From Patescibacteria group bacterium (lineage in GTDB: Bacteria; Patescibacteriota; UBA1384; UBA12157; JAENIV01): a DNA stretch of 64,000 nt. A model generated the notes under the pieces. The model was not told where the DNA came from. It was given only the letters and a program-made list of their open reading frames with translations, and searched no databases. Positions 1 through 64,000 of this stretch are shown one piece after another (within the stretch, counting starts at the first letter, position 1; each line of letters begins with the position of its first letter). The translations under genes were made by a program, and so were the position numbers. Where the stretch lies: contig JBEKTP010000001.1 in assembly GCA_049515915.1 (NCBI GenBank), positions 6,855 to 70,854 on the forward strand, written 5' to 3'.

Positions 1-225
1 CGTTAGTCACCAGATTGACAATAAAAGGTATCACGAGAAGTCCGGGGATATTTCCTTTTATCGCTTGATAAAAAACAAAGCCATAGGAAATGGCGATCAA
101 AATATACAAAAATGGCCAAACAATACCGAAGAGGTAAGGAGGCGGTGACAGCGGCGGCCGCTTAAAAGTTTTGTAGGTTTTCTGATAGTCCATATTTTTA
201 TTTTACTCCAAACTTTTGATGAATT

Positions 226-240
226 TGACGATTTTTAGTT
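226..240 (-). repeat. recurring intergenic motif AACTAAAAATCGYCRAR (instance 1)
   Basis: The plus strand reads tgacgatttttagtt. It overlaps the last codon and stop of the gene ending at 235. Confidence 0.5.
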
Positions 241-501
241 TATTTTTCTTAATTCTATTTTGACTTTTTCTAATATTTTTTTGCGATTCTCGGGTAAGTT
301 TTTGCCGGCGCGATTGATGTAAAAGGAAAGCATGCTCATGGCCGAATTATACGGCATCCGGGCTTTGCGCCGAGTGCTAGTTTTGGCCGATTTCATTAAG
401 GAACGGGCGATCCGTTTCGGATCATCAAAACTAAAAATTCCCGGCTCCAAATCCAAAGCATTACTTTCTTTTGTAACTTTCCCCGACCAATATTTTTTCA
501 T
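235..501 (-). CDS. DUF3175-like small protein
   Basis: 88 aa; the motif SAMSMLSFYINRAGKNL resembles the DUF3175 family. The start is 8 nt after the intergenic motif instance. Confidence 0.45.
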   Translation of the reverse strand: MKKYWSGKVTKESNALDLEPGIFSFDDPKRIARSLMKSAKTSTRRKARMPYNSAMSMLSFYINRAGKNLPENRKKILEKVKIELRKIN

Positions 502-507
502 AAAATA

Positions 508-527
508 TCTCGGCGATTTTTAGTTCG
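508..527 (-). repeat. recurring intergenic motif (instance 2)
   Basis: The plus strand reads ctcggcgatttttagttcg. It lies right after the protease stop and 8 nt before the ATG of the DUF3175-like gene. Confidence 0.5.
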
Positions 528-924
528 ATTTATATTCTTTAGGTATAATTTCGAATTGCTTTTTACCTACTTCAAAAGTTAATTTAACTTTATTAAAGAA
601 TCCTTCGTGACCGAGAATCCCGAATCCATACGGGTTAATATCTCGTGTGAATATTATCGGCACATCTTTAAAAAGCCAACCGCCAATTTCTAAATCTACT
701 TTGTGAATATAACCTCGACCGGTACCGCATATTCCACCGAAGGGGTATTCGTCGCCTTTTTCCAAATCGATATGAAGTTGTTCGGCAACCTCCGCATGGA
801 CAATTGCTATATCGGCACCAGTATCAATTAACGCTTGATAGGGAAAAGATTTGCCGCCGGATTTAAAAACAACCGGCAAAACCGGTTTGTAAAACATCTG
901 AAATTTTACATATGGAAATTTCAT
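520..924 (-). CDS. retropepsin-like (clan AA) aspartic protease
   Basis: 134 aa; the D-T-G-A active-site signature (LIDTGADIAIV) is typical of retroviral-type aspartyl proteases. It is translationally coupled to the upstream small ORF. Confidence 0.6.
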   Translation of the reverse strand: MKFPYVKFQMFYKPVLPVVFKSGGKSFPYQALIDTGADIAIVHAEVAEQLHIDLEKGDEYPFGGICGTGRGYIHKVDLEIGGWLFKDVPIIFTRDINPYGFGILGHEGFFNKVKLTFEVGKKQFEIIPKEYKSN

Positions 925-925
925 T

Positions 926-1126
926 TTAACAGCCGATGTAGGACAATATTTTTTCAGGAACTTTAAAAGTTAGAGGGACTTTTCTCTTACCATATTTCTT
1001 CTCAAACTTATTTAATGCCTGAGATAGTTTTTTGTCTGCAGAAAGAACCGTCGTCTGATTAGAATCCAAAACCACCCATTGCCCTTTATAATCTTGATAA
1101 ATTTTTGTCTGATCAATAACTTTCAT
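926..1126 (-). CDS. small hypothetical protein, partner of the retropepsin-like protease
   Basis: The likely true start is MKVIDQ at 1126, with a GGAGTG RBS and a TTGGAT-N15-TGnTATAAT promoter-like element upstream. It is about 66 aa and ends 1 nt before the protease start. Confidence 0.4.
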   Translation of the reverse strand: MKVIDQTKIYQDYKGQWVVLDSNQTTVLSADKKLSQALNKFEKKYGKRKVPLTFKVPEKILSYIGC

Positions 1127-1178
1127 TTTCACTCCAACATTATTATAACACAATTATTTGACATCCAAAATTTGGAGG

Positions 1179-1196
1179 TTCGACGATTTTTATTGC
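1179..1196 (-). repeat. recurring intergenic motif (instance 3)
   Basis: The plus strand reads ttcgacgatttttattgc. It is preceded on the minus strand by TTGACG-N14. Confidence 0.5.
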
Positions 1197-1702
1197 TATA
1201 TTATTTCGTCAATTAAACCTGCCTCGAGGGCTTCCCCTGCAGAAAAATATTTGTCTCCCAACGCAGCAGCCTCGATTTGTTTAACTTTCTCGCCACTTCT
1301 AGTAGCATAAATTTCAAAAAATTTTTCATCCAATTTTCTAAAAGTGTTTAATGCTTCCTGAGCATTATCAACATAACCGGCCACTTGAACACTACTTTTA
1401 TGGAGCATCATTTGACTATTAGTTGTCATCAACCTTTTTTCACAAGCTTGTAATATCAAAGACGCCCCAGAAAAAGCAATCCCTGATACAACTCCAACGG
1501 TTTTTCTTTTGCAATTTTTAAGTAAGTCGTAAAGCCCAAGAGCAGTATGAGTATCGCCGCCAGGCGAATTGATAAAAACAGTTACTTCATCATTTTCTTT
1601 AGTGGAATTCATGACCGCTGAAAATCTTGCCGTAAAGTTAACATAAAATTCTTTATTATCTATCGGCCCCGCTACCCAAATTGAATTTTTGTATTCAGTC
1701 AT
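1196..1702 (-). CDS. ClpP-like serine protease (S14 family), stand-alone
   Basis: 168 aa. The INSPGG motif and the GIAFSGASLIL segment (Ser nucleophile) are present, with His in MLHKSS. It is shorter than canonical ClpP. Confidence 0.6.
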   Translation of the reverse strand: MTEYKNSIWVAGPIDNKEFYVNFTARFSAVMNSTKENDEVTVFINSPGGDTHTALGLYDLLKNCKRKTVGVVSGIAFSGASLILQACEKRLMTTNSQMMLHKSSVQVAGYVDNAQEALNTFRKLDEKFFEIYATRSGEKVKQIEAAALGDKYFSAGEALEAGLIDEII

Positions 1703-1740
1703 CGAGTTATCCTTTTTAATTATAATTTTTCAACTTTGAG

Positions 1741-2421
1741 TTAAAAGGGTGTTTCATTGTCTGGACTTTTGTAGCCGTGAGTTATTTGGTCACCAACATG
1801 GCGGTATTTGCACCACTTGCAGTCTTCGGCTTCGGCTGGCAAGGGCCCAGATAAAAGATCATCAATAATTTTGGCGAACCTAAGAAAATGCGCCTCATCG
1901 CAAGGAATTTCCAGCCACTTGGGCGGAAAATCTATTTTAGCAATGCCATTCTTGAACTTCACCATGTCTGGATAAAAAATCAAAAGCCCAAGCTTGGTAA
2001 TTTTTAACGACTCGCCGCTACTCGGATTTTCGAGAGCAAATTTATAAGCGCCGAGCTGGGTTTTATACTTTTCGATTTTATCTTCGGCCGGCTGGCTGAT
2101 TTTTAAGTCAATTAAAGTGTGGGTACCATCGCTATTTTTGACCAATAAATCGTATTTTCCTTTGATGTAAACATTCGTTTCCGGCACCGGCATCGATTCG
2201 ACCCAGCCTTCTTGTTTGATAACTTCTCCCTCAGGTAGATCTTTGGAAATGGATTGTAAATTTCTCCCGACTAAATCTCCTTGGAGCCGACTGTTGATCG
2301 CCGCAAAAACTCCCGGCATCGGCATGCTAGGCTGATAGATTCCAGCTTTGACTTTTAAGCAATAGCAAAGCTTACATTCTTCGTAAAGGTAGGCGAAATC
2401 CGACGGTGACAGTTTATACAT
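1741..2421 (-). CDS. Cas4/RecB-like PD-(D/E)XK nuclease with Cys clusters
   Basis: 226 aa. The D..(I)DLK core and a QxxxY motif (TQLGAY) are present. Cys cluster CKLCYC lies at the N-terminus and C175 plus CKWC near the C-terminus, resembling the Fe-S staple of Cas4/AddB-type nucleases. Confidence 0.55.
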   Translation of the reverse strand: MYKLSPSDFAYLYEECKLCYCLKVKAGIYQPSMPMPGVFAAINSRLQGDLVGRNLQSISKDLPEGEVIKQEGWVESMPVPETNVYIKGKYDLLVKNSDGTHTLIDLKISQPAEDKIEKYKTQLGAYKFALENPSSGESLKITKLGLLIFYPDMVKFKNGIAKIDFPPKWLEIPCDEAHFLRFAKIIDDLLSGPLPAEAEDCKWCKYRHVGDQITHGYKSPDNETPF

Positions 2422-2430
2422 AAAGTTATC

Positions 2431-3342
2431 CTATCTATCCGGTGCGTTATCGTAACCTTGCTTGATAACCGACATAATATAATCGGCATTGGCGTTGTTG
2501 ACAAAATCGTGATACCACAGAGCGGTCGTGCCCCATTTGTAATTCGCCGGAACTTTCTTAAATATCTTTTTGGGATCGTCAATTTTTGTCGATCGAACAT
2601 ACACTCTAATTTTTTCTTTTGACAAGTTCAACGAGCAAAAATTATGATATTGAACTTTATAGCCAATATAATTTTTAACCGGTTTTGCCTGAATACGACT
2701 ATCCAGATTTATTATTCGCTCATGCATTTCCTCGAAAAGTGTTTTCACATTTCCACTGACGCGACTTAAGTGATCGGCAATCGTATATTCTTGAATCTCC
2801 CGACTAACTTCTTTGACTGGTTTAGTTTTTAAAATTGATGAAATCGAAATGTCCGATTTGGGAGTTTCAATTTGCTGAATTTGAAAAATATCATTTGACC
2901 AATCATACTTCCAAAGTTCAAAAGGAACACCTTTAAATCCCAAGGCGTTTGTTTGGTGAGTGTTAAAACTTCGAGCAATAAAAATTACCCGCGCTTGAGA
3001 CCAATCAATTTCTTTTTTTCCAATTTTACTTTCAAGAACAATTTGATAGTCACCTTTGTGGTTTAAGAGCCAGCTTAAGTAAGCCATGCCTTGATCAATG
3101 ACGCTTTCATGAGAATCTTTTTTATATTCTATAAGCACGGGGCCTTTTGTTTCTGAATCGTAGGCAATCGTATCAATCGAAAGTCCCTGACCTCCGAATT
3201 CAGTTCTTAGAAATTCTAAACCAAAAATCTCTTTGAGATTATTGTCAACTAATGTCTGCAACTCAAGTTCACTTTTAAAACTTTCTGACTTAAGGGCCTT
3301 GAACTTGTTATTTTCAATTTTAAATATCGGCATAATACCCAA
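2431..3342 (-). CDS. RecB-family PD-(D/E)XK nuclease domain protein with C-terminal unknown domain
   Basis: 303 aa. The N-terminal IDTIAYD...LIEYKK (D-E-K) is followed by a QGMAY (QxxxY) motif. The C-terminal half is uncharacterised. Confidence 0.5.
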   Translation of the reverse strand: MGIMPIFKIENNKFKALKSESFKSELELQTLVDNNLKEIFGLEFLRTEFGGQGLSIDTIAYDSETKGPVLIEYKKDSHESVIDQGMAYLSWLLNHKGDYQIVLESKIGKKEIDWSQARVIFIARSFNTHQTNALGFKGVPFELWKYDWSNDIFQIQQIETPKSDISISSILKTKPVKEVSREIQEYTIADHLSRVSGNVKTLFEEMHERIINLDSRIQAKPVKNYIGYKVQYHNFCSLNLSKEKIRVYVRSTKIDDPKKIFKKVPANYKWGTTALWYHDFVNNANADYIMSVIKQGYDNAPDR

Positions 3343-3385
3343 ATTATATTACTTTAGGACTTTTTAATCCAGAAACCTCTAGTTT

Positions 3386-3529
3386 TTATTTCTTCTTTGG
3401 TTTCTTTCTTCTTCCCGTTACTAAAGTTCGTGCATATCCTGGTTCTTTTTTCTCTGGCGTATGTGGATTTTGAAGGCCTTTCCCGGCTTTACTTAGCTGA
3501 GCTTTTGTTGGTTTTTTATTTTTTGCCAT
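3386..3529 (-). CDS. small very basic protein (47 aa)
   Basis: It is absent from the ORF track because it is under 60 aa. MAKNKKPTKAQLSKAGKGLQNPHTPEKKEPGYARTLVTGRRKKPKKK is preceded by an AAAGGTGGTGA RBS 7 nt upstream. Confidence 0.35.
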   Translation of the reverse strand: MAKNKKPTKAQLSKAGKGLQNPHTPEKKEPGYARTLVTGRRKKPKKK

Positions 3530-3618
3530 TATTACTCACCACCTTTCTCAATCACTTCTTCAACTTTTTTTTCGCTTCTGCTAAAAGCGCTTTGGATTTT
3601 TGGTGAGCAGTGTGGAAT

Positions 3619-3780
3619 TCAAAATTCCTCAATACCTTGGTACTCCAGTTTCTTTTTGTATTCCGGCATTGTGTCGCCATTTTCCAAGCAAACATCGAGC
3701 ATAAAGGTTTTTGGATTCGCCCAGCTTTCGACATCCACTCGCCCTTCACCGTATTTGCTTTTCACTAAAACACAAGTCAT
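3619..3780 (-). CDS. small hypothetical protein (53 aa)
   Basis: ATG at 3780 is preceded by a strong RBS (AAAAGGAGGTATAA). The track ORF 3552..3749 is in a different frame and is probably spurious. Confidence 0.4.
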   Translation of the reverse strand: MTCVLVKSKYGEGRVDVESWANPKTFMLDVCLENGDTMPEYKKKLEYQGIEEF

Positions 3781-3802
3781 TTATACCTCCTTTTAAAAAT
3801 AT

Positions 3803-3823
3803 TCAATCGACGATTTTTAGTTC
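3803..3823 (-). repeat. recurring intergenic motif (instance 4)
   Basis: The plus strand reads tcaatcgacgatttttagttc. It immediately follows the GNAT stop codon and lies about 20 nt upstream of the RBS of the 53-aa ORF. Confidence 0.5.
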
Positions 3824-4309
3824 TTATGTTAAATCTTTTTGCAATGTTACCAATTCTAATTCTTCATTCGTTTTTTTATTAATAACATTACTAATAACTT
3901 TTCTGCTTGTGATTTGGGTAAAACCGATTTTACGGTAAAATTTGCGTGTTCGTACATAAGGTTCATATTTAATTTTTTCAGATAATGTTTCAACTTTTAA
4001 TTTATTGATGTCTAATGTTATTAATATTTCTTCTAATTCGTGGACTAAAGCTTGACCAATGCCTTTTCTTTGATAGTCTGGTAAAACTCCCAACCAACTT
4101 ATAAACACTTCTCCCTCAAAAGAGCTATAGGTTAGAAAACCAACAATTTTTCCATCACATTCGGCTACATAGCCTTGATGAAAATTCAAATCATTCGGAA
4201 TTTCGAAAGTCAGCGCGTAATTATCAAACCAATCATGAAGATTTTTAGCAATCTTTATTATTTCCGGCCGATCTCGTTGTCCAAGTTTTCTAATTTTAAT
4301 ATTTTGCAT
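3824..4309 (-). CDS. GNAT family N-acetyltransferase
   Basis: 161 aa; the acetyl-CoA binding motif QRKGIGQALV is present. Confidence 0.8.
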   Translation of the reverse strand: MQNIKIRKLGQRDRPEIIKIAKNLHDWFDNYALTFEIPNDLNFHQGYVAECDGKIVGFLTYSSFEGEVFISWLGVLPDYQRKGIGQALVHELEEILITLDINKLKVETLSEKIKYEPYVRTRKFYRKIGFTQITSRKVISNVINKKTNEELELVTLQKDLT

Positions 4310-4321
4310 TTATTTAAATCC

Positions 4322-4339
4322 CTCGACGATTTTTGATTC
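4322..4339 (-). repeat. recurring intergenic motif (instance 5)
   Basis: The plus strand reads ctcgacgatttttgattc. It lies 12 nt upstream of the GNAT ATG, and the minus strand reads TCAAAAATCGTCGAGGGATTT. Confidence 0.5.
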
Positions 4340-4442
4340 ATATTAATTATACTCCAAAAACTATATAAACCTTTATTTTTTAAATAGATATAGTATAATA
4401 AACACGATTTGGATTCCAGCGTCAGAAGGAGGTGAACAAATC

Positions 4443-4763
4443 ATGGCCGATGAGAAGACCTACGCGCAAAGACTGGCTGAGACCCAAGCGATGTCCACCG
4501 AGGAGATTCACGAAGCCATCAGAGCGCGCGAGGCAGCTGGAAAACCCTGCGGCATACTCCACAGGGTATTAGCGGATCGTTCCGACGAGCGGGCCAAAAC
4601 GCTCGGTATCGATCCGCCCAGACCAGGAAGAAAGACGTATTCTGAACGGTACTCCGAGACCAGCTCCATGTCTACAAGCGAGATCAGAGCCAAGATCGCA
4701 GAACGCAGGGCTCAAGGCAAGGAGGTCGGTGTCCTCGAGCGCGTTCTTTCAGAACGTGAGTAG
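4443..4763 (+). CDS. high-GC hypothetical protein with internal tandem duplication
   Basis: 106 aa. Two ~45-aa repeats are present (MSTEEIHEAIRAREAAGKPCGILHRVLADR / MSTSEIRAKIAERRAQGKEVGVLERVLSER). GC is about 57% against about 35-40% flanks. It has a strong RBS (GAAGGAGGTGA) and its own terminator. Confidence 0.5.
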   Translation: MADEKTYAQRLAETQAMSTEEIHEAIRAREAAGKPCGILHRVLADRSDERAKTLGIDPPRPGRKTYSERYSETSSMSTSEIRAKIAERRAQGKEVGVLERVLSERE

Positions 4764-4790
4764 CCGCCCAGGCCAGTTGAACGATCGAAC

Positions 4791-4830
4791 GAAACCGCCT
4801 AGTAGCTTTAAAGCGAACGGCGGTTTTATT
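4791..4830. terminator. bidirectional rho-independent terminator
   Basis: Hairpin AAACCGCC...GGCGGTTT with a T-run on the plus strand and an A-run upstream. It sits between convergent genes (4443..4763 + and 4894..5421 -). Confidence 0.6.
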
Positions 4831-4853
4831 TAGATAGAATAACCCAGAATTTC

Positions 4854-4873
4854 CCTCGGTGATTTTTAGTTCG
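4854..4873 (-). repeat. recurring intergenic motif (instance 6)
   Basis: The plus strand reads cctcggtgatttttagttcg. The minus strand reads TTGACT-N14-TAAAAATCACCGAGGGAAATT, about 20 nt downstream of the last gene of the R-M operon. Confidence 0.5.
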
Positions 4874-4893
4874 TGCTTTTTAAGTCAAGATAC

Positions 4894-5421
4894 CTAACTC
4901 TTTTTCTGGTTTTCTTTTGAATAGTACCAGAGAGCCTTGTCTAATGTTCGCAACGATACTTGATATTTTTCTGATAGTTTTCTTAATTCTTCAGTATATT
5001 TTTCCCAAAATCCAAAATCATAGCTTTTGGGCTGTTGCCATCCTAATGACCAAATAGCTCTGAAATCTAATATTGGATATTTATTTGGATATGCAAAATG
5101 TAAAATTACAGATGCAACCGGCCACGATGCACCTTTAATCAATAATAATGATCCAATGCTCGCTCTTTCATTTTTTGTGGATAATGCGAAGCTAGTTATT
5201 TCTCTAATAAACTCGTCGTCATTATTTTCATAATGTTTCTTGGGACGTTTTGACTTCCAAAGCCCGAGTATTACAAAATGCCTTTTATCCAAGTATTTAT
5301 TTGATAAAAACCAGTTTTTTAATTCCTTTTCATATTTTTCGTCGTCCGTTGCCCGAAAAATTGAATCGTATTTATTGCTATATTCTATTATTTTTTCTCT
5401 TGATAGTTTCATTTCTTTCAA
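4894..5421 (-). CDS. hypothetical protein (175 aa), last gene of the R-M operon
   Basis: Long ORF with a 6-nt gap to the upstream glycosylase-like gene and no recognisable motif. Confidence 0.45.
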   Translation of the reverse strand: MKEMKLSREKIIEYSNKYDSIFRATDDEKYEKELKNWFLSNKYLDKRHFVILGLWKSKRPKKHYENNDDEFIREITSFALSTKNERASIGSLLLIKGASWPVASVILHFAYPNKYPILDFRAIWSLGWQQPKSYDFGFWEKYTEELRKLSEKYQVSLRTLDKALWYYSKENQKKS

Positions 5422-5427
5422 TAATTT

Positions 5428-6204
5428 TTATTTCTCGCTTATTATCTTCGGGCACAATGAATTCAAATAACACTTTTGACAATCTGGATTTTTTGGTCGG
5501 CACCAGTTGTGCCCGATTTCCCAACAAGACAAATCAAAAATTCCAGGATAATCCGGATGAAGTTCGCGGGCAGCATATACCAATTCTTCAGAATTTTCTT
5601 TTTTTGTAAAACCAATCCGCTTAAATACCCGTCTCAAATGAACATCTGGCGAGACATCAATACAAATTTTATCTTTTACTTCAATCTTGAAATCTCTAAC
5701 AAGGATATTAGCGGCCATTGTAGAAATTTTAATCCCTACACCCCTAAATTCTTGAAACCTTTTAACTAGCAAGGCACTACTTGGTTTTCCCAACCAAATA
5801 TTTGCCGCATTGCTTTTATATTTATTTTTTATGTCTTGCAAAGCATAAAAAAAATTCTCAGCCATATCAGTATTGAATCTATGAAGTTTCTTATTATTAA
5901 AAAGTTCAATATATTGTTCTTTGCTTAATTTTAATAATTCAGTTATTTCAAAAGTATTTAACTCTTGAGAGATTTTGTAGGGTATAACCCAAGCTCTTTC
6001 GGCGGGGATTTGCCGATCCATAACACAGGCAAGCACAAATGCGTGTGGATATTTATCCAGATTATTTAATAATTTTTCGGCTTGGTTATTATTAGTAGTA
6101 AAGTTGACAATTTCTTTGGGTCTATCCAAAAGAGCCTGACCACGTTTTATCAGTAATTCGCTAATTTCCGCTTTTTTAAATTCATTATCCATCCAATTCT
6201 CCAT
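5428..6204 (-). CDS. endonuclease III-like HhH-GPD DNA glycosylase with [4Fe-4S] cluster loop
   Basis: 258 aa. An HhH motif with Lys (FRGVGIKISTMAANIL) is followed by IDVSPDVHLRRVFKRIGF, resembling Nth GVGRKTA...VDTHIFRV. The C-terminal C-x6-C-x2-C-x5-C (CRPKNPDCQKCYLNSLC) matches the EndoIII/MutY Fe-S loop. Confidence 0.65.
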   Translation of the reverse strand: MENWMDNEFKKAEISELLIKRGQALLDRPKEIVNFTTNNNQAEKLLNNLDKYPHAFVLACVMDRQIPAERAWVIPYKISQELNTFEITELLKLSKEQYIELFNNKKLHRFNTDMAENFFYALQDIKNKYKSNAANIWLGKPSSALLVKRFQEFRGVGIKISTMAANILVRDFKIEVKDKICIDVSPDVHLRRVFKRIGFTKKENSEELVYAARELHPDYPGIFDLSCWEIGHNWCRPKNPDCQKCYLNSLCPKIISEK

Positions 6205-6240
6205 TCATTGATTTGTGCAAAACCGAATCGAAAAGTTCTT

Positions 6241-7380
6241 TTATAATTCCCCTTCAAATGCGCTAGATAGGATGGATTGTTTGAGAGAGGAAAGATCGGC
6301 GAGCTGGTTTTGCTGAAGGGTTTTGAGTTTTTCGACTTTTTCTCGCAAATTATTGAGATAAGCAACAATCTTTTTTTGTTCCGAAATCGACGGAAGCGGG
6401 ATTCTTTCTTTTTTTAAAATTTTATAATGTCTGCTGTATCCCAAGCTTTCAAGATCTAAATCTTGAAGAGCATAATAAAAATATTTTGGATTGAATTCAT
6501 CTTTCGGATCTATGATTTTGGTGCCATCTGCCCCGATGGCGAAAACAAAATCAATATATTTAAAAATTCGAGTATGGTCTCCAAAAATAATTACCGGCAA
6601 TTCCCCTTGATACGTGGTATATTTATCATTTGTGTAACCGCCAATCAAAGACGCACCTTGATCAACAATTGGATAATTTCCTTCTCTATAGTAATTTGTC
6701 TTAGCAATTCCTTTTATTTTTTTTGGTAACTTTTTAATACATTCGGAAAATTCTATCATTTTATTTTTTTTACTGATATTTTGTAAAACTTTTTTAAGAG
6801 ACGAGCAGAAAATCTGATTTGTTCCTACGAGAGATTTTTGGCGGAGGACGATGGCTTTGTCAATTTTTTCAAAATATTTCTCAATCTTCGCCACGATTTG
6901 TTTTTGGATTTGGAGAGGCGGGATAGGGATTTCGAGATTAGAATATTGTTGGGCATTTATATTGGGTTGTGTAACCTGATTTAGTGTCCTTGAAATAAAG
7001 TTTTTATAATAGGGGCTTAATGAATATAGAAAGAAAAATTTGGGAAGCACTTTATTTTTATCCAGCTTAAACCGAATTAAATAAGATGCGAACAATGCGG
7101 GTTTTGGCAAATCTGTTTTATTAACTAAATACATTCTGCCAACTGAGCCGCTTCGGGCAATTAAAATATCATCATTTTCCAAAGCATATTTTTTGAAAGT
7201 TACTTCATTAGTATCAATAAACTTAGGATTAGCAAGATTTAACATTCCTGAATCATTTATGTCCGTTATCCGAAGATATAAATATGGTTTTTCTTGTAAA
7301 CTTGCTTTAGCCGTAAAACCGTATTGTGGTTTTGTCTTTAATAATTCTCCTATTTTTTTTATCGGCCAGTTAGTTTTCAT
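6241..7380 (-). CDS. hsdS: Type I restriction-modification specificity subunit HsdS
   Basis: 379 aa with two target-recognition-domain halves and conserved LPLPPLQIQKQIVAKIE / IPLPSISEQKKIVAYL repeats. It overlaps the upstream ORF by 4 nt. Confidence 0.85.
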   Translation of the reverse strand: MKTNWPIKKIGELLKTKPQYGFTAKASLQEKPYLYLRITDINDSGMLNLANPKFIDTNEVTFKKYALENDDILIARSGSVGRMYLVNKTDLPKPALFASYLIRFKLDKNKVLPKFFFLYSLSPYYKNFISRTLNQVTQPNINAQQYSNLEIPIPPLQIQKQIVAKIEKYFEKIDKAIVLRQKSLVGTNQIFCSSLKKVLQNISKKNKMIEFSECIKKLPKKIKGIAKTNYYREGNYPIVDQGASLIGGYTNDKYTTYQGELPVIIFGDHTRIFKYIDFVFAIGADGTKIIDPKDEFNPKYFYYALQDLDLESLGYSRHYKILKKERIPLPSISEQKKIVAYLNNLREKVEKLKTLQQNQLADLSSLKQSILSSAFEGEL

Positions 7381-7976
7381 TTTGATTTCCTCATCAGACC
7401 ATTAATGATTTTCCGATCGAAATAAAAAAGGAGTAATCCCAATCTTTGTAAACAGTCAATGAAAACAAAATAAGTAAATTGCCCCATCGGCGTTCGCTGT
7501 AAATCCTGTAAAATCTTTCTTTTTCTCTCATCTATGTGAAAAAACTCAGCGTTAAACCATAAATCCACAATTTCTTCTGTTTTTAAATTTTGATTATTCA
7601 CCTTAAGTCTCATCCCACCGAGAGGGAAATTATCTTTTTTCTCTAATATTTTTCCCCAATTTTCGCGACACCCAACAAGTTCTTTGATGATTTCTTCATT
7701 TTTACAATTTTGAAAAACAAAGTTACAAACTGAATAAAAATTAATCGATGAATTTTCTGCAATAAAATGCCGGAAATCTAAAATAAAGGCTTTTGTCGAT
7801 TGCTCATCCGGACCGGCCGATTTCACAGTTAGACCTTCATTTTCGCTATAGTTTAATTGCAAAGAAACATTTTTATAAAAATTCCTGTTGGAATGAAGTT
7901 TCTGAACTTTATCGTGAAAATCACTTAAAATCCTATCATATTTTTCGTTTACAATATCCTTATTATTAGTTTTCAT
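7377..7976 (-). CDS. hypothetical protein embedded in Type I R-M operon (199 aa)
   Basis: ATGA-type overlaps on both sides (with hsdS and with the 208-aa ORF). No known motif was recognised. Confidence 0.5.
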   Translation of the reverse strand: MKTNNKDIVNEKYDRILSDFHDKVQKLHSNRNFYKNVSLQLNYSENEGLTVKSAGPDEQSTKAFILDFRHFIAENSSINFYSVCNFVFQNCKNEEIIKELVGCRENWGKILEKKDNFPLGGMRLKVNNQNLKTEEIVDLWFNAEFFHIDERKRKILQDLQRTPMGQFTYFVFIDCLQRLGLLLFYFDRKIINGLMRKSK

Positions 7977-8599
7977 TTAACTAATCCAATAAACTTTAAA
8001 AATCTTATTCCTTTTTCAGTAACAATATAGCTGTCATCGATTTTTTGAATCATTATATTTTGTAATAGAACATTAAAAATCGATTCGCGTTCTAATTTAT
8101 CTGGGATTCTGGGCTCATAAATAATGTTGAACAGGTCTTTTGTGAATGACCCAAGATCGTGAGCCCACTTTAAAACAATTTTTGTGTTTGGCACAAAGAA
8201 TAGATTAAGATATAAAAATTCATACAATTCAGACCGTTGAACAAGATAATTGATGAAATTCTCTTTTTCCTGAATTTTTTTTTCCTTTTCTTCAGATTCA
8301 CCTGATATTTTCAAAAATTCTTGATCTAATAAGTTAATTTGTTCTTCTGTCAAAGTAATTCCTTTTTGTTCCAGTGAATTTTCAATCTTTCTGTCAATGT
8401 TTTCCGGTGGCCGCTGAGTCGCTTCCACAGGACCAACTCTAAGAGAGTAAATATTTTTCAGAAATTCTCGGATAGAATCACTGAATTTTAATATAAAAAT
8501 TAGTCCTAAAACGAAAATAGCAACAGGCCATGACAAGACAGCTTTTAAATATTCTGGGATGACTTTAATAATTTCTAATGTCATAAATTTCTTACTCAA
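7973..8599 (-). CDS. hypothetical membrane-anchored protein embedded in Type I R-M operon (208 aa)
   Basis: An N-terminal TM helix (WPVAIFVLGLIFILKF) is followed by a charged helical region. It is abutted to the neighbouring ORFs. Confidence 0.5.
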   Translation of the reverse strand: MSKKFMTLEIIKVIPEYLKAVLSWPVAIFVLGLIFILKFSDSIREFLKNIYSLRVGPVEATQRPPENIDRKIENSLEQKGITLTEEQINLLDQEFLKISGESEEKEKKIQEKENFINYLVQRSELYEFLYLNLFFVPNTKIVLKWAHDLGSFTKDLFNIIYEPRIPDKLERESIFNVLLQNIMIQKIDDSYIVTEKGIRFLKFIGLVK

Positions 8600-9511
8600 T
8601 TATTTTTTGGACGATAAATATTCCTCATGTTTATCAGCTATTTCGAAAAGCCATTGCACAATTTTATCAAGATAGCTTTTTATTTCTTTGGCCTGGCCTT
8701 CGCCAAATGCGATTATTGACAGATATTCTTCTAAGGTTTGTAAAACTAGTACGGATATTGTTTCAATCAGCTGTGGCCTGGGAGTGGCATATTCAAATTT
8801 TGGTAGCCGAAAACCCATCTTATCCTCGTCTCTTTCTAAGTGATCAAAGTCAAGCTCGTGCCAACTACCATGTACATAGTGAGAACTAATTTTGAATACA
8901 AGTTCATATATAGGGTAAAGACCGACATCTTCTGCCTTTCCAGATATTTCTAAGTGTTTCTTTTCGAGTCCCCATTTTGTTTTTTCGAGTTCTTTTTCCT
9001 CAAGATTATCGAGATGTGATCGTTTGTAAGTTTTATTTATACTTTCCAACATCCTTTTTTCAATGGGTAACTTATTATTCCGTTTTTGAATATTTCGAAG
9101 AACGATATTTTCTAGTTGTTTTTCGTAAGCTAACGAAGCCCTTTTATATTTTTTATAAATGTCCGTATCAAAGTATTTTATCAAATAATTTAAATTTATT
9201 ATTGTTTCAGCAAGTGACCTTAAAACAATAAAAGCAATTTCTGTCCTGCGCTCTACGATTAAAAAGGTAAAAGTGTCGTAAAGTTTGTAAATCCTGACGA
9301 GATGCCCTCGAAGAATATCTAATTTTTCTGGTTCAATTTCTTTTTGGGATACAATTCCCGCAATTAAAATGACTGCTTTACGCACATCATTTGCAACAGC
9401 CACAAGATCGACCATAAAATCATTGTTACTATTCCTTTCTTTAGTAATCAATGGCAATTTTAATTCTGGTAATTCTAGCTGGACAAATTCATCTTCCTTT
9501 GGCTCTTTCAT
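8600..9511 (-). CDS. hypothetical alpha-helical protein embedded in Type I R-M operon (303 aa)
   Basis: It overlaps the hsdM stop by 4 nt. An His-rich segment SSHYVHGSWHELDFDH is present. It is possibly a DUF5677-like family member, but that is unverified. Confidence 0.5.
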   Translation of the reverse strand: MKEPKEDEFVQLELPELKLPLITKERNSNNDFMVDLVAVANDVRKAVILIAGIVSQKEIEPEKLDILRGHLVRIYKLYDTFTFLIVERRTEIAFIVLRSLAETIINLNYLIKYFDTDIYKKYKRASLAYEKQLENIVLRNIQKRNNKLPIEKRMLESINKTYKRSHLDNLEEKELEKTKWGLEKKHLEISGKAEDVGLYPIYELVFKISSHYVHGSWHELDFDHLERDEDKMGFRLPKFEYATPRPQLIETISVLVLQTLEEYLSIIAFGEGQAKEIKSYLDKIVQWLFEIADKHEEYLSSKK

Positions 9512-10932
9512 AAATTTAGATTATTTAAAATTTTTTTAATTTCATCTTCTTTTTCTATTATATTTTTAATCAATTCCTCCGGTTTCTTAAGATCTAAATT
9601 CTCTTTCCCATTCGGATTCTTGGCAGAGAGGTCATAATTTTTGGAAATAATTCCTTCATTTTTAACCGCCCAAGAATTTTCAGATTTCGTTTTCTTCTGC
9701 CATTTTTCAAGAGCATCTGCCGTATGTTCGTCTAAAATTGGGTTTTTCTTGGTGTATTTGATACCGGCAGGCGGGTTCAGTTCGTAATACCAAATTTCTT
9801 CGGTTGGTTTGCCTTTTTCAAAAAATAAAAGATTGGTTTTGGGACCTTGGCCGGATGAAGAAACATTGGCAAAAACGCCGGGCGGAAGGCTGATGATGGT
9901 ATGTAAATTACAATTTTCTAAAAGCTCTTTTTTAATATTGACATAGGTTTTTCCAGTTCTAAAAAGCACGCCTTCAGGCAAAACAATTCCGGCTCGGCCG
10001 CCGGCTTTGAGCTTTTTCATCAAATAATACAAGGCTAAAAGTTCGGTATCCGAGGATTTAATCGGAAAACCTTGCAAAACTTCTTTGTCTTCAACGCCAC
10101 CAAAGGGCGGATTAGTCAAAATAATATGGTAGCGTTCGCTTTCCGGAATAGAAGTTAAATCCTCCGCAAAAGTATTAGTTTTGGTAATGTGGGGCGATTG
10201 GAGATTGTGTAAAAGCAGGTTCATAATGCCCAAAAGATAGGGCAGGGATTTGGCTTCATTGCCATAAAAAGTCTCATTTTGGAGAACGGAAAATTGTTTA
10301 GCCGTTAATTTAGGATTTTTTTCTTGGAGGTATTTGAAACTTTCAGCTAAAAATCCACCGGAGCCAGCAAAAGGATCAAAGATTTTCTCGCCGATTTGGG
10401 GATTAATAATTTTTACCATCAGCCGAATAATTGGTCGCGGAGTATAAAATTCACCGGAAGCGCCACCCTCTTGGCCCATCTTTAAAAGCAGTTCTTCGTA
10501 GACTTGGGAAATAATGTGAGTGTCCTCGGGCTTAGAAAAATCAAGTTCATCTAAAAGATTGACGACATCTTTGAAATTGAATGGCGAGTGCATATAGTTG
10601 CGCAGATCATCAAAAAGTGAGGCAATAATGTTTTTTAATGGGGTACCGCGAAGATTTCTTAAATACGGAAACAATTTAATATTTACAAACTCTGATTGTT
10701 CTTTTGCTTCCAGCTTGCTCCAAGCAGACCATTGATATTTTTTTTCGATAACTGGCTGGTATCTTTCCCCAAAAACTTGCGCCCCCAGTCGGCTTTTATG
10801 CTCAATCTGTTCAAAAAGTTTTAAAAATAACATCCAAGAAACTTGTTCGATGTACTGCAAAAGATAGAGTTTGTCACGGCGCATAATATCGCAGGCTGAC
10901 CAGATTTTATTTGAGAGGGTTTGTCTATCCAT
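9508..10932 (-). CDS. hsdM: Type I restriction-modification DNA methyltransferase subunit HsdM (N6-adenine)
   Basis: 474 aa with an HsdM N-terminal domain, the catalytic NPPFG motif (LTNPPFGG) and an AdoMet motif (FDPFAGSGGFL). Confidence 0.9.
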   Translation of the reverse strand: MDRQTLSNKIWSACDIMRRDKLYLLQYIEQVSWMLFLKLFEQIEHKSRLGAQVFGERYQPVIEKKYQWSAWSKLEAKEQSEFVNIKLFPYLRNLRGTPLKNIIASLFDDLRNYMHSPFNFKDVVNLLDELDFSKPEDTHIISQVYEELLLKMGQEGGASGEFYTPRPIIRLMVKIINPQIGEKIFDPFAGSGGFLAESFKYLQEKNPKLTAKQFSVLQNETFYGNEAKSLPYLLGIMNLLLHNLQSPHITKTNTFAEDLTSIPESERYHIILTNPPFGGVEDKEVLQGFPIKSSDTELLALYYLMKKLKAGGRAGIVLPEGVLFRTGKTYVNIKKELLENCNLHTIISLPPGVFANVSSSGQGPKTNLLFFEKGKPTEEIWYYELNPPAGIKYTKKNPILDEHTADALEKWQKKTKSENSWAVKNEGIISKNYDLSAKNPNGKENLDLKKPEELIKNIIEKEDEIKKILNNLNL

Positions 10933-13443
10933 TTAGACTCTTTCCTTTTGATAAAGATATTTTTGTAATTTTTGAATCGCAGACCTGGCTTGTTGGGGCC
11001 CGCCGAGGGAGACAATAATTTTTTCAATCCCGATTTCTTGAAATTTTGGCAAATTGAAAACTTCTTTTCGGGATATGTCTTCGATGCCGCCAATGCGGTA
11101 TTGATCAAGTAGGGCCAAAATAATCGGTTGAGCTTCTCTGCCAAGCGATGATAAAAATTCCTGTTTTCTAATTTCGATTGCCTGGGCCCGTTCATCGCGA
11201 GAAATAATCGGCGCGTCAAAAGCAACATGAGCTAAGACATCAAAAAAGTCAGCGTCTTCGCGATCAATCAGCTTAGCTAGGGCTTCAGGCGAAACGCTTT
11301 GATCTTTTAAATTCGAAAGAAAAGTTTTTCTCTTTTCTTCATCAATCCAGATTTTTTGCAAGTCATCCAAAGTTAGAGCCAGTTTGGCGACTTCTTCTTT
11401 GGAATATTCTTTGTATTCCGCACTTTTTAAGTGATTGCCGCCGACATCAAAAGTAAGATCGGCAGTGGAATAAATGTAGACGTCAACGCCGCCAAGAGTG
11501 ATTTTGTGAGGAGTTTTTCTTTCTTTTTTAAGCTCATAGATTTCTGGTTGGGGTTCAGGGGTGGGAGTGATTCGAAGTTCTCGGCGAACAAAACCGTTGG
11601 CGGAAATTTGCAGGGTAACTTTAATTCTGGGAAGTTTGTCAAAGGCAAAAATTCCGAGTTCATTGGTGGTTGTTTGTAAGTGCTCGTGCGCTTTGGTCAT
11701 CACGGTTACTTTGGCGCCAATAATTGGCGTTTCGGTTTTGGAAATGACAATTTTTCCTTCTAAAAAGCTATCATTAGGACCAATTTCTTCGTCTTCCGCT
11801 TCCTCTTTTTCCTCGGGTGTTAAAACAGAAAATAGTCTGGTGGCATTGACATAATCAATGATGCGAAAATAATATTTACTAGTGGCGGCATCAATGCGAC
11901 TACCACGACCAATAATTTGGTTGAAAAAAACCACTGACGAGATTGGCCGAAGTAAAACAATATTTTTTACCGAAGGCATATCAATGCCCGTGGATAAAAG
12001 ATCAACGGTGGTGGCGATAACCGGTGTTTTCTTTTCCGAATCTTTAAAAGCTTGGGCCAATTCGTGAGCGCCGCCTTCTTCGGAGACAATCGTGACCGCG
12101 TAGTTGGCCGCGCCTTCGGAGGAAAAATGATTTTGTAATTCTTTAGTCATGGCCCGGGCGTGGTCATTATTAACACAAAAAACAATCGTTTTTTCGTAGG
12201 TGCCAAATTTTTTAAGAAGACCGGCGAGATGTTCTGCGATTTTTTTCGTTAGGTTAGGAATGGCGACTCTACGTTCAAACTCACCGGCAGTGTAAAAGGC
12301 TTTGATTTCGTCATCAAATTCTTCGGGATAAAAAACTTCGGCTCCCTGCAATCTTTGTTCTTCAACATCCACGCCGCCTTCTTTATGAAGGTTGGTCAAA
12401 ATTCTCTGGATCATATAATTCGCGAGAAAGCCGTCTTTGATGCCTTGGCGAAGATTATATTCATAAACAGGATTGCCGAAATATTTATAAGTATTAATAT
12501 TATCATCACGCTTTGGAGTAGCGGTCATGCCGAAGTGAATAGCGCCGGAAAAATGTTTTAAAATGTCATACCAAAGATTCCAGCCCGAGCGATGACACTC
12601 ATCAATGATAACCATGTCGAAAAAGTTTTTGGGATAAGTTTCAAAAAGCCGCTTACCATTCTTTTGAGAATAAAGAGTTTGGTAGGTAGTAAAATAAATA
12701 TCTCGCACTTGAGGCGCTTTGCCTTCAATTATCTTTTCGCGGGCGTCTTTAAGAGGACCAAACTCCAATTCATAAGCCTGATCGCGGATGAGCCGGCGGT
12801 CGGCAACAAAAAGAACACGTTTGATATACCCGGATTGGTAGAGTTTCCAGACGGTTTGAAAAGCGACTTTTGTTTTTCCCGAACCTGTCGCCATAGAGAC
12901 CAAAATCCTCTTTTGCTTTTTGACGATGGCTTCGATAACCTTTTGAATAGCTAAAAGTTGATAATAACGAGGATTTTTGCCAAAGGGGGTAATATAGAGC
13001 GGGTATTCAAGCGGATTTTTCTCAAGTTTTTTGGCCAAAACTTTACTGTAACTTTTTAAACGGGCGTAAAGTTCTTCGGGTTTCGGGAATTGTTTGATTG
13101 TTTTTTGAGTATTAGTGATAAAATCAAACTCTTCGATGGCATGGCCATTAGTAGAATAAGCAAAAGAAAGTTCAAGTTTCTCCGCGTAGTCTTTGGCTTG
13201 TTGCATGCCATCCATTGAAGTGTGGTTTTCGTCTTTGGCTTCGACAACCGCGATCGGAAAAGCGTTATTGTGAAATAAAAGATAATCGGCAATCTTATTT
13301 TTTTCTCTTTCAACCCGATCGCCTAAAATATTAACTTTGCCGGCGGTGATTTGAAATTCCCTTTGAGTGTCTTCGTCTTTCCAGCCGGAATCTTTTAATT
13401 GAGGATCAATGAGTTTTGATCTTGTATCGGATTCGTTGAGCAT
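10933..13443 (-). CDS. hsdR: Type I restriction enzyme R subunit HsdR with inserted beta-sandwich domain
   Basis: 836 aa. SF2 helicase motifs are present (MATGSGKT Walker A, DECHR). The C-terminal EcoEI_R_C-like domain is present. An inserted transthyretin/carboxypeptidase-regulatory-like segment (~residues 560-640) is seen. Confidence 0.9.
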   Translation of the reverse strand: MLNESDTRSKLIDPQLKDSGWKDEDTQREFQITAGKVNILGDRVEREKNKIADYLLFHNNAFPIAVVEAKDENHTSMDGMQQAKDYAEKLELSFAYSTNGHAIEEFDFITNTQKTIKQFPKPEELYARLKSYSKVLAKKLEKNPLEYPLYITPFGKNPRYYQLLAIQKVIEAIVKKQKRILVSMATGSGKTKVAFQTVWKLYQSGYIKRVLFVADRRLIRDQAYELEFGPLKDAREKIIEGKAPQVRDIYFTTYQTLYSQKNGKRLFETYPKNFFDMVIIDECHRSGWNLWYDILKHFSGAIHFGMTATPKRDDNINTYKYFGNPVYEYNLRQGIKDGFLANYMIQRILTNLHKEGGVDVEEQRLQGAEVFYPEEFDDEIKAFYTAGEFERRVAIPNLTKKIAEHLAGLLKKFGTYEKTIVFCVNNDHARAMTKELQNHFSSEGAANYAVTIVSEEGGAHELAQAFKDSEKKTPVIATTVDLLSTGIDMPSVKNIVLLRPISSVVFFNQIIGRGSRIDAATSKYYFRIIDYVNATRLFSVLTPEEKEEAEDEEIGPNDSFLEGKIVISKTETPIIGAKVTVMTKAHEHLQTTTNELGIFAFDKLPRIKVTLQISANGFVRRELRITPTPEPQPEIYELKKERKTPHKITLGGVDVYIYSTADLTFDVGGNHLKSAEYKEYSKEEVAKLALTLDDLQKIWIDEEKRKTFLSNLKDQSVSPEALAKLIDREDADFFDVLAHVAFDAPIISRDERAQAIEIRKQEFLSSLGREAQPIILALLDQYRIGGIEDISRKEVFNLPKFQEIGIEKIIVSLGGPQQARSAIQKLQKYLYQKERV

Positions 13444-13535
13444 ATTAAAACAGCCCCTTTCTTATCTCAATTCTACCCCAGTTAATTAATAAAGTCCAGA
13501 GAATTAACGGGGCAAGCTCCAGTAATAGGAAGATA

Positions 13536-14237
13536 TCAATCTTTCATTCTGAGATCGGTGAAGAGGAAGCCGGAGCGGAGGACGGTTTTGCCGACGCGGA
13601 TATCGAGCGGGCGGCGAAAGCCCGGGGCATCGAAAACAAAAGTGTGGAATTCGCCGTTTTCGGCACACGGATCAACGCCTTTTGGCAAAGATTTTAGAAA
13701 ATCCAAATCAAAACTTGCGCCCGCCAGTTTCGGCGGCATTTTTTTAGGATCAAGACAAACCACCTTGGCTTTGAGTCCGCCGTCAATCATTTCGTGGGCG
13801 AGTTTATTCGTGTCCTTTTTCCAAAGCGGAAAAAGCGGCGTTATGCCGGCGGGAAGGAGTTTTTCTTCGCGGTAAGCGCGCACATCTTCCAAAAACAAAT
13901 CGCCGAAAATAATTTTTTCGACGCCACAGCTTTTTGCCTCAAGCATCGCCCGGTGCATTTTTTCTTCGTAAGTATAATTTGCGCAAGCTTTCGGAATGAG
14001 AACTTTGTGTAGCGGGAGACCCAAAGCTTCAGCCTGGGCTGCCAATAAACTTTCGCGAACGCCGTGCATCGAAACCCGCCGGTAACCTTCGGTGATGGTC
14101 GTCATGATTCCGGTAACTTCAATCTCGCCGCTCGCTCTGGCAATTTTTAGCGCCCAAATGCTGTCCTTGCCGGAACTTGAGGCGAGCCACGCCTTGGTTT
14201 TCTTTGGCATGGCAATATCGTATCTCCAATCGTTCAT
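13536..14237 (-). CDS. PP-loop ATP pyrophosphatase, diphthine-ammonia ligase (Dph6)-like / MJ0570 family
   Basis: The PP-loop SSGKDS is present. The track start at 14339 would overlap the NUDIX gene, so the start is probably ATG 14237 (or 14210). Confidence 0.6.
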   Translation of the reverse strand: MNDWRYDIAMPKKTKAWLASSSGKDSIWALKIARASGEIEVTGIMTTITEGYRRVSMHGVRESLLAAQAEALGLPLHKVLIPKACANYTYEEKMHRAMLEAKSCGVEKIIFGDLFLEDVRAYREEKLLPAGITPLFPLWKKDTNKLAHEMIDGGLKAKVVCLDPKKMPPKLAGASFDLDFLKSLPKGVDPCAENGEFHTFVFDAPGFRRPLDIRVGKTVLRSGFLFTDLRMKD

Positions 14238-14254
14238 TTTTGTAAACAACAGGT

Positions 14255-14680
14255 CTATTTGAGATCTTGGATAAGACGATACAACTTCGGATGTAAAGAG
14301 GTCGTAAAATATGTCTTTAGTTCTTCGGGTTTGACCCACTTGAGTTCTTTAAATTTTTCCCCGGCTTTAACTTTCCCGCCAACAATTTCCGCCGTATAAT
14401 AAATTGATAAAAATTGGCGGTTTTCGGGATAGGTTTTAGCAAAAATTACATCTTTGATTTTAACGTCGAGATTGGTTTTCTTTTTGACTTCCGCACTTAA
14501 ATATTTTTCGAGATCATCGCCGTACTTCGGACGGCCACCAGGAAAAGACCAAGTCAGGTTTTTTAAATAGGGATCGTTTTCACGCCGGCCAATTAAAATT
14601 TTGCCGTCTTTTTTAATGACCGCCAGCAAGTTAATCAAAAACACGCCACGATCAAACTCTTGCCAATTTATTTTATCCAT
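14255..14680 (-). CDS. NUDIX hydrolase
   Basis: 141 aa with a Nudix-box-like GGRPKYGDDLEKYLSAEVKKKTNL segment. Confidence 0.65.
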   Translation of the reverse strand: MDKINWQEFDRGVFLINLLAVIKKDGKILIGRRENDPYLKNLTWSFPGGRPKYGDDLEKYLSAEVKKKTNLDVKIKDVIFAKTYPENRQFLSIYYTAEIVGGKVKAGEKFKELKWVKPEELKTYFTTSLHPKLYRLIQDLK

Positions 14681-14806
14681 AATTAAGTTTATATTACTCT
14701 AACTACAAATCAAAATCAAGATAGCGTCCGATGAGCGGTTTGACATTAACCTGTTTTATTATTACTATTAGAATAGACTTAATTACTAAGTGAGGGTTAT
14801 TTATTA

Positions 14807-17065
14807 ATGGCTAGCGAAATTAAGTTTGCGAAAATTACAAACTCAGGGAAACTCCAAGACCGGTTTTTGACGTGTCAATATGCTCAGTCGGAGGATCTTT
14901 CCCGATCAGGCATGGGGGAAATTTTTTCCATTGTGGAAATCTTGTCCCCTTGGTTTCCGACCGCTCAAATCGGCCAGTTAATCATCAATAATTTTAACAA
15001 GCATTACTATCAGGGTGGCAGCACCTCCGACCTGGTTAACTTTGAAGAATCGCTCAAAGGCGTCAATGAAAGTTTGGCTTTAGCGACCCAAGACGGGGAA
15101 ACGGACTGGATCGGTAAACTCAATGCTATTTTAGCCGTCGTTGTCGGCAGCAGTCTGCACATCGCCCCGACCGGCAAAATTGATGCTTACATTTTCCGCG
15201 ACGGAAAAGTCAATCAGTTAACCGAAGGGATGGCCGGGACGGTCGAAGTTCATCCGCTCAAAACTTTTTCCAATGTCATTTCGGGGGAATTAAAACCTCA
15301 CGATAAGGTACTCCTCACCAGCAGCGATCTTTTAAATTATCTTTCCTTAGAATCGATTCAGCAGCTCGTCGCCTTCAATAATCCGTCGGTCGCCGCCTCG
15401 CAAATCGCCAAATTGCTCCGAAAAGCGCGCGGCCGGAACGTCAACCTTGTCATTATCGGTCTTTATTCCAAAGACGAAATCTCGGCCGAACCGGCTACCG
15501 GCGAATTAGAAACAACCTATTATCTAGATAAATCGAGCGATTCGATTTTTCATCGGCTCAAAAATTTATGGCACAATATTTTGGCCCCGATTCTAAAAAT
15601 GACCGGTTCCTCTTTAGCAAAATTAACGACCAAATCTTTTAACGACGCTTCAACTAAATTCAAGAATTTAAGAGAAAAAAAACCAGCCGAAGCAAATGAG
15701 GTCAAAAGTCAAGCTTTACCTCCCTCAACCACCCCCAGCGCCCCCAGCCCGCCTGCCGAGCCGAAAGAAGATCACTTTCATCGCGAGTTTTTAAAAGATA
15801 CCCCGCGCGATGATACCCTTCTTAAAGATGAGCAGATTAACTTCTCGCCGGAATACATTCACTATTATAACGAAAACAAAAAGCCGAAAGAAAGTTATCT
15901 TAGCAAGTTATTCCCGAAAATTTTAGGGGCGATGGCTCGATTCTATCGTTTCGTGATCGCCTTAGCCCAAGATCGGAATCGCCGAAAATATCTCTACATC
16001 GCCGGCGCGGTGGTGCTCATTCTCATCATCGCCTTATTTACGCTCTTTCACGGGAAGGGCACGAAAGTCGGCAACATCCAGGCCCAAAACATTTTAGATC
16101 AGGCCCTTTCTGCCGAAAAAGACGGTAAAAATTCCCTGGCTAACGGCAATCAAGACCAAGCCAAAACTCAGTTTTCTGATGCGATCAGTAAAGCTCAAAG
16201 CATCTTAGGTAACACCTTTGTCGCCAAAGACGCCAATCAAGTTATAACCGATTCCTATAGCCAACTCGATAAGCTCACGGCGACAACCCGCTTTACGAGC
16301 TTAAACGCCCTCTCGACCAGCCCCACCGAGACCAATAATTTCTACGTTTTAAACGGGGAAATCTACTTTATTGGCCCAACGACCATCTATCAAGGCAGTG
16401 TGCTCGGCGGTACACCCGAAAAAGTCGCCGCTTTGCCCAGCGGCAAGGGCAGCATTATCGCCTCCACTCAAGCCAGTCAAATTCTTTACCTTTACACTAA
16501 TAACCAATATATGTTCAGTTTTGATGCCACCAATAACCAGCTCAATCAAATCTTGGTCAGTGGCGGCAAATGGGAAACCGCCAATGCGCTTTCGTATTAC
16601 GTGGGCAGTCTCTATCTCCTTGACGGCGTCCTGGGGCAGATTTATAAGCACACCTCCACTCAAAATACCTTTGCCGCCGGGCAAGCCTATCTGACGAGTA
16701 ACACCTCCACCGTCAAGCAAAGTCTTTCGATGGCCATTGACGGCTCGATCTATGTTTTAAAAAGCACCGGCGACGTAATCGAGTTCCAGCATTCTAAGCT
16801 GCAGGACTTTAAATTAACTGGTCTCCCGACCCCCGCCGATCAACTGGCTAAACCGATTAAAATCTATACCGATTCCGACACCCCCGCTCTTTATATCTTA
16901 GATAACTCCCAGAAAAGAATTGTCGAGTTTGATAAAAACGGCAACTTTATCCATCAATATGCTCTACCAGAAAGATTTAACGATATCAAAGACTTTGACA
17001 TTTCGATTAAATCCCGTAAAATTTGGGTCTTGCAAAAAAACAGCGTCTACGAACTAAATATATGA
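14807..17065 (+). CDS. transmembrane protein with cytoplasmic PP2C-like (degenerate) domain, Pro-rich linker and extracellular beta-propeller-like repeats
   Basis: 752 aa. The N-terminal domain resembles the PP2C fold but has a degenerate GDSR motif (AVVVGSSLHIAPTGKIDAYIFRDGKVNQLTEG). A TM helix at ~400 is followed by six or more repeats of hydrophobic-strand motifs (IYFIGP, YMFSFD, LYLLDG, IYVLKS, LYILDN, IWVLQK). Confidence 0.5.
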   Translation: MASEIKFAKITNSGKLQDRFLTCQYAQSEDLSRSGMGEIFSIVEILSPWFPTAQIGQLIINNFNKHYYQGGSTSDLVNFEESLKGVNESLALATQDGETDWIGKLNAILAVVVGSSLHIAPTGKIDAYIFRDGKVNQLTEGMAGTVEVHPLKTFSNVISGELKPHDKVLLTSSDLLNYLSLESIQQLVAFNNPSVAASQIAKLLRKARGRNVNLVIIGLYSKDEISAEPATGELETTYYLDKSSDSIFHRLKNLWHNILAPILKMTGSSLAKLTTKSFNDASTKFKNLREKKPAEANEVKSQALPPSTTPSAPSPPAEPKEDHFHREFLKDTPRDDTLLKDEQINFSPEYIHYYNENKKPKESYLSKLFPKILGAMARFYRFVIALAQDRNRRKYLYIAGAVVLILIIALFTLFHGKGTKVGNIQAQNILDQALSAEKDGKNSLANGNQDQAKTQFSDAISKAQSILGNTFVAKDANQVITDSYSQLDKLTATTRFTSLNALSTSPTETNNFYVLNGEIYFIGPTTIYQGSVLGGTPEKVAALPSGKGSIIASTQASQILYLYTNNQYMFSFDATNNQLNQILVSGGKWETANALSYYVGSLYLLDGVLGQIYKHTSTQNTFAAGQAYLTSNTSTVKQSLSMAIDGSIYVLKSTGDVIEFQHSKLQDFKLTGLPTPADQLAKPIKIYTDSDTPALYILDNSQKRIVEFDKNGNFIHQYALPERFNDIKDFDISIKSRKIWVLQKNSVYELNI

Positions 17066-18111
17066 ATTTAGACAAAAATTTTTTTTCTTGGCCGCGCATT
17101 ATTATTATCCTCCTTTTTGGGATTGCCATCTGGATTCTGATCCCCAAACTGATCGGCCTCACCCAGGCTCTTCAGCTCCTCCGGCAAATAAAATATTGGG
17201 CTTTAATTTTGGCGCTCGTCGCCGAAGGTTTTTACTATGTCGGTTCGGCCATTCTCACCCGCGCCGTTTTAAGGATGACCGGTGATAAACTGAAATTTAT
17301 CGATGTCATCAAAATTTCGCTGCTTGACTCCTTTTCAATTCAGTTTCTGCCTTTGGGCACTTTCGGCGAAGGGGCAGTCGATTACTATTTTTTAAAAGAG
17401 AAAAAAATTCGGACCGCCCATATTGTTTTAATGTTCATCGCCCGCGTCATTATCGTCTATTTAATTTTTGCTTTTATCTATCTTATCGGCGTCGCTTTCT
17501 CCCCGACGAACCACGGCTTAAGCGCCCGAGCCTTAATCGTTATTTGGATTACCTATCTGGCCGCTTTCGGGTTTTTCTTTTATCTTCTCAGTCTTTATTC
17601 TCGAAAACCGGTTTTGATTCAGCGCGTCGCCAAATTGGCCCGTTTGGCCAACCGGATTTTAAAAATTGTTAAAGTTGGCCGCATTCCACTCAATACTATC
17701 CCCGAACTAGTTCAAAAATTTTATGAAGCTGTCAAAATCCTGGCCAAGAATCGTCATTTACAAATCAATGCCGTTACGGGCGCCATCTTGTTTTGGGGCG
17801 GTGATATCATGTGTCTGTTTTTTGCTCTTTGGGGATTTGGTTATACGCCTCACCTCCCGATGGTGATTTTCGCCTATTCAGCCGCCCGCATTTTATCTTT
17901 AGTCAGTTTTATTCCAGGCGGCCTGGGAATTGTCGAAGGCACTTTAGCCCTCATTTTTATCGGGTTCGGTGTGCCGGCCGGCATCGCTCTGGCCGCCGTT
18001 TTGATTTTCAGACTCATTTCCTTTTGGCTGCCTATTCCCGTCGGCCTGGTTTCATTTTTAAGCTTAAGAAAAAAATATATCCAGGCCCGATTTGAGAACG
18101 TTCTCAGCTAA
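17062..18111 (+). CDS. UPF0104 / flippase-like (lysyl-PG synthase TM-domain-like) membrane protein
   Basis: It has an ATGA overlap with the upstream gene. About 8 TM helices with a Gly-rich C-terminal membrane segment are present. Confidence 0.55.
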   Translation: MNLDKNFFSWPRIIIILLFGIAIWILIPKLIGLTQALQLLRQIKYWALILALVAEGFYYVGSAILTRAVLRMTGDKLKFIDVIKISLLDSFSIQFLPLGTFGEGAVDYYFLKEKKIRTAHIVLMFIARVIIVYLIFAFIYLIGVAFSPTNHGLSARALIVIWITYLAAFGFFFYLLSLYSRKPVLIQRVAKLARLANRILKIVKVGRIPLNTIPELVQKFYEAVKILAKNRHLQINAVTGAILFWGGDIMCLFFALWGFGYTPHLPMVIFAYSAARILSLVSFIPGGLGIVEGTLALIFIGFGVPAGIALAAVLIFRLISFWLPIPVGLVSFLSLRKKYIQARFENVLS

Positions 18112-18170
18112 ATCGGCCGACCCCGCCAGGGTAAATATTATAAGTATATTTGAGTAAATTTTCAGACCAT

Positions 18171-18383
18171 CTACTCGAAATCAACTTCTTGAAGTTGAGA
18201 TTGTCTAAGGATAGAACGAAAAGTGCCAAACGGTATTTCGCGACGATTAGCGGGGACAATAACGGTCAAAGTCGGTCGTCCATGTCTTCGATATTTAACA
18301 TGACTACCTTTTTGAGAGACATAAACAAATTCTTGTTTTTCGAGAACTTTAATAATGTGCTGAGAAGAATATAGTTTAGGCAT
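18171..18383 (-). CDS. hicA: HicA-family mRNA interferase toxin
   Basis: 70 aa, YcfA/HicA-like with the conserved KGSHVKY segment. It overlaps hicB by 8 nt. Confidence 0.7.
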   Translation of the reverse strand: MPKLYSSQHIIKVLEKQEFVYVSQKGSHVKYRRHGRPTLTVIVPANRREIPFGTFRSILRQSQLQEVDFE

Positions 18384-18597
18384 GCTGAAATTGATGCTTG
18401 ACTATCGAAAGATTTTCAATTTTAACAATTTTGGTGGGTTTGTGATCTTCAAAATAGAGTTCTAAGGCTTCATTAAGATTATTCAAAGCCTCTTTTTTGG
18501 TTTTACCAAAACTGGAAACTTCAACATTCAAGCATTGAGCAACATAAAATTTGCCTTCCTTCCAGACCAAGTTTTGTAACTGATAAGAGTTGTTCAT
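18376..18597 (-). CDS. hicB: HicB-family antitoxin (UPF0150-like)
   Basis: 73 aa with a HicB N-terminal-type fold sequence, directly upstream of and overlapping hicA. Confidence 0.6.
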   Translation of the reverse strand: MNNSYQLQNLVWKEGKFYVAQCLNVEVSSFGKTKKEALNNLNEALELYFEDHKPTKIVKIENLSIVKHQFQHA

Positions 18598-18673
18598 ATC
18601 TAATCCTTAATTAAAATATAGACAAATAAAAACTAAAAGTCAAACCGACGAGAATGCTTAATGACCAGAATAA

Positions 18674-20245
18674 CTACATCTTTTCCGGTGCAGAGACACC
18701 CATGAGATCCAAGGTTTTTTTGAGAACTATTTGAGTCGCTTTGATTAATTCAAGTCTCGCCGAAGTGAGATTTTCATCGTCGGAGATGACTTTGCAATGT
18801 TCGTAAAAATTATGGAATTTATTGGCTAGCCCAATCGCATAAAACGGCAAGCGCTGAACTTGATAATCTTCAGCTGTTTCGATCACCACATCGGGCAATT
18901 TGACCAACTCTTTAATCAGCGACAGCTCCGCCGGGTCTTTGATTAAATCCAAATCACTTTTTGATCTTTGATCTTTAATTTTTGATTTCGCGAGGATACT
19001 ATGGATTCTGGCGTGGGCATACTGAATATAATAGACCGGATTTTTTTCCGAACGTTCTTTGGCCAGATCCAAATCAAAATCCATATGCGTGTCAAGTGAC
19101 CTTTCTAAAAAGAAAAAACGTGTGACGTCGGCCCCGACTTCATCAATCAGCTCGTCAAGCGTGACATAAGTGCCGGCCCGTTTGGACATTTTAACTTCTT
19201 GACCTTTTGACATCAATCGCACCAGCTGGGCGATTAAAATTTGAAAGTTAACGCCGGCTTTTAATTCTTCTTCCAAAATTTGGACGCCGGCTTTCATCCG
19301 ACCAATGTAGCCGTGATGATCCGCCCCCCAAATGTCAATTAAAGTATTGTAACCGCGTTTTATTTTAAGATAATGGTAAGCCAAATCGGCCGTAAGATAG
19401 GTATATTCGCCTTTTGAGGTCACCAAAACTCGATCTTTATCGTCAGAAAACTTGGTCGTCTTAAGCCACTGGGCGCCCTCTTGACGATAAATCAAATCAT
19501 TTTTGGTCAAGAGGCCCATCACTTCTTCAACCGGACCTTGAAAGAGGTGGCTTTCCGAAGACCAATGATCAAATTTAATCCCCATTTTTTGAATGGTTTT
19601 TTTAATCGATTCTTCCACCAATATCGCTGCCGCTTCTTGCCCGGCCATCATTGGCTCTTTCGAGGATATTTTCGGGGCGATTTCATCGATATAGGCGCCT
19701 TTATAAACTGCTTCCGCGTCTTTTAAAACCGAATGTCCAAGGGCCAAAATCTGAGCGCCGCGATCGTTAATATAGTACTCGCGCTCAACATTTGCGCCGA
19801 AAGCTTCCAAAACATTGGCCAAAACGTCACCAGTATATCCCCCGCGGCCATTGCCGAGCGTCAACGGACCAGTCGGATTGGCCGAAATAAATTCGAGATT
19901 GACTTTTAAATCTTGACCTAAATCAGAATGACCGTAGCTTTCCCCCGCGTTAATAATCTCGGAAATTTTTTGTTGTAAATAGGGGAGTGATAATTTGAAA
20001 TTGATAAACCCTGGCCCGGCGACACTGGCCTCTTCGATAACCTCATCTTTTTCTATCCTATTTATAATATTATGGGCGACATCCTGCGGGCTTTCCCCTA
20101 TTCCCTTGGCCAAAATCATGGCCGCATTGGTCGAATAATCACCAAATTTTTCGTCGGCCGCTTCAATATTAAAATCCGGTATCTCCACCTTTGGATAGAC
20201 CAACTTCACGGCCTCGATAATTTTTTCCCTTATCAGATCTTTCAT
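18674..20245 (-). CDS. argS: arginine--tRNA ligase
   Basis: 523 aa class I aaRS with a HIGH-region variant and KMSKR (KMSKRAGTY). It has a DALR anticodon-binding-type C-terminus. Confidence 0.9.
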   Translation of the reverse strand: MKDLIREKIIEAVKLVYPKVEIPDFNIEAADEKFGDYSTNAAMILAKGIGESPQDVAHNIINRIEKDEVIEEASVAGPGFINFKLSLPYLQQKISEIINAGESYGHSDLGQDLKVNLEFISANPTGPLTLGNGRGGYTGDVLANVLEAFGANVEREYYINDRGAQILALGHSVLKDAEAVYKGAYIDEIAPKISSKEPMMAGQEAAAILVEESIKKTIQKMGIKFDHWSSESHLFQGPVEEVMGLLTKNDLIYRQEGAQWLKTTKFSDDKDRVLVTSKGEYTYLTADLAYHYLKIKRGYNTLIDIWGADHHGYIGRMKAGVQILEEELKAGVNFQILIAQLVRLMSKGQEVKMSKRAGTYVTLDELIDEVGADVTRFFFLERSLDTHMDFDLDLAKERSEKNPVYYIQYAHARIHSILAKSKIKDQRSKSDLDLIKDPAELSLIKELVKLPDVVIETAEDYQVQRLPFYAIGLANKFHNFYEHCKVISDDENLTSARLELIKATQIVLKKTLDLMGVSAPEKM

Positions 20246-21426
20246 TTTTTTATCTTGGCAAACTTTCGGCCGCCTTTAATTACCAGGCCGGTTTTTATTT
20301 CGATATTTTGAAACGGATCAGAAACTTTTTTATCATTAATCTCAATCGCATTTTGCTCAATTAACCGTTTGGCTTCCGATCTCGATTGTTTAAAGGCCGC
20401 CGCCACAAGATCAATCGCTTTTAACTCATCTTCCGTGATGACCACTGCCGGCATTTTGGCCGGCTGTTCTTTATTGACAAACACTCTTTCAAATTCTTTC
20501 TGGGCTGTGACCGCTTCTTTTTCGGAATGATACAGCTTGACTATTTCAAAAGCTAAACGGGCTTTTTCTTTTCGGGGATCGAACGGTTCCGGAACTTGTT
20601 TCTTAAACCTTTTTGACATGTCGTCAACCTGATTATTGGGAACATCAGTCAACAGCCGAAAATATTTGACGATTAAATCATCGGGGATAGACATCACTTT
20701 CCCAAACATTTGATCAGGTTCTTCCAAGATGCCAATATAATTTCCGACACTTTTCGACATTTTTTGAACCCCATCCGTCCCCTCCAAAAGAGAGAGCATC
20801 ATGACATCTTGAGACGGCTGGCCAAAAGATTTTTGGACTTTTCGGCCCATTAAAAGATTAAATTTCTGGTCGGTGCCGCCGAGCTCAAGATCGGCTTTGA
20901 CACAGACCGAATCATATCCTTGCAAGAGGGGGTACATGGTTTCTAACATATTAATATCCCGATTCTCGGAAAGGCGTTTTTGAAAATCATCTCGCTTCAA
21001 AACCTGTTGAAGAGTGACTTTTGAGCTCAAATCAAACAAAAAAAGTGTGTCTTTTTGGTCATACCATTCACGGTTATAACGCACTTCGGTTTTTTTCAAA
21101 TCCAAAATTTTGCCCACTTGAGCTAAATAAGTCCCCATGTTTTTCTTGACTTCTTCACGGGAAAGGACTTTTCGGGCATCCTGACGCGCTGAGGGATCAC
21201 CAATGGTGGCCGTAAAATCCCCCATAATTAAAACGACCTGATGGCCTAAATCTTGAAACTGTTTTAATTTTCTTAAAGGCACGGTGTGGCCCAAGTGAAG
21301 ATCGGCGGCCGTCGGATCAATGCCAAATTTGAGGCGTAATTTTTGACCGTTTTTTAACTTCTTTTCAAGCGATTCCCGCACAATAATTTCTTCAACTCCC
21401 CTATTGAGCAATTCGTCAATATTCAT
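20242..21426 (-). CDS. tyrS: tyrosine--tRNA ligase
   Basis: 394 aa with HIGH (DLHLGH) and KMSKS motifs and a C-terminal S4 domain. Confidence 0.9.
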   Translation of the reverse strand: MNIDELLNRGVEEIIVRESLEKKLKNGQKLRLKFGIDPTAADLHLGHTVPLRKLKQFQDLGHQVVLIMGDFTATIGDPSARQDARKVLSREEVKKNMGTYLAQVGKILDLKKTEVRYNREWYDQKDTLFLFDLSSKVTLQQVLKRDDFQKRLSENRDINMLETMYPLLQGYDSVCVKADLELGGTDQKFNLLMGRKVQKSFGQPSQDVMMLSLLEGTDGVQKMSKSVGNYIGILEEPDQMFGKVMSIPDDLIVKYFRLLTDVPNNQVDDMSKRFKKQVPEPFDPRKEKARLAFEIVKLYHSEKEAVTAQKEFERVFVNKEQPAKMPAVVITEDELKAIDLVAAAFKQSRSEAKRLIEQNAIEINDKKVSDPFQNIEIKTGLVIKGGRKFAKIKK

Positions 21427-21556
21427 TTGGCTCCTTTTCAGATTGTTATCACTTTCATTTTATCGTAAAACCTGATAATATGTAAAGGTGAAAACCAAAG
21501 GAAAGGGAAATAATTATAACGGCCGAAGATAAAAAGACCGTCACCTTGCTAAAAAT

Positions 21557-24355
21557 ATGAATTTTAAGAAAATATTTCCATTAAGTAACCCCTTAAAAAA
21601 AGTCCCCAAATTTCCGACCTCAAGATTTCGAAAGATCAACTGGAAGAGAATAAAAACCTGGATCCTCCGTCTGGGCCTCGGCTTCCTTCTTTTAATGTTG
21701 GCGCTTTTTCTTTGGTTTGCGAAGGATTTACCGACGCCGGGTCATATTACCAATCTTCAGTCGGCCGCGGCCACTCAAATTTTCGATCGAAACGGCAATG
21801 AACTTTATACAATCCACGGCAATGTCAAACGCATCATGGTCGGTAATAACGACATCCCCACGAACGTGAAAGAAGCAACTTTGACCGCCGAGGACCGGAG
21901 CTTTTATCACGACTACGGGATTAATTTTAAAGGTGTTCTGCGCGCCGCTTACGACGATATTTTTCATGGCAGCGGCGGCTTGGTCGGCGGTTCGTCGATT
22001 ACCCAACAATATGTGAAAAATGCCCTTTTGACTTCCCAAAAAACTTTCACGCGAAAAATTCAGGAAGCCATTTTGGCCATCGAAATTGAAACGATGTATT
22101 CGAAGCCGGATATTTTAACCATGTATCTCAACGAGATTCCCTATGGCTCTTACGCTTACGGCATCGAGGCAGCGTCGGAAACTTTCTTTGGCAAAAAAGC
22201 CAACCAACTGGATTTAGCCGAAGCGGCCACCTTAGCGGCGCTCCCTCAAGCCCCGACTTATTATTCGCCCTATGGGATCCATCCTGACGACCGCTTGGCA
22301 CGGGTGGATTGGATCTTAGATGGTATGGTCACCCAGGGCTATATCACTCAAGATCAGGCCACCGCCGCTAAAGCCGAAGCCAAAAATATCAAATTTGTGC
22401 CTCAAAACGAACAAATCGCCGCCCCCCACTTTGTCATGTATGTCAAAGATTTACTGGCCGAAAAATACGGCGAGCAAATGCTCGAGGAAGGAGGCTTAAA
22501 AGTCTATACCACCCTCGATAGCACTGATCAACAAGCGGCTGAGCAAGCCGTCGCCGACGCCAAACTTTCAAGCGTTAACGCCACCAACGCTTCGCTTGTT
22601 TCGATTGATCCCAAAACCGGGCAGATTCTAGCCATGGTCGGCTCACGGGACTTTTTCAATCAAGCCATCGACGGTCAAGTCAACGTCGCTATTTCGCCGC
22701 GCCAGCCGGGCTCTTCGTTTAAGCCGATTATGTACGCAACCGCCTTTAAAAAACAATTTAGTCCCGGCTATACCCTTTGGGATGTAACAACCAATTTTGG
22801 TAATTACACGCCGCAAGATTACGACGGTAAAACCCGCGGCCCAGTGACGATTCGAACGGCCTTGGCCGGTTCGCTCAATATCCCGGCCGTTAAAACGCTC
22901 GCTTTAACCGGCATCAATAATGTCCTCGATCAAGCTCACAGTATGGGCATTACGACTCTCAACGATCCTTCGCGTTACGGTCTCTCGCTTGTCCTGGGCG
23001 GCGGCGAGGTGACCTTACTCGATGAGACGACCGCTTACGGCGTCTTTGCCAATAACGGCGTTCTGGCGCCGACGACCCCTATTTTGAAAGTCGTCAATCT
23101 CAAAGGAAAAGTGCTCGAACAATATAAAGCCAATCCCAAAAATGTCTTAGACCCGAGCATTTCCTACGAAATTTCCAACATTTTGTCCGACAACAATGCC
23201 CGTTCCTTCGAGTTCGGCAGTCATTCCGCTTTATATTTTTCCGACCGACCGGTCGCCGCCAAAACCGGCACGACTCAAAATAACCGCGATGCTTGGACGG
23301 TCGGCTACACGCCCTCGATCACGGCCGGCGTTTGGGTCGGTAACGACGATAATACCCCGATGTCAGCCGGCGGCGCTGGGGCCATGGCGGCCGCCCCCAT
23401 TTGGCACGAGTACATGGCCAAAGTTCTCAGCGGCACACCCGTCGAGCAGTTTAACCAGCCCAGTAACGTTAAAAGCTGCACCCTTGACCGCTACACCAAC
23501 CAATTACCCAGCGGCGGTCAAACCACGACCGACATCTGCACGCCGTGGCAAATTCCGACGGAACGCGCCCAAAGTGTCGGCACTTTAAGAATTGATAAAT
23601 ACACCGGCAAAATTGCCACCGATGACTGCCCCGATCAGTTTACGGAAACGGAAACTTTCCAGGATATTCATTCCGAACAACCCAACAACCCCGCTTGGGA
23701 AAGCCCCGTCCGAGCCTGGCTGGCGGCGGCCGGGATCTTAACCGTTGCCCCGCCGTCGGGCGATAAAACTTGCGCCGCCACGACCGACCATACAACCATT
23801 AGCCTTTCCGCCCCGGCCGCCGGGACGCAAGTGAGTGGCACAATCAACATCAACGCCTCGGTTAATTCCAATGTTTCCATTGCTAAAGTTGATTTTCTGC
23901 TTGATGGCGTTAATATTGGCACCGCCACGAATAGTCCTTATCAAATAAGCTACGATACGAGCGGCCTGGCTTCAGGGGCTCACAGCCTCAGCGCAATTGC
24001 CACCGATCAATACGGCCTGACGACCACCGCTGATTCCGTCGGCATTATTATCGCCGGCGGCCCGCCGGGTGACGTCACCAATGTTTTGCTGACCCCTGGC
24101 ACCAATACCATTGCCGCTTCCTGGAAAAACCCCAGTGATGCTGACTTGGCTTCGGTCAATATCTACATTTCCACCTCTTCCGGCACCCTCGGCAATCTTT
24201 ACGGCAATTTTAGTGCTTTACCTTCCTCAAACGGGGCCGAATCAATTAGTAGTCTCAAAAATAAAACCACCTACTATGTCACTCTAAGACCGGTGGATTC
24301 ATTGGGTAACGAAAACAATAGCACGACTCAATACTCGACCACCACTTTGCCGTAA
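21557..24355 (+). CDS. mrcA: bifunctional penicillin-binding protein 1A (GT51 transglycosylase + transpeptidase) with C-terminal Ig/FN3-like repeats
   Basis: 932 aa. The GT51 motif (EDRSFYHDYG) and the transpeptidase SxxK/SxN/KTGT motifs (SSFKP, KTGTT) are present. A C-terminal ~250 aa Thr/Ser-rich beta-rich extension is also present. Confidence 0.85.
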   Translation: MNFKKIFPLSNPLKKVPKFPTSRFRKINWKRIKTWILRLGLGFLLLMLALFLWFAKDLPTPGHITNLQSAAATQIFDRNGNELYTIHGNVKRIMVGNNDIPTNVKEATLTAEDRSFYHDYGINFKGVLRAAYDDIFHGSGGLVGGSSITQQYVKNALLTSQKTFTRKIQEAILAIEIETMYSKPDILTMYLNEIPYGSYAYGIEAASETFFGKKANQLDLAEAATLAALPQAPTYYSPYGIHPDDRLARVDWILDGMVTQGYITQDQATAAKAEAKNIKFVPQNEQIAAPHFVMYVKDLLAEKYGEQMLEEGGLKVYTTLDSTDQQAAEQAVADAKLSSVNATNASLVSIDPKTGQILAMVGSRDFFNQAIDGQVNVAISPRQPGSSFKPIMYATAFKKQFSPGYTLWDVTTNFGNYTPQDYDGKTRGPVTIRTALAGSLNIPAVKTLALTGINNVLDQAHSMGITTLNDPSRYGLSLVLGGGEVTLLDETTAYGVFANNGVLAPTTPILKVVNLKGKVLEQYKANPKNVLDPSISYEISNILSDNNARSFEFGSHSALYFSDRPVAAKTGTTQNNRDAWTVGYTPSITAGVWVGNDDNTPMSAGGAGAMAAAPIWHEYMAKVLSGTPVEQFNQPSNVKSCTLDRYTNQLPSGGQTTTDICTPWQIPTERAQSVGTLRIDKYTGKIATDDCPDQFTETETFQDIHSEQPNNPAWESPVRAWLAAAGILTVAPPSGDKTCAATTDHTTISLSAPAAGTQVSGTININASVNSNVSIAKVDFLLDGVNIGTATNSPYQISYDTSGLASGAHSLSAIATDQYGLTTTADSVGIIIAGGPPGDVTNVLLTPGTNTIAASWKNPSDADLASVNIYISTSSGTLGNLYGNFSALPSSNGAESISSLKNKTTYYVTLRPVDSLGNENNSTTQYSTTTLP

Positions 24356-24363
24356 ATAGTTCT

Positions 24364-25299
24364 CTATTTTTTCTTGGGTTGAACAAAGATCATTTTACCG
24401 GCCACCGTTTGGAAGATGCGCACCACCTCGCAATCCACTTCTTTACCGACCAAACTCTGGCCGCCCTCAACGACAATCATTGTACCGTCGGAAAGATATC
24501 CAACGCCCTGGCCCAGCTCTTTACCTTTTTGAATTACCTTGACCCGAATTTCTTCGCCGGGAATTAAAGTCGGTTTAAGACTTTCGGCCAGTTCGTTCAC
24601 ATTTAAAACATCGACTTTTTGAATTTTAGCAACGCGGTTTAAATTATAGTCGGCCGTAATGATTTTGGCATTGCGGCGTTTTGCCGTCTTAATTAACTTT
24701 TGATCAACCGGTTCGCGGGAAGACTCAAGATCATCAATGATTTCAATCTCTAATTTGGCATTACTTTGCATTTTATCCAAAGACTCCAACCCTCGTCGGC
24801 CCTTGGTGCGGCGGATCGGATCTTCGGAATCGGCAACATTTTGCAGTTCAGCCAGGACAAATTGGGGAATTAAAATATTACCTAAGATAAACCCGCTTTG
24901 AGCGATTTGTTCAAGCCGACCATCAATGAGTGAAGAGGTGTCCACGACAATACTGCAACCGGGCGCATTGTTATGTCCCATAATCCGGTCCATAATCCGT
25001 TTGAAAAAAACTGAGGCGGGCTGCCCTTGGGCAATAAACAAATCTAAAACGGCGACCGTGACAAAAACTTCCACAATCATCGGCACCCAGGTACCGTAGG
25101 CGCCCGGCAATCTCGCAAGCGGCGTGGCGGCCAGCGAGCCGATTAATAAGCCCAAAATTAAACCGATTAAACCCATGAAAAAGTAAGGAAATGAAATTTT
25201 TAGCAATCTTCTGGTTAAAAAAAGCAAAATGATCGCCACGCCTAAAATGATGAAAAAAATGGCTAAATTGGTCGCCTCCACATTGGAAAAATTAAACAT
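24364..25299 (-). CDS. membrane-anchored PIN and TRAM domain protein (YacL-like)
   Basis: 311 aa with N-terminal TM helices, a PIN segment (IVVDTSSLIDGRL) and a C-terminal TRAM-like domain. Confidence 0.7.
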   Translation of the reverse strand: MFNFSNVEATNLAIFFIILGVAIILLFLTRRLLKISFPYFFMGLIGLILGLLIGSLAATPLARLPGAYGTWVPMIVEVFVTVAVLDLFIAQGQPASVFFKRIMDRIMGHNNAPGCSIVVDTSSLIDGRLEQIAQSGFILGNILIPQFVLAELQNVADSEDPIRRTKGRRGLESLDKMQSNAKLEIEIIDDLESSREPVDQKLIKTAKRRNAKIITADYNLNRVAKIQKVDVLNVNELAESLKPTLIPGEEIRVKVIQKGKELGQGVGYLSDGTMIVVEGGQSLVGKEVDCEVVRIFQTVAGKMIFVQPKKK

Positions 25300-25311
25300 G
25301 ATTACTCCTTT

Positions 25312-26619
25312 TTAATTCAAATTTTTTTGAATTGAATCAACTAATAATTTTTGATTGATAAATTTTGAAAAACCAAGACGTTTAGCTTCAGTAATACGCT
25401 TATTTTCCATCGAAACTTTGCGAATTTCGCCCGAGAGTCCCACTTCGCCAAAAGCACAAACGCTTGGACTGATTGTTTTACCTTTATAAGCCGAGGCGAT
25501 GGCTAAAGCGACCGCGAGATCGACCGCCGGTTCTTTAACCTTAATCCCCCCCACGATATTGATAAAAATATCCTGATTACTCAAATTTAAGCCCGCTCTT
25601 TTTTGCAAAACGGCCACCAGTAATTGCAAGCGGTTAAGATCGTAGCCGGAAGATTTACGCTGAGGGAAACCAAAAGGCGTCGTCGAAGTTAAGGCTTGAA
25701 CTTCCACTAATAAGGCTCTGGTCCCTTCCATCGTCGCGGTTACGACATTGCCCGAAATATTGGGCGACCGTTCTTCTAAAAATAGTTTTGAAGGATTAGC
25801 CACTTCTTTCAGCCCTTTTTCGGTCATTTCAAAAACGCCGATCTCGTCGGTGGCCCCAAAACGATTTTTCGTCCCCCGTAAAATCCGATGATTATGATAG
25901 CGTTCACCTTCCAAATATAAAACGACATCGACTAAATGTTCCAAGGTTCGGGGCCCAGCAACCGTGCCATCTTTGGTGACATGACCGACTAAGACGACGG
26001 AGGTGGGCGTCGTTTTAGCTAATTGCTGAAGTCTCAAAGCGCATTCCCTCACTTGAACGAGCGAGCCGGGCGTCGAGGGAAAATCATCCGAATAAATGGT
26101 CTGAATGGAATCAATAATAACGAGGTCGGGCTTGACCCTTTCGACCGCCGCCAGAACACCCGCCAAGGAAATATCGGCCAAAACCATAATTTTTTTATTT
26201 TTCAGTCCCATGCGGTCGAAGCGCAATTTTATTTGACCGGGAGACTCTTCGCCGGAGACATAAAGAACATTTGAAAGTTCAGCGGCCACTTCTAAAAGTA
26301 AAGTTGATTTACCGATCCCCGGCTCGCCGCCCAGGAGAATAATCGAACCCGGGACAATGCCGCCTTTATTAGCTGAACCGCCCAAGACCCGATCAAACTC
26401 CCCGATCTTAGTGGAGATGCGCTGAAAATTGGAAGACTTAATTTTATCAATTTCAATTGCTTGGGATGAGGGAATATCTCTTCGTCCTTCGTGTTTAGAG
26501 CTTAATTTAAATTCTTTTAAAGTGTTCCACTGGCCACAATTGTCGCATTTTCCTTGCCACTTTAAATATTCTTCGCCGCAATCTGAACAAACAAAAACCG
26601 TCTGATAATTACTTTTCAT
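25312..26619 (-). CDS. radA: DNA repair protein RadA/Sms
   Basis: 435 aa with an N-terminal C4 zinc finger (CSDCGEEY...CDNCGQW), Walker A GEPGIGKST, the KNRFG motif and a Lon-like C-terminal domain. Confidence 0.9.
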   Translation of the reverse strand: MKSNYQTVFVCSDCGEEYLKWQGKCDNCGQWNTLKEFKLSSKHEGRRDIPSSQAIEIDKIKSSNFQRISTKIGEFDRVLGGSANKGGIVPGSIILLGGEPGIGKSTLLLEVAAELSNVLYVSGEESPGQIKLRFDRMGLKNKKIMVLADISLAGVLAAVERVKPDLVIIDSIQTIYSDDFPSTPGSLVQVRECALRLQQLAKTTPTSVVLVGHVTKDGTVAGPRTLEHLVDVVLYLEGERYHNHRILRGTKNRFGATDEIGVFEMTEKGLKEVANPSKLFLEERSPNISGNVVTATMEGTRALLVEVQALTSTTPFGFPQRKSSGYDLNRLQLLVAVLQKRAGLNLSNQDIFINIVGGIKVKEPAVDLAVALAIASAYKGKTISPSVCAFGEVGLSGEIRKVSMENKRITEAKRLGFSKFINQKLLVDSIQKNLN

Positions 26620-26697
26620 GTGGTTAGATTATACCACAACTTTTAGATAAAAACTCGTCATTTTCCCCGAAATCACCTCCGGCAATTGACAAAAATA

Positions 26698-26725
26698 TTG
26701 ACAGTGCTAACTTCATCGCTATAAT
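26698..26725 (+). promoter_or_regulatory. consensus sigma70-type promoter (TTGACA-N16-TATAAT) driving the high-GC gene
   Basis: -35 TTGACA is at 26698-26703 and -10 TATAAT at 26720-26725. A second TTGACA lies 12 nt upstream. The RBS GGGAGGACAAG sits before the ATG at 26773. Confidence 0.55.
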
Positions 26726-26772
26726 TATATAAGATTGCCTGCGGCTTAATTCCAGCTCTCCGGGAGGACAAG

Positions 26773-27519
26773 ATGACAGCGTTGCCATGCCGTAACCGAA
26801 CTTCAAGCGAGGTCAGAACAGGTATGTTGGAAGCCGACTGCCTCTTCGTCCCACTGGGTCTACCGACGATCAGCACGCCGGCCGTCATGGCGGTAGCAGT
26901 CAAGACGCTTTTTGCCCATGACTTCATCCCGCGCGTCGATTTGGCCCTCAAGACCGAGGTCCTCCAGGCGGCGATCAAAGCCTCTAGACGCACAGACACT
27001 CAGACCGCTCGCCCCGTCATCGCGGCTTTCAACAACATCAACTTCGCCCACAACCAGCTCGCGGTCTGTTTGGGCTTCGACATCATCGAATACGAGGGGG
27101 CGGAGCCGGACGAGCTCGCACCTTTCGCCGCGCTCTGCGCCGAAGCCGGCGTCTACGGACTGGTTCACTTCAATGATCCTGGCGTCCTCGAACTCATGTT
27201 GGCGTCAATCGAGGATCCCAACCTCCTCGCCGCTCACCTCGACTATAACGAATGCCGCCTGAAGGACTATGCCGTCGCCTATCGCCGCGTCGGCCTCGAG
27301 CCTAAAAGCCAAATCGCCATCGTCAGCTGCCCGATTACCTGGGGGACCAGTTGGCAGCGGATTATTCGCCACCAATGCGGCTTTGAGCTGATCCCGGGAC
27401 TCGTCTTGACCGATGTCTTCGCCAAGATCAACCCCAACGACACCGAAGCGATCAAGCACGCCATCGCCAATGCGCGTGAACACTTTACGCCCTTCACTGG
27501 GCACGAACCCGTCGGATGA
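26773..27519 (+). CDS. high-GC hypothetical protein (248 aa), likely horizontally acquired
   Basis: It is the longest ORF in a ~60% GC island (26.75-27.56 kb) inside a ~40% GC genome. It has a perfect promoter and RBS upstream and a terminator downstream. No family was recognised. Confidence 0.5.
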   Translation: MTALPCRNRTSSEVRTGMLEADCLFVPLGLPTISTPAVMAVAVKTLFAHDFIPRVDLALKTEVLQAAIKASRRTDTQTARPVIAAFNNINFAHNQLAVCLGFDIIEYEGAEPDELAPFAALCAEAGVYGLVHFNDPGVLELMLASIEDPNLLAAHLDYNECRLKDYAVAYRRVGLEPKSQIAIVSCPITWGTSWQRIIRHQCGFELIPGLVLTDVFAKINPNDTEAIKHAIANAREHFTPFTGHEPVG

Positions 27520-27533
27520 GATCCGTCAACGAT

Positions 27534-27574
27534 CAGGGCAGTGGGCTCATGCCCCCTGCCCTGCTACTTTATTT
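27534..27574 (+). terminator. rho-independent terminator
   Basis: A GC hairpin CAGGGCAGTGGGCTCATGCCCCCTGCCCTG is followed by TTTATTTGG. Confidence 0.55.
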
Positions 27575-28501
27575 GGAGTTCAAAAGAAGACTTAAAATTG
27601 CCATACGGACATAGAGGCCGTTTTTTATTTGTTCTCGAAAATATAATGATCTTTTGTCCTTATCAACCGCCGGTTCAATCTCGTCAATGCGCGGCAAAGG
27701 ATGCATCAAAATCAGATCTTTTCTGGTTTTTTTCATGATGTTTTCATCAATCACATACCGCCCCTTATATTTTTGATATTGGGCCTGGCTTTTAAATCGC
27801 TCTTTTTGAATTCGCGTCATATATAAAATGTCGAGCTGATTGATATTTTTAATAAGATTTTCAGTTTCGATTATTTTAATCTTATTCTGACCGGTCCGGC
27901 CAATTTCCGCCGGCATTCTAAGCGCTTTAGGTGAAATCAAATAAAAATTTTTTAAACCGATTTTTATAAGCAATTTTAATAATGAATGGACCGTCCGACC
28001 GTTTTTTAAGTCCCCGACCAGCCCGACTTTAACTTCTCTTAGATTTTTAAAATGATTTAAAATCGTCATCGCATCAAGTAACGCTTGAGTTGGATGCTCG
28101 CCCGCCCCATCACCGGCGTTAATAATAGGCACTTTGCTCTTGGCCGCCGCTCTCTCCGCCGCCCCAATTACCGGGTGGCGGACAATTAAAATATCGGCAA
28201 GCTGTGAAAAAGTTTTAATCGTATCTTCAAATGTCTCCCCTTTCGCCACCGAGGAAAAATTCATCCCGGGCATCGCAATGACCTGGCCGCCCAAACGTTG
28301 CATGGCCGCCAGAAAGGAAGCAAAAGTCCGGCTCGATGGTTCGTAAAAAAGGGCCGCCGCAATTTTACCTTTCAGGCGCGGTGTGATTTTAGAAGTTTGA
28401 AACTGCCGCCGCATTTCGGCGGCTTTTTTAAAAATTAATTTTATATCCGCGTCGGAGAGCTGATCGATGGAGATTAGATTTCGAAAAGATAATTTATTCA
28501 T
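27569..28501 (-). CDS. pyrB: aspartate carbamoyltransferase catalytic subunit
   Basis: 310 aa with the carbamoyl-phosphate motif SSRTFASF (STRTR-type), HPTQ, and HPLP (MHPLPRID), which is diagnostic for ATCase over OTCase. Confidence 0.85.
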   Translation of the reverse strand: MNKLSFRNLISIDQLSDADIKLIFKKAAEMRRQFQTSKITPRLKGKIAAALFYEPSSRTFASFLAAMQRLGGQVIAMPGMNFSSVAKGETFEDTIKTFSQLADILIVRHPVIGAAERAAAKSKVPIINAGDGAGEHPTQALLDAMTILNHFKNLREVKVGLVGDLKNGRTVHSLLKLLIKIGLKNFYLISPKALRMPAEIGRTGQNKIKIIETENLIKNINQLDILYMTRIQKERFKSQAQYQKYKGRYVIDENIMKKTRKDLILMHPLPRIDEIEPAVDKDKRSLYFREQIKNGLYVRMAILSLLLNSK

Positions 28502-30197
28502 TTTTTATATCTACAATCTTCAATTGAGGTTTTGACTCCCCGCCCCAAGTATCCTCATCGATCGTGAAGGCCAAATCTATTACTTGATTTTTTAAGTGAT
28601 CGGAAAAAGCGGCCAGATCAAACGCGATCGCTCTAAGATCTCCGACCTTAAAACTTAAATGCTTATCTTCTCTGCCGACCGTTCTCACATCGGTCGCTTT
28701 AATATTTTCTAAAGTAAAGACGGGTCGCGGATTGCCCAGACCAAACGGTTCGAGCTTTTTCAGAGACTGAAGTAAGCGATTGGTAATTTCTTTCTCCGAA
28801 ATTTTAGCCTCAATTTTTATTTTCGGGACTAAATCCTTATCTTTAAGTTTGACCGCCGCAATTTGAAGCAACTGGTCATAAAGGCTTTCCATTTTCGAAA
28901 GTTCGAAAGTCAGACCGGCCGCTTTGGCGTGACCGCCAAAAGAGGTCAACAATTGATTCGATTCTTCGAGCGCTTCAATAATGTTATAGCCATCAATTGA
29001 TCTGGCCGAACCGCGAAAATCCTTTTCTCTTTTTTCACAAACAATGACCGGGCGGGCATATTCCTCCATCAATTTGCCAGCCACCAGGCCAATAATCCCG
29101 TGCGGCCAATCCCGTCCAGAAACGATAATAACTTTTTTTTGATCCAAGCCATCTTGAATAACTTTCTCTTTGGCTGATTTTAAGACGCGATCCAATTCGC
29201 TTTGACGAAGACGATTAATTTGATCAAGTTTTGCCGCGAGCGCCGTTGCCTCTTTGGGGTCTTTGGAGATTAATAAATAAAAACTTTGATTGGCGTGAGC
29301 CATTCGGCCCGGCGCGTTTAATCTTGGCCCGATTTGAAAACCAACCGTGTAAGTATCGATTTTTTCCGGCTCGATACTCGCGGCTTGATAAAGTTTCAAA
29401 AGTCCGATTCTTTTGGTTTTTCTCAAAACGATTAAACCGAATTTGGCAAAAATCCGATTTTCGTCAACCAGCGGCACGATATCGCAGATGGTTGAAATGG
29501 CGACCAGATCTAAGAGCCATTTTAAATAGGGAATATTAATTTTATTAAATTTCTTTGATAAAGCTTGGGCCAGCTTAAAGGCCACGCCACAGCCAGAAAG
29601 CTCGCAAAAAGGATACTTGTCCCCTTTTTGTTTAGGATTAACGACAATACAATCGGGAATTTTTTCGCCTGGTTCGTGGTGATCCAAAATAATCGTTTCG
29701 ATGCCATTTTCTTTAGCATATCCAACTTGATCGAAACTCCGAATCCCCAGATCAACCGTTACCATTAAAGTGACTTTTGCTTTGGCGAATATGTCAATCC
29801 CCTCTTTGTTTAAGCCGTAACCTTCGCTTCGCGAAGGAATATAAGGCACGACTTTCAGCTCAAGTTTAGAAAAGAGATCATAAAGTAACGCCAACCCCGG
29901 AATACCGTCAGCATCGTAATCGCCGAAAATCCCGACAATTTCCTTTTGCAAGACTGCCTGTTCGATTCTTGCGACCGCTTCTTTCATGCCTTTCATCAAT
30001 AAAGGATCGTGCAAACCTTTTTCAAAATCGGGATTTAAAAAAGAGTCCCAATCCTCCTTTTCGATATGACGATTAATAAGCAGCTGCTCAATAACACTTT
30101 CAGATTTTTTAGGTAAAACAACCCAACGTTTAGTCAAATTTTTCCTCGATGATTTCTTGCCCTGAACCCATTGTGGTTTAGGGTTAGTTCGATTCAA
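28494..30197 (-). CDS. recJ: single-stranded-DNA-specific exonuclease RecJ
   Basis: 567 aa with DHH (GDYDADGI) and DHHA1 domains and a C-terminal OB-like region. Confidence 0.85.
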   Translation of the reverse strand: MNRTNPKPQWVQGKKSSRKNLTKRWVVLPKKSESVIEQLLINRHIEKEDWDSFLNPDFEKGLHDPLLMKGMKEAVARIEQAVLQKEIVGIFGDYDADGIPGLALLYDLFSKLELKVVPYIPSRSEGYGLNKEGIDIFAKAKVTLMVTVDLGIRSFDQVGYAKENGIETIILDHHEPGEKIPDCIVVNPKQKGDKYPFCELSGCGVAFKLAQALSKKFNKINIPYLKWLLDLVAISTICDIVPLVDENRIFAKFGLIVLRKTKRIGLLKLYQAASIEPEKIDTYTVGFQIGPRLNAPGRMAHANQSFYLLISKDPKEATALAAKLDQINRLRQSELDRVLKSAKEKVIQDGLDQKKVIIVSGRDWPHGIIGLVAGKLMEEYARPVIVCEKREKDFRGSARSIDGYNIIEALEESNQLLTSFGGHAKAAGLTFELSKMESLYDQLLQIAAVKLKDKDLVPKIKIEAKISEKEITNRLLQSLKKLEPFGLGNPRPVFTLENIKATDVRTVGREDKHLSFKVGDLRAIAFDLAAFSDHLKNQVIDLAFTIDEDTWGGESKPQLKIVDIKNE

Positions 30198-30211
30198 TTA
30201 TATAACAAATA

Positions 30212-32218
30212 CTAATAAAGCAGGACAGCCCCACCGCAATATCTAAAAATGATTAAAACACCGGCGATCAAAAACGGAACAATAAAAGCAGCGTATGTTA
30301 CGTAAAATACATATCTGGACGGTTTTTTAAAGTTTAGCTCAAGCAGCAATAGCGGTCCGGCGAAAAAATAATAAAAGTAAATAAAATATAAATATCTAAA
30401 AAGGGGTGATATCACAAAAATAAACCAAAAAGGCAATTGGGCGAGAATAAAAAAACTTGAACGCGCTGAAAGCGGCACCCACCGATACAAAAGAAAAATG
30501 ATAGTTAAAAATATAACCGGGTAGAGCAAATTAAAAATTGCCGGTCTTATGGGACTGATGAAAGCGATAATTTTTTGTTGGATCGTAAAAAATTTTTTGA
30601 CCGGGTTAAATTTAATATATAATCCAGTACCACCGTTCCAATCCCATAAATAGCTTTGAATGCCGGGATTACTCCAGTAATGGTTGACCCACGTCAACGC
30701 CTCGTTGGGATAGTTAGAATCCAGCATGGTTGTAAAAAGCCGAGTTCTTTCGGCGAGAAAAAGAGGCAGGTTTTGCCAGATTCTTTGATAAAACATTTTA
30801 TTAAATTGGTTAATATCTGATTGGTTTAATTGGAGGTTGAGCGTGCCAGAAAGGGGCGCCCCGTTATTTGGATCGTAATATTCTTCAATATTTTTTAATC
30901 CGATGACCTTATCAACAATGGCGCGATCCCCCGTCGGATTGTCAGAAATATATTTATTGGATAGAATCAGGGCGGCCATCGGATGAAATTTCCAGGCGAG
31001 ATTAGATTCCACTTTTGACCAACGGGGAATATTAAAAACTGCCGGAATAACAAATTTAAAAAATATCAAAAATATTAACGAGACGATGGCAAAAGTTATA
31101 AATGTTTTTTTACTCATCAGGCGACCCCACACAATTACCAATGGCAAAACTAAAAGATAGAGGTAACCGTTGTGACGAATAAGCACCACCAAAATAAAAA
31201 GCAACGATAGGATAAATATTTTTTTAAAACTGAAATTCGTTTTGATGCCTAATTTTTGACGATAACCCAGATAAAAAAGATAAAAACCCCAGAAGACGAC
31301 TAAAAGACTGAAGGGAATGTCTTTCCAGATTGTGATGTTTAGCAAGCCGATGGGGATCGAGAAAATAAAAAGTAAGTAAAATGGCAAAATAAGATAAAAT
31401 TTAATCCCGTTTTTGTAGACGAAATAGAATATATAGCTTGCGAGAGCCGAAGTGGCTAAAATTTGAAAAACAGAAACCGCCGCGAAGGAATCATGAAACT
31501 GCATCAAGGCCATCAGATACAACGTGCTCAAATACGGAAAGGCGTTCGTGATCTCGAAAGTTTTTGTTTGGATTAATTGATTAAAGGAATCGCTGGTGGC
31601 TGCGCCGGGCCATTGCCCGAGTAACCAAAATGAAAAAACTGCGCAAGCAATAAAAAACATTGCCCAAAAAACCCAACGCTGATTTTCAAAAAAAATATAT
31701 TTAATAAAATTTTTCCAATTCAAGCCAAGTCGAGATTTAAAGACAAGAAGTTCGTAAGCTGGCCATCCTATAAGGATGGCCAGCATTATCTGAACTAATA
31801 ATAAAAGAATTCTCGGACTTTCTAATTTTCGCGGATCAATTTGAGCGGAGGCGACATTAGATTTAATTTCGAACGGAATTGAGGTTCCCGACTTCAAAAT
31901 GACTATTTTCCCAGATTCAAGATTAACTTTTTGACCATTACTGATAACCTTAACGCTTTTTAAGGGAAGTTGAGGCAATAAAAAATCTACATCGAGAGTA
32001 CTTTCTTTAATCGAAATAGATCTTTTTTCAATTTCGTTGTATCCCCTCCCGGCATCCCAACTAATTTGAAACGTAGTTCCCGCCGGAAAATTACCGTCAA
32101 GATTTATATAAGAGGGCCCAAAGTAATGGTTTCTTAAAAAGAAAAATAAAAAGAAGCCGACGAAAAACACAAAAGCAATTAATAAGTTTTTCTTTGAACT
32201 TCTAAAAAATGACTTCAT
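30212..32218 (-). CDS. large polytopic membrane protein (>=12 TM) with N-terminal extracytoplasmic domain
   Basis: 668 aa. Hydrophobicity shows one N-terminal TM, a ~130-aa soluble domain, then many TM helices. It is possibly glycosyltransferase/polymerase-like, but no motif was confirmed. Confidence 0.5.
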   Translation of the reverse strand: MKSFFRSSKKNLLIAFVFFVGFFLFFFLRNHYFGPSYINLDGNFPAGTTFQISWDAGRGYNEIEKRSISIKESTLDVDFLLPQLPLKSVKVISNGQKVNLESGKIVILKSGTSIPFEIKSNVASAQIDPRKLESPRILLLLVQIMLAILIGWPAYELLVFKSRLGLNWKNFIKYIFFENQRWVFWAMFFIACAVFSFWLLGQWPGAATSDSFNQLIQTKTFEITNAFPYLSTLYLMALMQFHDSFAAVSVFQILATSALASYIFYFVYKNGIKFYLILPFYLLFIFSIPIGLLNITIWKDIPFSLLVVFWGFYLFYLGYRQKLGIKTNFSFKKIFILSLLFILVVLIRHNGYLYLLVLPLVIVWGRLMSKKTFITFAIVSLIFLIFFKFVIPAVFNIPRWSKVESNLAWKFHPMAALILSNKYISDNPTGDRAIVDKVIGLKNIEEYYDPNNGAPLSGTLNLQLNQSDINQFNKMFYQRIWQNLPLFLAERTRLFTTMLDSNYPNEALTWVNHYWSNPGIQSYLWDWNGGTGLYIKFNPVKKFFTIQQKIIAFISPIRPAIFNLLYPVIFLTIIFLLYRWVPLSARSSFFILAQLPFWFIFVISPLFRYLYFIYFYYFFAGPLLLLELNFKKPSRYVFYVTYAAFIVPFLIAGVLIIFRYCGGAVLLY

Positions 32219-32250
32219 CTTACATTAAGCGTATCAAAAAATCACTTTCC

Positions 32251-33015
32251 TTATTTATAAAAAACTTTGCCGGCGACGCGGAGATCAATATATTGAGTCG
32301 CCTCGTTGGCATGATCTTTTAAAAATGCCGTCAGTTCAGACATTTGGTCATCAACGGATCGAGTGATGTCAAACTTAATTAAGATGCCGCTTTTTAAGGC
32401 CGCGTCGACTTGGAAAGTTGTTTCGTTAATTTCAAAATGATCAACCGGCAGGCCATTTGCGTCGAGCTTCGATTTTACTGAGGAAACAAATTTAATAAAG
32501 TTATCGGTGACGACTTGCTGTTCCGATTTAACCAGTAAACTTTTATTATCTTTGACGACAATTAAACCGCCCGGGTCTGACACTTCAATATAGGCCGTGC
32601 CCAAAGCATCAACTAAATAAAATTGCGCGCCAGTTTGCCAGACTAAGACCGGTGAACGCTGACTGAAGGTTACTTTAATCGCATCAGGGATGCCTCTGGC
32701 GACATTAATACTGACCAGTTCCGGATATTTTGCCAATAAATTATCGCGAATGGCGTTTGGCTGAAAAGTAAAAATATTCTGACCTTTATACTGGGCCAAA
32801 TACTGAGTCACTTGCGGCGGCATATTTTGATCAACAATGATATTTTTAATTTGAAAATAGGGGGACTGAAATATGAAATAATAAATTCCACCTAATAAAA
32901 TCAATATCAGAATTGGTTTGTAAAGTTTAACCCGACGCTTTTTTTTCGGCGGCTCGAAGGGAAGATTGAAAACTTTCGGGTTCCGATACGCATTTTGATT
33001 AGGAGTTCGATTCAA
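32251..33015 (-). CDS. ftsQ: cell division protein FtsQ/DivIB (POTRA domain)
   Basis: 254 aa with a basic N-terminus, a single TM and POTRA-like beta-rich periplasmic part. It is positioned after murB in the dcw cluster. Confidence 0.7.
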   Translation of the reverse strand: MNRTPNQNAYRNPKVFNLPFEPPKKKRRVKLYKPILILILLGGIYYFIFQSPYFQIKNIIVDQNMPPQVTQYLAQYKGQNIFTFQPNAIRDNLLAKYPELVSINVARGIPDAIKVTFSQRSPVLVWQTGAQFYLVDALGTAYIEVSDPGGLIVVKDNKSLLVKSEQQVVTDNFIKFVSSVKSKLDANGLPVDHFEINETTFQVDAALKSGILIKFDITRSVDDQMSELTAFLKDHANEATQYIDLRVAGKVFYK

Positions 33016-33045
33016 ACCTCTCCTTGCTGAAAAAAATTTACTTTA

Positions 33046-34038
33046 CTACCATTGACCGATATATTCGATTTCTTCTTCTAAAGTGATGCCGTATTTTTGG
33101 CGGACGCGTTCGCGCATTTCTTCAATGAGTGAACGAATTTCGGTCGCTTTGGCCCCATTTTTACTTAACACCCAATTGGCATGTTTGGGGGAAACTTCAA
33201 CGGTCGAATATTTCAGTCGTTTAGCGTCCGCTTGATCAAGCATAAACCCGGCCGTTCTTTCCGGAGGAAGCTCCGGCATGCCTTTGGTGCCCGATCCGAT
33301 GACGTTAATTAAAGAGTCAGGAATGGGATTTTTAAAGATACTGCCCGTCGTCAAACCGACGGGTTGGGTGCGGCGACGATATTCTTGATATTCTTTCAGA
33401 TGTCTCATTAGCTTTTCTTTTTGAATCCGAGAAAACTGAAATCTGACCGTTAAAATAACCGGTTTCGTTTTCGATTTGAGGTTTTTTAATTTCGTTTGAC
33501 GATAGCCAAAATTCATCCAGGCCCCATCGACTTGAACGACTTTAGGCAAATTATCTTTGGGGTCAATTTTTAAAAGAGTTAGGCTTTTGACATAACTCCC
33601 GATGGCCGAACCGTGCGCCCCCGCATTGCCGTAAACCGCCCCGCCCACTGTCCCGGGCACGCCGTATAAAAATTCTAATCCCGAAAGATCATGCGAAACT
33701 GATTCCATAATAAGTTTCGTTAAGATGACGCCACTATCGGCAATGACTTGGCTTTTTTCGATCATGAAAGCCACCCGAGCCGCCATGTTTTTAATCACTA
33801 AACCAGGAAAACCATAATCGGAAAAAAGAATATTCGAACCATTACCAAGAATAAAATAAGACAACTTTTGGTTGACGGCCACCTTGACGGCTTTAATTAA
33901 ATCTTCAACCGATTTAGCTTCATAAAAATAGTCAGCGACGCCGCCCACTTTAAAAGTGTTAAAATCTCTCATCACGACTTGTTCTTTCGCCCCCGGCAAA
34001 AGATCGGTAATTTTCTTAGCCATTTTTAAGCACCTCAT
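33046..34038 (-). CDS. murB: UDP-N-acetylenolpyruvoylglucosamine reductase
   Basis: 330 aa with an FAD-binding PCMH-type domain (FKVGGVADYF, GNGSN). An alternative start MAKKIT lies at 34023. Confidence 0.85.
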   Translation of the reverse strand: MRCLKMAKKITDLLPGAKEQVVMRDFNTFKVGGVADYFYEAKSVEDLIKAVKVAVNQKLSYFILGNGSNILFSDYGFPGLVIKNMAARVAFMIEKSQVIADSGVILTKLIMESVSHDLSGLEFLYGVPGTVGGAVYGNAGAHGSAIGSYVKSLTLLKIDPKDNLPKVVQVDGAWMNFGYRQTKLKNLKSKTKPVILTVRFQFSRIQKEKLMRHLKEYQEYRRRTQPVGLTTGSIFKNPIPDSLINVIGSGTKGMPELPPERTAGFMLDQADAKRLKYSTVEVSPKHANWVLSKNGAKATEIRSLIEEMRERVRQKYGITLEEEIEYIGQW

Positions 34039-35416
34039 AGATTCGATCTTGCAGTTTATAGATATCCCCCGCGCCCATCGTCACAATCACGGTTGGCTTC
34101 TTGATATTGTCATTGATTTCCTCGGCAATTTTCTCCCAATCATCAATGAATTTAACATTATGTTGATGCTTGCGTACTTCCAAAGCTAATTCCTGTCCGG
34201 TGATTGTCTGATCTTGCTCGCGCGCCGAGGCGTAAATATCGGTGACGATGACTTTATCAGCTAAATCAAAGGCTTGAGCAAACTCCCGCAGCAGCCCCCG
34301 CGTGCGTGAATAAGTATGGGGCTGAAAAATACACCATATTTTTGCTTTCGGATTCTTTTTTTTAATCGCCTCAAGCGTCAAAGAAATAGCGCGGGGATGA
34401 TGAGCATAATCATCCATTAAGACCACTTCATCAAATTTTCGAATAATTTCAAAGCGTCTTTTTATGCCGCTGAATTCGGCCAGACTTTTTTTAATCAAAG
34501 TTTCTGAAATTCCTAACTTCAAAGCCAAGACGGCCGCCGCGGCGGCGTTGAGGACATTACCTTTGCCGGGCATTTTAAGACTAAAAGGGCCGAAGATTTT
34601 TTCATCGTGTTGGATATTAAAAGAGGTCTTTTCTTCATTTTCAACTAAATCAACCACCTGCCATTTGGCCTCTGGTAAAAAACCGTATGTTTCAAAAACC
34701 CGATCGGCAATGGTATTAGCCAACTTTCTGGCTTTAGCATAATCAGCGCAAAGAACGATGAAACCATTTCTCGGGAGAAGGCAAGCAAAATCATAGAAAG
34801 CCTTAAAAACTTCTTCCTCCGTCGCAAACATATCAGGATGATCTAGCTCAATACTGGTGATAACTTCGATTGCCGGCGAAAGATCTAAAAATTTTGGCGT
34901 CGGATCATCTTGGCTTTTTTTATATTCATCCGCTTCTAAGACAAAATATTCTCCTTGTCCGTGATGCGCGCTGCCTCCTAAGGAAGCGACAATGCCGGCA
35001 CCAATCAAATAACTCGGATCTAAATTAGCGCGTGAAAGAATAAAACTGACCATCGCCGTGGTCGTTGTTTTTCCATGGATGCCACCGACGGCGATCACTT
35101 TTGAACTTTTCGAAAAATGAGCTACCGCTTCGGAATAGGAAATTATTTCAAGATGCTGCCGATGAGCTTCTTTGACTTCGATATTATTTTTATCGTAGGC
35201 GGCGGAGACAACCACTAAATCTGGTTTGGTTTTGAGATTTGCGACGTCAAATTCAAAAACGGGAATTTGAGCTTTTTGTAATTCCTCATCGGTCACAAAA
35301 GTGTTCGCTTCATCGGAACCGGTCACGGTCGACCCCATTTCCTGAGCCAAGATGGCCAGGGCGGCCATGCCCACCCCTTTAATGCCGATAAAATGAATTG
35401 TTTGAAAATTTGTCAT
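34016..35416 (-). CDS. murC: UDP-N-acetylmuramate--L-alanine ligase
   Basis: 466 aa with an N-terminal Rossmann segment (HFIGIKGVGMAALA) and a Mur ligase P-loop (GIHGKTTTTAM). Confidence 0.9.
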   Translation of the reverse strand: MTNFQTIHFIGIKGVGMAALAILAQEMGSTVTGSDEANTFVTDEELQKAQIPVFEFDVANLKTKPDLVVVSAAYDKNNIEVKEAHRQHLEIISYSEAVAHFSKSSKVIAVGGIHGKTTTTAMVSFILSRANLDPSYLIGAGIVASLGGSAHHGQGEYFVLEADEYKKSQDDPTPKFLDLSPAIEVITSIELDHPDMFATEEEVFKAFYDFACLLPRNGFIVLCADYAKARKLANTIADRVFETYGFLPEAKWQVVDLVENEEKTSFNIQHDEKIFGPFSLKMPGKGNVLNAAAAAVLALKLGISETLIKKSLAEFSGIKRRFEIIRKFDEVVLMDDYAHHPRAISLTLEAIKKKNPKAKIWCIFQPHTYSRTRGLLREFAQAFDLADKVIVTDIYASAREQDQTITGQELALEVRKHQHNVKFIDDWEKIAEEINDNIKKPTVIVTMGAGDIYKLQDRIYEVLKNG

Positions 35417-35479
35417 TTAAAAATTTGTTATTTTAAAATTTGTCATTTAATCTTCTCACATTTTAACCTAAATTGACCG

Positions 35480-36718
35480 TTAAATCCAGCCTTTCAGCCA
35501 AATCCGGTGATAAAAAGCCGGCGAGCTGATGGGCCAGCCGATCCAGATCGGGAGAAAATAAACGTATAAAATAATCAAAATTGAAAAATATAAGCCGACC
35601 AGCCATTGACCACCTTCGATTTTCGTTAATTTGTCAAGATAATAGGCAATGCCCAAACTTAAAAAAAGAAATGACGGAATGGCATGGTAGATGAATAAAA
35701 CTCTTTTCACCAAAGCCCAGGGCAACCAAAAGATCAAAAAGGCAGCGAGAATGACTAAACTGGTCTTATCTTTGTTCCTAATCCCGTCGTAAATCATTAA
35801 AGGCACAATAATCAAAGCCGACCACCAACTCAAAGGATTACCCATCCCCACCACCCCCACATATTTACCATTGACTGATTGAAAATACAACCAAATCGGA
35901 CGGAGCATCAAAAACCATGTCCACCATTTCGAACCGTAAGGATGAGTGGCGGTCAAATGAAAATTATAGCCGAGACTTTGTAAATGCCATTGATAGACCT
36001 GTTGGAAAAAATCTCGACCATGAAAATTAAACAAGAAAAAGCTCAAGTAAATAGCGCCCGGTAGAAGAATTAAAGCCAAAAAATAATCATAAATAAATTT
36101 TTTGAAAGGAATTTTTTTAATCAGACCAACTAAGATAAAAATAAAAAACAGAGAAAAGCCATTATATTTGACCGAAGCGGCCAGACCCATGAGCGCCCCG
36201 GCCAAAACCAGATTATAAAATTTTAGATTTTTCGTAAATTTTAAAAAGGCCAAAAAGGAAGCGACAATGAAAAAGGATAAGAAAATATCCATCAGCCCCA
36301 GCCGCGAATAGACGGTCAGCATGCCGTCAAAAGTGATGACCGCGGCGGCAAAGATGCCCGCCAATTTTCCGCCTAATTCTTTGCCGGCAAGATACATGAG
36401 CGGTATTAAAAGAGTGCCAAAAACGACCGACATCATCCGCCAGCCAAACGGTGAGTCGCCAAAAACTTTAATGCCCGAGGCAATGATGAGTTTTCCTAAA
36501 GGCGGATGAATATCAAAAAAAGTGACTCCGTGCAAATAATCCTTGGCAAAGTTAACAAAATAAACCTCATCAAAAATCAAGCTTTTAATTTGACCAAGAT
36601 GATAGATCCGAACTAAAAATCCAATCAAAGTGAGTAAGCCAACAAGAATCCAAGGACGTTGAAAAATATTTTGACAAAATCTATTTTTCATAAGTCGCCT
36701 CAAAAATCGCATCGACAA
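35480..36718 (-). CDS. GT-C fold glycosyltransferase, family 39/83-like (PMT/ArnT-type)
   Basis: 412 aa. A first-loop DE motif (IFDEVYF) and DIHPPLGK are present, followed by >=9 TM helices. It lies between murG and murC. Confidence 0.7.
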   Translation of the reverse strand: MSMRFLRRLMKNRFCQNIFQRPWILVGLLTLIGFLVRIYHLGQIKSLIFDEVYFVNFAKDYLHGVTFFDIHPPLGKLIIASGIKVFGDSPFGWRMMSVVFGTLLIPLMYLAGKELGGKLAGIFAAAVITFDGMLTVYSRLGLMDIFLSFFIVASFLAFLKFTKNLKFYNLVLAGALMGLAASVKYNGFSLFFIFILVGLIKKIPFKKFIYDYFLALILLPGAIYLSFFLFNFHGRDFFQQVYQWHLQSLGYNFHLTATHPYGSKWWTWFLMLRPIWLYFQSVNGKYVGVVGMGNPLSWWSALIIVPLMIYDGIRNKDKTSLVILAAFLIFWLPWALVKRVLFIYHAIPSFLFLSLGIAYYLDKLTKIEGGQWLVGLYFSILIILYVYFLPIWIGWPISSPAFYHRIWLKGWI

Positions 36719-37739
36719 TTTCCGCCACGGCTTGCGGTCTGGCCAAAGCCGCCGCGTGATGACCCAAAAGATCTCGGAGTGAATCGTCGGCCATCAAATC
36801 ATTAATAATGCTTTCAAGCGAACTAGCCGTCAGACCGGCTTCGGAACAGACGATGGCCGCGTTTAAATCGGTATAAACTTTGGCGTTTTTAGTCTGATGG
36901 TTGTTAGCCGATTCGGGCAAGGGAATAATGATGGCGGCTTTTTTCGCCGCGGAAATTTCGGCCAAGGTGCTAGCTCCCGCTCGGGTGACCACCAAATCCG
37001 CGTCGCGGACTAACTTCGACATTTCATAAGAAAAATCAAAAAGATGATAGCTCGGATGCTTAAACTGTGACAATTCTTCATAATCCCCTTCGCCGGAAAG
37101 ATGCCAAACTTCATATTTTTCAATCAATTTCGGCAGGATTTCAGAAATCACTTTATTAATTCGCCTCGAACCTTGCGAGCCGCCGGTGATTAATAACTTT
37201 TTGGTTTCTCCGGTTTTAACCGGCGTTTGATAAAAGTCAGTCTTAATCGGGATACCGGTATAGATTAATCTCTCCAACGGCACCGTTAAATTGGCGTAGT
37301 ATTTGACCGGAAAACCTAAGCAGATTTTTTTCGCTCGCGGCGCCGCCCATAAATTAGCTTGTCCCATGACCGAATCTGATTCGTGAATCACTAAAGGCAC
37401 TTTAAAAAATTTCGCCCAGAAAATGACCGGCACGGTGACATAGCCGCCTTTGGCAAAAATGACCGCCGGTCGAAAAAAAAGGAATAAGAAATATGATTGT
37501 AAAATGCCTAAACCGGTTTTAAAAACATCAAAAATATTGAGGATTGACGAATAGGCTCTTTTTTTGCCCGCGATAATTCGCTTAAAGGTAATCCCCGATT
37601 TTTGCGATAATTCCTTTTCGATTTTAGCCGAACCAACGTATAAAACCTGGTTGCGCTTATTTTTAGAGAGGGCTTCCGCCACCAGAATGACCGGCCAAGC
37701 ATGGCCGGCCGTGCCGCCGCCACAAAGTAAGATTTTCAT
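36681..37739 (-). CDS. murG: undecaprenyldiphospho-muramoylpentapeptide beta-N-acetylglucosaminyltransferase
   Basis: 352 aa with an N-terminal GGGTAGH motif and GT28 architecture. Confidence 0.85.
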   Translation of the reverse strand: MKILLCGGGTAGHAWPVILVAEALSKNKRNQVLYVGSAKIEKELSQKSGITFKRIIAGKKRAYSSILNIFDVFKTGLGILQSYFLFLFFRPAVIFAKGGYVTVPVIFWAKFFKVPLVIHESDSVMGQANLWAAPRAKKICLGFPVKYYANLTVPLERLIYTGIPIKTDFYQTPVKTGETKKLLITGGSQGSRRINKVISEILPKLIEKYEVWHLSGEGDYEELSQFKHPSYHLFDFSYEMSKLVRDADLVVTRAGASTLAEISAAKKAAIIIPLPESANNHQTKNAKVYTDLNAAIVCSEAGLTASSLESIINDLMADDSLRDLLGHHAAALARPQAVAEIVDAIFEATYEK

Positions 37740-38857
37740 ATGGTCTTCTCCATATTCCGGGAAAATTTCGAAATATTTAGCAAAATGCCAATGCCAAAAA
37801 GTGAAAACATCAGTGATGACCCGCCAAAACTAATAAATGGTAACGGGATGCCGGTCATCGGCATGACCGAAAGCATGGACCCGATATTGATAAAGGCCTG
37901 AATGACAATCCAGGTTGTAATGCCCACCGCTAAAAATTTAGCGAAATTATCGGGCGCATTTTTAGCGATCCTAAAGCCGCGTAAGGCAAAAAAGACATAA
38001 GCCCCGATGACTAAAATTGTCCGAACAAAACCGAGCTCTTCACCAATAATCGCAAAAATTGAATCCGTGTGCGCCTGAGGTAAATAAAAATATTTTTGTT
38101 TACTTTGGCCAAAGCCCAAGCCCCAAAGGCCGCCCGAGCCAATGCCCAACAAGGCCTGGTTGATGTGATAAGCCGCTCCTTGAGTTTGGCTGCCAGGATT
38201 TAAAAAAACGGTAAACCTTGACATGCGGTAGGGCGCCGCTTTAATTAAGGCCGCCACCAAAACGACGGCCGAAGCTAAAGCTAAACCTAAATGAGAATAC
38301 CTCGCGCCGGCAATATAAAAGACGACCACGGAAGTGATGACAATGACCATCAATGTTCCCATATCCGGCTCGATAATAATTAAAAACCCTAACACCGCAA
38401 CCAAAAAGAGAAATGGGATAAAGCCAGTCATGAAATTTTTAACGCCTTCGCCTTTTTTCTCCAGCCAAAAGGCCAGATAAATAAGGAAGGTTAACTTCAC
38501 AATTTCGGAAGGTTGAATAATATGACTACCCAGGCCAATCCAACGATGAGCGCCGCCGTAGGCTTTGCCGATACCGGGGAAAAAGACGGCAATCAGTAAA
38601 AGAAGGCTCCCCAAAAATAACGGCAGGGCAATTTTTTTCCAAAAACGATAATCGACTAAATAAGCAATAATCATTAAAACTAGCCCCACGACCAGCGAGA
38701 TAATTTGATGATAAGCGTAATAGTAACTGTTGTTGAAATATTCCTGGGAAGTCACCGCCGAAGCCGAAAATATCATCACAATACCAAATAAACATAACAA
38801 AAAAACGGTCAGGGCTAAAACATAATCTGGTTTACCACCCTCGTGCCTTCGCATCAT
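37736..38857 (-). CDS. ftsW: SEDS-family peptidoglycan glycosyltransferase FtsW
   Basis: 373 aa with 10 TM helices, FtsW/RodA conserved segments and position in the dcw cluster. Confidence 0.85.
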   Translation of the reverse strand: MMRRHEGGKPDYVLALTVFLLCLFGIVMIFSASAVTSQEYFNNSYYYAYHQIISLVVGLVLMIIAYLVDYRFWKKIALPLFLGSLLLLIAVFFPGIGKAYGGAHRWIGLGSHIIQPSEIVKLTFLIYLAFWLEKKGEGVKNFMTGFIPFLFLVAVLGFLIIIEPDMGTLMVIVITSVVVFYIAGARYSHLGLALASAVVLVAALIKAAPYRMSRFTVFLNPGSQTQGAAYHINQALLGIGSGGLWGLGFGQSKQKYFYLPQAHTDSIFAIIGEELGFVRTILVIGAYVFFALRGFRIAKNAPDNFAKFLAVGITTWIVIQAFINIGSMLSVMPMTGIPLPFISFGGSSLMFSLFGIGILLNISKFSRNMEKTI

Positions 38858-40221
38858 TTTAAGACAAGCTCCTTAAACAATTGACCTCTTTCTTGATAAT
38901 TTTTATAGCGGTCAAACGAAGCCGAAGCCGGTGAAAGAATGACCACGTCACCCGGCTGGGCTTTTTCTTGAGCCAGCGATATTGCCTCCGACATTGATTT
39001 AATCCCCGAAATTATCTCAATTTTCGGATTGGAAATTTCTTTGATAATTCTATCGGCCGTCAGCCCGATCGGCACAACCATTTTGACCGTACTTTGGGTA
39101 ATTACATCGGCAAGCTCACGGTAGTCAGCGTTCTTTTCTGATCCGCCCAAAAACAAAATAATTGGCTCAGAAAATGACTTGATGGCGGCGATAGCCGTGT
39201 CGGGGGTCGTGGAGAAAGAATCGTTATAATATTTAACGCCCGAAACTTCGCCTACTAATTCCAAACGATGCTCAAGTCCTTTAAAACCCGCCACCGTATT
39301 TTGAATCGATGAGATGTCAGCCCCAGCTAAATACGCCGCCGTCACCGCAGCGCAGATATTTTCCAAATTATGCGACCCGCGTAATTGAACTTTGGCAATA
39401 TCAATGATTTCTTTTTCAAAATCTTCAGTCCTTAAGATGATTTTTCCATCCAAAACAAAGGCGCCCAAATCGACGGATTTTCTTCTTGAAAAATAATAAA
39501 CTTTGGCCGGTGTTTGGGCGGCAAACTCAAAACTAGTCAAATAGTCAGCGCAGATGACGGCAAAATCAGAATCTTGCTGAAAGTCAACAATATTTTTTTT
39601 GGCTTCGATATATTCCTTCGGACCGCTATGATAATCTAAATGGTCAACTTTAATATCTAAAACCACGGCAATGTGCGGCGATTTTTTAAGATCTTGAAGT
39701 TGAAAACTCGAAAGTTCCAAGATGACAAGATCATTGACTTTTAGTTGATCCAGAAATTCAATCGGGGGTTGGCCAATATTACCGCCCACAAAAACATGCT
39801 TGCCGCTTTGCTTGAGGATCTCGCCGATTAAAGTCGTGGTCGTGCCTTTGCCTTTAGTCCCGGTTACCCCAATAATAGGGGATGGACACCTTGCAAAAAA
39901 CAATTTGGTTTGGGAAGAAATTTCGGCCCCGCTGTTTTTTGCCTCCCGAATTTTTGAATGAAGATAGGGGAGTCCGGGCGTGCGAAAAATAATGTCGTAA
40001 TTTTTAAGATTATCCAAATAGTCTTCGCCGAGTTGATAGTCAATCCCGTCTAAATTCTTTAATCGCGCCAAATTTTCTTTGAGCTCCTCTCTACTCTTTT
40101 GATCGCAAACTGTAACTAAAGCCCCCTCTTTTATCAGATAGGAGACCAAGGCGACATTCTCGTCACCCAAGCCCAAAACAGCTACCCTCTTATTTCTAAG
40201 TTTTTCTTTGATACTCTTCAT
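38854..40221 (-). CDS. murD: UDP-N-acetylmuramoylalanine--D-glutamate ligase
   Basis: It has the Mur ligase P-loop GVTGTKGKGTTTTL. The start was chosen at MKSIKEK (40221) to avoid overlapping pgeF, whereas the track ORF begins at 40302. Confidence 0.85.
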   Translation of the reverse strand: MKSIKEKLRNKRVAVLGLGDENVALVSYLIKEGALVTVCDQKSREELKENLARLKNLDGIDYQLGEDYLDNLKNYDIIFRTPGLPYLHSKIREAKNSGAEISSQTKLFFARCPSPIIGVTGTKGKGTTTTLIGEILKQSGKHVFVGGNIGQPPIEFLDQLKVNDLVILELSSFQLQDLKKSPHIAVVLDIKVDHLDYHSGPKEYIEAKKNIVDFQQDSDFAVICADYLTSFEFAAQTPAKVYYFSRRKSVDLGAFVLDGKIILRTEDFEKEIIDIAKVQLRGSHNLENICAAVTAAYLAGADISSIQNTVAGFKGLEHRLELVGEVSGVKYYNDSFSTTPDTAIAAIKSFSEPIILFLGGSEKNADYRELADVITQSTVKMVVPIGLTADRIIKEISNPKIEIISGIKSMSEAISLAQEKAQPGDVVILSPASASFDRYKNYQERGQLFKELVLK

Positions 40222-40225
40222 AATA

Positions 40226-40972
40226 TTATTCAGTTTTAAGGCCGATGATGGCCGCCGAGACCGGTGCTTTTTCTTGTTCAAGCCGATGACTGCCAAAGAC
40301 ACCGTTATGACAGACCGGGCAAATCTGACTGATTTCGATATTTTGATGGGTTATCCCTGCCTCGTTTAAATCACTCCGGATGGCCTTCCTTAAATCAACA
40401 TAACCGTCTTTATTGCGGACTAAAGAGGCCATCGGATAAAGCCCCAGAAATTTTTTTAACACGTCCCGGCCAATCACAAAATGTCTCTGACAAATCCCCG
40501 GGGCAACGCCAATCATGAGACTTGGCGGCTCGGCCCCACTCATTTGTAAACCATGGATTAAATTGGTCACGATGCCCGCCATAATCCCCCGCCAGCCGGC
40601 GTGAGCGATGCCAATAACATGATTGAGCGGATCATAAGCCAAAATCGGGAAACAATCGGCGGCGGTGACCATCAAATTTAAGCCCCGAGCAGTGGTGACC
40701 AAGCCGTCTACTCCTTTAATATCGTCAGGGGCGGTGGCGCCTTTTCCCTTTTCAGCTAAACCGACGGCGATCACTTTAGCGCCATGAACAATTTCGGGCA
40801 TGACCACCTCGGCCAGATTTAAACCCAACTCTTTAAGAAAATGCTGCCGGTTTTGGATGACTTTGCCCTGCTCGCCCCGGTAAAAACTCATATTGCCGTC
40901 AGCGCGATTGGAAATCCCCTGGCTGATTTCCGGAAATTTGGAAAATAAAGAAAACTTAAAACAAGATTCCAT
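40226..40972 (-). CDS. pgeF: peptidoglycan editing factor PgeF / YfiH (DUF152) family
   Basis: 248 aa with the conserved His/Cys segments of the YfiH laccase-domain family (GIAHAGWRG, CPVCH). It is located inside the dcw cluster. Confidence 0.7.
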   Translation of the reverse strand: MESCFKFSLFSKFPEISQGISNRADGNMSFYRGEQGKVIQNRQHFLKELGLNLAEVVMPEIVHGAKVIAVGLAEKGKGATAPDDIKGVDGLVTTARGLNLMVTAADCFPILAYDPLNHVIGIAHAGWRGIMAGIVTNLIHGLQMSGAEPPSLMIGVAPGICQRHFVIGRDVLKKFLGLYPMASLVRNKDGYVDLRKAIRSDLNEAGITHQNIEISQICPVCHNGVFGSHRLEQEKAPVSAAIIGLKTE

Positions 40973-41090
40973 TACGTTTATTGTATCAAAATGACCGCTT
41001 ATATGGAAGAAGAAATCTTGCTGAGAGTAAAATCCAAGCTTTAAACCCAGTCACTAAGCACTGTTGGATAACCAATTGATAATTCCTTGA

Positions 41091-42116
41091 TTAAATGCCC
41101 CGACCAATGAGGGCAATCATTAAGCCGATGGAGGCCATGATGGCCGAGATTACCCAAAAACGCATCGTCACTTTGGTTTCCGGCCAGCCTAGCGCCTCCA
41201 AATGATGGTGAACCGGGGCGGAAAGAAAGACTTTCTTTTTAAAAACTCTTTTGGAAAAAATTTGAATAATGACCGAAAATGCTTCAATAACAAAGACAAA
41301 ACCGATGATCGGCAAAACCGCCACCGTGTTAGTCAAAAAAGCAATCACGCCCAACGTCATCCCCAAAGCCATCGAGCCCGTATCACCCATAAAAAATCGG
41401 GCGGGATAAATATTAAACCACAAAAAGGCTAGCAAGGCGCCCACCACCGTTCCGCAAAAAGCGGCTAAAGCGAATTTACCCAGGACAAAAGCAATGACAG
41501 CATAGGCGGCGTAGGCAATCACTAACGTGCCGCCCGCCAAACCGTCTAACCCGTCAGTCTCGTTGACGGCAAAAGCAAAAAAGGTAATGACCACCATAAA
41601 CAAAGGAATATACCAGAGTCCGAGCGAATAATCGCCGACCCCGGGTAAATGAAACATATCCCAGCCAAGTTTAAAGTAGAACCACCCCGCGCCTACCACC
41701 GCGATGGTCAGATAGATCAACAATTTATAGCGAAAACGCAACCCGCCGTTATTCGGTCCCCGTCCTTTAATATTGGCTAAATCATCAATCGCCCCGATCA
41801 TGCCGGTGGCAACCAACGCAAATAAAGGTAACCAGGTCCCGGCGCGGGAAAGATTAAAAAGTAAGGTAATAACGGCAACCGTCACCCAGATTAATAAACC
41901 GCCCATCGTCGGCGTATTTTCTTTGCCTTTATGGAGACGATAAAAAATCGGCGCGGTTTTCTCATCGTAACCAGTTTTTCTGATCCTTTTCCCCAGACGG
42001 TTGCGATACAAAAAATCAGTAAATAAGGGCGTCCAGATAACCGCGATAATAAAGGCCAGTGATGTCAACCAAAAAATCTTGGCTAAGTCCGGCACGTAAA
42101 GTTGAATCGTTTCCAT
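41091..42116 (-). CDS. mraY: phospho-N-acetylmuramoyl-pentapeptide-transferase
   Basis: 341 aa with 10 TM helices and conserved NETDGLDGLA and DTGS motifs. Confidence 0.9.
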   Translation of the reverse strand: METIQLYVPDLAKIFWLTSLAFIIAVIWTPLFTDFLYRNRLGKRIRKTGYDEKTAPIFYRLHKGKENTPTMGGLLIWVTVAVITLLFNLSRAGTWLPLFALVATGMIGAIDDLANIKGRGPNNGGLRFRYKLLIYLTIAVVGAGWFYFKLGWDMFHLPGVGDYSLGLWYIPLFMVVITFFAFAVNETDGLDGLAGGTLVIAYAAYAVIAFVLGKFALAAFCGTVVGALLAFLWFNIYPARFFMGDTGSMALGMTLGVIAFLTNTVAVLPIIGFVFVIEAFSVIIQIFSKRVFKKKVFLSAPVHHHLEALGWPETKVTMRFWVISAIMASIGLMIALIGRGI

Positions 42117-42119
42117 AAA

Positions 42120-43304
42120 TTAATCCGCTTTTAAGGCTTCCACGATTTTTTCTAAACCCATGCCTCGGGAGGCCTTAATTAAAATTATATCACCTTTTTG
42201 AATCTCACCCAAAAGGTAAGCAATAACCTCTGCTTGTTTTTCAAAATGTTTTTTTGCCCCGTACAATTTCGCCAATGGGCCAATGGCCAGAACTTCGTCC
42301 GCACTCTCGGCGGCGTATTTTCCAATCAATTGATGCGCTTCCTCTTTGATCGTGCCCAGTTCGAGCATGTCGCCCAAAACGGCAATTTTTCTTGAGCCTT
42401 CTGTTTTTCGCAGCACATCGAGAGCCACCTTCATAGAAAGCGGATTAGCATTATAAGCGTCATCAATTAAGACTGACTTATTTTTTCCTTCAAAAACTTG
42501 CAGGCGGTGTTTTTCACTCTGAATTTCAAGGAGTCCCTTTGTCATATCTTTTTGATCAATCTTAAAAATTTCACCGCAAGAGACCGCGGCCAAAGCCGCA
42601 TAAACATTGCCCACTCCGCCCAAAGTGTTCAAAAAAAGTGAAAACTCATCGACTGATGTTTTGATAGTCAAATCCGTTTTTGGCTGAAAATTGATAATTT
42701 TAGTTTGGATATTTTTTGCCATCACGTCAGCCGATTCGTAAATGGCGAAAGTTTTAATATTCTTGAGATTATTTTTTAACTTTTTTAACTCTTTATCGTC
42801 CACATTTAAAACGACCCAACCATCACTTTTAAGGGCTTCGAGAAGAGTCATTTTTTCTTTGATGAGATTTTCCATTGAGCCAAAAATCTCAAGGTGAGCC
42901 GGCCCAATATTGGTTAAAACCACAATATCGGGTTTAATAAAGCTGGTGATAAAACCAATATCCCCCGGTTTGTCCGCCGCTATTTCTAAAACTAAAAATT
43001 TTACTTTCTTCCCCAAATAGGCCATTAAAGGACTTGATATGAGCGGCCAGAGCCACTGATAAAATATGGCGGGCGATTTTTTAAACCCCAAGACGGCCAG
43101 GCCAACCCCGTTTTGAGTATTGAGATTGCCATAAGATTTTCGGACCTTTTTACCAAACCGAATTTTTAAGACGGCAAAAATGGCCTCTTTGGCGGAAGTT
43201 TTACCGGCCGACCCGGTCACGGCCACTATTTGAGGTTGAGCGCGCTGAAGATAAATCCTCGCCCAAAAGCGAAGATAATTTCGTAATAATTTCGATGGTC
43301 TCAT
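42120..43304 (-). CDS. murF: UDP-N-acetylmuramoyl-tripeptide--D-alanyl-D-alanine ligase, N-terminal domain reduced
   Basis: 394 aa. The P-loop VAVTGSAGKTS lies only ~27 aa from the N-terminus, so the usual N-terminal domain is absent. Confidence 0.75.
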   Translation of the reverse strand: MRPSKLLRNYLRFWARIYLQRAQPQIVAVTGSAGKTSAKEAIFAVLKIRFGKKVRKSYGNLNTQNGVGLAVLGFKKSPAIFYQWLWPLISSPLMAYLGKKVKFLVLEIAADKPGDIGFITSFIKPDIVVLTNIGPAHLEIFGSMENLIKEKMTLLEALKSDGWVVLNVDDKELKKLKNNLKNIKTFAIYESADVMAKNIQTKIINFQPKTDLTIKTSVDEFSLFLNTLGGVGNVYAALAAVSCGEIFKIDQKDMTKGLLEIQSEKHRLQVFEGKNKSVLIDDAYNANPLSMKVALDVLRKTEGSRKIAVLGDMLELGTIKEEAHQLIGKYAAESADEVLAIGPLAKLYGAKKHFEKQAEVIAYLLGEIQKGDIILIKASRGMGLEKIVEALKAD

Positions 43305-43350
43305 TGGCTTTGTTTATTCTACCACTAAACCGGTTGTTTGTCGAGGGAAC

Positions 43351-45045
43351 CTACGATGATGGCGCAATGCCAAAATATTGCAAGAGCCACTGCGCCATTT
43401 CGCCAAAGGCGGGTGCGGCCGAATCCTCCGCCCAAGCCACCGTTTTAGGCTGGTCCAACCGGACAAGCATGACAAATTTAGGATCTTCCGCCGGCGCAAA
43501 GCCAACAAAAGAGCCGATTTGCCGATCAGTATAATAACCACCACTGGGATCAGGAATCTGGGCTGTTCCGGTCTTACCAGCAATATTATAACCAGCCACG
43601 CCGGCTTTTTTACCCTGACCGTCTTTGACGACCGAAACCATCATCTGAGTTACCTCCTGAGCAGTTTGAGCGCTTAAAACCGTTTTAACTTCCTCCGGGC
43701 TCTGCTTATCCACTTTGCCATTGGCTTCATGGATTTCGGAAACAATATATGGTTGCATTAAATGGCCGCCATTGGCAATGCTGGCAATGGCGGTGACAAG
43801 TTGTATGGGGGTAACCGAGATACCCTGACCAAAGGCAATCGTCGCCGCCTGAACATCGGACCATTTTTTTACGTCCGCCATAATGCCGGTCGATTCTGTA
43901 TTTAACTCAATCCCGGTCTTTCGGCCGAACCCAAAATTGGTTAAATATTGAGCTTCGGCCGCCTTACCCAGCTGCTGAGCTACCCAGACCATCCCGACAT
44001 TATCCGAGTTTTCCAAAACATTAGTCATCGTTTCCTTGCCGTAAGCGTGATCGGTGGCCGTGTGAATCTCATAACCATTAACCTTAACCATATTGGAAAA
44101 AGTTTGAGTGGTATCCGGCGTTACTTTGCCCTCATTAATGGCCGCCGCCATGATCAAAGGTTTAAAAACCGAGCCAGGCTCCCAAGCATTCGCAATGACC
44201 GGATTATTAAAAACGTTCTGCTCTCCTGAAGGAACCTGGTTGTAATTATTCGGATCGTAAGTGGGGTTGCCGGCCATGGCGTAAATGGCCCCCGTTTTCG
44301 GATCCATAATCACAATCGAGCCAGAATCGGCTTGATATTTCTTAATTGCTTCGGCCAAGACTTGTTCGGCCTGATATTGAATGGCATGATCAATCGTCAA
44401 AACCAAATCAGAGCCATTTTGGGGATTGATTTCCTCGCCGATACTAAAGAGACGCCCGGTAATATCTTTTTCGGCAGAAAGCAGACCGCTATCGCCTTTA
44501 AGTTCATCGTTATAATACCCTTCAAGACCGTATTGGCCGTCGCCATCTTTATTAACAAATCCTAAAACTTGAGAAGCCAGTTGCCCTTCCGGATAGACCC
44601 GCCCCATCTCCGGTAAAACGGTGACCCCGTTAATTTTTAAGGCGGCAATTTTATTGCCCTCTTCTTCAGTCAGACCATGTTTGATCGGCGGAAGATAGTT
44701 TTTATTATTATTGATCAAATTAAAAATATCCGCCTGACTCATTTGTAAAATGGAGGCTAATTCGCCAGCCACTTGATCGGGATTGGTGATTTGGCTGGGG
44801 ACCGCTAAAACTTGATAGCTTTGAACGTTCGTCGCCAAAGGAAACATATCGGAGGCGTAAATTTGGCCGCGTTGGGAAGGTAATGACTCCTTAACCATAT
44901 ATTGATTTTCCGCCGCCGTGGCGTAAACACCATGCTCAAGAACTTGTTTTTGAAAAAGACGAAAGCCCAAAATCAGGCCTAAAATTACCACCAAGCCAGT
45001 CGCGATGCGAATTCTTTTGTTCCAGACATCGTCTTTAATCATCAC
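43351..45045 (-). CDS. ftsI: peptidoglycan D,D-transpeptidase FtsI (class B PBP)
   Basis: 564 aa with an N-terminal TM and the transpeptidase motifs SVFKP, SDN and KTGT. Confidence 0.85.
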   Translation of the reverse strand: MMIKDDVWNKRIRIATGLVVILGLILGFRLFQKQVLEHGVYATAAENQYMVKESLPSQRGQIYASDMFPLATNVQSYQVLAVPSQITNPDQVAGELASILQMSQADIFNLINNNKNYLPPIKHGLTEEEGNKIAALKINGVTVLPEMGRVYPEGQLASQVLGFVNKDGDGQYGLEGYYNDELKGDSGLLSAEKDITGRLFSIGEEINPQNGSDLVLTIDHAIQYQAEQVLAEAIKKYQADSGSIVIMDPKTGAIYAMAGNPTYDPNNYNQVPSGEQNVFNNPVIANAWEPGSVFKPLIMAAAINEGKVTPDTTQTFSNMVKVNGYEIHTATDHAYGKETMTNVLENSDNVGMVWVAQQLGKAAEAQYLTNFGFGRKTGIELNTESTGIMADVKKWSDVQAATIAFGQGISVTPIQLVTAIASIANGGHLMQPYIVSEIHEANGKVDKQSPEEVKTVLSAQTAQEVTQMMVSVVKDGQGKKAGVAGYNIAGKTGTAQIPDPSGGYYTDRQIGSFVGFAPAEDPKFVMLVRLDQPKTVAWAEDSAAPAFGEMAQWLLQYFGIAPSS

Positions 45046-45097
45046 TTTAAAAAATAATTCCCAATTTTTTAAGATTGAAAGTGAATTTTTTCAGAGA

Positions 45098-45403
45098 CTA
45101 ATTGGTCGGCACCAAACCCATATTCGTCGCACTGGTTTTAATTTCGTTGAGAGACTGCAGCCGGGCCGATTCAACCTGGAGTTGTTTTAAATCCATTTGT
45201 TCATTGCCGACTTTGGTCTGTAAATTCATCACCTGATATTTCAAAGAAGTCGCCTGCGTGCTTTGAGCCAAATAAAACAAGGCCGCCGTCGCGATAAGAG
45301 CAATGGTGACAAATTTCAAAGAAACTGGCCCTAATTTTAATTCACTTTTAACCGTTCTTTTTCGAATTCCCGCTTCCCAACTGTTCGATTGAGTGATGAG
45401 CAT
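45098..45403 (-). CDS. ftsL: FtsL-like cell division protein
   Basis: 101 aa with a single TM followed by a coiled-coil. It is positioned between rsmH and ftsI. Confidence 0.55.
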   Translation of the reverse strand: MLITQSNSWEAGIRKRTVKSELKLGPVSLKFVTIALIATAALFYLAQSTQATSLKYQVMNLQTKVGNEQMDLKQLQVESARLQSLNEIKTSATNMGLVPTN

Positions 45404-45430
45404 TTCCCCTCCAAAGACTTAGATGATTAA

Positions 45431-46306
45431 TCATGTTTTAATGGCTGCCCGGAGCTTGGCCGAGCGCGATCTCGGGTTGGCCCGAATTTCTTCCATAGAT
45501 GCCGTTATCGGCTTCCGTGTTAAAAGAGTCAAATTATTTTCCTTAAAAAACCTTTTAACAATTCTGTCCTCAAGCGAATGAAACGAGATCACGACGATTC
45601 TCCCGCCTGGAGACAAAATTTGTAAAGCTTGTTTTAAACCGCTTTCCAGCACTTTTAATTCATCGTTGGTCGCAATCCGAAAAGCTTGAAATGTTTTGGT
45701 CGCCCAATGAATTCGACCGGTCTGAAATCTTAAAGGGATGACCCGAGAGACAATTTCCACCAGTTCCGCCGTCCGGGTAATCGGCTTTTGCGCTCTTACC
45801 TTAACGATTTCGGCCGCAATTTTAGCCGCCCATGGCTCTTCCCCATAATCTTTTAAAATTCTTTTCAGCTCCTGAAATTTGGCTCGATTAATTATTTGAG
45901 CGGCTGTTATTTGGATTTTGGGCGACATTCTCATATCGAGAGGCGCATCACCCCTAAAAGAGAAGCCACGCTCCTCGGAGGTTAACTGATCAGTGGAAGT
46001 GCCTAAATCAAAGAGAATCCCGGCAATTTCTCCCACTTTCCAATCGCGGATGACTAAACCCAATTCGGCAAAATTCACCTGAGCAAACTGAACCCGTCCA
46101 AGATAATTTTTAAGCTGCTTTTTGGCTTCTTCGATAGCCACCGGGTCCTGATCAATCGCGAGGAGCTGACCTTTGGGAAAAGTTTTTTTCAAGATTTCTC
46201 GAGCATGGCCGCCAAAACCGACGGTGGAATCAATAAAATTTTGGTTGGGTTTTGGTTTTAAAGATTCCAATACTTCAGAGACCAGCACCGGAATGTGTTC
46301 AGGCAT
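45431..46306 (-). CDS. rsmH: 16S rRNA (cytosine1402-N4)-methyltransferase
   Basis: 291 aa with the MraW family N-terminus (HIPVLVSEVLE), SAM motif DSTVGFGGH and position after mraZ. Confidence 0.9.
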   Translation of the reverse strand: MPEHIPVLVSEVLESLKPKPNQNFIDSTVGFGGHAREILKKTFPKGQLLAIDQDPVAIEEAKKQLKNYLGRVQFAQVNFAELGLVIRDWKVGEIAGILFDLGTSTDQLTSEERGFSFRGDAPLDMRMSPKIQITAAQIINRAKFQELKRILKDYGEEPWAAKIAAEIVKVRAQKPITRTAELVEIVSRVIPLRFQTGRIHWATKTFQAFRIATNDELKVLESGLKQALQILSPGGRIVVISFHSLEDRIVKRFFKENNLTLLTRKPITASMEEIRANPRSRSAKLRAAIKT

Positions 46307-46339
46307 TTTTTCCTTTGCGGGCGGCTAGTCTTTAAGGGC

Positions 46340-46540
46340 CGGCTTGTCAGGCTTTAAAAGGCGCGGCGGGCAGGGCGCTGGAAAGAGATTAGCAGCCAGT
46401 GCCCCTCCTTAATTTGCTTTAAGCTTTCGCCTAGAGCAAAAATAACCAATTTTGTTTTGCCCCACGCCGGCCCAATATGGGACGGGCAGGGCCTGAAAAA
46501 TATTTCCGTGCAGCCTTTTGTTTTACCTGGCTGCTAATCT
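46340..46540. ncRNA. candidate structured RNA / palindromic element between mraZ and rsmH (unidentified)
   Basis: The GC-rich 300-nt spacer is atypical for an mraZ-rsmH junction. A perfect 14-nt inverted repeat AGATTAGCAGCCAG / CTGGCTGCTAATCT lies at ~46388 and ~46519. The segment GGGCAGGGC is duplicated. An inner hairpin GCAAAA...TTTTGC is present. Confidence 0.25.
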
Positions 46541-46610
46541 TACAAGAAAGTTTATTCGAGATGGAAAATGCGAGCTGTTAGCGCTCTCTCATTTCCCAGG
46601 CCGAATTTTC

Positions 46611-47042
46611 CTACACCCCCAGATCCATCATGTGTTTTGAAATTTCGTCAGTCTGCTTTTCGGTCGTTTCCTTAAATTTCTGCCAAGCCGATTTCTCCCA
46701 GATCTCTAAACGATTATACAAACCGGCGATCACCGCCTCCCGTTTTAAGTTTGCATATTCCTTAAGATATCCCGGTAGAAGCGCCCTTCCTTGAGAGTCA
46801 AATTCAACCTCCATCGCCCCCGCCAGCATTAATCGGGAAAAAGCGCGTGATTTCGGATCGGAAATTGGCAACTGGGCCAACTTCCCGGCCAAATTTTCCC
46901 ATTCTTTTTTTGTAAAAACCCAAAGACATTTATCCAAACCGCGGGTAATGACCGCCCCACCCCCAAGTTCCCTTCTCATTTTGGAAGGAACAGCCATCCG
47001 ACCTTTCGGGTCGATTATATGTGTGTATTCTCCTATGAACAT
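46611..47042 (-). CDS. mraZ: transcriptional regulator MraZ
   Basis: 143 aa with two MraZ repeats carrying DxxxR (DPKGRMAVP, DSQGRALLP). Confidence 0.85.
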   Translation of the reverse strand: MFIGEYTHIIDPKGRMAVPSKMRRELGGGAVITRGLDKCLWVFTKKEWENLAGKLAQLPISDPKSRAFSRLMLAGAMEVEFDSQGRALLPGYLKEYANLKREAVIAGLYNRLEIWEKSAWQKFKETTEKQTDEISKHMMDLGV

Positions 47043-47060
47043 TGATCTATCTTAGAGTTA

Positions 47061-47086
47061 TCCCCAGCTTCCCTTGGTTTTCCCCA
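47061..47086 (-). promoter_or_regulatory. candidate MraZ operator (three TGGGR direct repeats at ~10-nt spacing)
   Basis: The minus strand reads GTGGGGAAAACCAAGGGAAGCTGGGG between the predicted promoter and the mraZ start. Confidence 0.3.
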
Positions 47087-47115
47087 CTTTTATCCACAAT
47101 TTGACACTCTGGATT

Positions 47116-47144
47116 TATCTTATGTCACCGTGATACCTAAGTCA
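47116..47144 (-). promoter_or_regulatory. putative mraZ/dcw promoter
   Basis: On the minus strand, -35 TTGACT (47144..47139) and -10 TAAGAT (47121..47116) are separated by a 17-nt spacer. Confidence 0.4.
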
Positions 47145-47184
47145 ACATTTTGTCAAGACCTTCAAGCTCAAAAACTCCCCAAAA

Positions 47185-48330
47185 CAAAAAAACACCTCTA
47201 AAAAGAGGTGAAGCCGGGAGCCGCGGAGGAGGCTCCCGGCGTTCAAGCGAACCAGTATGTGGCTACCGGTTCGCAAAAGTTGGGTAGTGCTCGGCAGCAA
47301 TCATGGCCGCCGAGCGGAAGGGTCGAAGAGAGCTTGGATAAGACCCCAAGCTATCTCCGCCAGGCGGTGAGCGGGCGCGCGAGATCACGAGCAGTCGATT
47401 TGGGACCGGTCGCGGGCTCAACCTCTGATGAAACAAGGTTTCGCCCAGCAAACACGCGGCCGAAAGACAAGGCTGCTCGGGCAACGCTCCCGTTTCGGTG
47501 AAGCCCAACAGAGCGCCGGTCAAAACCGGAAAAGCCACGACCTGCATCATGCTCTGTCCCCCGATTACGCCCAAGATACCACACCGAACCGACCAATGAA
47601 CCTTCCATCAAAAGTGCAAGGAGAGGAGCCGCTCAGGACTGTTCATCTTAGAACGGTACTTACCGTTACATTTGCTGGTACTTAACTGTCACTCAGCCGC
47701 AACTAGAGTCCTTCCACCCATAACGCCGTTCGACTTTCGAACAGCTCCTCTAAATCTATTTAACCGCAAGCTTTTGGCAGCGTCAAGACTCTCAACAAAA
47801 AAGATCAAGGCTCGAGACGAATCTCGAGCCTTGTAAATGAAACGGCTTTTGGCCGGGTGATTTTTCGGACTCCGCAGTGACACTGCGGAGTCCGAGTACC
47901 CAGAACCCAGATACATAGGAGATACGGGATCAGGGCGGTGTCCACCGAGGGGGACTAACTGAACGGTGGACACCTTGGCGCGGGAGGGAGTTGCGCTGAT
48001 GAGGGCACTAGGCCTTGGCGATGCCAAGACCCAGTGTAAAGGGAGGGTGCCAGTCCGAAGAAGATCGAGAATGTTTCCCGGCCGTCCGGTCTCCACGGAC
48101 AGCCGGGTTAAAGCAGGAGGTCGCATGACGAGTTGGCTTCGGACGCTGACACCGAAACCAACCCAGGATGAGAGCACTTCCGGCCCTTAAGGGGACCTAA
48201 GGAACCGGAAGTGTCATGAGAGGGAGACGACCCAACGATGGTTAGAAAAGAGCAAGGAGATTGCGTTTCGAGACATTCGATCGCCTCATCTGCCGTTTCT
48301 TCGCTTTTTTGGGTTTGCAAGGATCAGCCT
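47185..48330 (-). ncRNA. GC-rich ORF-free structured region; candidate ncRNA gene(s), unidentified (tmRNA and RNase P RNA were considered but neither was established)
   Basis: About 1.15 kb of ~58% GC with only spurious overlapping ORFs in all frames. It is densely packed with perfect hairpins (GGGAGCC..GGCTCCC, GGACTCCGCAG..CTGCGGAGTCC, GGTGTCCACC..GGTGGACACC, AAGGCTCGAGA-TTCG-TCTCGAGCCTT, CTTCCGG..CCGGAAG). Minus-strand hairpin+U-run terminators lie at ~47800 and at 47185-47210 (CACCTCTTTTTAGAGGTG+T7). Only a weak resemblance to the RNase P segment UAGAUGAAUGACUGUCC was seen (UAAGAUGAACAGUCC at ~47640, minus strand). Confidence 0.3.
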
Positions 48331-48408
48331 TTTGTCACCTCAAAACGCAACCTCAAATCGATAATAACTCAAAAAGTAAGCGCTTGTCAATAAGAACAAT
48401 AATTCTTT

Positions 48409-49728
48409 TTAGAAACTGCCTAATTTCCCAAATAAATAATTTTTGAGTTCTTTGATTGCCACCCGCTCTTGTTTCATCGTATCACGGTCGCGAACGGTGA
48501 CTTTGTTGTCCTTTTCAAAATCGATCGTCACGCAAAATGGCGTGCCGATTTCATCTTGCCTTCTATATCGTCTACCGATACTGCCCGATTCATCATATTC
48601 GATCTCTCCCCAACAAGTTTTGAGGTCTTGATATATTTCTTGGGCTTTGTCCGATAATTTTTTAACTAAAGGTAAAACCGCCACTTTGACCGGCGCGAGT
48701 TTGGGCTCTAGATGAAGAATGATTTCACCACTTTCCGATTTCTCCTCCGGCTCCCCTCGCCCACCCGAGATTTCCTCAAATGCGTCGCAAATTATTGCCA
48801 ACATCAGACGCTCGATCCCTAAAGTTGGTTCAACGACATACGGCAAGATTTTTTCTTTCGTTTCTTCGTCGAAAAATTTCAGATCTTTACCCGATGCTTT
48901 TTCATGAGACGATAAATCAAAATCAGTGCGGTTAGCCACGCCGGCCAGTTCTTTTTTGCCAAAGGGAAAATTATATAAAATATCAACAGTTCTTTTTGAA
49001 TAATGCGCTAAAGATTCCTTCGGGTGCTCGTGATGTTCGATTGATTCTTTTTTAATACCAATTGATAGAACAAACTCCTCCCAATCTTTCAGCCATTCGT
49101 CGAAAGCCTTTTCATCATCGCCTTTTTTAACAAAATATTCGATCTCGGCGATTTCAAACTCGCGGACTCGAAACAAAAAATCTTTCGTATTGATTTCGTT
49201 GCGAAACGATTTTCCAATTTGGGCAATGCCAAATGGCAATTTTTGACGCGAGATTTCCATCACCTGCTTAAAATCGGTCAACATACCTTGAGCGGTCTCG
49301 GGTCTTAGATAGGTCATCGATTCATCATTCTCAATCACCCCGACATTAGTCTTAAACATCGGATTAAACTGCCTGGCCTCGGTGAATTCGTGCTCACCGC
49401 CGGCAGAACATTTTTCTTTGGGCAAATCATCGGCTTTGAAACGCTGATGGCATTTCTTGCATTCAACCAGCTTATCAATAAAATCTTTTTCATGCCCGCT
49501 CGCCTGCCAGACTTGACGATTCATTAAAATCGCCGATTCAAGGCCGACGATATCATCGCGGTCTTCGACAAACTTTTTCCACCAAAGTTTCTTGAGATTA
49601 TTCTTGAAAGTGACGCCATACGGCCCAAAATCATAAATCCCCGAAAGGCCACCATAAATCTCCGAACCCGGCATCACAAAACCCCGTCTTTTCGCCCATG
49701 AAACAATTTTTTCTAAATTCTTTTCCAT
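48409..49728 (-). CDS. glyQS: glycine--tRNA ligase (dimeric alpha2 type)
   Basis: Class II aaRS N-terminus (FVMPGSEIYGGLSGIYDFGPYG). The start was chosen at MEKNLEK (49728) with an AGGAG RBS. The track start 49776 would overlap recO. Confidence 0.9.
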   Translation of the reverse strand: MEKNLEKIVSWAKRRGFVMPGSEIYGGLSGIYDFGPYGVTFKNNLKKLWWKKFVEDRDDIVGLESAILMNRQVWQASGHEKDFIDKLVECKKCHQRFKADDLPKEKCSAGGEHEFTEARQFNPMFKTNVGVIENDESMTYLRPETAQGMLTDFKQVMEISRQKLPFGIAQIGKSFRNEINTKDFLFRVREFEIAEIEYFVKKGDDEKAFDEWLKDWEEFVLSIGIKKESIEHHEHPKESLAHYSKRTVDILYNFPFGKKELAGVANRTDFDLSSHEKASGKDLKFFDEETKEKILPYVVEPTLGIERLMLAIICDAFEEISGGRGEPEEKSESGEIILHLEPKLAPVKVAVLPLVKKLSDKAQEIYQDLKTCWGEIEYDESGSIGRRYRRQDEIGTPFCVTIDFEKDNKVTVRDRDTMKQERVAIKELKNYLFGKLGSF

Positions 49729-49768
49729 ATTTTCTCCTAATTTCAATATATCAGAAACGGCGAGGATT

Positions 49769-50494
49769 TCATACAAATTTTCTCGATTTGAATTCCTCTT
49801 GCCGAATATGACGAATGTAATTTTTCACAATCTCAATGATATCTTTTTCTTGTTTTGGGGAAATTTTGATTCGATCGATAATGGAAATATTTTCTTTGAG
49901 AAAAAGCCTTAAAACTTTAATCGATTCGGCGGAAATTTTATCGGCGTAACCGCCGCATTGACGACAAACCAGACCGCCTTCTTCAAAATCAAAAGAGTTA
50001 CCTTGGGATTCCACTAAATTTAAACATTTAAGACATTTTTTCAGTTCCGGCTCGTAGCCAATGGTTTTTAAAAAATTAATTTCAAAATAGGGCAAGCAAA
50101 GTTGTTTTGAGCTACCGTGGTCAAGTCGGGTTAAGGTTTTTAACAAAAGTTCAAAAATTTCCAGATGTTTTTCATTTTCCACCGTTAAACGGTCGACGAT
50201 TTCCGCTAAATAATGGGAGAGATTGGTGTGACCTAAATTATTTCGAATCTGAAGAAATGGCTTGATAATCTCCGCTTCGGTGATAATATCCAAATTTCGC
50301 CCTTCGGCAATAACTAAGCTCGTCAGGCAAAAAAGCTCGAGATGACCGCCGAGCCGGGAGTTCTGTTTTCTCGCTCCCTTCGCGATGGCTTTAATCTTGC
50401 CTTTTTCATAAGTAAAAATGGTCAAAAGCCGGTCGGCTTCACCAAAATGAGTTCTCTTTAAAATAATCCCCCGGGCTTTGTAATTGGCCATCAA
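49769..50494 (-). CDS. recO: DNA repair protein RecO
   Basis: 241 aa with a RecO N-terminal OB-fold (YKARGIILKRTHFGEADRLLTIFT) and a C-terminal Cys zinc motif (CLKC...CRQC). Confidence 0.8.
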   Translation of the reverse strand: MMANYKARGIILKRTHFGEADRLLTIFTYEKGKIKAIAKGARKQNSRLGGHLELFCLTSLVIAEGRNLDIITEAEIIKPFLQIRNNLGHTNLSHYLAEIVDRLTVENEKHLEIFELLLKTLTRLDHGSSKQLCLPYFEINFLKTIGYEPELKKCLKCLNLVESQGNSFDFEEGGLVCRQCGGYADKISAESIKVLRLFLKENISIIDRIKISPKQEKDIIEIVKNYIRHIRQEEFKSRKFV

Positions 50495-50495
50495 A

Positions 50496-51284
50496 TTAAG
50501 TGGCGGGTTTAAACTCCGGTGCCACCAGGCCGTTTTTCTTTAACTTGGAAATCATCGCCTTGTGGGCCAGCTGTAACTGTTCAGGCGTGTTGACGCCTTT
50601 CCACTGACTGGCATTAATCTTGTGGGCGATCACTCGCCGGCCTTCGTGATTGGCAATTTCAATTAAATCAGTCAAAAAATATTCGCCCGTGGGGTTGCGT
50701 TTGATTTTTTTTAAAGCCGGCCACAAAAAAGAAGTTTTAAAGACATAACAGGCGGCATTGATTTCCTTGATCTTTTTTTCGGCCGATCGAGCCAATTTTT
50801 CTTCGACAATACCGGTAACGTGGCCGGTCTCGTCACGGATGACCCGCCCCAAACCGGTTGGATCATTCTTTTGGACCGTCAGCATCGTAATCGACGGGCT
50901 TTTTTCTCGGTGTAAATCCACCAGTTCTGTAATGGTATCGGGATTATAAAAAGCGCTATCGTCCCCCATCACGACGACCACATCTTCGACATTTTTGGGG
51001 ACTTTCGCTTCGGCAGACATAACTGCATGAGCTGTTCCTAACCGTCGAGGCTGTTCGGCATAAATGACTTTACTGCCAAGGTGTTCTTTTATTTTTTCGC
51101 CACAAAAACCCACCACCACGACCGGTTTTAAAAAACCAGCTTTGTTCAAGTTATCCAAGCTATAATCAATCATCGGAATACCGGCAATCGGGAGCATTAC
51201 TTTGGGTAATTCTTTACAATTCAGCCGGGTGCCTTTGCCCGCCGCCAAAACGATCGCTTGGACTGGATTCGTTTTATGATTCAT
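50496..51284 (-). CDS. sugar-phosphate nucleotidyltransferase (GlmU N-terminal-domain-like)
   Basis: 262 aa with the LAAGKGTRL nucleotide-binding motif and the GT-A-like fold typical of NTP-transferases. It has no acetyltransferase hexapeptide domain. Confidence 0.7.
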   Translation of the reverse strand: MNHKTNPVQAIVLAAGKGTRLNCKELPKVMLPIAGIPMIDYSLDNLNKAGFLKPVVVVGFCGEKIKEHLGSKVIYAEQPRRLGTAHAVMSAEAKVPKNVEDVVVVMGDDSAFYNPDTITELVDLHREKSPSITMLTVQKNDPTGLGRVIRDETGHVTGIVEEKLARSAEKKIKEINAACYVFKTSFLWPALKKIKRNPTGEYFLTDLIEIANHEGRRVIAHKINASQWKGVNTPEQLQLAHKAMISKLKKNGLVAPEFKPAT

Positions 51285-51357
51285 TTCATTCTCCGTCTAT
51301 CAGAATTATTTTAACGCATAAATACAAGTTTGAAAAGAGCGAGAAGAGTCTCGTCTA

Positions 51358-52209
51358 TTATTTTTGACAAGTCGGACAATAATGAGTCCCCCGGCCGCCA
51401 ATGGTCATTCTTTTAACCACCCCGCCGCAGCCGCCTAAACAGGGTTGGCCGACCCGATGATAGACTTTAAGATAATTTTGCATCCCGCCTTTAACCCCTA
51501 AAGCGTTGACATAATCCCGGTCTGATGTTCCTCCATATTTTAACCCAAGTTTTAAAACTTTCAAGACGCTTACGTTAATTTTTTGCCATTCCGCCATCGA
51601 GAGATCTCTAAGTTTCCTCGTCGGCAGCACACCAGCAAGAAATAATGATTCGTCAACATAAATATTGCCAATGCCGGCGATGATTTCCTGATCAGTTAAA
51701 AATTGTTTGATATTCCGATTGGGAATTTTTTTGGCTTTTCTTAACAGGTAATCCACCGTAAAATCCGAAGTGAAGGGTTCGACGCCGTAGCCTTCAAAAA
51801 TTTCCCGAAGTTCTATGTCGGTTAAAACTTTACACCAACCGAACTTTCTTAAATCGTTGAAAAAGAGTTTGCTCCCATTTTTAAATGTAAATATTAACCG
51901 GGTGTTGGTATTGGGCAGTTTGGCATGCCAATCGTGTGAAGGATGGCCGCCGGCCATACGCTCACCGTTTTCGACATAAATTAATTGGCCGGTCAACTTT
52001 AAATGAAATAACAAGTTAAAACCGTTGGATAATTTCATCGAAATCAATTTAGCGCGACGACCAATTTCTTCGATCTTGGCGCCAAGGATATTTTCTTTGT
52101 CACCCTGAAAAGATTTGGTCGTTTCAATTTTAATATCAACTATCTCCTTGCCGATAATCTTTTTGGCTAGACCTTTTTTAATTGTTTCAATTTCGGGAAG
52201 CTCTGGCAT
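51358..52209 (-). CDS. mutM: formamidopyrimidine-DNA glycosylase (Fpg/MutM)
   Basis: It has the N-terminal catalytic PELPEVE, an H2TH domain and a C-terminal zinc finger (CPTC). The start was chosen at MPELPE (52209). Confidence 0.85.
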   Translation of the reverse strand: MPELPEIETIKKGLAKKIIGKEIVDIKIETTKSFQGDKENILGAKIEEIGRRAKLISMKLSNGFNLLFHLKLTGQLIYVENGERMAGGHPSHDWHAKLPNTNTRLIFTFKNGSKLFFNDLRKFGWCKVLTDIELREIFEGYGVEPFTSDFTVDYLLRKAKKIPNRNIKQFLTDQEIIAGIGNIYVDESLFLAGVLPTRKLRDLSMAEWQKINVSVLKVLKLGLKYGGTSDRDYVNALGVKGGMQNYLKVYHRVGQPCLGGCGGVVKRMTIGGRGTHYCPTCQK

Positions 52210-52228
52210 GATATTACCCTTTTGATTT

Positions 52229-53482
52229 TTAAAACAAACTTTCCTGTGACGGCGCACCAGTATTTTTGCTTAGAACCTTGACTTTACCGTAAACTCCGTC
52301 ATAGCCAGGTTCGGTTTCGACTTGACCTATTCTTGCGTTCATTATTCCGGCGGCGATTTGGGGAGGCAGATTATTTTTTAATTCTCCCTCGCCCAGATCT
52401 AAGAGAATCTTAAATTCACTTCCAAGAGTGTTGATAATTTTAAGATATTCTTGCTGAACTTTTTGGCTCGAGGGAGTTACTTTCAGTGCTTCGGCGATAA
52501 TTTCTAAGAGAGGCACCAGATGGACCGAACCAGGAAAATTATTACTTTGAAATCCGACCGGACGGTCGGCCAATTCTTCAACGCGATTGAGGACGCCGAT
52601 GGTCAGTTTCCGACCGCACTTAGGACAAATATTATCAGGATATTTGGTTTCAAACGGATTGGCAACAAGATTACAATTGCGATGGCCGTCAAAATGATAT
52701 TTTCCCTCTTCCGGATAAAATTCGATGGTATTTAAAAATCTTTTTGGATCTTTAGTCTTTATAATGTTGGCGATCTCATTGTAAGTAAAATTATTTTTAT
52801 CGAGTTCAAAAACATTGGCCTCGCGGCCTAAATTGGCCGGACTGTGGGCATCGGAGTTCGAAATTAAGGTTATTTTATCAAGAGCTGATAATCGCCAATT
52901 CATTTCTGGGTCAGACGATAAGCCCGTTTCGATACTGTAGATATTATTCGATAATTCCTCATAGCACTCCTTAATCGAATCAAAGCCAGAGTTCGAGCCG
53001 AAAATACTAAACCACGGCGTCCAGGCGTGGGCCGGGATAATCAGACACTGCGGATTGATTTCAAGAATAATTTTAGCGAGATCCTTGGCAGAAATCCCTA
53101 ATATCGGCCGGCCGTCAGAATAAAGTTTACCTAAGTTGGTGAGGCGATCAATAATCTTGGCCACCGTCGTAAAATTAGGAGCAACAAGAACAGTATGGAC
53201 TCGACGGCCCTTACTTCCTTGATTATACATATTTGATATTTCGGCTGTAAGAATAAATTTCGGATCCTCGGCACGCGAATTTTTAAGTTTCAAAATACCA
53301 CTACCGTCTTCCATCAATTTTTCTTTTAGGTTGGAAAACCAAAACGGATGGGTAAAATCACCCGTGCCGACAAGATCAATCCCTTTGTATTTGGCATAGG
53401 TGGCGATGTGATCAATGTCCATATCGCGGGAAGTGGCCCGAGAATATTTAGAATGGATATGAAAATCAGCAATGATACGCAT
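52229..53482 (-). CDS. PHP-domain protein of the endonuclease Q (TIGR00375) type
   Basis: 417 aa with an N-terminal PHP metal motif (ADFHIHSKYS) and an internal C4 zinc finger (CPKCGRK). Its length and layout resemble archaeal/bacterial EndoQ. Confidence 0.5.
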   Translation of the reverse strand: MRIIADFHIHSKYSRATSRDMDIDHIATYAKYKGIDLVGTGDFTHPFWFSNLKEKLMEDGSGILKLKNSRAEDPKFILTAEISNMYNQGSKGRRVHTVLVAPNFTTVAKIIDRLTNLGKLYSDGRPILGISAKDLAKIILEINPQCLIIPAHAWTPWFSIFGSNSGFDSIKECYEELSNNIYSIETGLSSDPEMNWRLSALDKITLISNSDAHSPANLGREANVFELDKNNFTYNEIANIIKTKDPKRFLNTIEFYPEEGKYHFDGHRNCNLVANPFETKYPDNICPKCGRKLTIGVLNRVEELADRPVGFQSNNFPGSVHLVPLLEIIAEALKVTPSSQKVQQEYLKIINTLGSEFKILLDLGEGELKNNLPPQIAAGIMNARIGQVETEPGYDGVYGKVKVLSKNTGAPSQESLF

Positions 53483-53573
53483 AATTAAATGTTAAAACAA
53501 TAATAAGAATGATAAAGGATTATTCTTTTTGTTTTGAGTTGAAGTTTTTACTTTTGAGTTTCTAGCTTTAAAC

Positions 53574-53843
53574 TTATTTCTCCCACGGTTTATCCGGATG
53601 CATTTTAATGATGAAATCGTAACGGGTTTGAGGATTATTATTTTTAACCGGCTTGCCATTAGAATAGACCGTATTGAGTGGGTCACCATAAGGGTTAAGA
53701 TCATTTTTAGCAATCCAAGTGTCAATTTGGCGATCTTCTTTATTAAGTTTTGGTCCAACGTAAGTATAAACGACCATGCCAATGATGCCAAGTGTCAGGA
53801 TGATAAATAATATCATCGAGATCCTAATCGAGGTTTTTTTCAT
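53574..53843 (-). CDS. small membrane-anchored hypothetical protein
   Basis: 89 aa with an N-terminal TM helix and a hydrophilic tail. Confidence 0.4.
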   Translation of the reverse strand: MKKTSIRISMILFIILTLGIIGMVVYTYVGPKLNKEDRQIDTWIAKNDLNPYGDPLNTVYSNGKPVKNNNPQTRYDFIIKMHPDKPWEK

Positions 53844-53975
53844 TGAGACCCTCCTCTATTAGATTATAACAAAAAAACGTCATTAATGCACTCTATTTTT
53901 TAGGGATTCTAAAAAGTCCTGTTTACCGATAAGCATTAAGTGCTTCGATATATTCGGGACGAGTCGTAATCTAAA

Positions 53976-54094
<119 letters not shown>

Positions 54095-54388
54095 TTTAAA
54101 TTACGAGATATTTTTTTCAGTGTCTTAATAGTTGTTCTAACCTAATACCTCCAAAATGGAGAAAGGTTTTCTCGGTCTATTAGTACTCCTCGGCTGAACA
54201 TCTTACGATGCTTACACCTAGAGCCTATCAACCCTGTGGTCTACAGGGAACCTTAACGAAGTCTAATCTTAAGGCGGGCTTCCCGCTTATATGCTTTCAG
54301 CGGTTATCCCAACCGAACATAGCTACCCAGCAATGCCCTTGGTAGGACAACTGGTACACCAGAGGTTCGTCCGCTCCGGTCCTCTCGT

Positions 54389-54691
54389 CAAGTGCATCCT
54401 TTATTTCTAAAGGCTTAGACTATATCTTCATCCGCCAGGTGGCGGAGTCGGCGTGTGATACCAATATAATTCGATTACCATCAAATTGGTATCTCGATCT
54501 TTCGATCTCAGTCGTTACGGGGTCACCCCGATTAATATCAGGGGACTTCCCACGGTATTCCCTTTCAAAACTTATGGTTTTTTAAGTTTCTTGAAATTTC
54601 ATTAAACCATAGATTTCATGAAGGCTCCACCGTTATTAGCCGAATTTTCAATCCCGATTACTCGGGAAAGTAGCAATGCGCTTTCGCGCCT
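54389..54691 (-). mobile_element. group I intron 1 in 23S (ORF-less, about 300 nt), inserted between CCUAGU and ACGAGAGGACC (sarcin-ricin loop region)
   Basis: The exon junction was reconstructed from flanking conserved 23S sequence. The group I core S-element GATATAGTC (plus agactatatc at 54417-54426) lies ~30 nt before the 3' splice G. It shares the internal GGGGTGACCCCGTAACGAC element with introns 2 and 3. Confidence 0.65.
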
Positions 54692-54750
54692 ACTAGGAGC
54701 AGACCCTCTCAAACTTCAACGATCACAGCAGATTAGGACCGAACTGTCTT

Positions 54751-55441
54751 CGCTTTTATCCATTATTACTAATGGTGCAGACTATATCTTCTTCCTTATC
54801 ATCCACCGATGAATAAGGAGTTGGCGTGTGTTCCGATAAATCGGAACTCAAGCTGATTGCCTAGATCAGCTATCAGTCGTTACGGGGAAAGATTATTTTC
54901 TGTCAGATACTTTAACACTTGTGGTGTGAAATTTTTCCGTTTCTTTGAAAAGTTATATTTAGCAGTGTTATCAACAAGTTGGCAAAAACTAATAAACTGT
55001 TTCTTTGATGGTTTTGGGGGTATTTTTTCAAACAGTAACAAATTTTGCGCTTGTTTCTTCTTTAAACGTAGATAAGGTAAAATCTTATGAACAACCGTGA
55101 TTACCGGCATAATTCCAACAATTGTGTATTCCGCCATGTTATCATTTCTTGTTCGAATGTAACCTGTCTTTAATAAAGATTTTAACCATTCAAGATGTCT
55201 AATATTTTGCTTGTGTTGATAGAAAACGAGACTTAATCTGATTTGAAAACCAAATTTATAGCCTTTTCTTTTTATCAACTGTGCCATTAGACATCCATCT
55301 CCATCTAAAAACCCTGCAATATAGGCTTTTATTTCTTCTGACATAATAAATCTTTCTTCCCACGGTATTACCCTCTTAACATTCGGTTGAATTAAGGAGG
55401 GCTTCACCGTTATTAGCCAAATTTATTATACAATTACTCGT
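54751..55441 (-). mobile_element. group I intron 2 in 23S with LAGLIDADG homing endonuclease ORF, inserted at GAACGUCGU^GAGACAG (I-CreI-type L2593-like site)
   Basis: The flanking exons match E. coli 23S ~2580-2610. S-element GATATAGTCTG is at 54778-54789. The 3' tail CACCATTAGTAATAATGGATAAAAGCG is similar to intron 3. Confidence 0.7.
54880..55407 (-). CDS. LAGLIDADG homing endonuclease (single-motif, I-CreI-like) encoded in 23S group I intron 2
   Basis: 175 aa with the motif YIAGFLDGDGCLMAQL. Confidence 0.8.
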   Translation of the reverse strand: MKPSLIQPNVKRVIPWEERFIMSEEIKAYIAGFLDGDGCLMAQLIKRKGYKFGFQIRLSLVFYQHKQNIRHLEWLKSLLKTGYIRTRNDNMAEYTIVGIMPVITVVHKILPYLRLKKKQAQNLLLFEKIPPKPSKKQFISFCQLVDNTAKYNFSKKRKNFTPQVLKYLTENNLSP

Positions 55442-55549
55442 ATAAGTCGCAAATAATTTACGACGTTCTGAACCCAGCTCGCGTACCCTTTTAATTGGCG
55501 AACAGCCAAACCCTTGGGACGTACTTCCGCCCCAGGATAGGATGAGCCG

Positions 55550-55868
55550 ACATCGTACCTTAATCCATAATTACTTATGGTGTAGACTATATCTTTATCC
55601 TACAACCGGACTTTAGGCATAAAGCCATATCCTTGGTTTTTTGTAGTAGGAATCGGCGTATTATTTGACTTTTTATAACTACCAAAGTCAAATCTCATCT
55701 TTCGATTCAGTCGTTACGGGGTCACCCCGATAGATATCGGAGGACTTCCCACGGTATTGCCCTTGTTGATTCTTATATTTTACCGAACATATTACGAACA
55801 AACAATAGGGGTTCACCGTTATAAGCCGATTTTTGGTATAGAATTACTTCTATAGCACCCCAATGTTA
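55550..55868 (-). mobile_element. group I intron 3 in 23S (ORF-less, about 320 nt), inserted in GGCACCU^CGAUGUCGG (L2500-region site)
   Basis: The exon junction was reconstructed. S-element agactatatc is at 55575-55584. The 5' region GGGGTTCACCGTTATAAGCC is similar to the intron 1/2 5' regions. Confidence 0.65.
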
Positions 55869-56372
55869 AGGTGCCAAACCGCATCGTCTATGTGGGCTAT
55901 TGGATGCGATCAGCCTGTTATCCCCGGAGTAGCTTTTATCCGTTGAGCTCTGGCCATATCACTTTGTGCCAGAGGATCACTAACCCCAACTTTCGTTGCT
56001 GCGCGACTTGTAGGTCTTGCAGTCAAGCTGGCTTATGCGTTTGCACTATCGCTCTGATTTCCATACAGAGCTAGCCAACCTTTGGGCGACTCCGTTACAA
56101 TTTAGGAGTCAACCGCCCCAGTTAAACTACCCACCTGACACTGTCCCTTCGTTCATTACGAGGGTTAGAATCAAACTCCCAACAGGATGGTGTTACACTT
56201 TCGTCCCCGAAGGGACTCCCATCTGCTCTATACAATTGAAAATTTAATTCAATATCAAGCTATAGTAAAGCTTCACGGGGTCTTTCCGTCTTGCTGCGAT
56301 TAACCGGCATCTTTACCGGCATTGTAATTTCACCGAGCCCTTCCCAGAGACAGTTTTCAGATTGTTATGCCA

Positions 56373-56404
<32 letters not shown>

Positions 56405-56425
56405 ATTCGCTACCATAGAACGGTT

Positions 56426-57137
56426 CATTTGTGTTTATGGCTGATTTTACAGCCCTGTATGTCTCCATACAGATCGGACTATATCATCCCACCTTGCGGC
56501 GGGTCTAGCGTATAGTCTCTGAGGATTCTCCATAAATATCCTTAAAACAATATTTTCTTGTTCTGCCAGCACCAACATTCAATTTCTCTCTTAAGAAAAC
56601 TATCTCTCGCAAACCTTTATCTGTTAAATGCTCACCATTCATTAGATTGGCTATCTGACAAAATATTTTGAAATTTTGCTTTTTACTTGCGGAGAAAAAA
56701 TTAAACTTTCTAAAGAATGGGATTATTTTTTCTTTAATCATCGCAAAGTTACAAACGTCATATATAAATAATCCATCTTGTCTCCGTTTAATTTTTCCGC
56801 AACCTAAATATCGTTTCATTATGGTGAGAATAGTTATATCTCGTTGAGAAACATTAAAGCAAAGACACACTTGCCATTTTTGCTTGTAATCTTGTTTATT
56901 TCTCAATGAAACATTAAAACTTCCTTCACCATCAACAAATCCTGCAAAATAGTAACCTATTTTATCAGGAATTTGTTTGAGCCAGTTTTCGCTCACTTGA
57001 CCTCCTTTGGAGCCTTTCCTGCTGATTGTCTCTATTCTTTGGATTTTTAGGTATAGTTAACTATTCTATAACCTACCAAAGACTTAACAAGATTTTCCAG
57101 CATATAGCTAGATTTTATAACTACTAACCGTTATTTA
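56426..57137 (-). mobile_element. group I intron 4 in 23S with LAGLIDADG ORF, inserted at GGUAACUAU^AACCGUUCUAUGGUAGCG (L1917-region site)
   Basis: The spliced junction restores the conserved CGTAACTATAACGGTCCTAAGGTAGCG-like sequence. S-element GATATAGTCC is at 56476-56485. Confidence 0.7.
56505..56996 (-). CDS. LAGLIDADG homing endonuclease encoded in 23S group I intron 4
   Basis: 163 aa with the motif YFAGFVDGEGSFNVSL. Confidence 0.8.
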   Translation of the reverse strand: MSENWLKQIPDKIGYYFAGFVDGEGSFNVSLRNKQDYKQKWQVCLCFNVSQRDITILTIMKRYLGCGKIKRRQDGLFIYDVCNFAMIKEKIIPFFRKFNFFSASKKQNFKIFCQIANLMNGEHLTDKGLREIVFLREKLNVGAGRTRKYCFKDIYGESSETIR

Positions 57138-57860
57138 ATAGTTACCGCTGCCGTTCACTAGGGCTTAAGTTCAAGCCTAGCTCTGACTTGCGTCAGAAGA
57201 TCAGCTCTCCCCGTAACCTACTAGCACTGGGCAGGCATCAGCCCCTATACATCCCCATAATGGGTTCGCAGGGACCTAAGTTTTTGCTAAACAGTCATCT
57301 GAAATACGTTTGTTGCAGCCACCTTACGGTGGCAGTGCTTCTCCCGAAGTTACACACGCTTTTTTGCCGAGTTCCTTTGGGAAAGTTAGCTCGATCACCT
57401 TGGTATCCTCTACCCATCTACCTGAGTCGGTTTGCGGTACGGGTGCTAAAAGGAGTGGATTACAGCTTTTCTCGTCACCGCTTCAGCCTTACCTTTCAAC
57501 CATACGATTGGCAGACCTCTACGATGCGTCACTGTAATATAATCTTTTAACAGTCGACGAATATCAACGCCGTGTCCATCGCCCTCGCGGGCTTAGGCCC
57601 GACTAACCCCCCGCCGATTATCGTTACGGGGGAAACCTAAGATATTTGGTGGGCAGGTTTCTCACCTGCCTAATTCGTTACTCATACCAACATTCTCACT
57701 TCTTGGCCGTCCAGCAAACCTCACAGTTTGCCTTCACCCAGCCAAGAACGCTCCCCTACCACTCCAGTAAACTGGAGTCCGCATCTTCGGTGATAGTTTT
57801 GAGCCCCGATGAATTTTCGGCGCCACAAACCTTGACCAGTGAGCTGTTACGCTTTCTTTA

Positions 57861-57891
<31 letters not shown>

Positions 57892-58451
57892 TTGTCTAAG
57901 GATTGTGACATCCTTTTCCACTTAAACTATACTCTGGGACCTTAGATGGCGGTCTGGATTCTTTTCCTTTTGACTGTGAAGCTTAGCCCCCACAGTCTGA
58001 CTGCTCGAAAATCCAAAACGGAATTTGGAGTTTGATTAGCCTTCCGGCTTTCGCCGGAATAAGCCATCCAGAGCTCTACCTCCGAATTTTAACTTCGAGC
58101 GCTATACCTAAATATATTTCGGGGAGAACCAGCTATTTCCGGGTTCGATTAGCATTTTACCTCTATCCTCAAGTCATCACATAGCTTTGCAACGCTATAG
58201 CGTGCGGGCCTCCCTCACAGCTTTCGCTGGAGTTCACCCTGCTCAAGGATAGATCACCCGGTTTCGGGTTTAGTGTATGCCACTAGCGCCCTTTCGGACT
58301 CGGTTTCCCTATGCCTTCCCACAAAAAGTGGTTAAGCTAACGCGACATACAGCTAACTCGTTGGTTCATTCTACAAAAGGCACGCCGTCACCCTTGCGGG
58401 GCTCCGACTCCTTGTAAGCATATGGTTTCAGGTACTATTTCACTCCCCAAT

Positions 58452-58501
<50 letters not shown>

Positions 58502-59842
58502 GGAAGATATTTAGCCTTAGGAGATGATCCTCCCATCTTCCTGCTGGATTTCACGTGTCCAGCAGTACTTGCCTTTACGTCTCAAAGAGACGCAAAGTAA
58601 TGATGGCAGTAAAAGTTTACTTTTCGCTTACGGGACTGTTACCCTCTTTGGTCGTCCTTTCCAGGTTCATTTAGCTAAATAAACTCACTTACCATCATCA
58701 GGCTGTTCCCTTTTCGCTCGCCACTACTAAGGGAATCACATATTGGCGCAAACCTTTCGGCTCGCGCGAATATCTCACTTTTGGTGAGTCTTGTTTTCTT
58801 TTCCACGCCTTACTAAGATGTTTCAGTTCAGGCGGTTCCCTTCCGGTTCCACCTTCCCGACACGAAATGATTGTAAAGGCCTTTTAATTTGGATCCTATA
58901 ATTTAATAGATCCTAAAGGCTCATCTCATGCCGGGAATGCGAAACCGGACTGTCGCCTCTTCGGCGACCGGGTTGCCCCATTCGGAAATCTTCGGATCAA
59001 AGGATGTTTGGCTCCTCCCCGAAGCGTATCGCACGCCTACTGCGTCCTTCATCGGTCTTCCATGCCTAGGCATCCACCTTATGCTCTTATTGAAAACCAA
59101 ATATTAGGTAGAACAACTACCAAGACACTGAATACTTCACTTGTTAAAGTTCAATGAGATAGTCGGATCATCAGATAATCTGATATTTTAAACCTCATCA
59201 ATTAATTCTCTGAATATCTGACCATCTCTAAACCAAAAACCGCCTTTCGGCGGATGAAACACAACTCAAAATTTGGATTTAAGTTTAAGTTTATCCGTCG
59301 ACCCCCTCGAATAATTTGTTGCTAATATACATCAGAAATGACTCCTTATATTCGTCTGAATTAATTTTAACAAGACTCAATAAATTTGTCAAGCAAGGTT
59401 AAAAGTGAGGTGGCGCCCGCCTTGATGGCGGGCGCCGTAGAAATCATGGCGAGAAGCTTGTATTTGTGATTTGTAGGTCTTGGTGGATACATCTGATACG
59501 TATAACAAGCTTCTCGCCAATACTTTGAGACGAAACGGTCGGGGGCCTGTAGTCAGGCCCCCGACCTCCCGAGGCCGGAACTGTCAAGCTCAAGTCAGGA
59601 AAGCACAGTCGGGGTTAACCCGGTCCGCTCTCCCGAAGAGCGTCTGACTGCGATCCGATCGCTCGGGCCCGCCATCAACCAACAACTCGAGAGGGCGGGT
59701 TTAGCGAACGAAGCAACAACTGCCCGGCCCGTTTCTGTTTTTGTGGGATGATGGCCTCATTCAAAGACACAAGTAATCACATTATACAAGTTTTTTGGCT
59801 CGTGTCAAGATAGACATTATTTCTCTTTAAAACACAAAAAAC

Positions 59843-59880
59843 GGGCTGGAGTACTCCCATAACCCGTTTTTTGTGTTTAA
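59843..59880. terminator. bidirectional rho-independent terminator
   Basis: CACAAAAAACGGGCT...AACCCGTTTTTTGTG hairpin flanked by A/T runs, immediately downstream of the minus-strand gene at 59890..60567 and upstream of the rRNA leader. Confidence 0.55.
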
Positions 59881-59889
59881 TATAGCTCT

Positions 59890-60567
59890 CTACTTTAATT
59901 CTTTGCGAATTTTCTCCAAGATATCTTTGGCAACGCCTTGTCCGCCCAGACCGAAAGCCAGTCCACCGGCGATCGCCAAGAAAGCAACTAAACCGATAAA
60001 GAATGTACCAATCAAATTTTCGGCCACGCCCAATTGGCTTAAAACAGCTAAGAAGGTAAAGATAATAATCGAATAGCGAACAATTGCGGCCACGGCTTCA
60101 GAGGCGGCAAAATTGGCGGCCAGCATGGTACCTTTGACCACGTTCGAAAGAAAATGAGCCAAAACCAAGCCAATCAAAAGAATCGCACCTGCCGCAATGA
60201 CCGACGGAGTGAAAGCGAGAATTCGGTTAAGAAAGTCGGCCACACTAGGCAATTGTAAAGTATTCGCCGCCGCGATGAAGGCCACCAAATAGATAATCCA
60301 CTTGGCCACGCCCGCTAAAAGAGCGGTCGTATCTTTATCAATGTTGCCTTTTTTGAGAAGATCCTCAACTTTGGCCTTTTCGAAGAGTGTCTGCAGTCCG
60401 ATGATTCTAAAAAGCCGGTCGATAACCATCGCCACCAGCATGCCGACAATCCAACCAAGTACCAGAATAATGAAGGCACCAACGATATTCGGCAGAAAGT
60501 TAATGAACCGATCCCAAATACTCCTCCAGCTGTCCGAAACCGCGGTTGACCAATCTGTAATAACCAT
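59890..60567 (-). CDS. membrane protein with repeated TM-helix modules (mechanosensitive-channel/CmpX-like)
   Basis: 225 aa with 5-6 TM helices and Ala/Gly-rich repeats (LAFGLGGQGVAKD). The family assignment is tentative. Confidence 0.45.
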   Translation of the reverse strand: MVITDWSTAVSDSWRSIWDRFINFLPNIVGAFIILVLGWIVGMLVAMVIDRLFRIIGLQTLFEKAKVEDLLKKGNIDKDTTALLAGVAKWIIYLVAFIAAANTLQLPSVADFLNRILAFTPSVIAAGAILLIGLVLAHFLSNVVKGTMLAANFAASEAVAAIVRYSIIIFTFLAVLSQLGVAENLIGTFFIGLVAFLAIAGGLAFGLGGQGVAKDILEKIRKELK

Positions 60568-60777
60568 GATTTACCTTAGAAGGATTTAGATGGATTTAAC
60601 AGATCCATCTAGTATTATAACTTGCCTGTCCCGACCAAAGTCGGCTAACAGAGATAGATCGACCCTTTTCTCCCGTGAAATTTTACAAAAGTTAAGGGAT
60701 TTCTATCCACCCCCAGAATATGGCTTTAGAAATCAAAAATCAATCTAAATGTCAACCCCCACACCTAAACCTTGAGA

Positions 60778-61563
60778 TTACGGGGTCGAAATGATTTTAA
60801 GCGGATTATCGTGAATTTTTTGCTTGAGTTGTTGGCTAGTTAAAGTTTTATCCAACACTAAGCCGTGGCAAAGAGGAATAAACGATAAAAATGAGGCAAA
60901 ACCCGTCCCTTTTGGTCGCGGGATAGGCGCGTAGTCAGAGGAAACACAATCAATCGTCCCGTCCTTAAGTGCCGCTTTAATTGCCTTGATATCTTCGATA
61001 TCACCCAGCGGTGGATTAACCGGCTTATCTTCAACTTCGCTATTATAGCTAAAATAATGTGGGCAAGTCTCAGCGGTAAATCTTAGGCCCCGTCTTTTGT
61101 ATTCGCGAATGACATTAATAGTTGAGGCTTTAGAAATATGTTGAAGATGCAGCCTTCCGCCAACTTTTGATAACACCTGGAGATATTTTTCGACCATTTC
61201 CGTCTCTGGCTCGGCATGAAGCATCACTAAAACATTCTTTTTCAATACCGTCGCGAGTAATTGTAAATCTTTCAGACAATCGCCATCGTCGGAAAATCCA
61301 GCCACATATGGTTTAATTGAATCGATATCAGCCAGATCTTTTCCCTTCCGGCCAATCGTAATCGCACTGACCGGCATGGCTTTAATATGTCTTTTTTTCT
61401 TCAACGACGCTTTGATGGCTGCCACATTATCTAAGCAGGGATGAGTATTGGCCATATATAAAACCATTCCAATCCCCGCTTCTTTGGCTAATCGCGTATG
61501 GAATGGGATATTGTCTCTGAGATGCGTATGCAAATCAATTACTTCATATCCTAAATTAATCAT
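60778..61563 (-). CDS. pyrC: dihydroorotase-like metal-dependent amidohydrolase (short form)
   Basis: 261 aa with the N-terminal DLHTHLR (HxH metal site), carbamylation-region Lys in MLHAEP/ETCPHY and a C-terminal DCVSSDYAP (Asp). It is shorter than canonical PyrC, so the function is tentative. Confidence 0.55.
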   Translation of the reverse strand: MINLGYEVIDLHTHLRDNIPFHTRLAKEAGIGMVLYMANTHPCLDNVAAIKASLKKKRHIKAMPVSAITIGRKGKDLADIDSIKPYVAGFSDDGDCLKDLQLLATVLKKNVLVMLHAEPETEMVEKYLQVLSKVGGRLHLQHISKASTINVIREYKRRGLRFTAETCPHYFSYNSEVEDKPVNPPLGDIEDIKAIKAALKDGTIDCVSSDYAPIPRPKGTGFASFLSFIPLCHGLVLDKTLTSQQLKQKIHDNPLKIISTP

Positions 61564-61568
61564 TTTTG

Positions 61569-61641
61569 TGGACCGTGCCGGATTCGAACCGGCGACCTCG
61601 ACATTGCAAATGTCGCGCTCTACCAGCTAAGCTAACGGCCC
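61569..61641 (-). tRNA. tRNA-Ala (anticodon UGC)
   Basis: The minus strand reads GGGCCGTTAGCTTAGCTGGTAGAGCGCGACATTTGCAATGTCGAGGTCGCCGGTTCGAATCCGGCACGGTCCA. It has the G3:U70 identity pair, a TGC anticodon in a 7-nt loop and a GGTTCGAATCC T-arm. Confidence 0.85.
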
Positions 61642-61653
61642 ATCGTATCTATT

Positions 61654-61866
61654 TTACCAATGAACAGTCGTGACAAAAACTAAACTGCCGATGATAAGAA
61701 TGATGCCAATCAATTTCCAAACGGTGTAGGTGCTGCCGGCACCTAGTCTGATCTCGGCCCAGTCCATTTTGCCAAACATTCGGACAATCGGCTCGGTGTA
61801 CATTAAAATCAAAAGTCCAAGAGCGGTGCAAGCTAAAAAAATTAAAACCTTTTCAATAAAAACCAT
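61654..61866 (-). CDS. small two-TM membrane protein
   Basis: 70 aa with two hydrophobic helices. Confidence 0.4.
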   Translation of the reverse strand: MVFIEKVLIFLACTALGLLILMYTEPIVRMFGKMDWAEIRLGAGSTYTVWKLIGIILIIGSLVFVTTVHW

Positions 61867-61877
61867 CTTTCCTCCGT

Positions 61878-62381
61878 CTACTTAAAGATAAGCCAAAGAC
61901 TGCCGGCGATAATAATGACTTCGCTTAAAAGTCCCCAATACCATTTCTTGGGATCTAGATTGTAATGGACTCGGTGGTGTAAATAATGAATTTGTTTTAA
62001 GACTGGCCAGGAAAGCGTCGGGTAAAAGACCGGATTATCCAAAATATCAACCGCCATCCCTAAAAACCCGCCCAATATAATCCAGCCAAAGTTTGGCCGG
62101 CCGTAAAACAAGACAACCACCAGAATCCAAGCAAAAATAAATTCTAAAATTACGAAAAGGTAAATCCAGAGCGGCCACGGCCGATCATGGCGGTGCACTT
62201 CCTCAAGCTTAACGACTTTCTGGTAGCCCAGTTGTCTTTGATTGTGAAAAGTGCCCGGATCAAGATGTGGCAAGGCATCCAAAACGAAGTGGGAAAAAAA
62301 GGCCAGCGTTAATCCTAAAGGAATATTTTTGGTGTTCGCCACAATCGCCGCGCCGGTCAAAAGATGGGGTGTGATCGTCAT
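61878..62381 (-). CDS. membrane-bound metal-dependent hydrolase-like protein (DUF457/YdjM-like)
   Basis: 167 aa with 4 TM helices and His-rich motifs (HFVLDALPH, HYLHHRVH). Confidence 0.45.
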   Translation of the reverse strand: MTITPHLLTGAAIVANTKNIPLGLTLAFFSHFVLDALPHLDPGTFHNQRQLGYQKVVKLEEVHRHDRPWPLWIYLFVILEFIFAWILVVVLFYGRPNFGWIILGGFLGMAVDILDNPVFYPTLSWPVLKQIHYLHHRVHYNLDPKKWYWGLLSEVIIIAGSLWLIFK

Positions 62382-62440
62382 TTTAAAACCGATCCGATAG
62401 TAACTTGAATTTTATCATTTCTAAAGAACGTTTTCAAGTC

Positions 62441-64000
62441 TTAGGAGATATCCGACAAACTGACATGCAAAACGCCATGTTCTTTGATAACGCCTTCGAG
62501 CATTTTTTTAGCCAAGAGATTTTCGATTTTTTCTTCCATCACCCGGCGCAAAGGACGCGCGCCAAATTCCTGGTTATACCCCAACTCAATTAATTTCGCT
62601 AAGGCCGCGCTTTCCACTTCGACGCGGATTTTTCGTTCCTCGAGTTGTTTATTAATTTCACCAATCATCAAGCCCGCCACTAAAGTGAGATTTTCCCTTG
62701 TCAGCGGCTTAAAGGTAATGACGCCATCAAAACGGTTTAAGAACTCCGGCGTAAAAATGGCTTGCTTTTGAAGCTGATCAATTAAAGTAGTTTTTAACTG
62801 CTCGGCGCTGAGCCGACCGACATTTTCCCGGATAAATTCTGAGCCAGCGTTGGAAGTACCAATAATAATGGAATTAGTAAAATCGCTGACTTTACCGCGC
62901 GGATCGGTCAAGCGGCCGTCCTCGAAAACTTGCAAGAAAATATTAAGGACATTTTTATCGGCCTTTTCGAGTTCGTCTAATAAAATCAGCGAGAAAGGTT
63001 TAGCCAAAATCGCATCGGTTAAAATGCCGGCCGGATTTTGAACCGTTCCAATCAGCCGATCGAGCGAATCCGGTTGTTCATATTCGCTCATATCTAAGCG
63101 AATCATATTTTTTTCACTGCCGAAGTAACTTTCCGCCAGAGCTTTGGCCGTTTCGGTTTTGCCGACACCGGTCGGGCCTAAAAATAAAAATACCCCGGCG
63201 GGTCGCTTGCCCGTCGTCAAACCTGACCGGACCCGCCGTAAAGCATTGGCGACCGCGTTAATTGCTTCGTCCTGCCCAATAACTCGTTGGTGCAGAATCG
63301 ATTCTAAATTGAGAAGCCGGTCTTTTTCTTTCTCGCCGACTTGGCCAATCGGCACATTGGTTCTTTTGGAAACCAAGCTTTCAATTTCGGCTGGCGTGAC
63401 GATTTTAATTTTTTCACCCTGTAGCCCGACCGCCGATTCTTCCAGCAATCTCAAGGCTTTTTCCGGAAACGGCACTTCGTGAATATAACGCGCTGAGAGC
63501 TCCACGATTTTTTTGAGCGTCTGATACGGATAGAAAACATTATATTTATATTCGACGTAATTAACCGATTCCAACAAAATGGGCGGGACATCTTCAGGCT
63601 CAGGGGCGGCGACCTCGATTTTTTCCATTGCTTCCTCAATGCCTGTTCGACGTCTGACCACCGAAAAATAATCATCGGGGCTGACAGAGGCAATAATTCT
63701 AAGGTTTGAACTTTCCAAATAGGGAATTAAAATCTGCGAGGCATCAACGCCGCCGACGTCATTGGCCGCTGCGCTTCCGCCGAGCAAACTTTGAAAATTA
63801 TTAATATAGAGAATAATATTGCCCGCCCCGACCGCATCCGAAAGCGAGCCTTCCAGTCTGGCTCTGACGGTGCCCGCCTCGGCGCCAGCTAAAAGTTTAC
63901 CGATATTAAGTTCGCGAATTCGTTTATATTTCAAGGCCGGTAAACACCTTCCCCTTGCCAATTTTAAGGCGAGCGCGTTAATAATGGTTTGCTTGCCGAC
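62441..64000 (-). CDS. clpC: Clp ATPase (ClpC/ClpB family) AAA+ chaperone, 3' part; the gene continues beyond the window end
   Basis: The D2 AAA+ module (GPTGVGKTETAKALAE Walker A, LLDELEKA Walker B-region, sensor 2 GARPLRRVMEE) is preceded by part of D1 (signature at ~63.7-63.9 kb). No start lies within the window. Confidence 0.8.
   Translation of the reverse strand, partial: VGKQTIINALALKLARGRCLPALKYKRIRELNIGKLLAGAEAGTVRARLEGSLSDAVGAGNIILYINNFQSLLGGSAAANDVGGVDASQILIPYLESSNLRIIASVSPDDYFSVVRRRTGIEEAMEKIEVAAPEPEDVPPILLESVNYVEYKYNVFYPYQTLKKIVELSARYIHEVPFPEKALRLLEESAVGLQGEKIKIVTPAEIESLVSKRTNVPIGQVGEKEKDRLLNLESILHQRVIGQDEAINAVANALRRVRSGLTTGKRPAGVFLFLGPTGVGKTETAKALAESYFGSEKNMIRLDMSEYEQPDSLDRLIGTVQNPAGILTDAILAKPFSLILLDELEKADKNVLNIFLQVFEDGRLTDPRGKVSDFTNSIIIGTSNAGSEFIRENVGRLSAEQLKTTLIDQLQKQAIFTPEFLNRFDGVITFKPLTRENLTLVAGLMIGEINKQLEERKIRVEVESAALAKLIELGYNQEFGARPLRRVMEEKIENLLAKKMLEGVIKEHGVLHVSLSDIS

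Follow-up and report, generated by a model that had tools for sequence, protein, structure and literature searches.

A structured, non-coding island between glyS and mraZ

The DNA analyzed here is a 64-kb window (64,000 nucleotides in full) of a Berkelbacteria-like (CPR) genome, in which an island of approximately 1.2 kb lies between glyS, the gene for glycyl-tRNA synthetase (GlyRS), and mraZ. Over positions 47185–48330, the GC content of the island is 55.6%, compared with 42.3% for the whole window and 41–45% for the flanks. A 200-nt profile shows maxima of 0.62 (47200–47500) and 0.605 (47900–48100) and a trough of 0.47–0.49 between them (47600–47900). Because of these two peaks, the value of approximately 58% given in the first-pass annotation, which was made from the letters alone, describes the two lobes and not the full span, while the GC-rich character that it reported is evident.

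The segment had also been described as free of ORFs. Mechanically called ORFs of 162 aa (47689–48177, minus strand), 103 aa (47263–47574, minus strand) and 97 aa (47208–47501, plus strand) do exist, but all of them are devoid of coding signal. The period-3 z-scores of the island and its ORFs range from −0.6 to +0.5, as against 2.6–23 for the real genes of the window; the island ORFs contain no Pfam domain, and no credible Shine-Dalgarno sequence precedes them, barring a weak GGGGG ahead of the ATG at 47550. Among 5.8 billion proteins, the 162-aa ORF matched only itself, and the 103-aa ORF matched itself and repetitive noise among 1.84 billion representative sequences. A tblastx comparison between islands revealed no frame-specific similarity, the promoter alone being matched, in all six frames. 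The island is non-coding. Elsewhere in the window, an apparent 788-nt gap (40303–41090) corresponds to a real gene of 248 aa.

An inverted-repeat scan identified four perfect Watson-Crick hairpins in the island, with stems of 10 bp (47213–47240), 12 bp (47806–47833), 14 bp (47865–47895) and 11 bp (47937–47974), whereas 200 dinucleotide shuffles contained 0.30 ± 0.53. At least five further hairpins are near-perfect (I2, I3, I7, I10 and I15), so that the six perfect hairpins counted previously are reduced to four, accompanied by several near-perfect ones; one loop of the UUCG type mentioned there is present, at 47833–47806. The minimum free energy (MFE) z-scores are −11.76 (47796–48355) and −5.34 (47185–47760) on the minus strand and −7.13 and −3.65, respectively, for the same two segments on the plus strand. 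The folding is far beyond chance and is stronger on the minus strand, as expected for the structured segment that had been proposed.

A frameshifted pseudogene, i.e., a degraded coding region of foreign, high-GC origin, would account for a GC content 13 points over the background in a genome that holds acquired GC-rich genes. However, the lack of a period-3 signal in the island and its ORFs, the lack of protein homologues in both libraries, the frame-independent tblastx matches, and an excess of structure (z = −12) that would be unexpected in a decayed gene make this explanation highly improbable, and it is already largely refuted.

Predicted transcription units on the minus strand

The first predicted unit, RNA1, is preceded by a promoter at 48361–48390 on the minus strand, consisting of TTGACA (48390–48385), an 18-nt spacer and TATTAT (48366–48361), which is located 19 nt beyond the stop codon of glyS. 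This promoter matches the consensus at 11 of 12 positions; because two sites of this quality occur in the region and shuffles would give 1.7, the call is weak when taken alone. On the basis of promoter, terminator and fold, RNA1 is predicted to span approximately 555 nt (47797–48354, minus strand; 31% C) and to form an array of GC-rich hairpins linked by unpaired C/U-rich segments, among which an unpaired-probability analysis identified CCUCCU, CUCCCUUUA, CCCUCAUCA, AACUCCCUCCC and UUAGUCCCCCU. Its MFE is −250 kcal/mol, and none of 100 shuffles was equally stable. The unit would end at an intrinsic terminator (47797–47833, minus strand) composed of a perfect 12-bp stem and a UUCG loop followed by AUCUUUUUUG, giving a 12-bp stem plus U6.

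Inverted repeat I3 suggests, tentatively, a 5′ domain of RNA1 at 48257–48354 (minus strand), in which a 16-bp helix of standard pairs throughout would join 48354–48339 with 48272–48257 and be followed by UCUCCUUGCUCUUUU. This helix is the MFE structure of the first 106 nt in isolation; in the full-length equilibrium fold it has a probability of approximately 0, and enforcing it costs 9 kcal/mol. Further downstream, the hairpin ACCCGGCUGUCCG-(7 nt)-CGGACGGCCGGG (48073–48108, minus strand) has a core identical to a helix, P1, of the RNAs of two relatives (L048 and L050). Covariance model R1, derived from the 5′ domains of relatives with all window sequence left out, gives this hairpin its top score (17.5 bits; rough E of 6e-4 in 4 kb); since the remaining island hairpins reach 5–11 bits with the same model, this match constitutes moderate evidence only. 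A sequence comparison also identified a 17-mer, AACUCCCUCCCGCGCCA (47976–47992, minus strand), in a predicted loop, which is identical to one in an extra module of the relative L047. As the blastn E-value is 0.66, the match could be due to chance, and four exact matches of the 17-mer in 2.9 million viral contigs were regarded as background.

The second unit, RNA2, has a probable promoter at 47757–47786 (minus strand), read by eye as TTGACG (47786–47781), an 18-nt spacer and TAAATA (47762–47757). It is missing from the promoter scan because TAAATA falls below the −10 rule of the scan, and in relatives a promoter is located at an equivalent distance from an AGGAGG/GAGGAG start. The promoter, terminator and fold predict a hairpin-dense RNA of approximately 565 nt (47186–47750, minus strand) with an MFE of −249.7 kcal/mol, the plus strand being 36 kcal/mol worse. 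One of its hairpin loops (47230–47223) is UCCUCCGC, and GUCCCCCU is a further C-rich segment of the island RNAs predicted to be unpaired by the same probability analysis. The motif CCUCC occurs three times, compared with approximately 1.3 expected from composition, and this count is not significant. When folded in isolation, a 5′ domain of approximately 128 nt (47623–47750, minus strand) is predicted to be closed by a P1 helix, in which GAGGAGCUGUUCG (47750–47738) pairs with UGAGCGGCUCCUC (47635–47623), followed by UCCUUGCACUUUU. The intrinsic terminator (47186–47210, minus strand), CACCUCU-UUUU-AGAGGUG followed by U7, has a 7-bp stem and is located approximately 40 nt upstream of the mraZ promoter; its tail, GGUGUUUUUUUGUUUGGGG, is also found in the relative L133, the MraZ of which is 93% identical.

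This arrangement agrees with what had been proposed in the first-pass annotation: both minus-strand intrinsic terminators were found (47833–47806 and 47210–47193), the two RNAs of about 500–600 nt correspond to the units of approximately 555 and 565 nt, which have a predicted promoter and terminator apiece, and both stop before the mraZ promoter. A third orphan, GC-rich structured unit without an Rfam match is located at 59405–59790 (z = −9.6). RNA1, RNA2 and this unit have no more k-mers in common than shuffles do; they are therefore not demonstrably one family, and the idea that they are paralogues was rejected.

The two units match no known RNA family. A cmscan search with all 4227 families of Rfam 15 gave no match to the island at the gathering score, in agreement with the previous failure to assign it, and a search of the 1.7 kb at 46900–48600 with lax filters returned only snoRNA and miRNA noise (E of 3–6). 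The models for OLE, GOLLD, ROOL, HEARO, raiA, group I and II introns, 6S and SRP RNA had no match in the island, and cmscan of the loci of the relatives L047 and L048 equally yielded noise only. No tmRNA was detected by Rfam or by ARAGORN, whose sole match in the window was a tRNA-Ala; tmRNA and the other Rfam families were accordingly rejected as the identity of the island.

A housekeeping RNA (RNase P RNA, tmRNA, 6S or SRP RNA) so divergent in CPR that Rfam misses it was also considered, as a weak RNase P-like segment had been noted previously. The 5′ domain of RNA2 does resemble RNase P RNA in that a helix joins its ends and in that short words resembling CR-I to CR-V follow one another in the right order (GAAAGUC, GGGUGGAAGG, CGGUAAG, AAGAUGAACAGUCC and CGGCUCC). 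However, no RNase P model, nor any of the other housekeeping models, matches at E ≤ 10; the P1-closed domain is only approximately 128 nt long; and the words were not found in the RNAs that occupy the equivalent position in L047, L048, L050, L058, L059, L065 and L069. Because the words are not conserved in the related RNAs, the RNase P assignment was rejected: the island fails every membership test and is not a member of this family. An essential catalytic RNA would, moreover, be incompatible with a sequence that is not conserved even at 85–95% MraZ identity. A divergent housekeeping RNA is thus the least probable of the explanations considered and is already largely refuted.

A conserved slot with changing content

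In relatives with MraZ proteins 73–87% identical to that of the window, the glyS–mraZ spacer contains zero to two GC-rich cassettes of 270–1500 nt, with promoter and terminator, that are nearly unalignable with the island. The gene order RecO–GlyRS–(small membrane ORF)–GC-rich island–mraZ is kept in L047–L052, L058, L059, L065, L069 and L135, and in 37 distinct loci GC-rich stretches cluster within 1.5 kb upstream of mraZ. The slot is conserved while its content turns over. Searches of all fetched loci using nhmmer, sensitive blastn and tblastx matched only the mraZ promoter and the 17-mer, and the window RNAs are unalignable with those of relatives even at 85–95% MraZ identity. A GlyRS search of GTDB genomes gave a best match of 53% identity, and none of the 38 loci had island-like sequence. 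Scanning 610 kb of related loci with model R1 detected nothing outside the training set; a match to the motif pair in L107 was discarded, as it sits inside a secretion-ATPase gene. The contigs of the nearest MraZ relatives (93–95%) end 230–360 nt upstream of mraZ, so that the analysis yielded no close orthologue of the island.

Three independent assemblies, with longer contigs and the same GlyRS, match the island at 100% identity. Strain heterogeneity, suggested by contig break points inside the island, was dropped because of this identity. Exact-protein look-ups with MraZ returned identical contigs only, and 20 further places, compared in gene content and not in island sequence, have mostly the same neighboring genes. 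A literature search for such RNAs in Berkelbacteria or Patescibacteria, or upstream of mraZ, found nothing relevant.

Some of the relatives' cassettes have in common a 5′ closing helix, P1, with compensatory changes; the RNAs of L048 and L050 (approximately 270 nt) are the shortest of this kind. They were provisionally grouped as “type A”, the glyS–mraZ spacer RNAs of Berkelbacteria with a P1 closing helix. The window units resemble this group in placement, having promoters and terminators on the mraZ strand between glyS and the mraZ promoter. With regard to the helix, GGAG(G)CYGUCC ... GGACGGCYCC closing a 5′ domain of 80–130 nt, RNA2 fits in alignment and pairing and scores under 5 bits with model R1, which was built without it. 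In sequence, nhmmer and blastn link the window to the group only by the mraZ promoter and the 17-mer. The P1 strands of RNA2 align with those of seven related RNAs; in this alignment, P1 is 93% paired and 5 of its 13 pairs are altered on both sides, a score that was reached by 0 of 500 shuffles. The covariation is limited to the P1 helix of the related RNAs, the RNAs of the window themselves having no alignable homologue.

Other cassettes of relatives code for small membrane proteins. These “type B” cassettes combine a 5′ GGAARGGRGGUGAG leader with a small membrane protein, and Shine-Dalgarno-led ORFs with N-terminal hydrophobic segments fill the slot in L135 (155 aa), L063 (79 aa), L082 (67 aa) and L065 (51 aa). 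The island could accordingly be a set of degenerate cassettes, in which the ORF of a type B-like mRNA has been lost and its structured untranslated RNA left. The start of RNA1, UUGAGGUGACAAAAGG, resembles the GGRGGUGA leader found in type B and in the second cassette of L135, which lacks an ORF, and in RNA2 a weak GGGGG-N6-AUG opens a frame with hydrophobic first residues, MMQVVAFPVLTGALLGF. However, no period-3 signal exists anywhere in the island, the 95/103-aa ORF matches only itself, the window and the type B cassettes show no frame-specific similarity, and the short P1-type RNAs of L048 and L050 cannot encode anything; degeneration of a small-protein cassette is therefore quite unlikely.

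A cis-acting role in the mraZ/dcw operon, either insulation from glyS read-through or regulated read-through into the dcw cluster, is suggested by the constant position directly upstream of the mraZ promoter and the MraZ boxes, on the same strand, and by an extra GTGGATAA-type box that relatives carry just past the cassette terminator. The TTATCCACA boxes fit MraZ boxes phased at 10 nt; a replication origin, which they had also suggested, was rejected, as neither the GC skew nor the gene orientation switches. Against an action in cis, a structured RNA of 1.15 kb is unnecessary for insulation because one terminator suffices, both terminators are strong (12-bp stem with U6 and 7-bp stem with U7), and several relatives share the mraZ promoter but have no island. 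This role is considered very unlikely.

The most serious competitor, although unlikely, explains the island as GC-rich accessory DNA, non-functional or selfish and either foreign or composed of nested palindromic insertions, that settled in a permissive intergenic hot spot; the hairpins would then be a trace of this origin, and the promoters and terminators incidental. Long perfect hairpins and rapid turnover are also compatible with such DNA, and perfect palindromes of 10–14 bp typify repeats more than old structured RNAs. The content of the slot is swapped between close relatives and missing in some; a GIY-YIG ORF, a Y1 transposase and an IS-like end occur in the neighborhood in relatives; and the genome has other GC-rich, probably acquired genes. 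However, the hairpins have no second copy in the 64-kb window and no copies in plasmid or phage collections or in the 610 kb of related loci. Each unit sits directly behind a promoter and is closed by a strong terminator, a layout seen in all cassettes of the relatives, and the minus strand folds clearly better than the plus strand, a bias not predicted by a palindrome acting at the DNA level. In addition, P1 has undergone compensatory change across lineages, and the population carries the island as a fixed element without variation.

Proposed role and comparison with known RNAs

Weighing this evidence, we consider it slightly better than an even bet that the island comprises two tandem minus-strand genes for non-coding structured RNAs of approximately 560 nt each. 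RNA1 (approximately 48354–47797) and RNA2 (approximately 47750–47186) would be independent genes, each with its own sigma-70-type promoter and strong intrinsic terminator, occupying a fast-evolving accessory slot that extends from glyS to the mraZ promoter. We infer that both are transcribed and stable: a helix tying up the extreme 5′ end and the terminator hairpin at the 3′ end may protect them from exonucleases at both ends, and the RNAs would therefore be expected to be abundant and long-lived. Their unpaired C/U-rich stretches (CCUCC and CUCCC) could pair with G-rich sites, such as Shine-Dalgarno sequences, or alternatively titrate an RNA-binding factor, although any such specific trans-acting mechanism is put forward as a doubtful suggestion.

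CPR/Patescibacteria have tiny genomes, in which strong pressure on non-coding DNA is expected. The presence in 64 kb of approximately 1.5 kb of promoter-driven, folded non-coding sequence, in at least three predicted units (47186–47750, 47797–48354 and 59405–59790), therefore suggests RNA functions unseen by annotation and Rfam. As a long shot, CPR (Berkelbacteria) may carry an unrecognized class of species-specific, very stable GC-rich RNAs that are housed in hot-spot cassettes and turn over like surface or effector genes; a role at the interface with a host cell or phage, as decoys, sponges or exported RNAs, is one possibility. The glyS–mraZ slot provides a fixed address for collecting such RNAs across Berkelbacteria, which would allow the conservation of structure and the gain, loss and small-protein conversion of cassettes to be traced. 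If the RNAs are junk, the locus still records a recombination or insertion hot spot beside the cell-division operon.

The predicted RNAs are similar to OLE, GOLLD, ROOL, HEARO and raiA in their length of hundreds of nucleotides, their strong structure, their non-coding nature and their independent transcription (as predicted here), and in a GC content that stands out in an AT-richer genome; the function of those RNAs was unknown when they were discovered. They differ in that those families are conserved, in both sequence and structure, across many genera, whereas the window RNAs are unalignable between close species, match no covariance model, and have predicted folds without covariation support. 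The island resembles REP/BIME elements in being GC-rich, hairpin-dense, extragenic and strain-variable, with a Y1-type transposase nearby in one relative, but it has no repeated unit within itself or in the rest of the 64 kb, and its units have their own promoters. In Firmicutes, RsaE/RoxS and other Rsa sRNAs, which are conserved and approximately 100 nt long, pair with targets through UCCC motifs and C-rich loops. The window RNAs, at approximately 560 nt, are much longer, have a motif count not above chance and lack an Rfam match; what they have in common with the Rsa RNAs is CCUCC, CUCCC and CCCCC motifs, predicted to be unpaired in loops and linkers and potentially able to bind Shine-Dalgarno sequences, together with a predicted promoter and terminator of their own. 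Finally, bacterial 5′ stabilizers include 5′-terminal stem-loops and, in the STAB-SD type, Shine-Dalgarno-like sequences near the 5′ end; the starts in the slot resemble them, this being a resemblance only, in presenting within 20 nt either a helix-bound GAGG/AGGAGG or a GGAGGUGA-like sequence.

Composition and predicted transcription units of the island

The spacer between the minus-strand genes glyS (48409-49728/49776) and mraZ (46611-47042) is 1366 nt long and contains the GC-rich island (47185-48330); nearly all genes of the window lie on this strand. For GlyRS, the most probable start codon is ATG 49728, yielding a 439-aa protein with exact matches on many public contigs; no exact record was found among public contigs for the 455-aa form from the upstream TTG 49776, the start in the ORF list. 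The GC content of the island is 55.6%, above the 42.3% of the whole window and the 41-45% measured in the flanks, which upholds the enrichment reported in the first-pass annotation but not its exact figures (~58% against ~40%); it forms two lobes of ~0.60 with a dip between them (0.47-0.49 at 47600-47900). The island contains four hairpins with perfect Watson-Crick stems (10, 12, 14, and 11 bp long) versus 0.30 +/- 0.53 expected from 200 dinucleotide-preserving shuffles, together with several near-perfect ones; the excess is real, although at least six perfect hairpins had been claimed. Relative to shuffles, the folding energy of the minus strand gives z = -11.76 (47796-48355) and -5.34 (47185-47760), and that of the plus strand z = -7.13 and -3.65, respectively. 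The structured GC-rich segment is thus confirmed, well in excess of chance, and the figures first given need only slight correction.

Promoter and terminator signals predict two minus-strand transcripts, RNA1 and RNA2. A near-consensus promoter (TTGACA-18-TATTAT, 48390-48361) downstream of the glyS stop codon would drive RNA1 (~555 nt, starting at ~48354 and reaching the U tract at 47797), which would end at a UUCG-looped terminator with a U6 tail (47833-47806). Directly downstream of this terminator, a promoter read by eye (TTGACG-18-TAAATA, 47786-47757), which falls below the -10 hexamer rule of the scan, would drive RNA2 (~565 nt, ~47750-47186), terminated at 47210-47193 with a U7 tail. Both terminators proposed previously were therefore recovered, and the predicted lengths agree with the proposed units of ~500-600 nt ending before the mraZ promoter (47145-47117), ~40 nt beyond the end of RNA2. 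RNA2 folds better on the minus than on the plus strand by 36 kcal/mol, and its 5′-start is predicted to form a 13-bp helix (47750-47738 with 47635-47623) closing a 128-nt multi-hairpin domain. The first nucleotides of RNA1 can pair with 48272-48257 in a 16-bp helix, which the isolated 5′-domain adopts as its MFE structure but which is missing from the equilibrium fold of the full-length RNA. Predicted unpaired segments of RNA1 are C/U-rich (CCUCCU, CUCCCUUUA, CCCUCAUCA, AACUCCCUCCC, and UUAGUCCCCCU), and a predicted loop of RNA2 reads UCCUCCGC; the CCUCC count (3, where composition predicts ~1.3) is not significantly raised.

Coding potential and known RNA families

The island had been described as ORF-free; mechanical ORFs do exist (the longest being 162, 103, and 97 aa), but none is gene-like. 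No Pfam domain was found in the island ORFs, and no Shine-Dalgarno-led ORF save for a weak GGGGG before ATG 47550. A period-3 signal is absent from the island (z = -0.6 to +0.5) versus z of 2.6-23 in a comparison set (mraZ, glyS, rsmH, and two GC-rich genes on the plus strand of the window). In a library of 5.8 billion proteins, the 162-aa ORF matches nothing outside the cluster to which it belongs; in one of 1.84 billion representatives, the 103-aa ORF matches only itself and three proteins of repetitive sequence. As an alternative origin of the island, a decayed foreign gene is considered very improbable. The two GC-rich (57-59%) genes, located opposite in strand to their neighbors at 4443-4763 (+) and 26773-27519 (+), look like acquired genes; one encodes a 106-aa protein with two similar halves and the other a 248-aa protein whose gene has a period-3 signal that is very strong (z = 23), and neither product has a Pfam domain.

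No Rfam 15 family was detected in the island at the gathering score, a search of 1.7 kb with lax filters (E<=10) returned only snoRNA/miRNA noise, and ARAGORN identified no tmRNA. The RNase P-like words noted earlier all lie within the 128-nt 5′-domain of RNA2 and are absent from the corresponding domains of related RNAs; RNase P RNA was accordingly rejected. The spacer RNAs are unalignable among organisms whose MraZ proteins are 85-95% identical, which would not be expected of an essential ribozyme, and a divergent housekeeping RNA is extremely improbable.

Elsewhere in the window, Rfam 15 matches rRNAs, one tRNA, and an intron. Within 53977-59103 (minus strand), the 23S rRNA match covers 3726 nt for a 2925-position model and contains a group I intron (55564-55878) and a LAGLIDADG ORF (56505-56996); a second LAGLIDADG ORF (54880-55407) is located past the end of the 23S match, before 5S. 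Two protein genes separate 23S from tRNA-Ala (61568-61641), which makes this a split rRNA operon. Directly upstream of the 23S rRNA promoter lies a third orphan unit (59405-59790, minus strand; ~380 nt), which is GC-rich, ORF-free, and predicted to be promoter-driven (MFE z = -9.6), with no credible Rfam match; the 9-mers shared among RNA1, RNA2, and this unit do not exceed the number in shuffles.

The glyS-mraZ slot in relatives

The window derives from a Berkelbacteria-like organism of the Candidate Phyla Radiation (CPR); in a homologue search, the best matches to its MraZ that carry a name are Berkelbacteria proteins. GlyRS-based retrieval from GTDB genomes yielded nothing above 53% identity and no similar DNA. 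MraZ homologues form a graded series, and loci were collected by exact-protein look-up and one metagenome scan (80 loci). The gene order RecO-GlyRS-(~100-aa membrane ORF)-spacer-mraZ is conserved, and GC-rich 200-nt windows cluster within 1.5 kb upstream of mraZ (37 distinct loci). The sole other GC-rich cluster in the 37 loci is a real conserved gene between ftsI and murE, encoding 219-247 aa on the opposite strand without a Pfam match (L047 8774-9433; L048 8681-9355; L049 7578-8264; L050 7620-8363); it is missing from the window, in which 46 nt separate ftsI and murE.

The spacer content varies greatly between relatives: the island is absent from L060-L062, L064, L067, L073, and L075, and measures ~270 nt in L048 and L050, ~460 nt in L047, ~780 nt in L058, and ~1100-1500 nt in L065 and L135, each with two tandem units. 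Across three independent assemblies the window island shows 100% identity and therefore looks stable there, not an assembly artefact or polymorphic insertion; at 20 further places, compared at the gene level, the neighboring genes are mostly the same. Selfish or foreign GC-rich DNA is a rather doubtful explanation of the island. The glyS neighborhood is an insertion hot spot; in relatives it carries a Y1 (IS200-type) transposase, a free-standing GIY-YIG ORF, and an IS-like end (L048 1698-2261; L051 2097-2351; L046 1-140), the last adjoining the mraZ promoter and repeating AGGTGACATT.

Alignment between the window and relatives is restricted to the mraZ promoter, and a cis role of the island at this promoter is quite unlikely. 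The promoter region (47058-47160, minus strand), the sole spacer part conserved in all relatives, carries 10-nt-phased boxes, GTGGATAAAA/GTGGGGAAAA (TTGTGGATAAAAGTGGGGAAAA ... CTGGGGATAA), which fit putative MraZ operator repeats; DnaA boxes look similar, but there is no sign of a replication origin. An inverted TTATCCACA directly follows the cassette terminator in relatives. The mraZ-rsmH spacer (46307-46610) is 304 nt long (GC 0.49) and 175-340 nt in relatives.

Two types of cassette, the GC-rich promoter/terminator unit, occupy the slot. Type A (L047, L048, L050, L058, L059, L065, and L069) is non-coding and starts with the P1 helix (GGAG(G)CYGUCC ... GGACGGCYCC), which closes an 80-130-nt domain. 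When type A and RNA2 are aligned, P1 is 93% paired, with both sides changed in 5/13 pairs; its covariation score was reached by 0/500 column shuffles, and slid registers are all 36-56% paired. Type B combines a GGAARGGRGGUGAG leader with a Shine-Dalgarno-led ORF whose predicted product has a hydrophobic N-terminus (L135 343-810, 155 aa; L063 ~429-668, 79 aa; L082 ~1999-2202, 67 aa; L065 ~2227-2383, 51 aa), possibly encoding GC-rich small membrane or secreted proteins or reflecting ORF gain and loss on structured RNAs. Decay of such small-protein cassettes is an improbable origin of the island, and no type B-like ORF was found in the window.

The relation of the window RNAs to type A is only moderate. 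R1, a covariance model built from the 5′-domains of relatives without the window, gave no match to the window with default filters; with filters off, its best match is an RNA1 hairpin (48108-48073, 17.5 bits), whose core GGCUGUCCG/CGGACGGCC equals P1 of L048, while other island hairpins reach 5-11 bits and P1 of RNA2 is unscored. A 17-mer at 47992-47976 is identical to one in an extra module of L047 (blastn E-value 0.66), and R1 detected no further copy across the 610 kb of loci scanned. Most safely put, conservation extends to the slot and the cassette architecture, but not to the sequence.

Interpretation and comparison with known RNAs

The best-supported reading is that two independently transcribed, lineage-specific, non-coding, strongly structured RNAs occupy an accessory slot that precedes the dcw operon. 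We lean slightly toward RNA1 and RNA2 being RNA genes, and the island is a well-documented candidate, not a discovery. Sequestered 5′-ends and terminator hairpins would favor long-lived RNAs, whose many unpaired C/U-rich motifs might base-pair with ribosome-binding sites or other G-rich sequences, or titrate an RNA-binding factor; such a mechanism is speculative and unlikely. Still less probable is that CPR episymbionts possess a whole class of very stable GC-rich RNAs with fast turnover. A literature search found no such RNAs reported in Berkelbacteria, in Patescibacteria, or upstream of mraZ. RNA1 and RNA2 match nothing described and are grouped, as a kind, with the orphan large structured bacterial RNAs.
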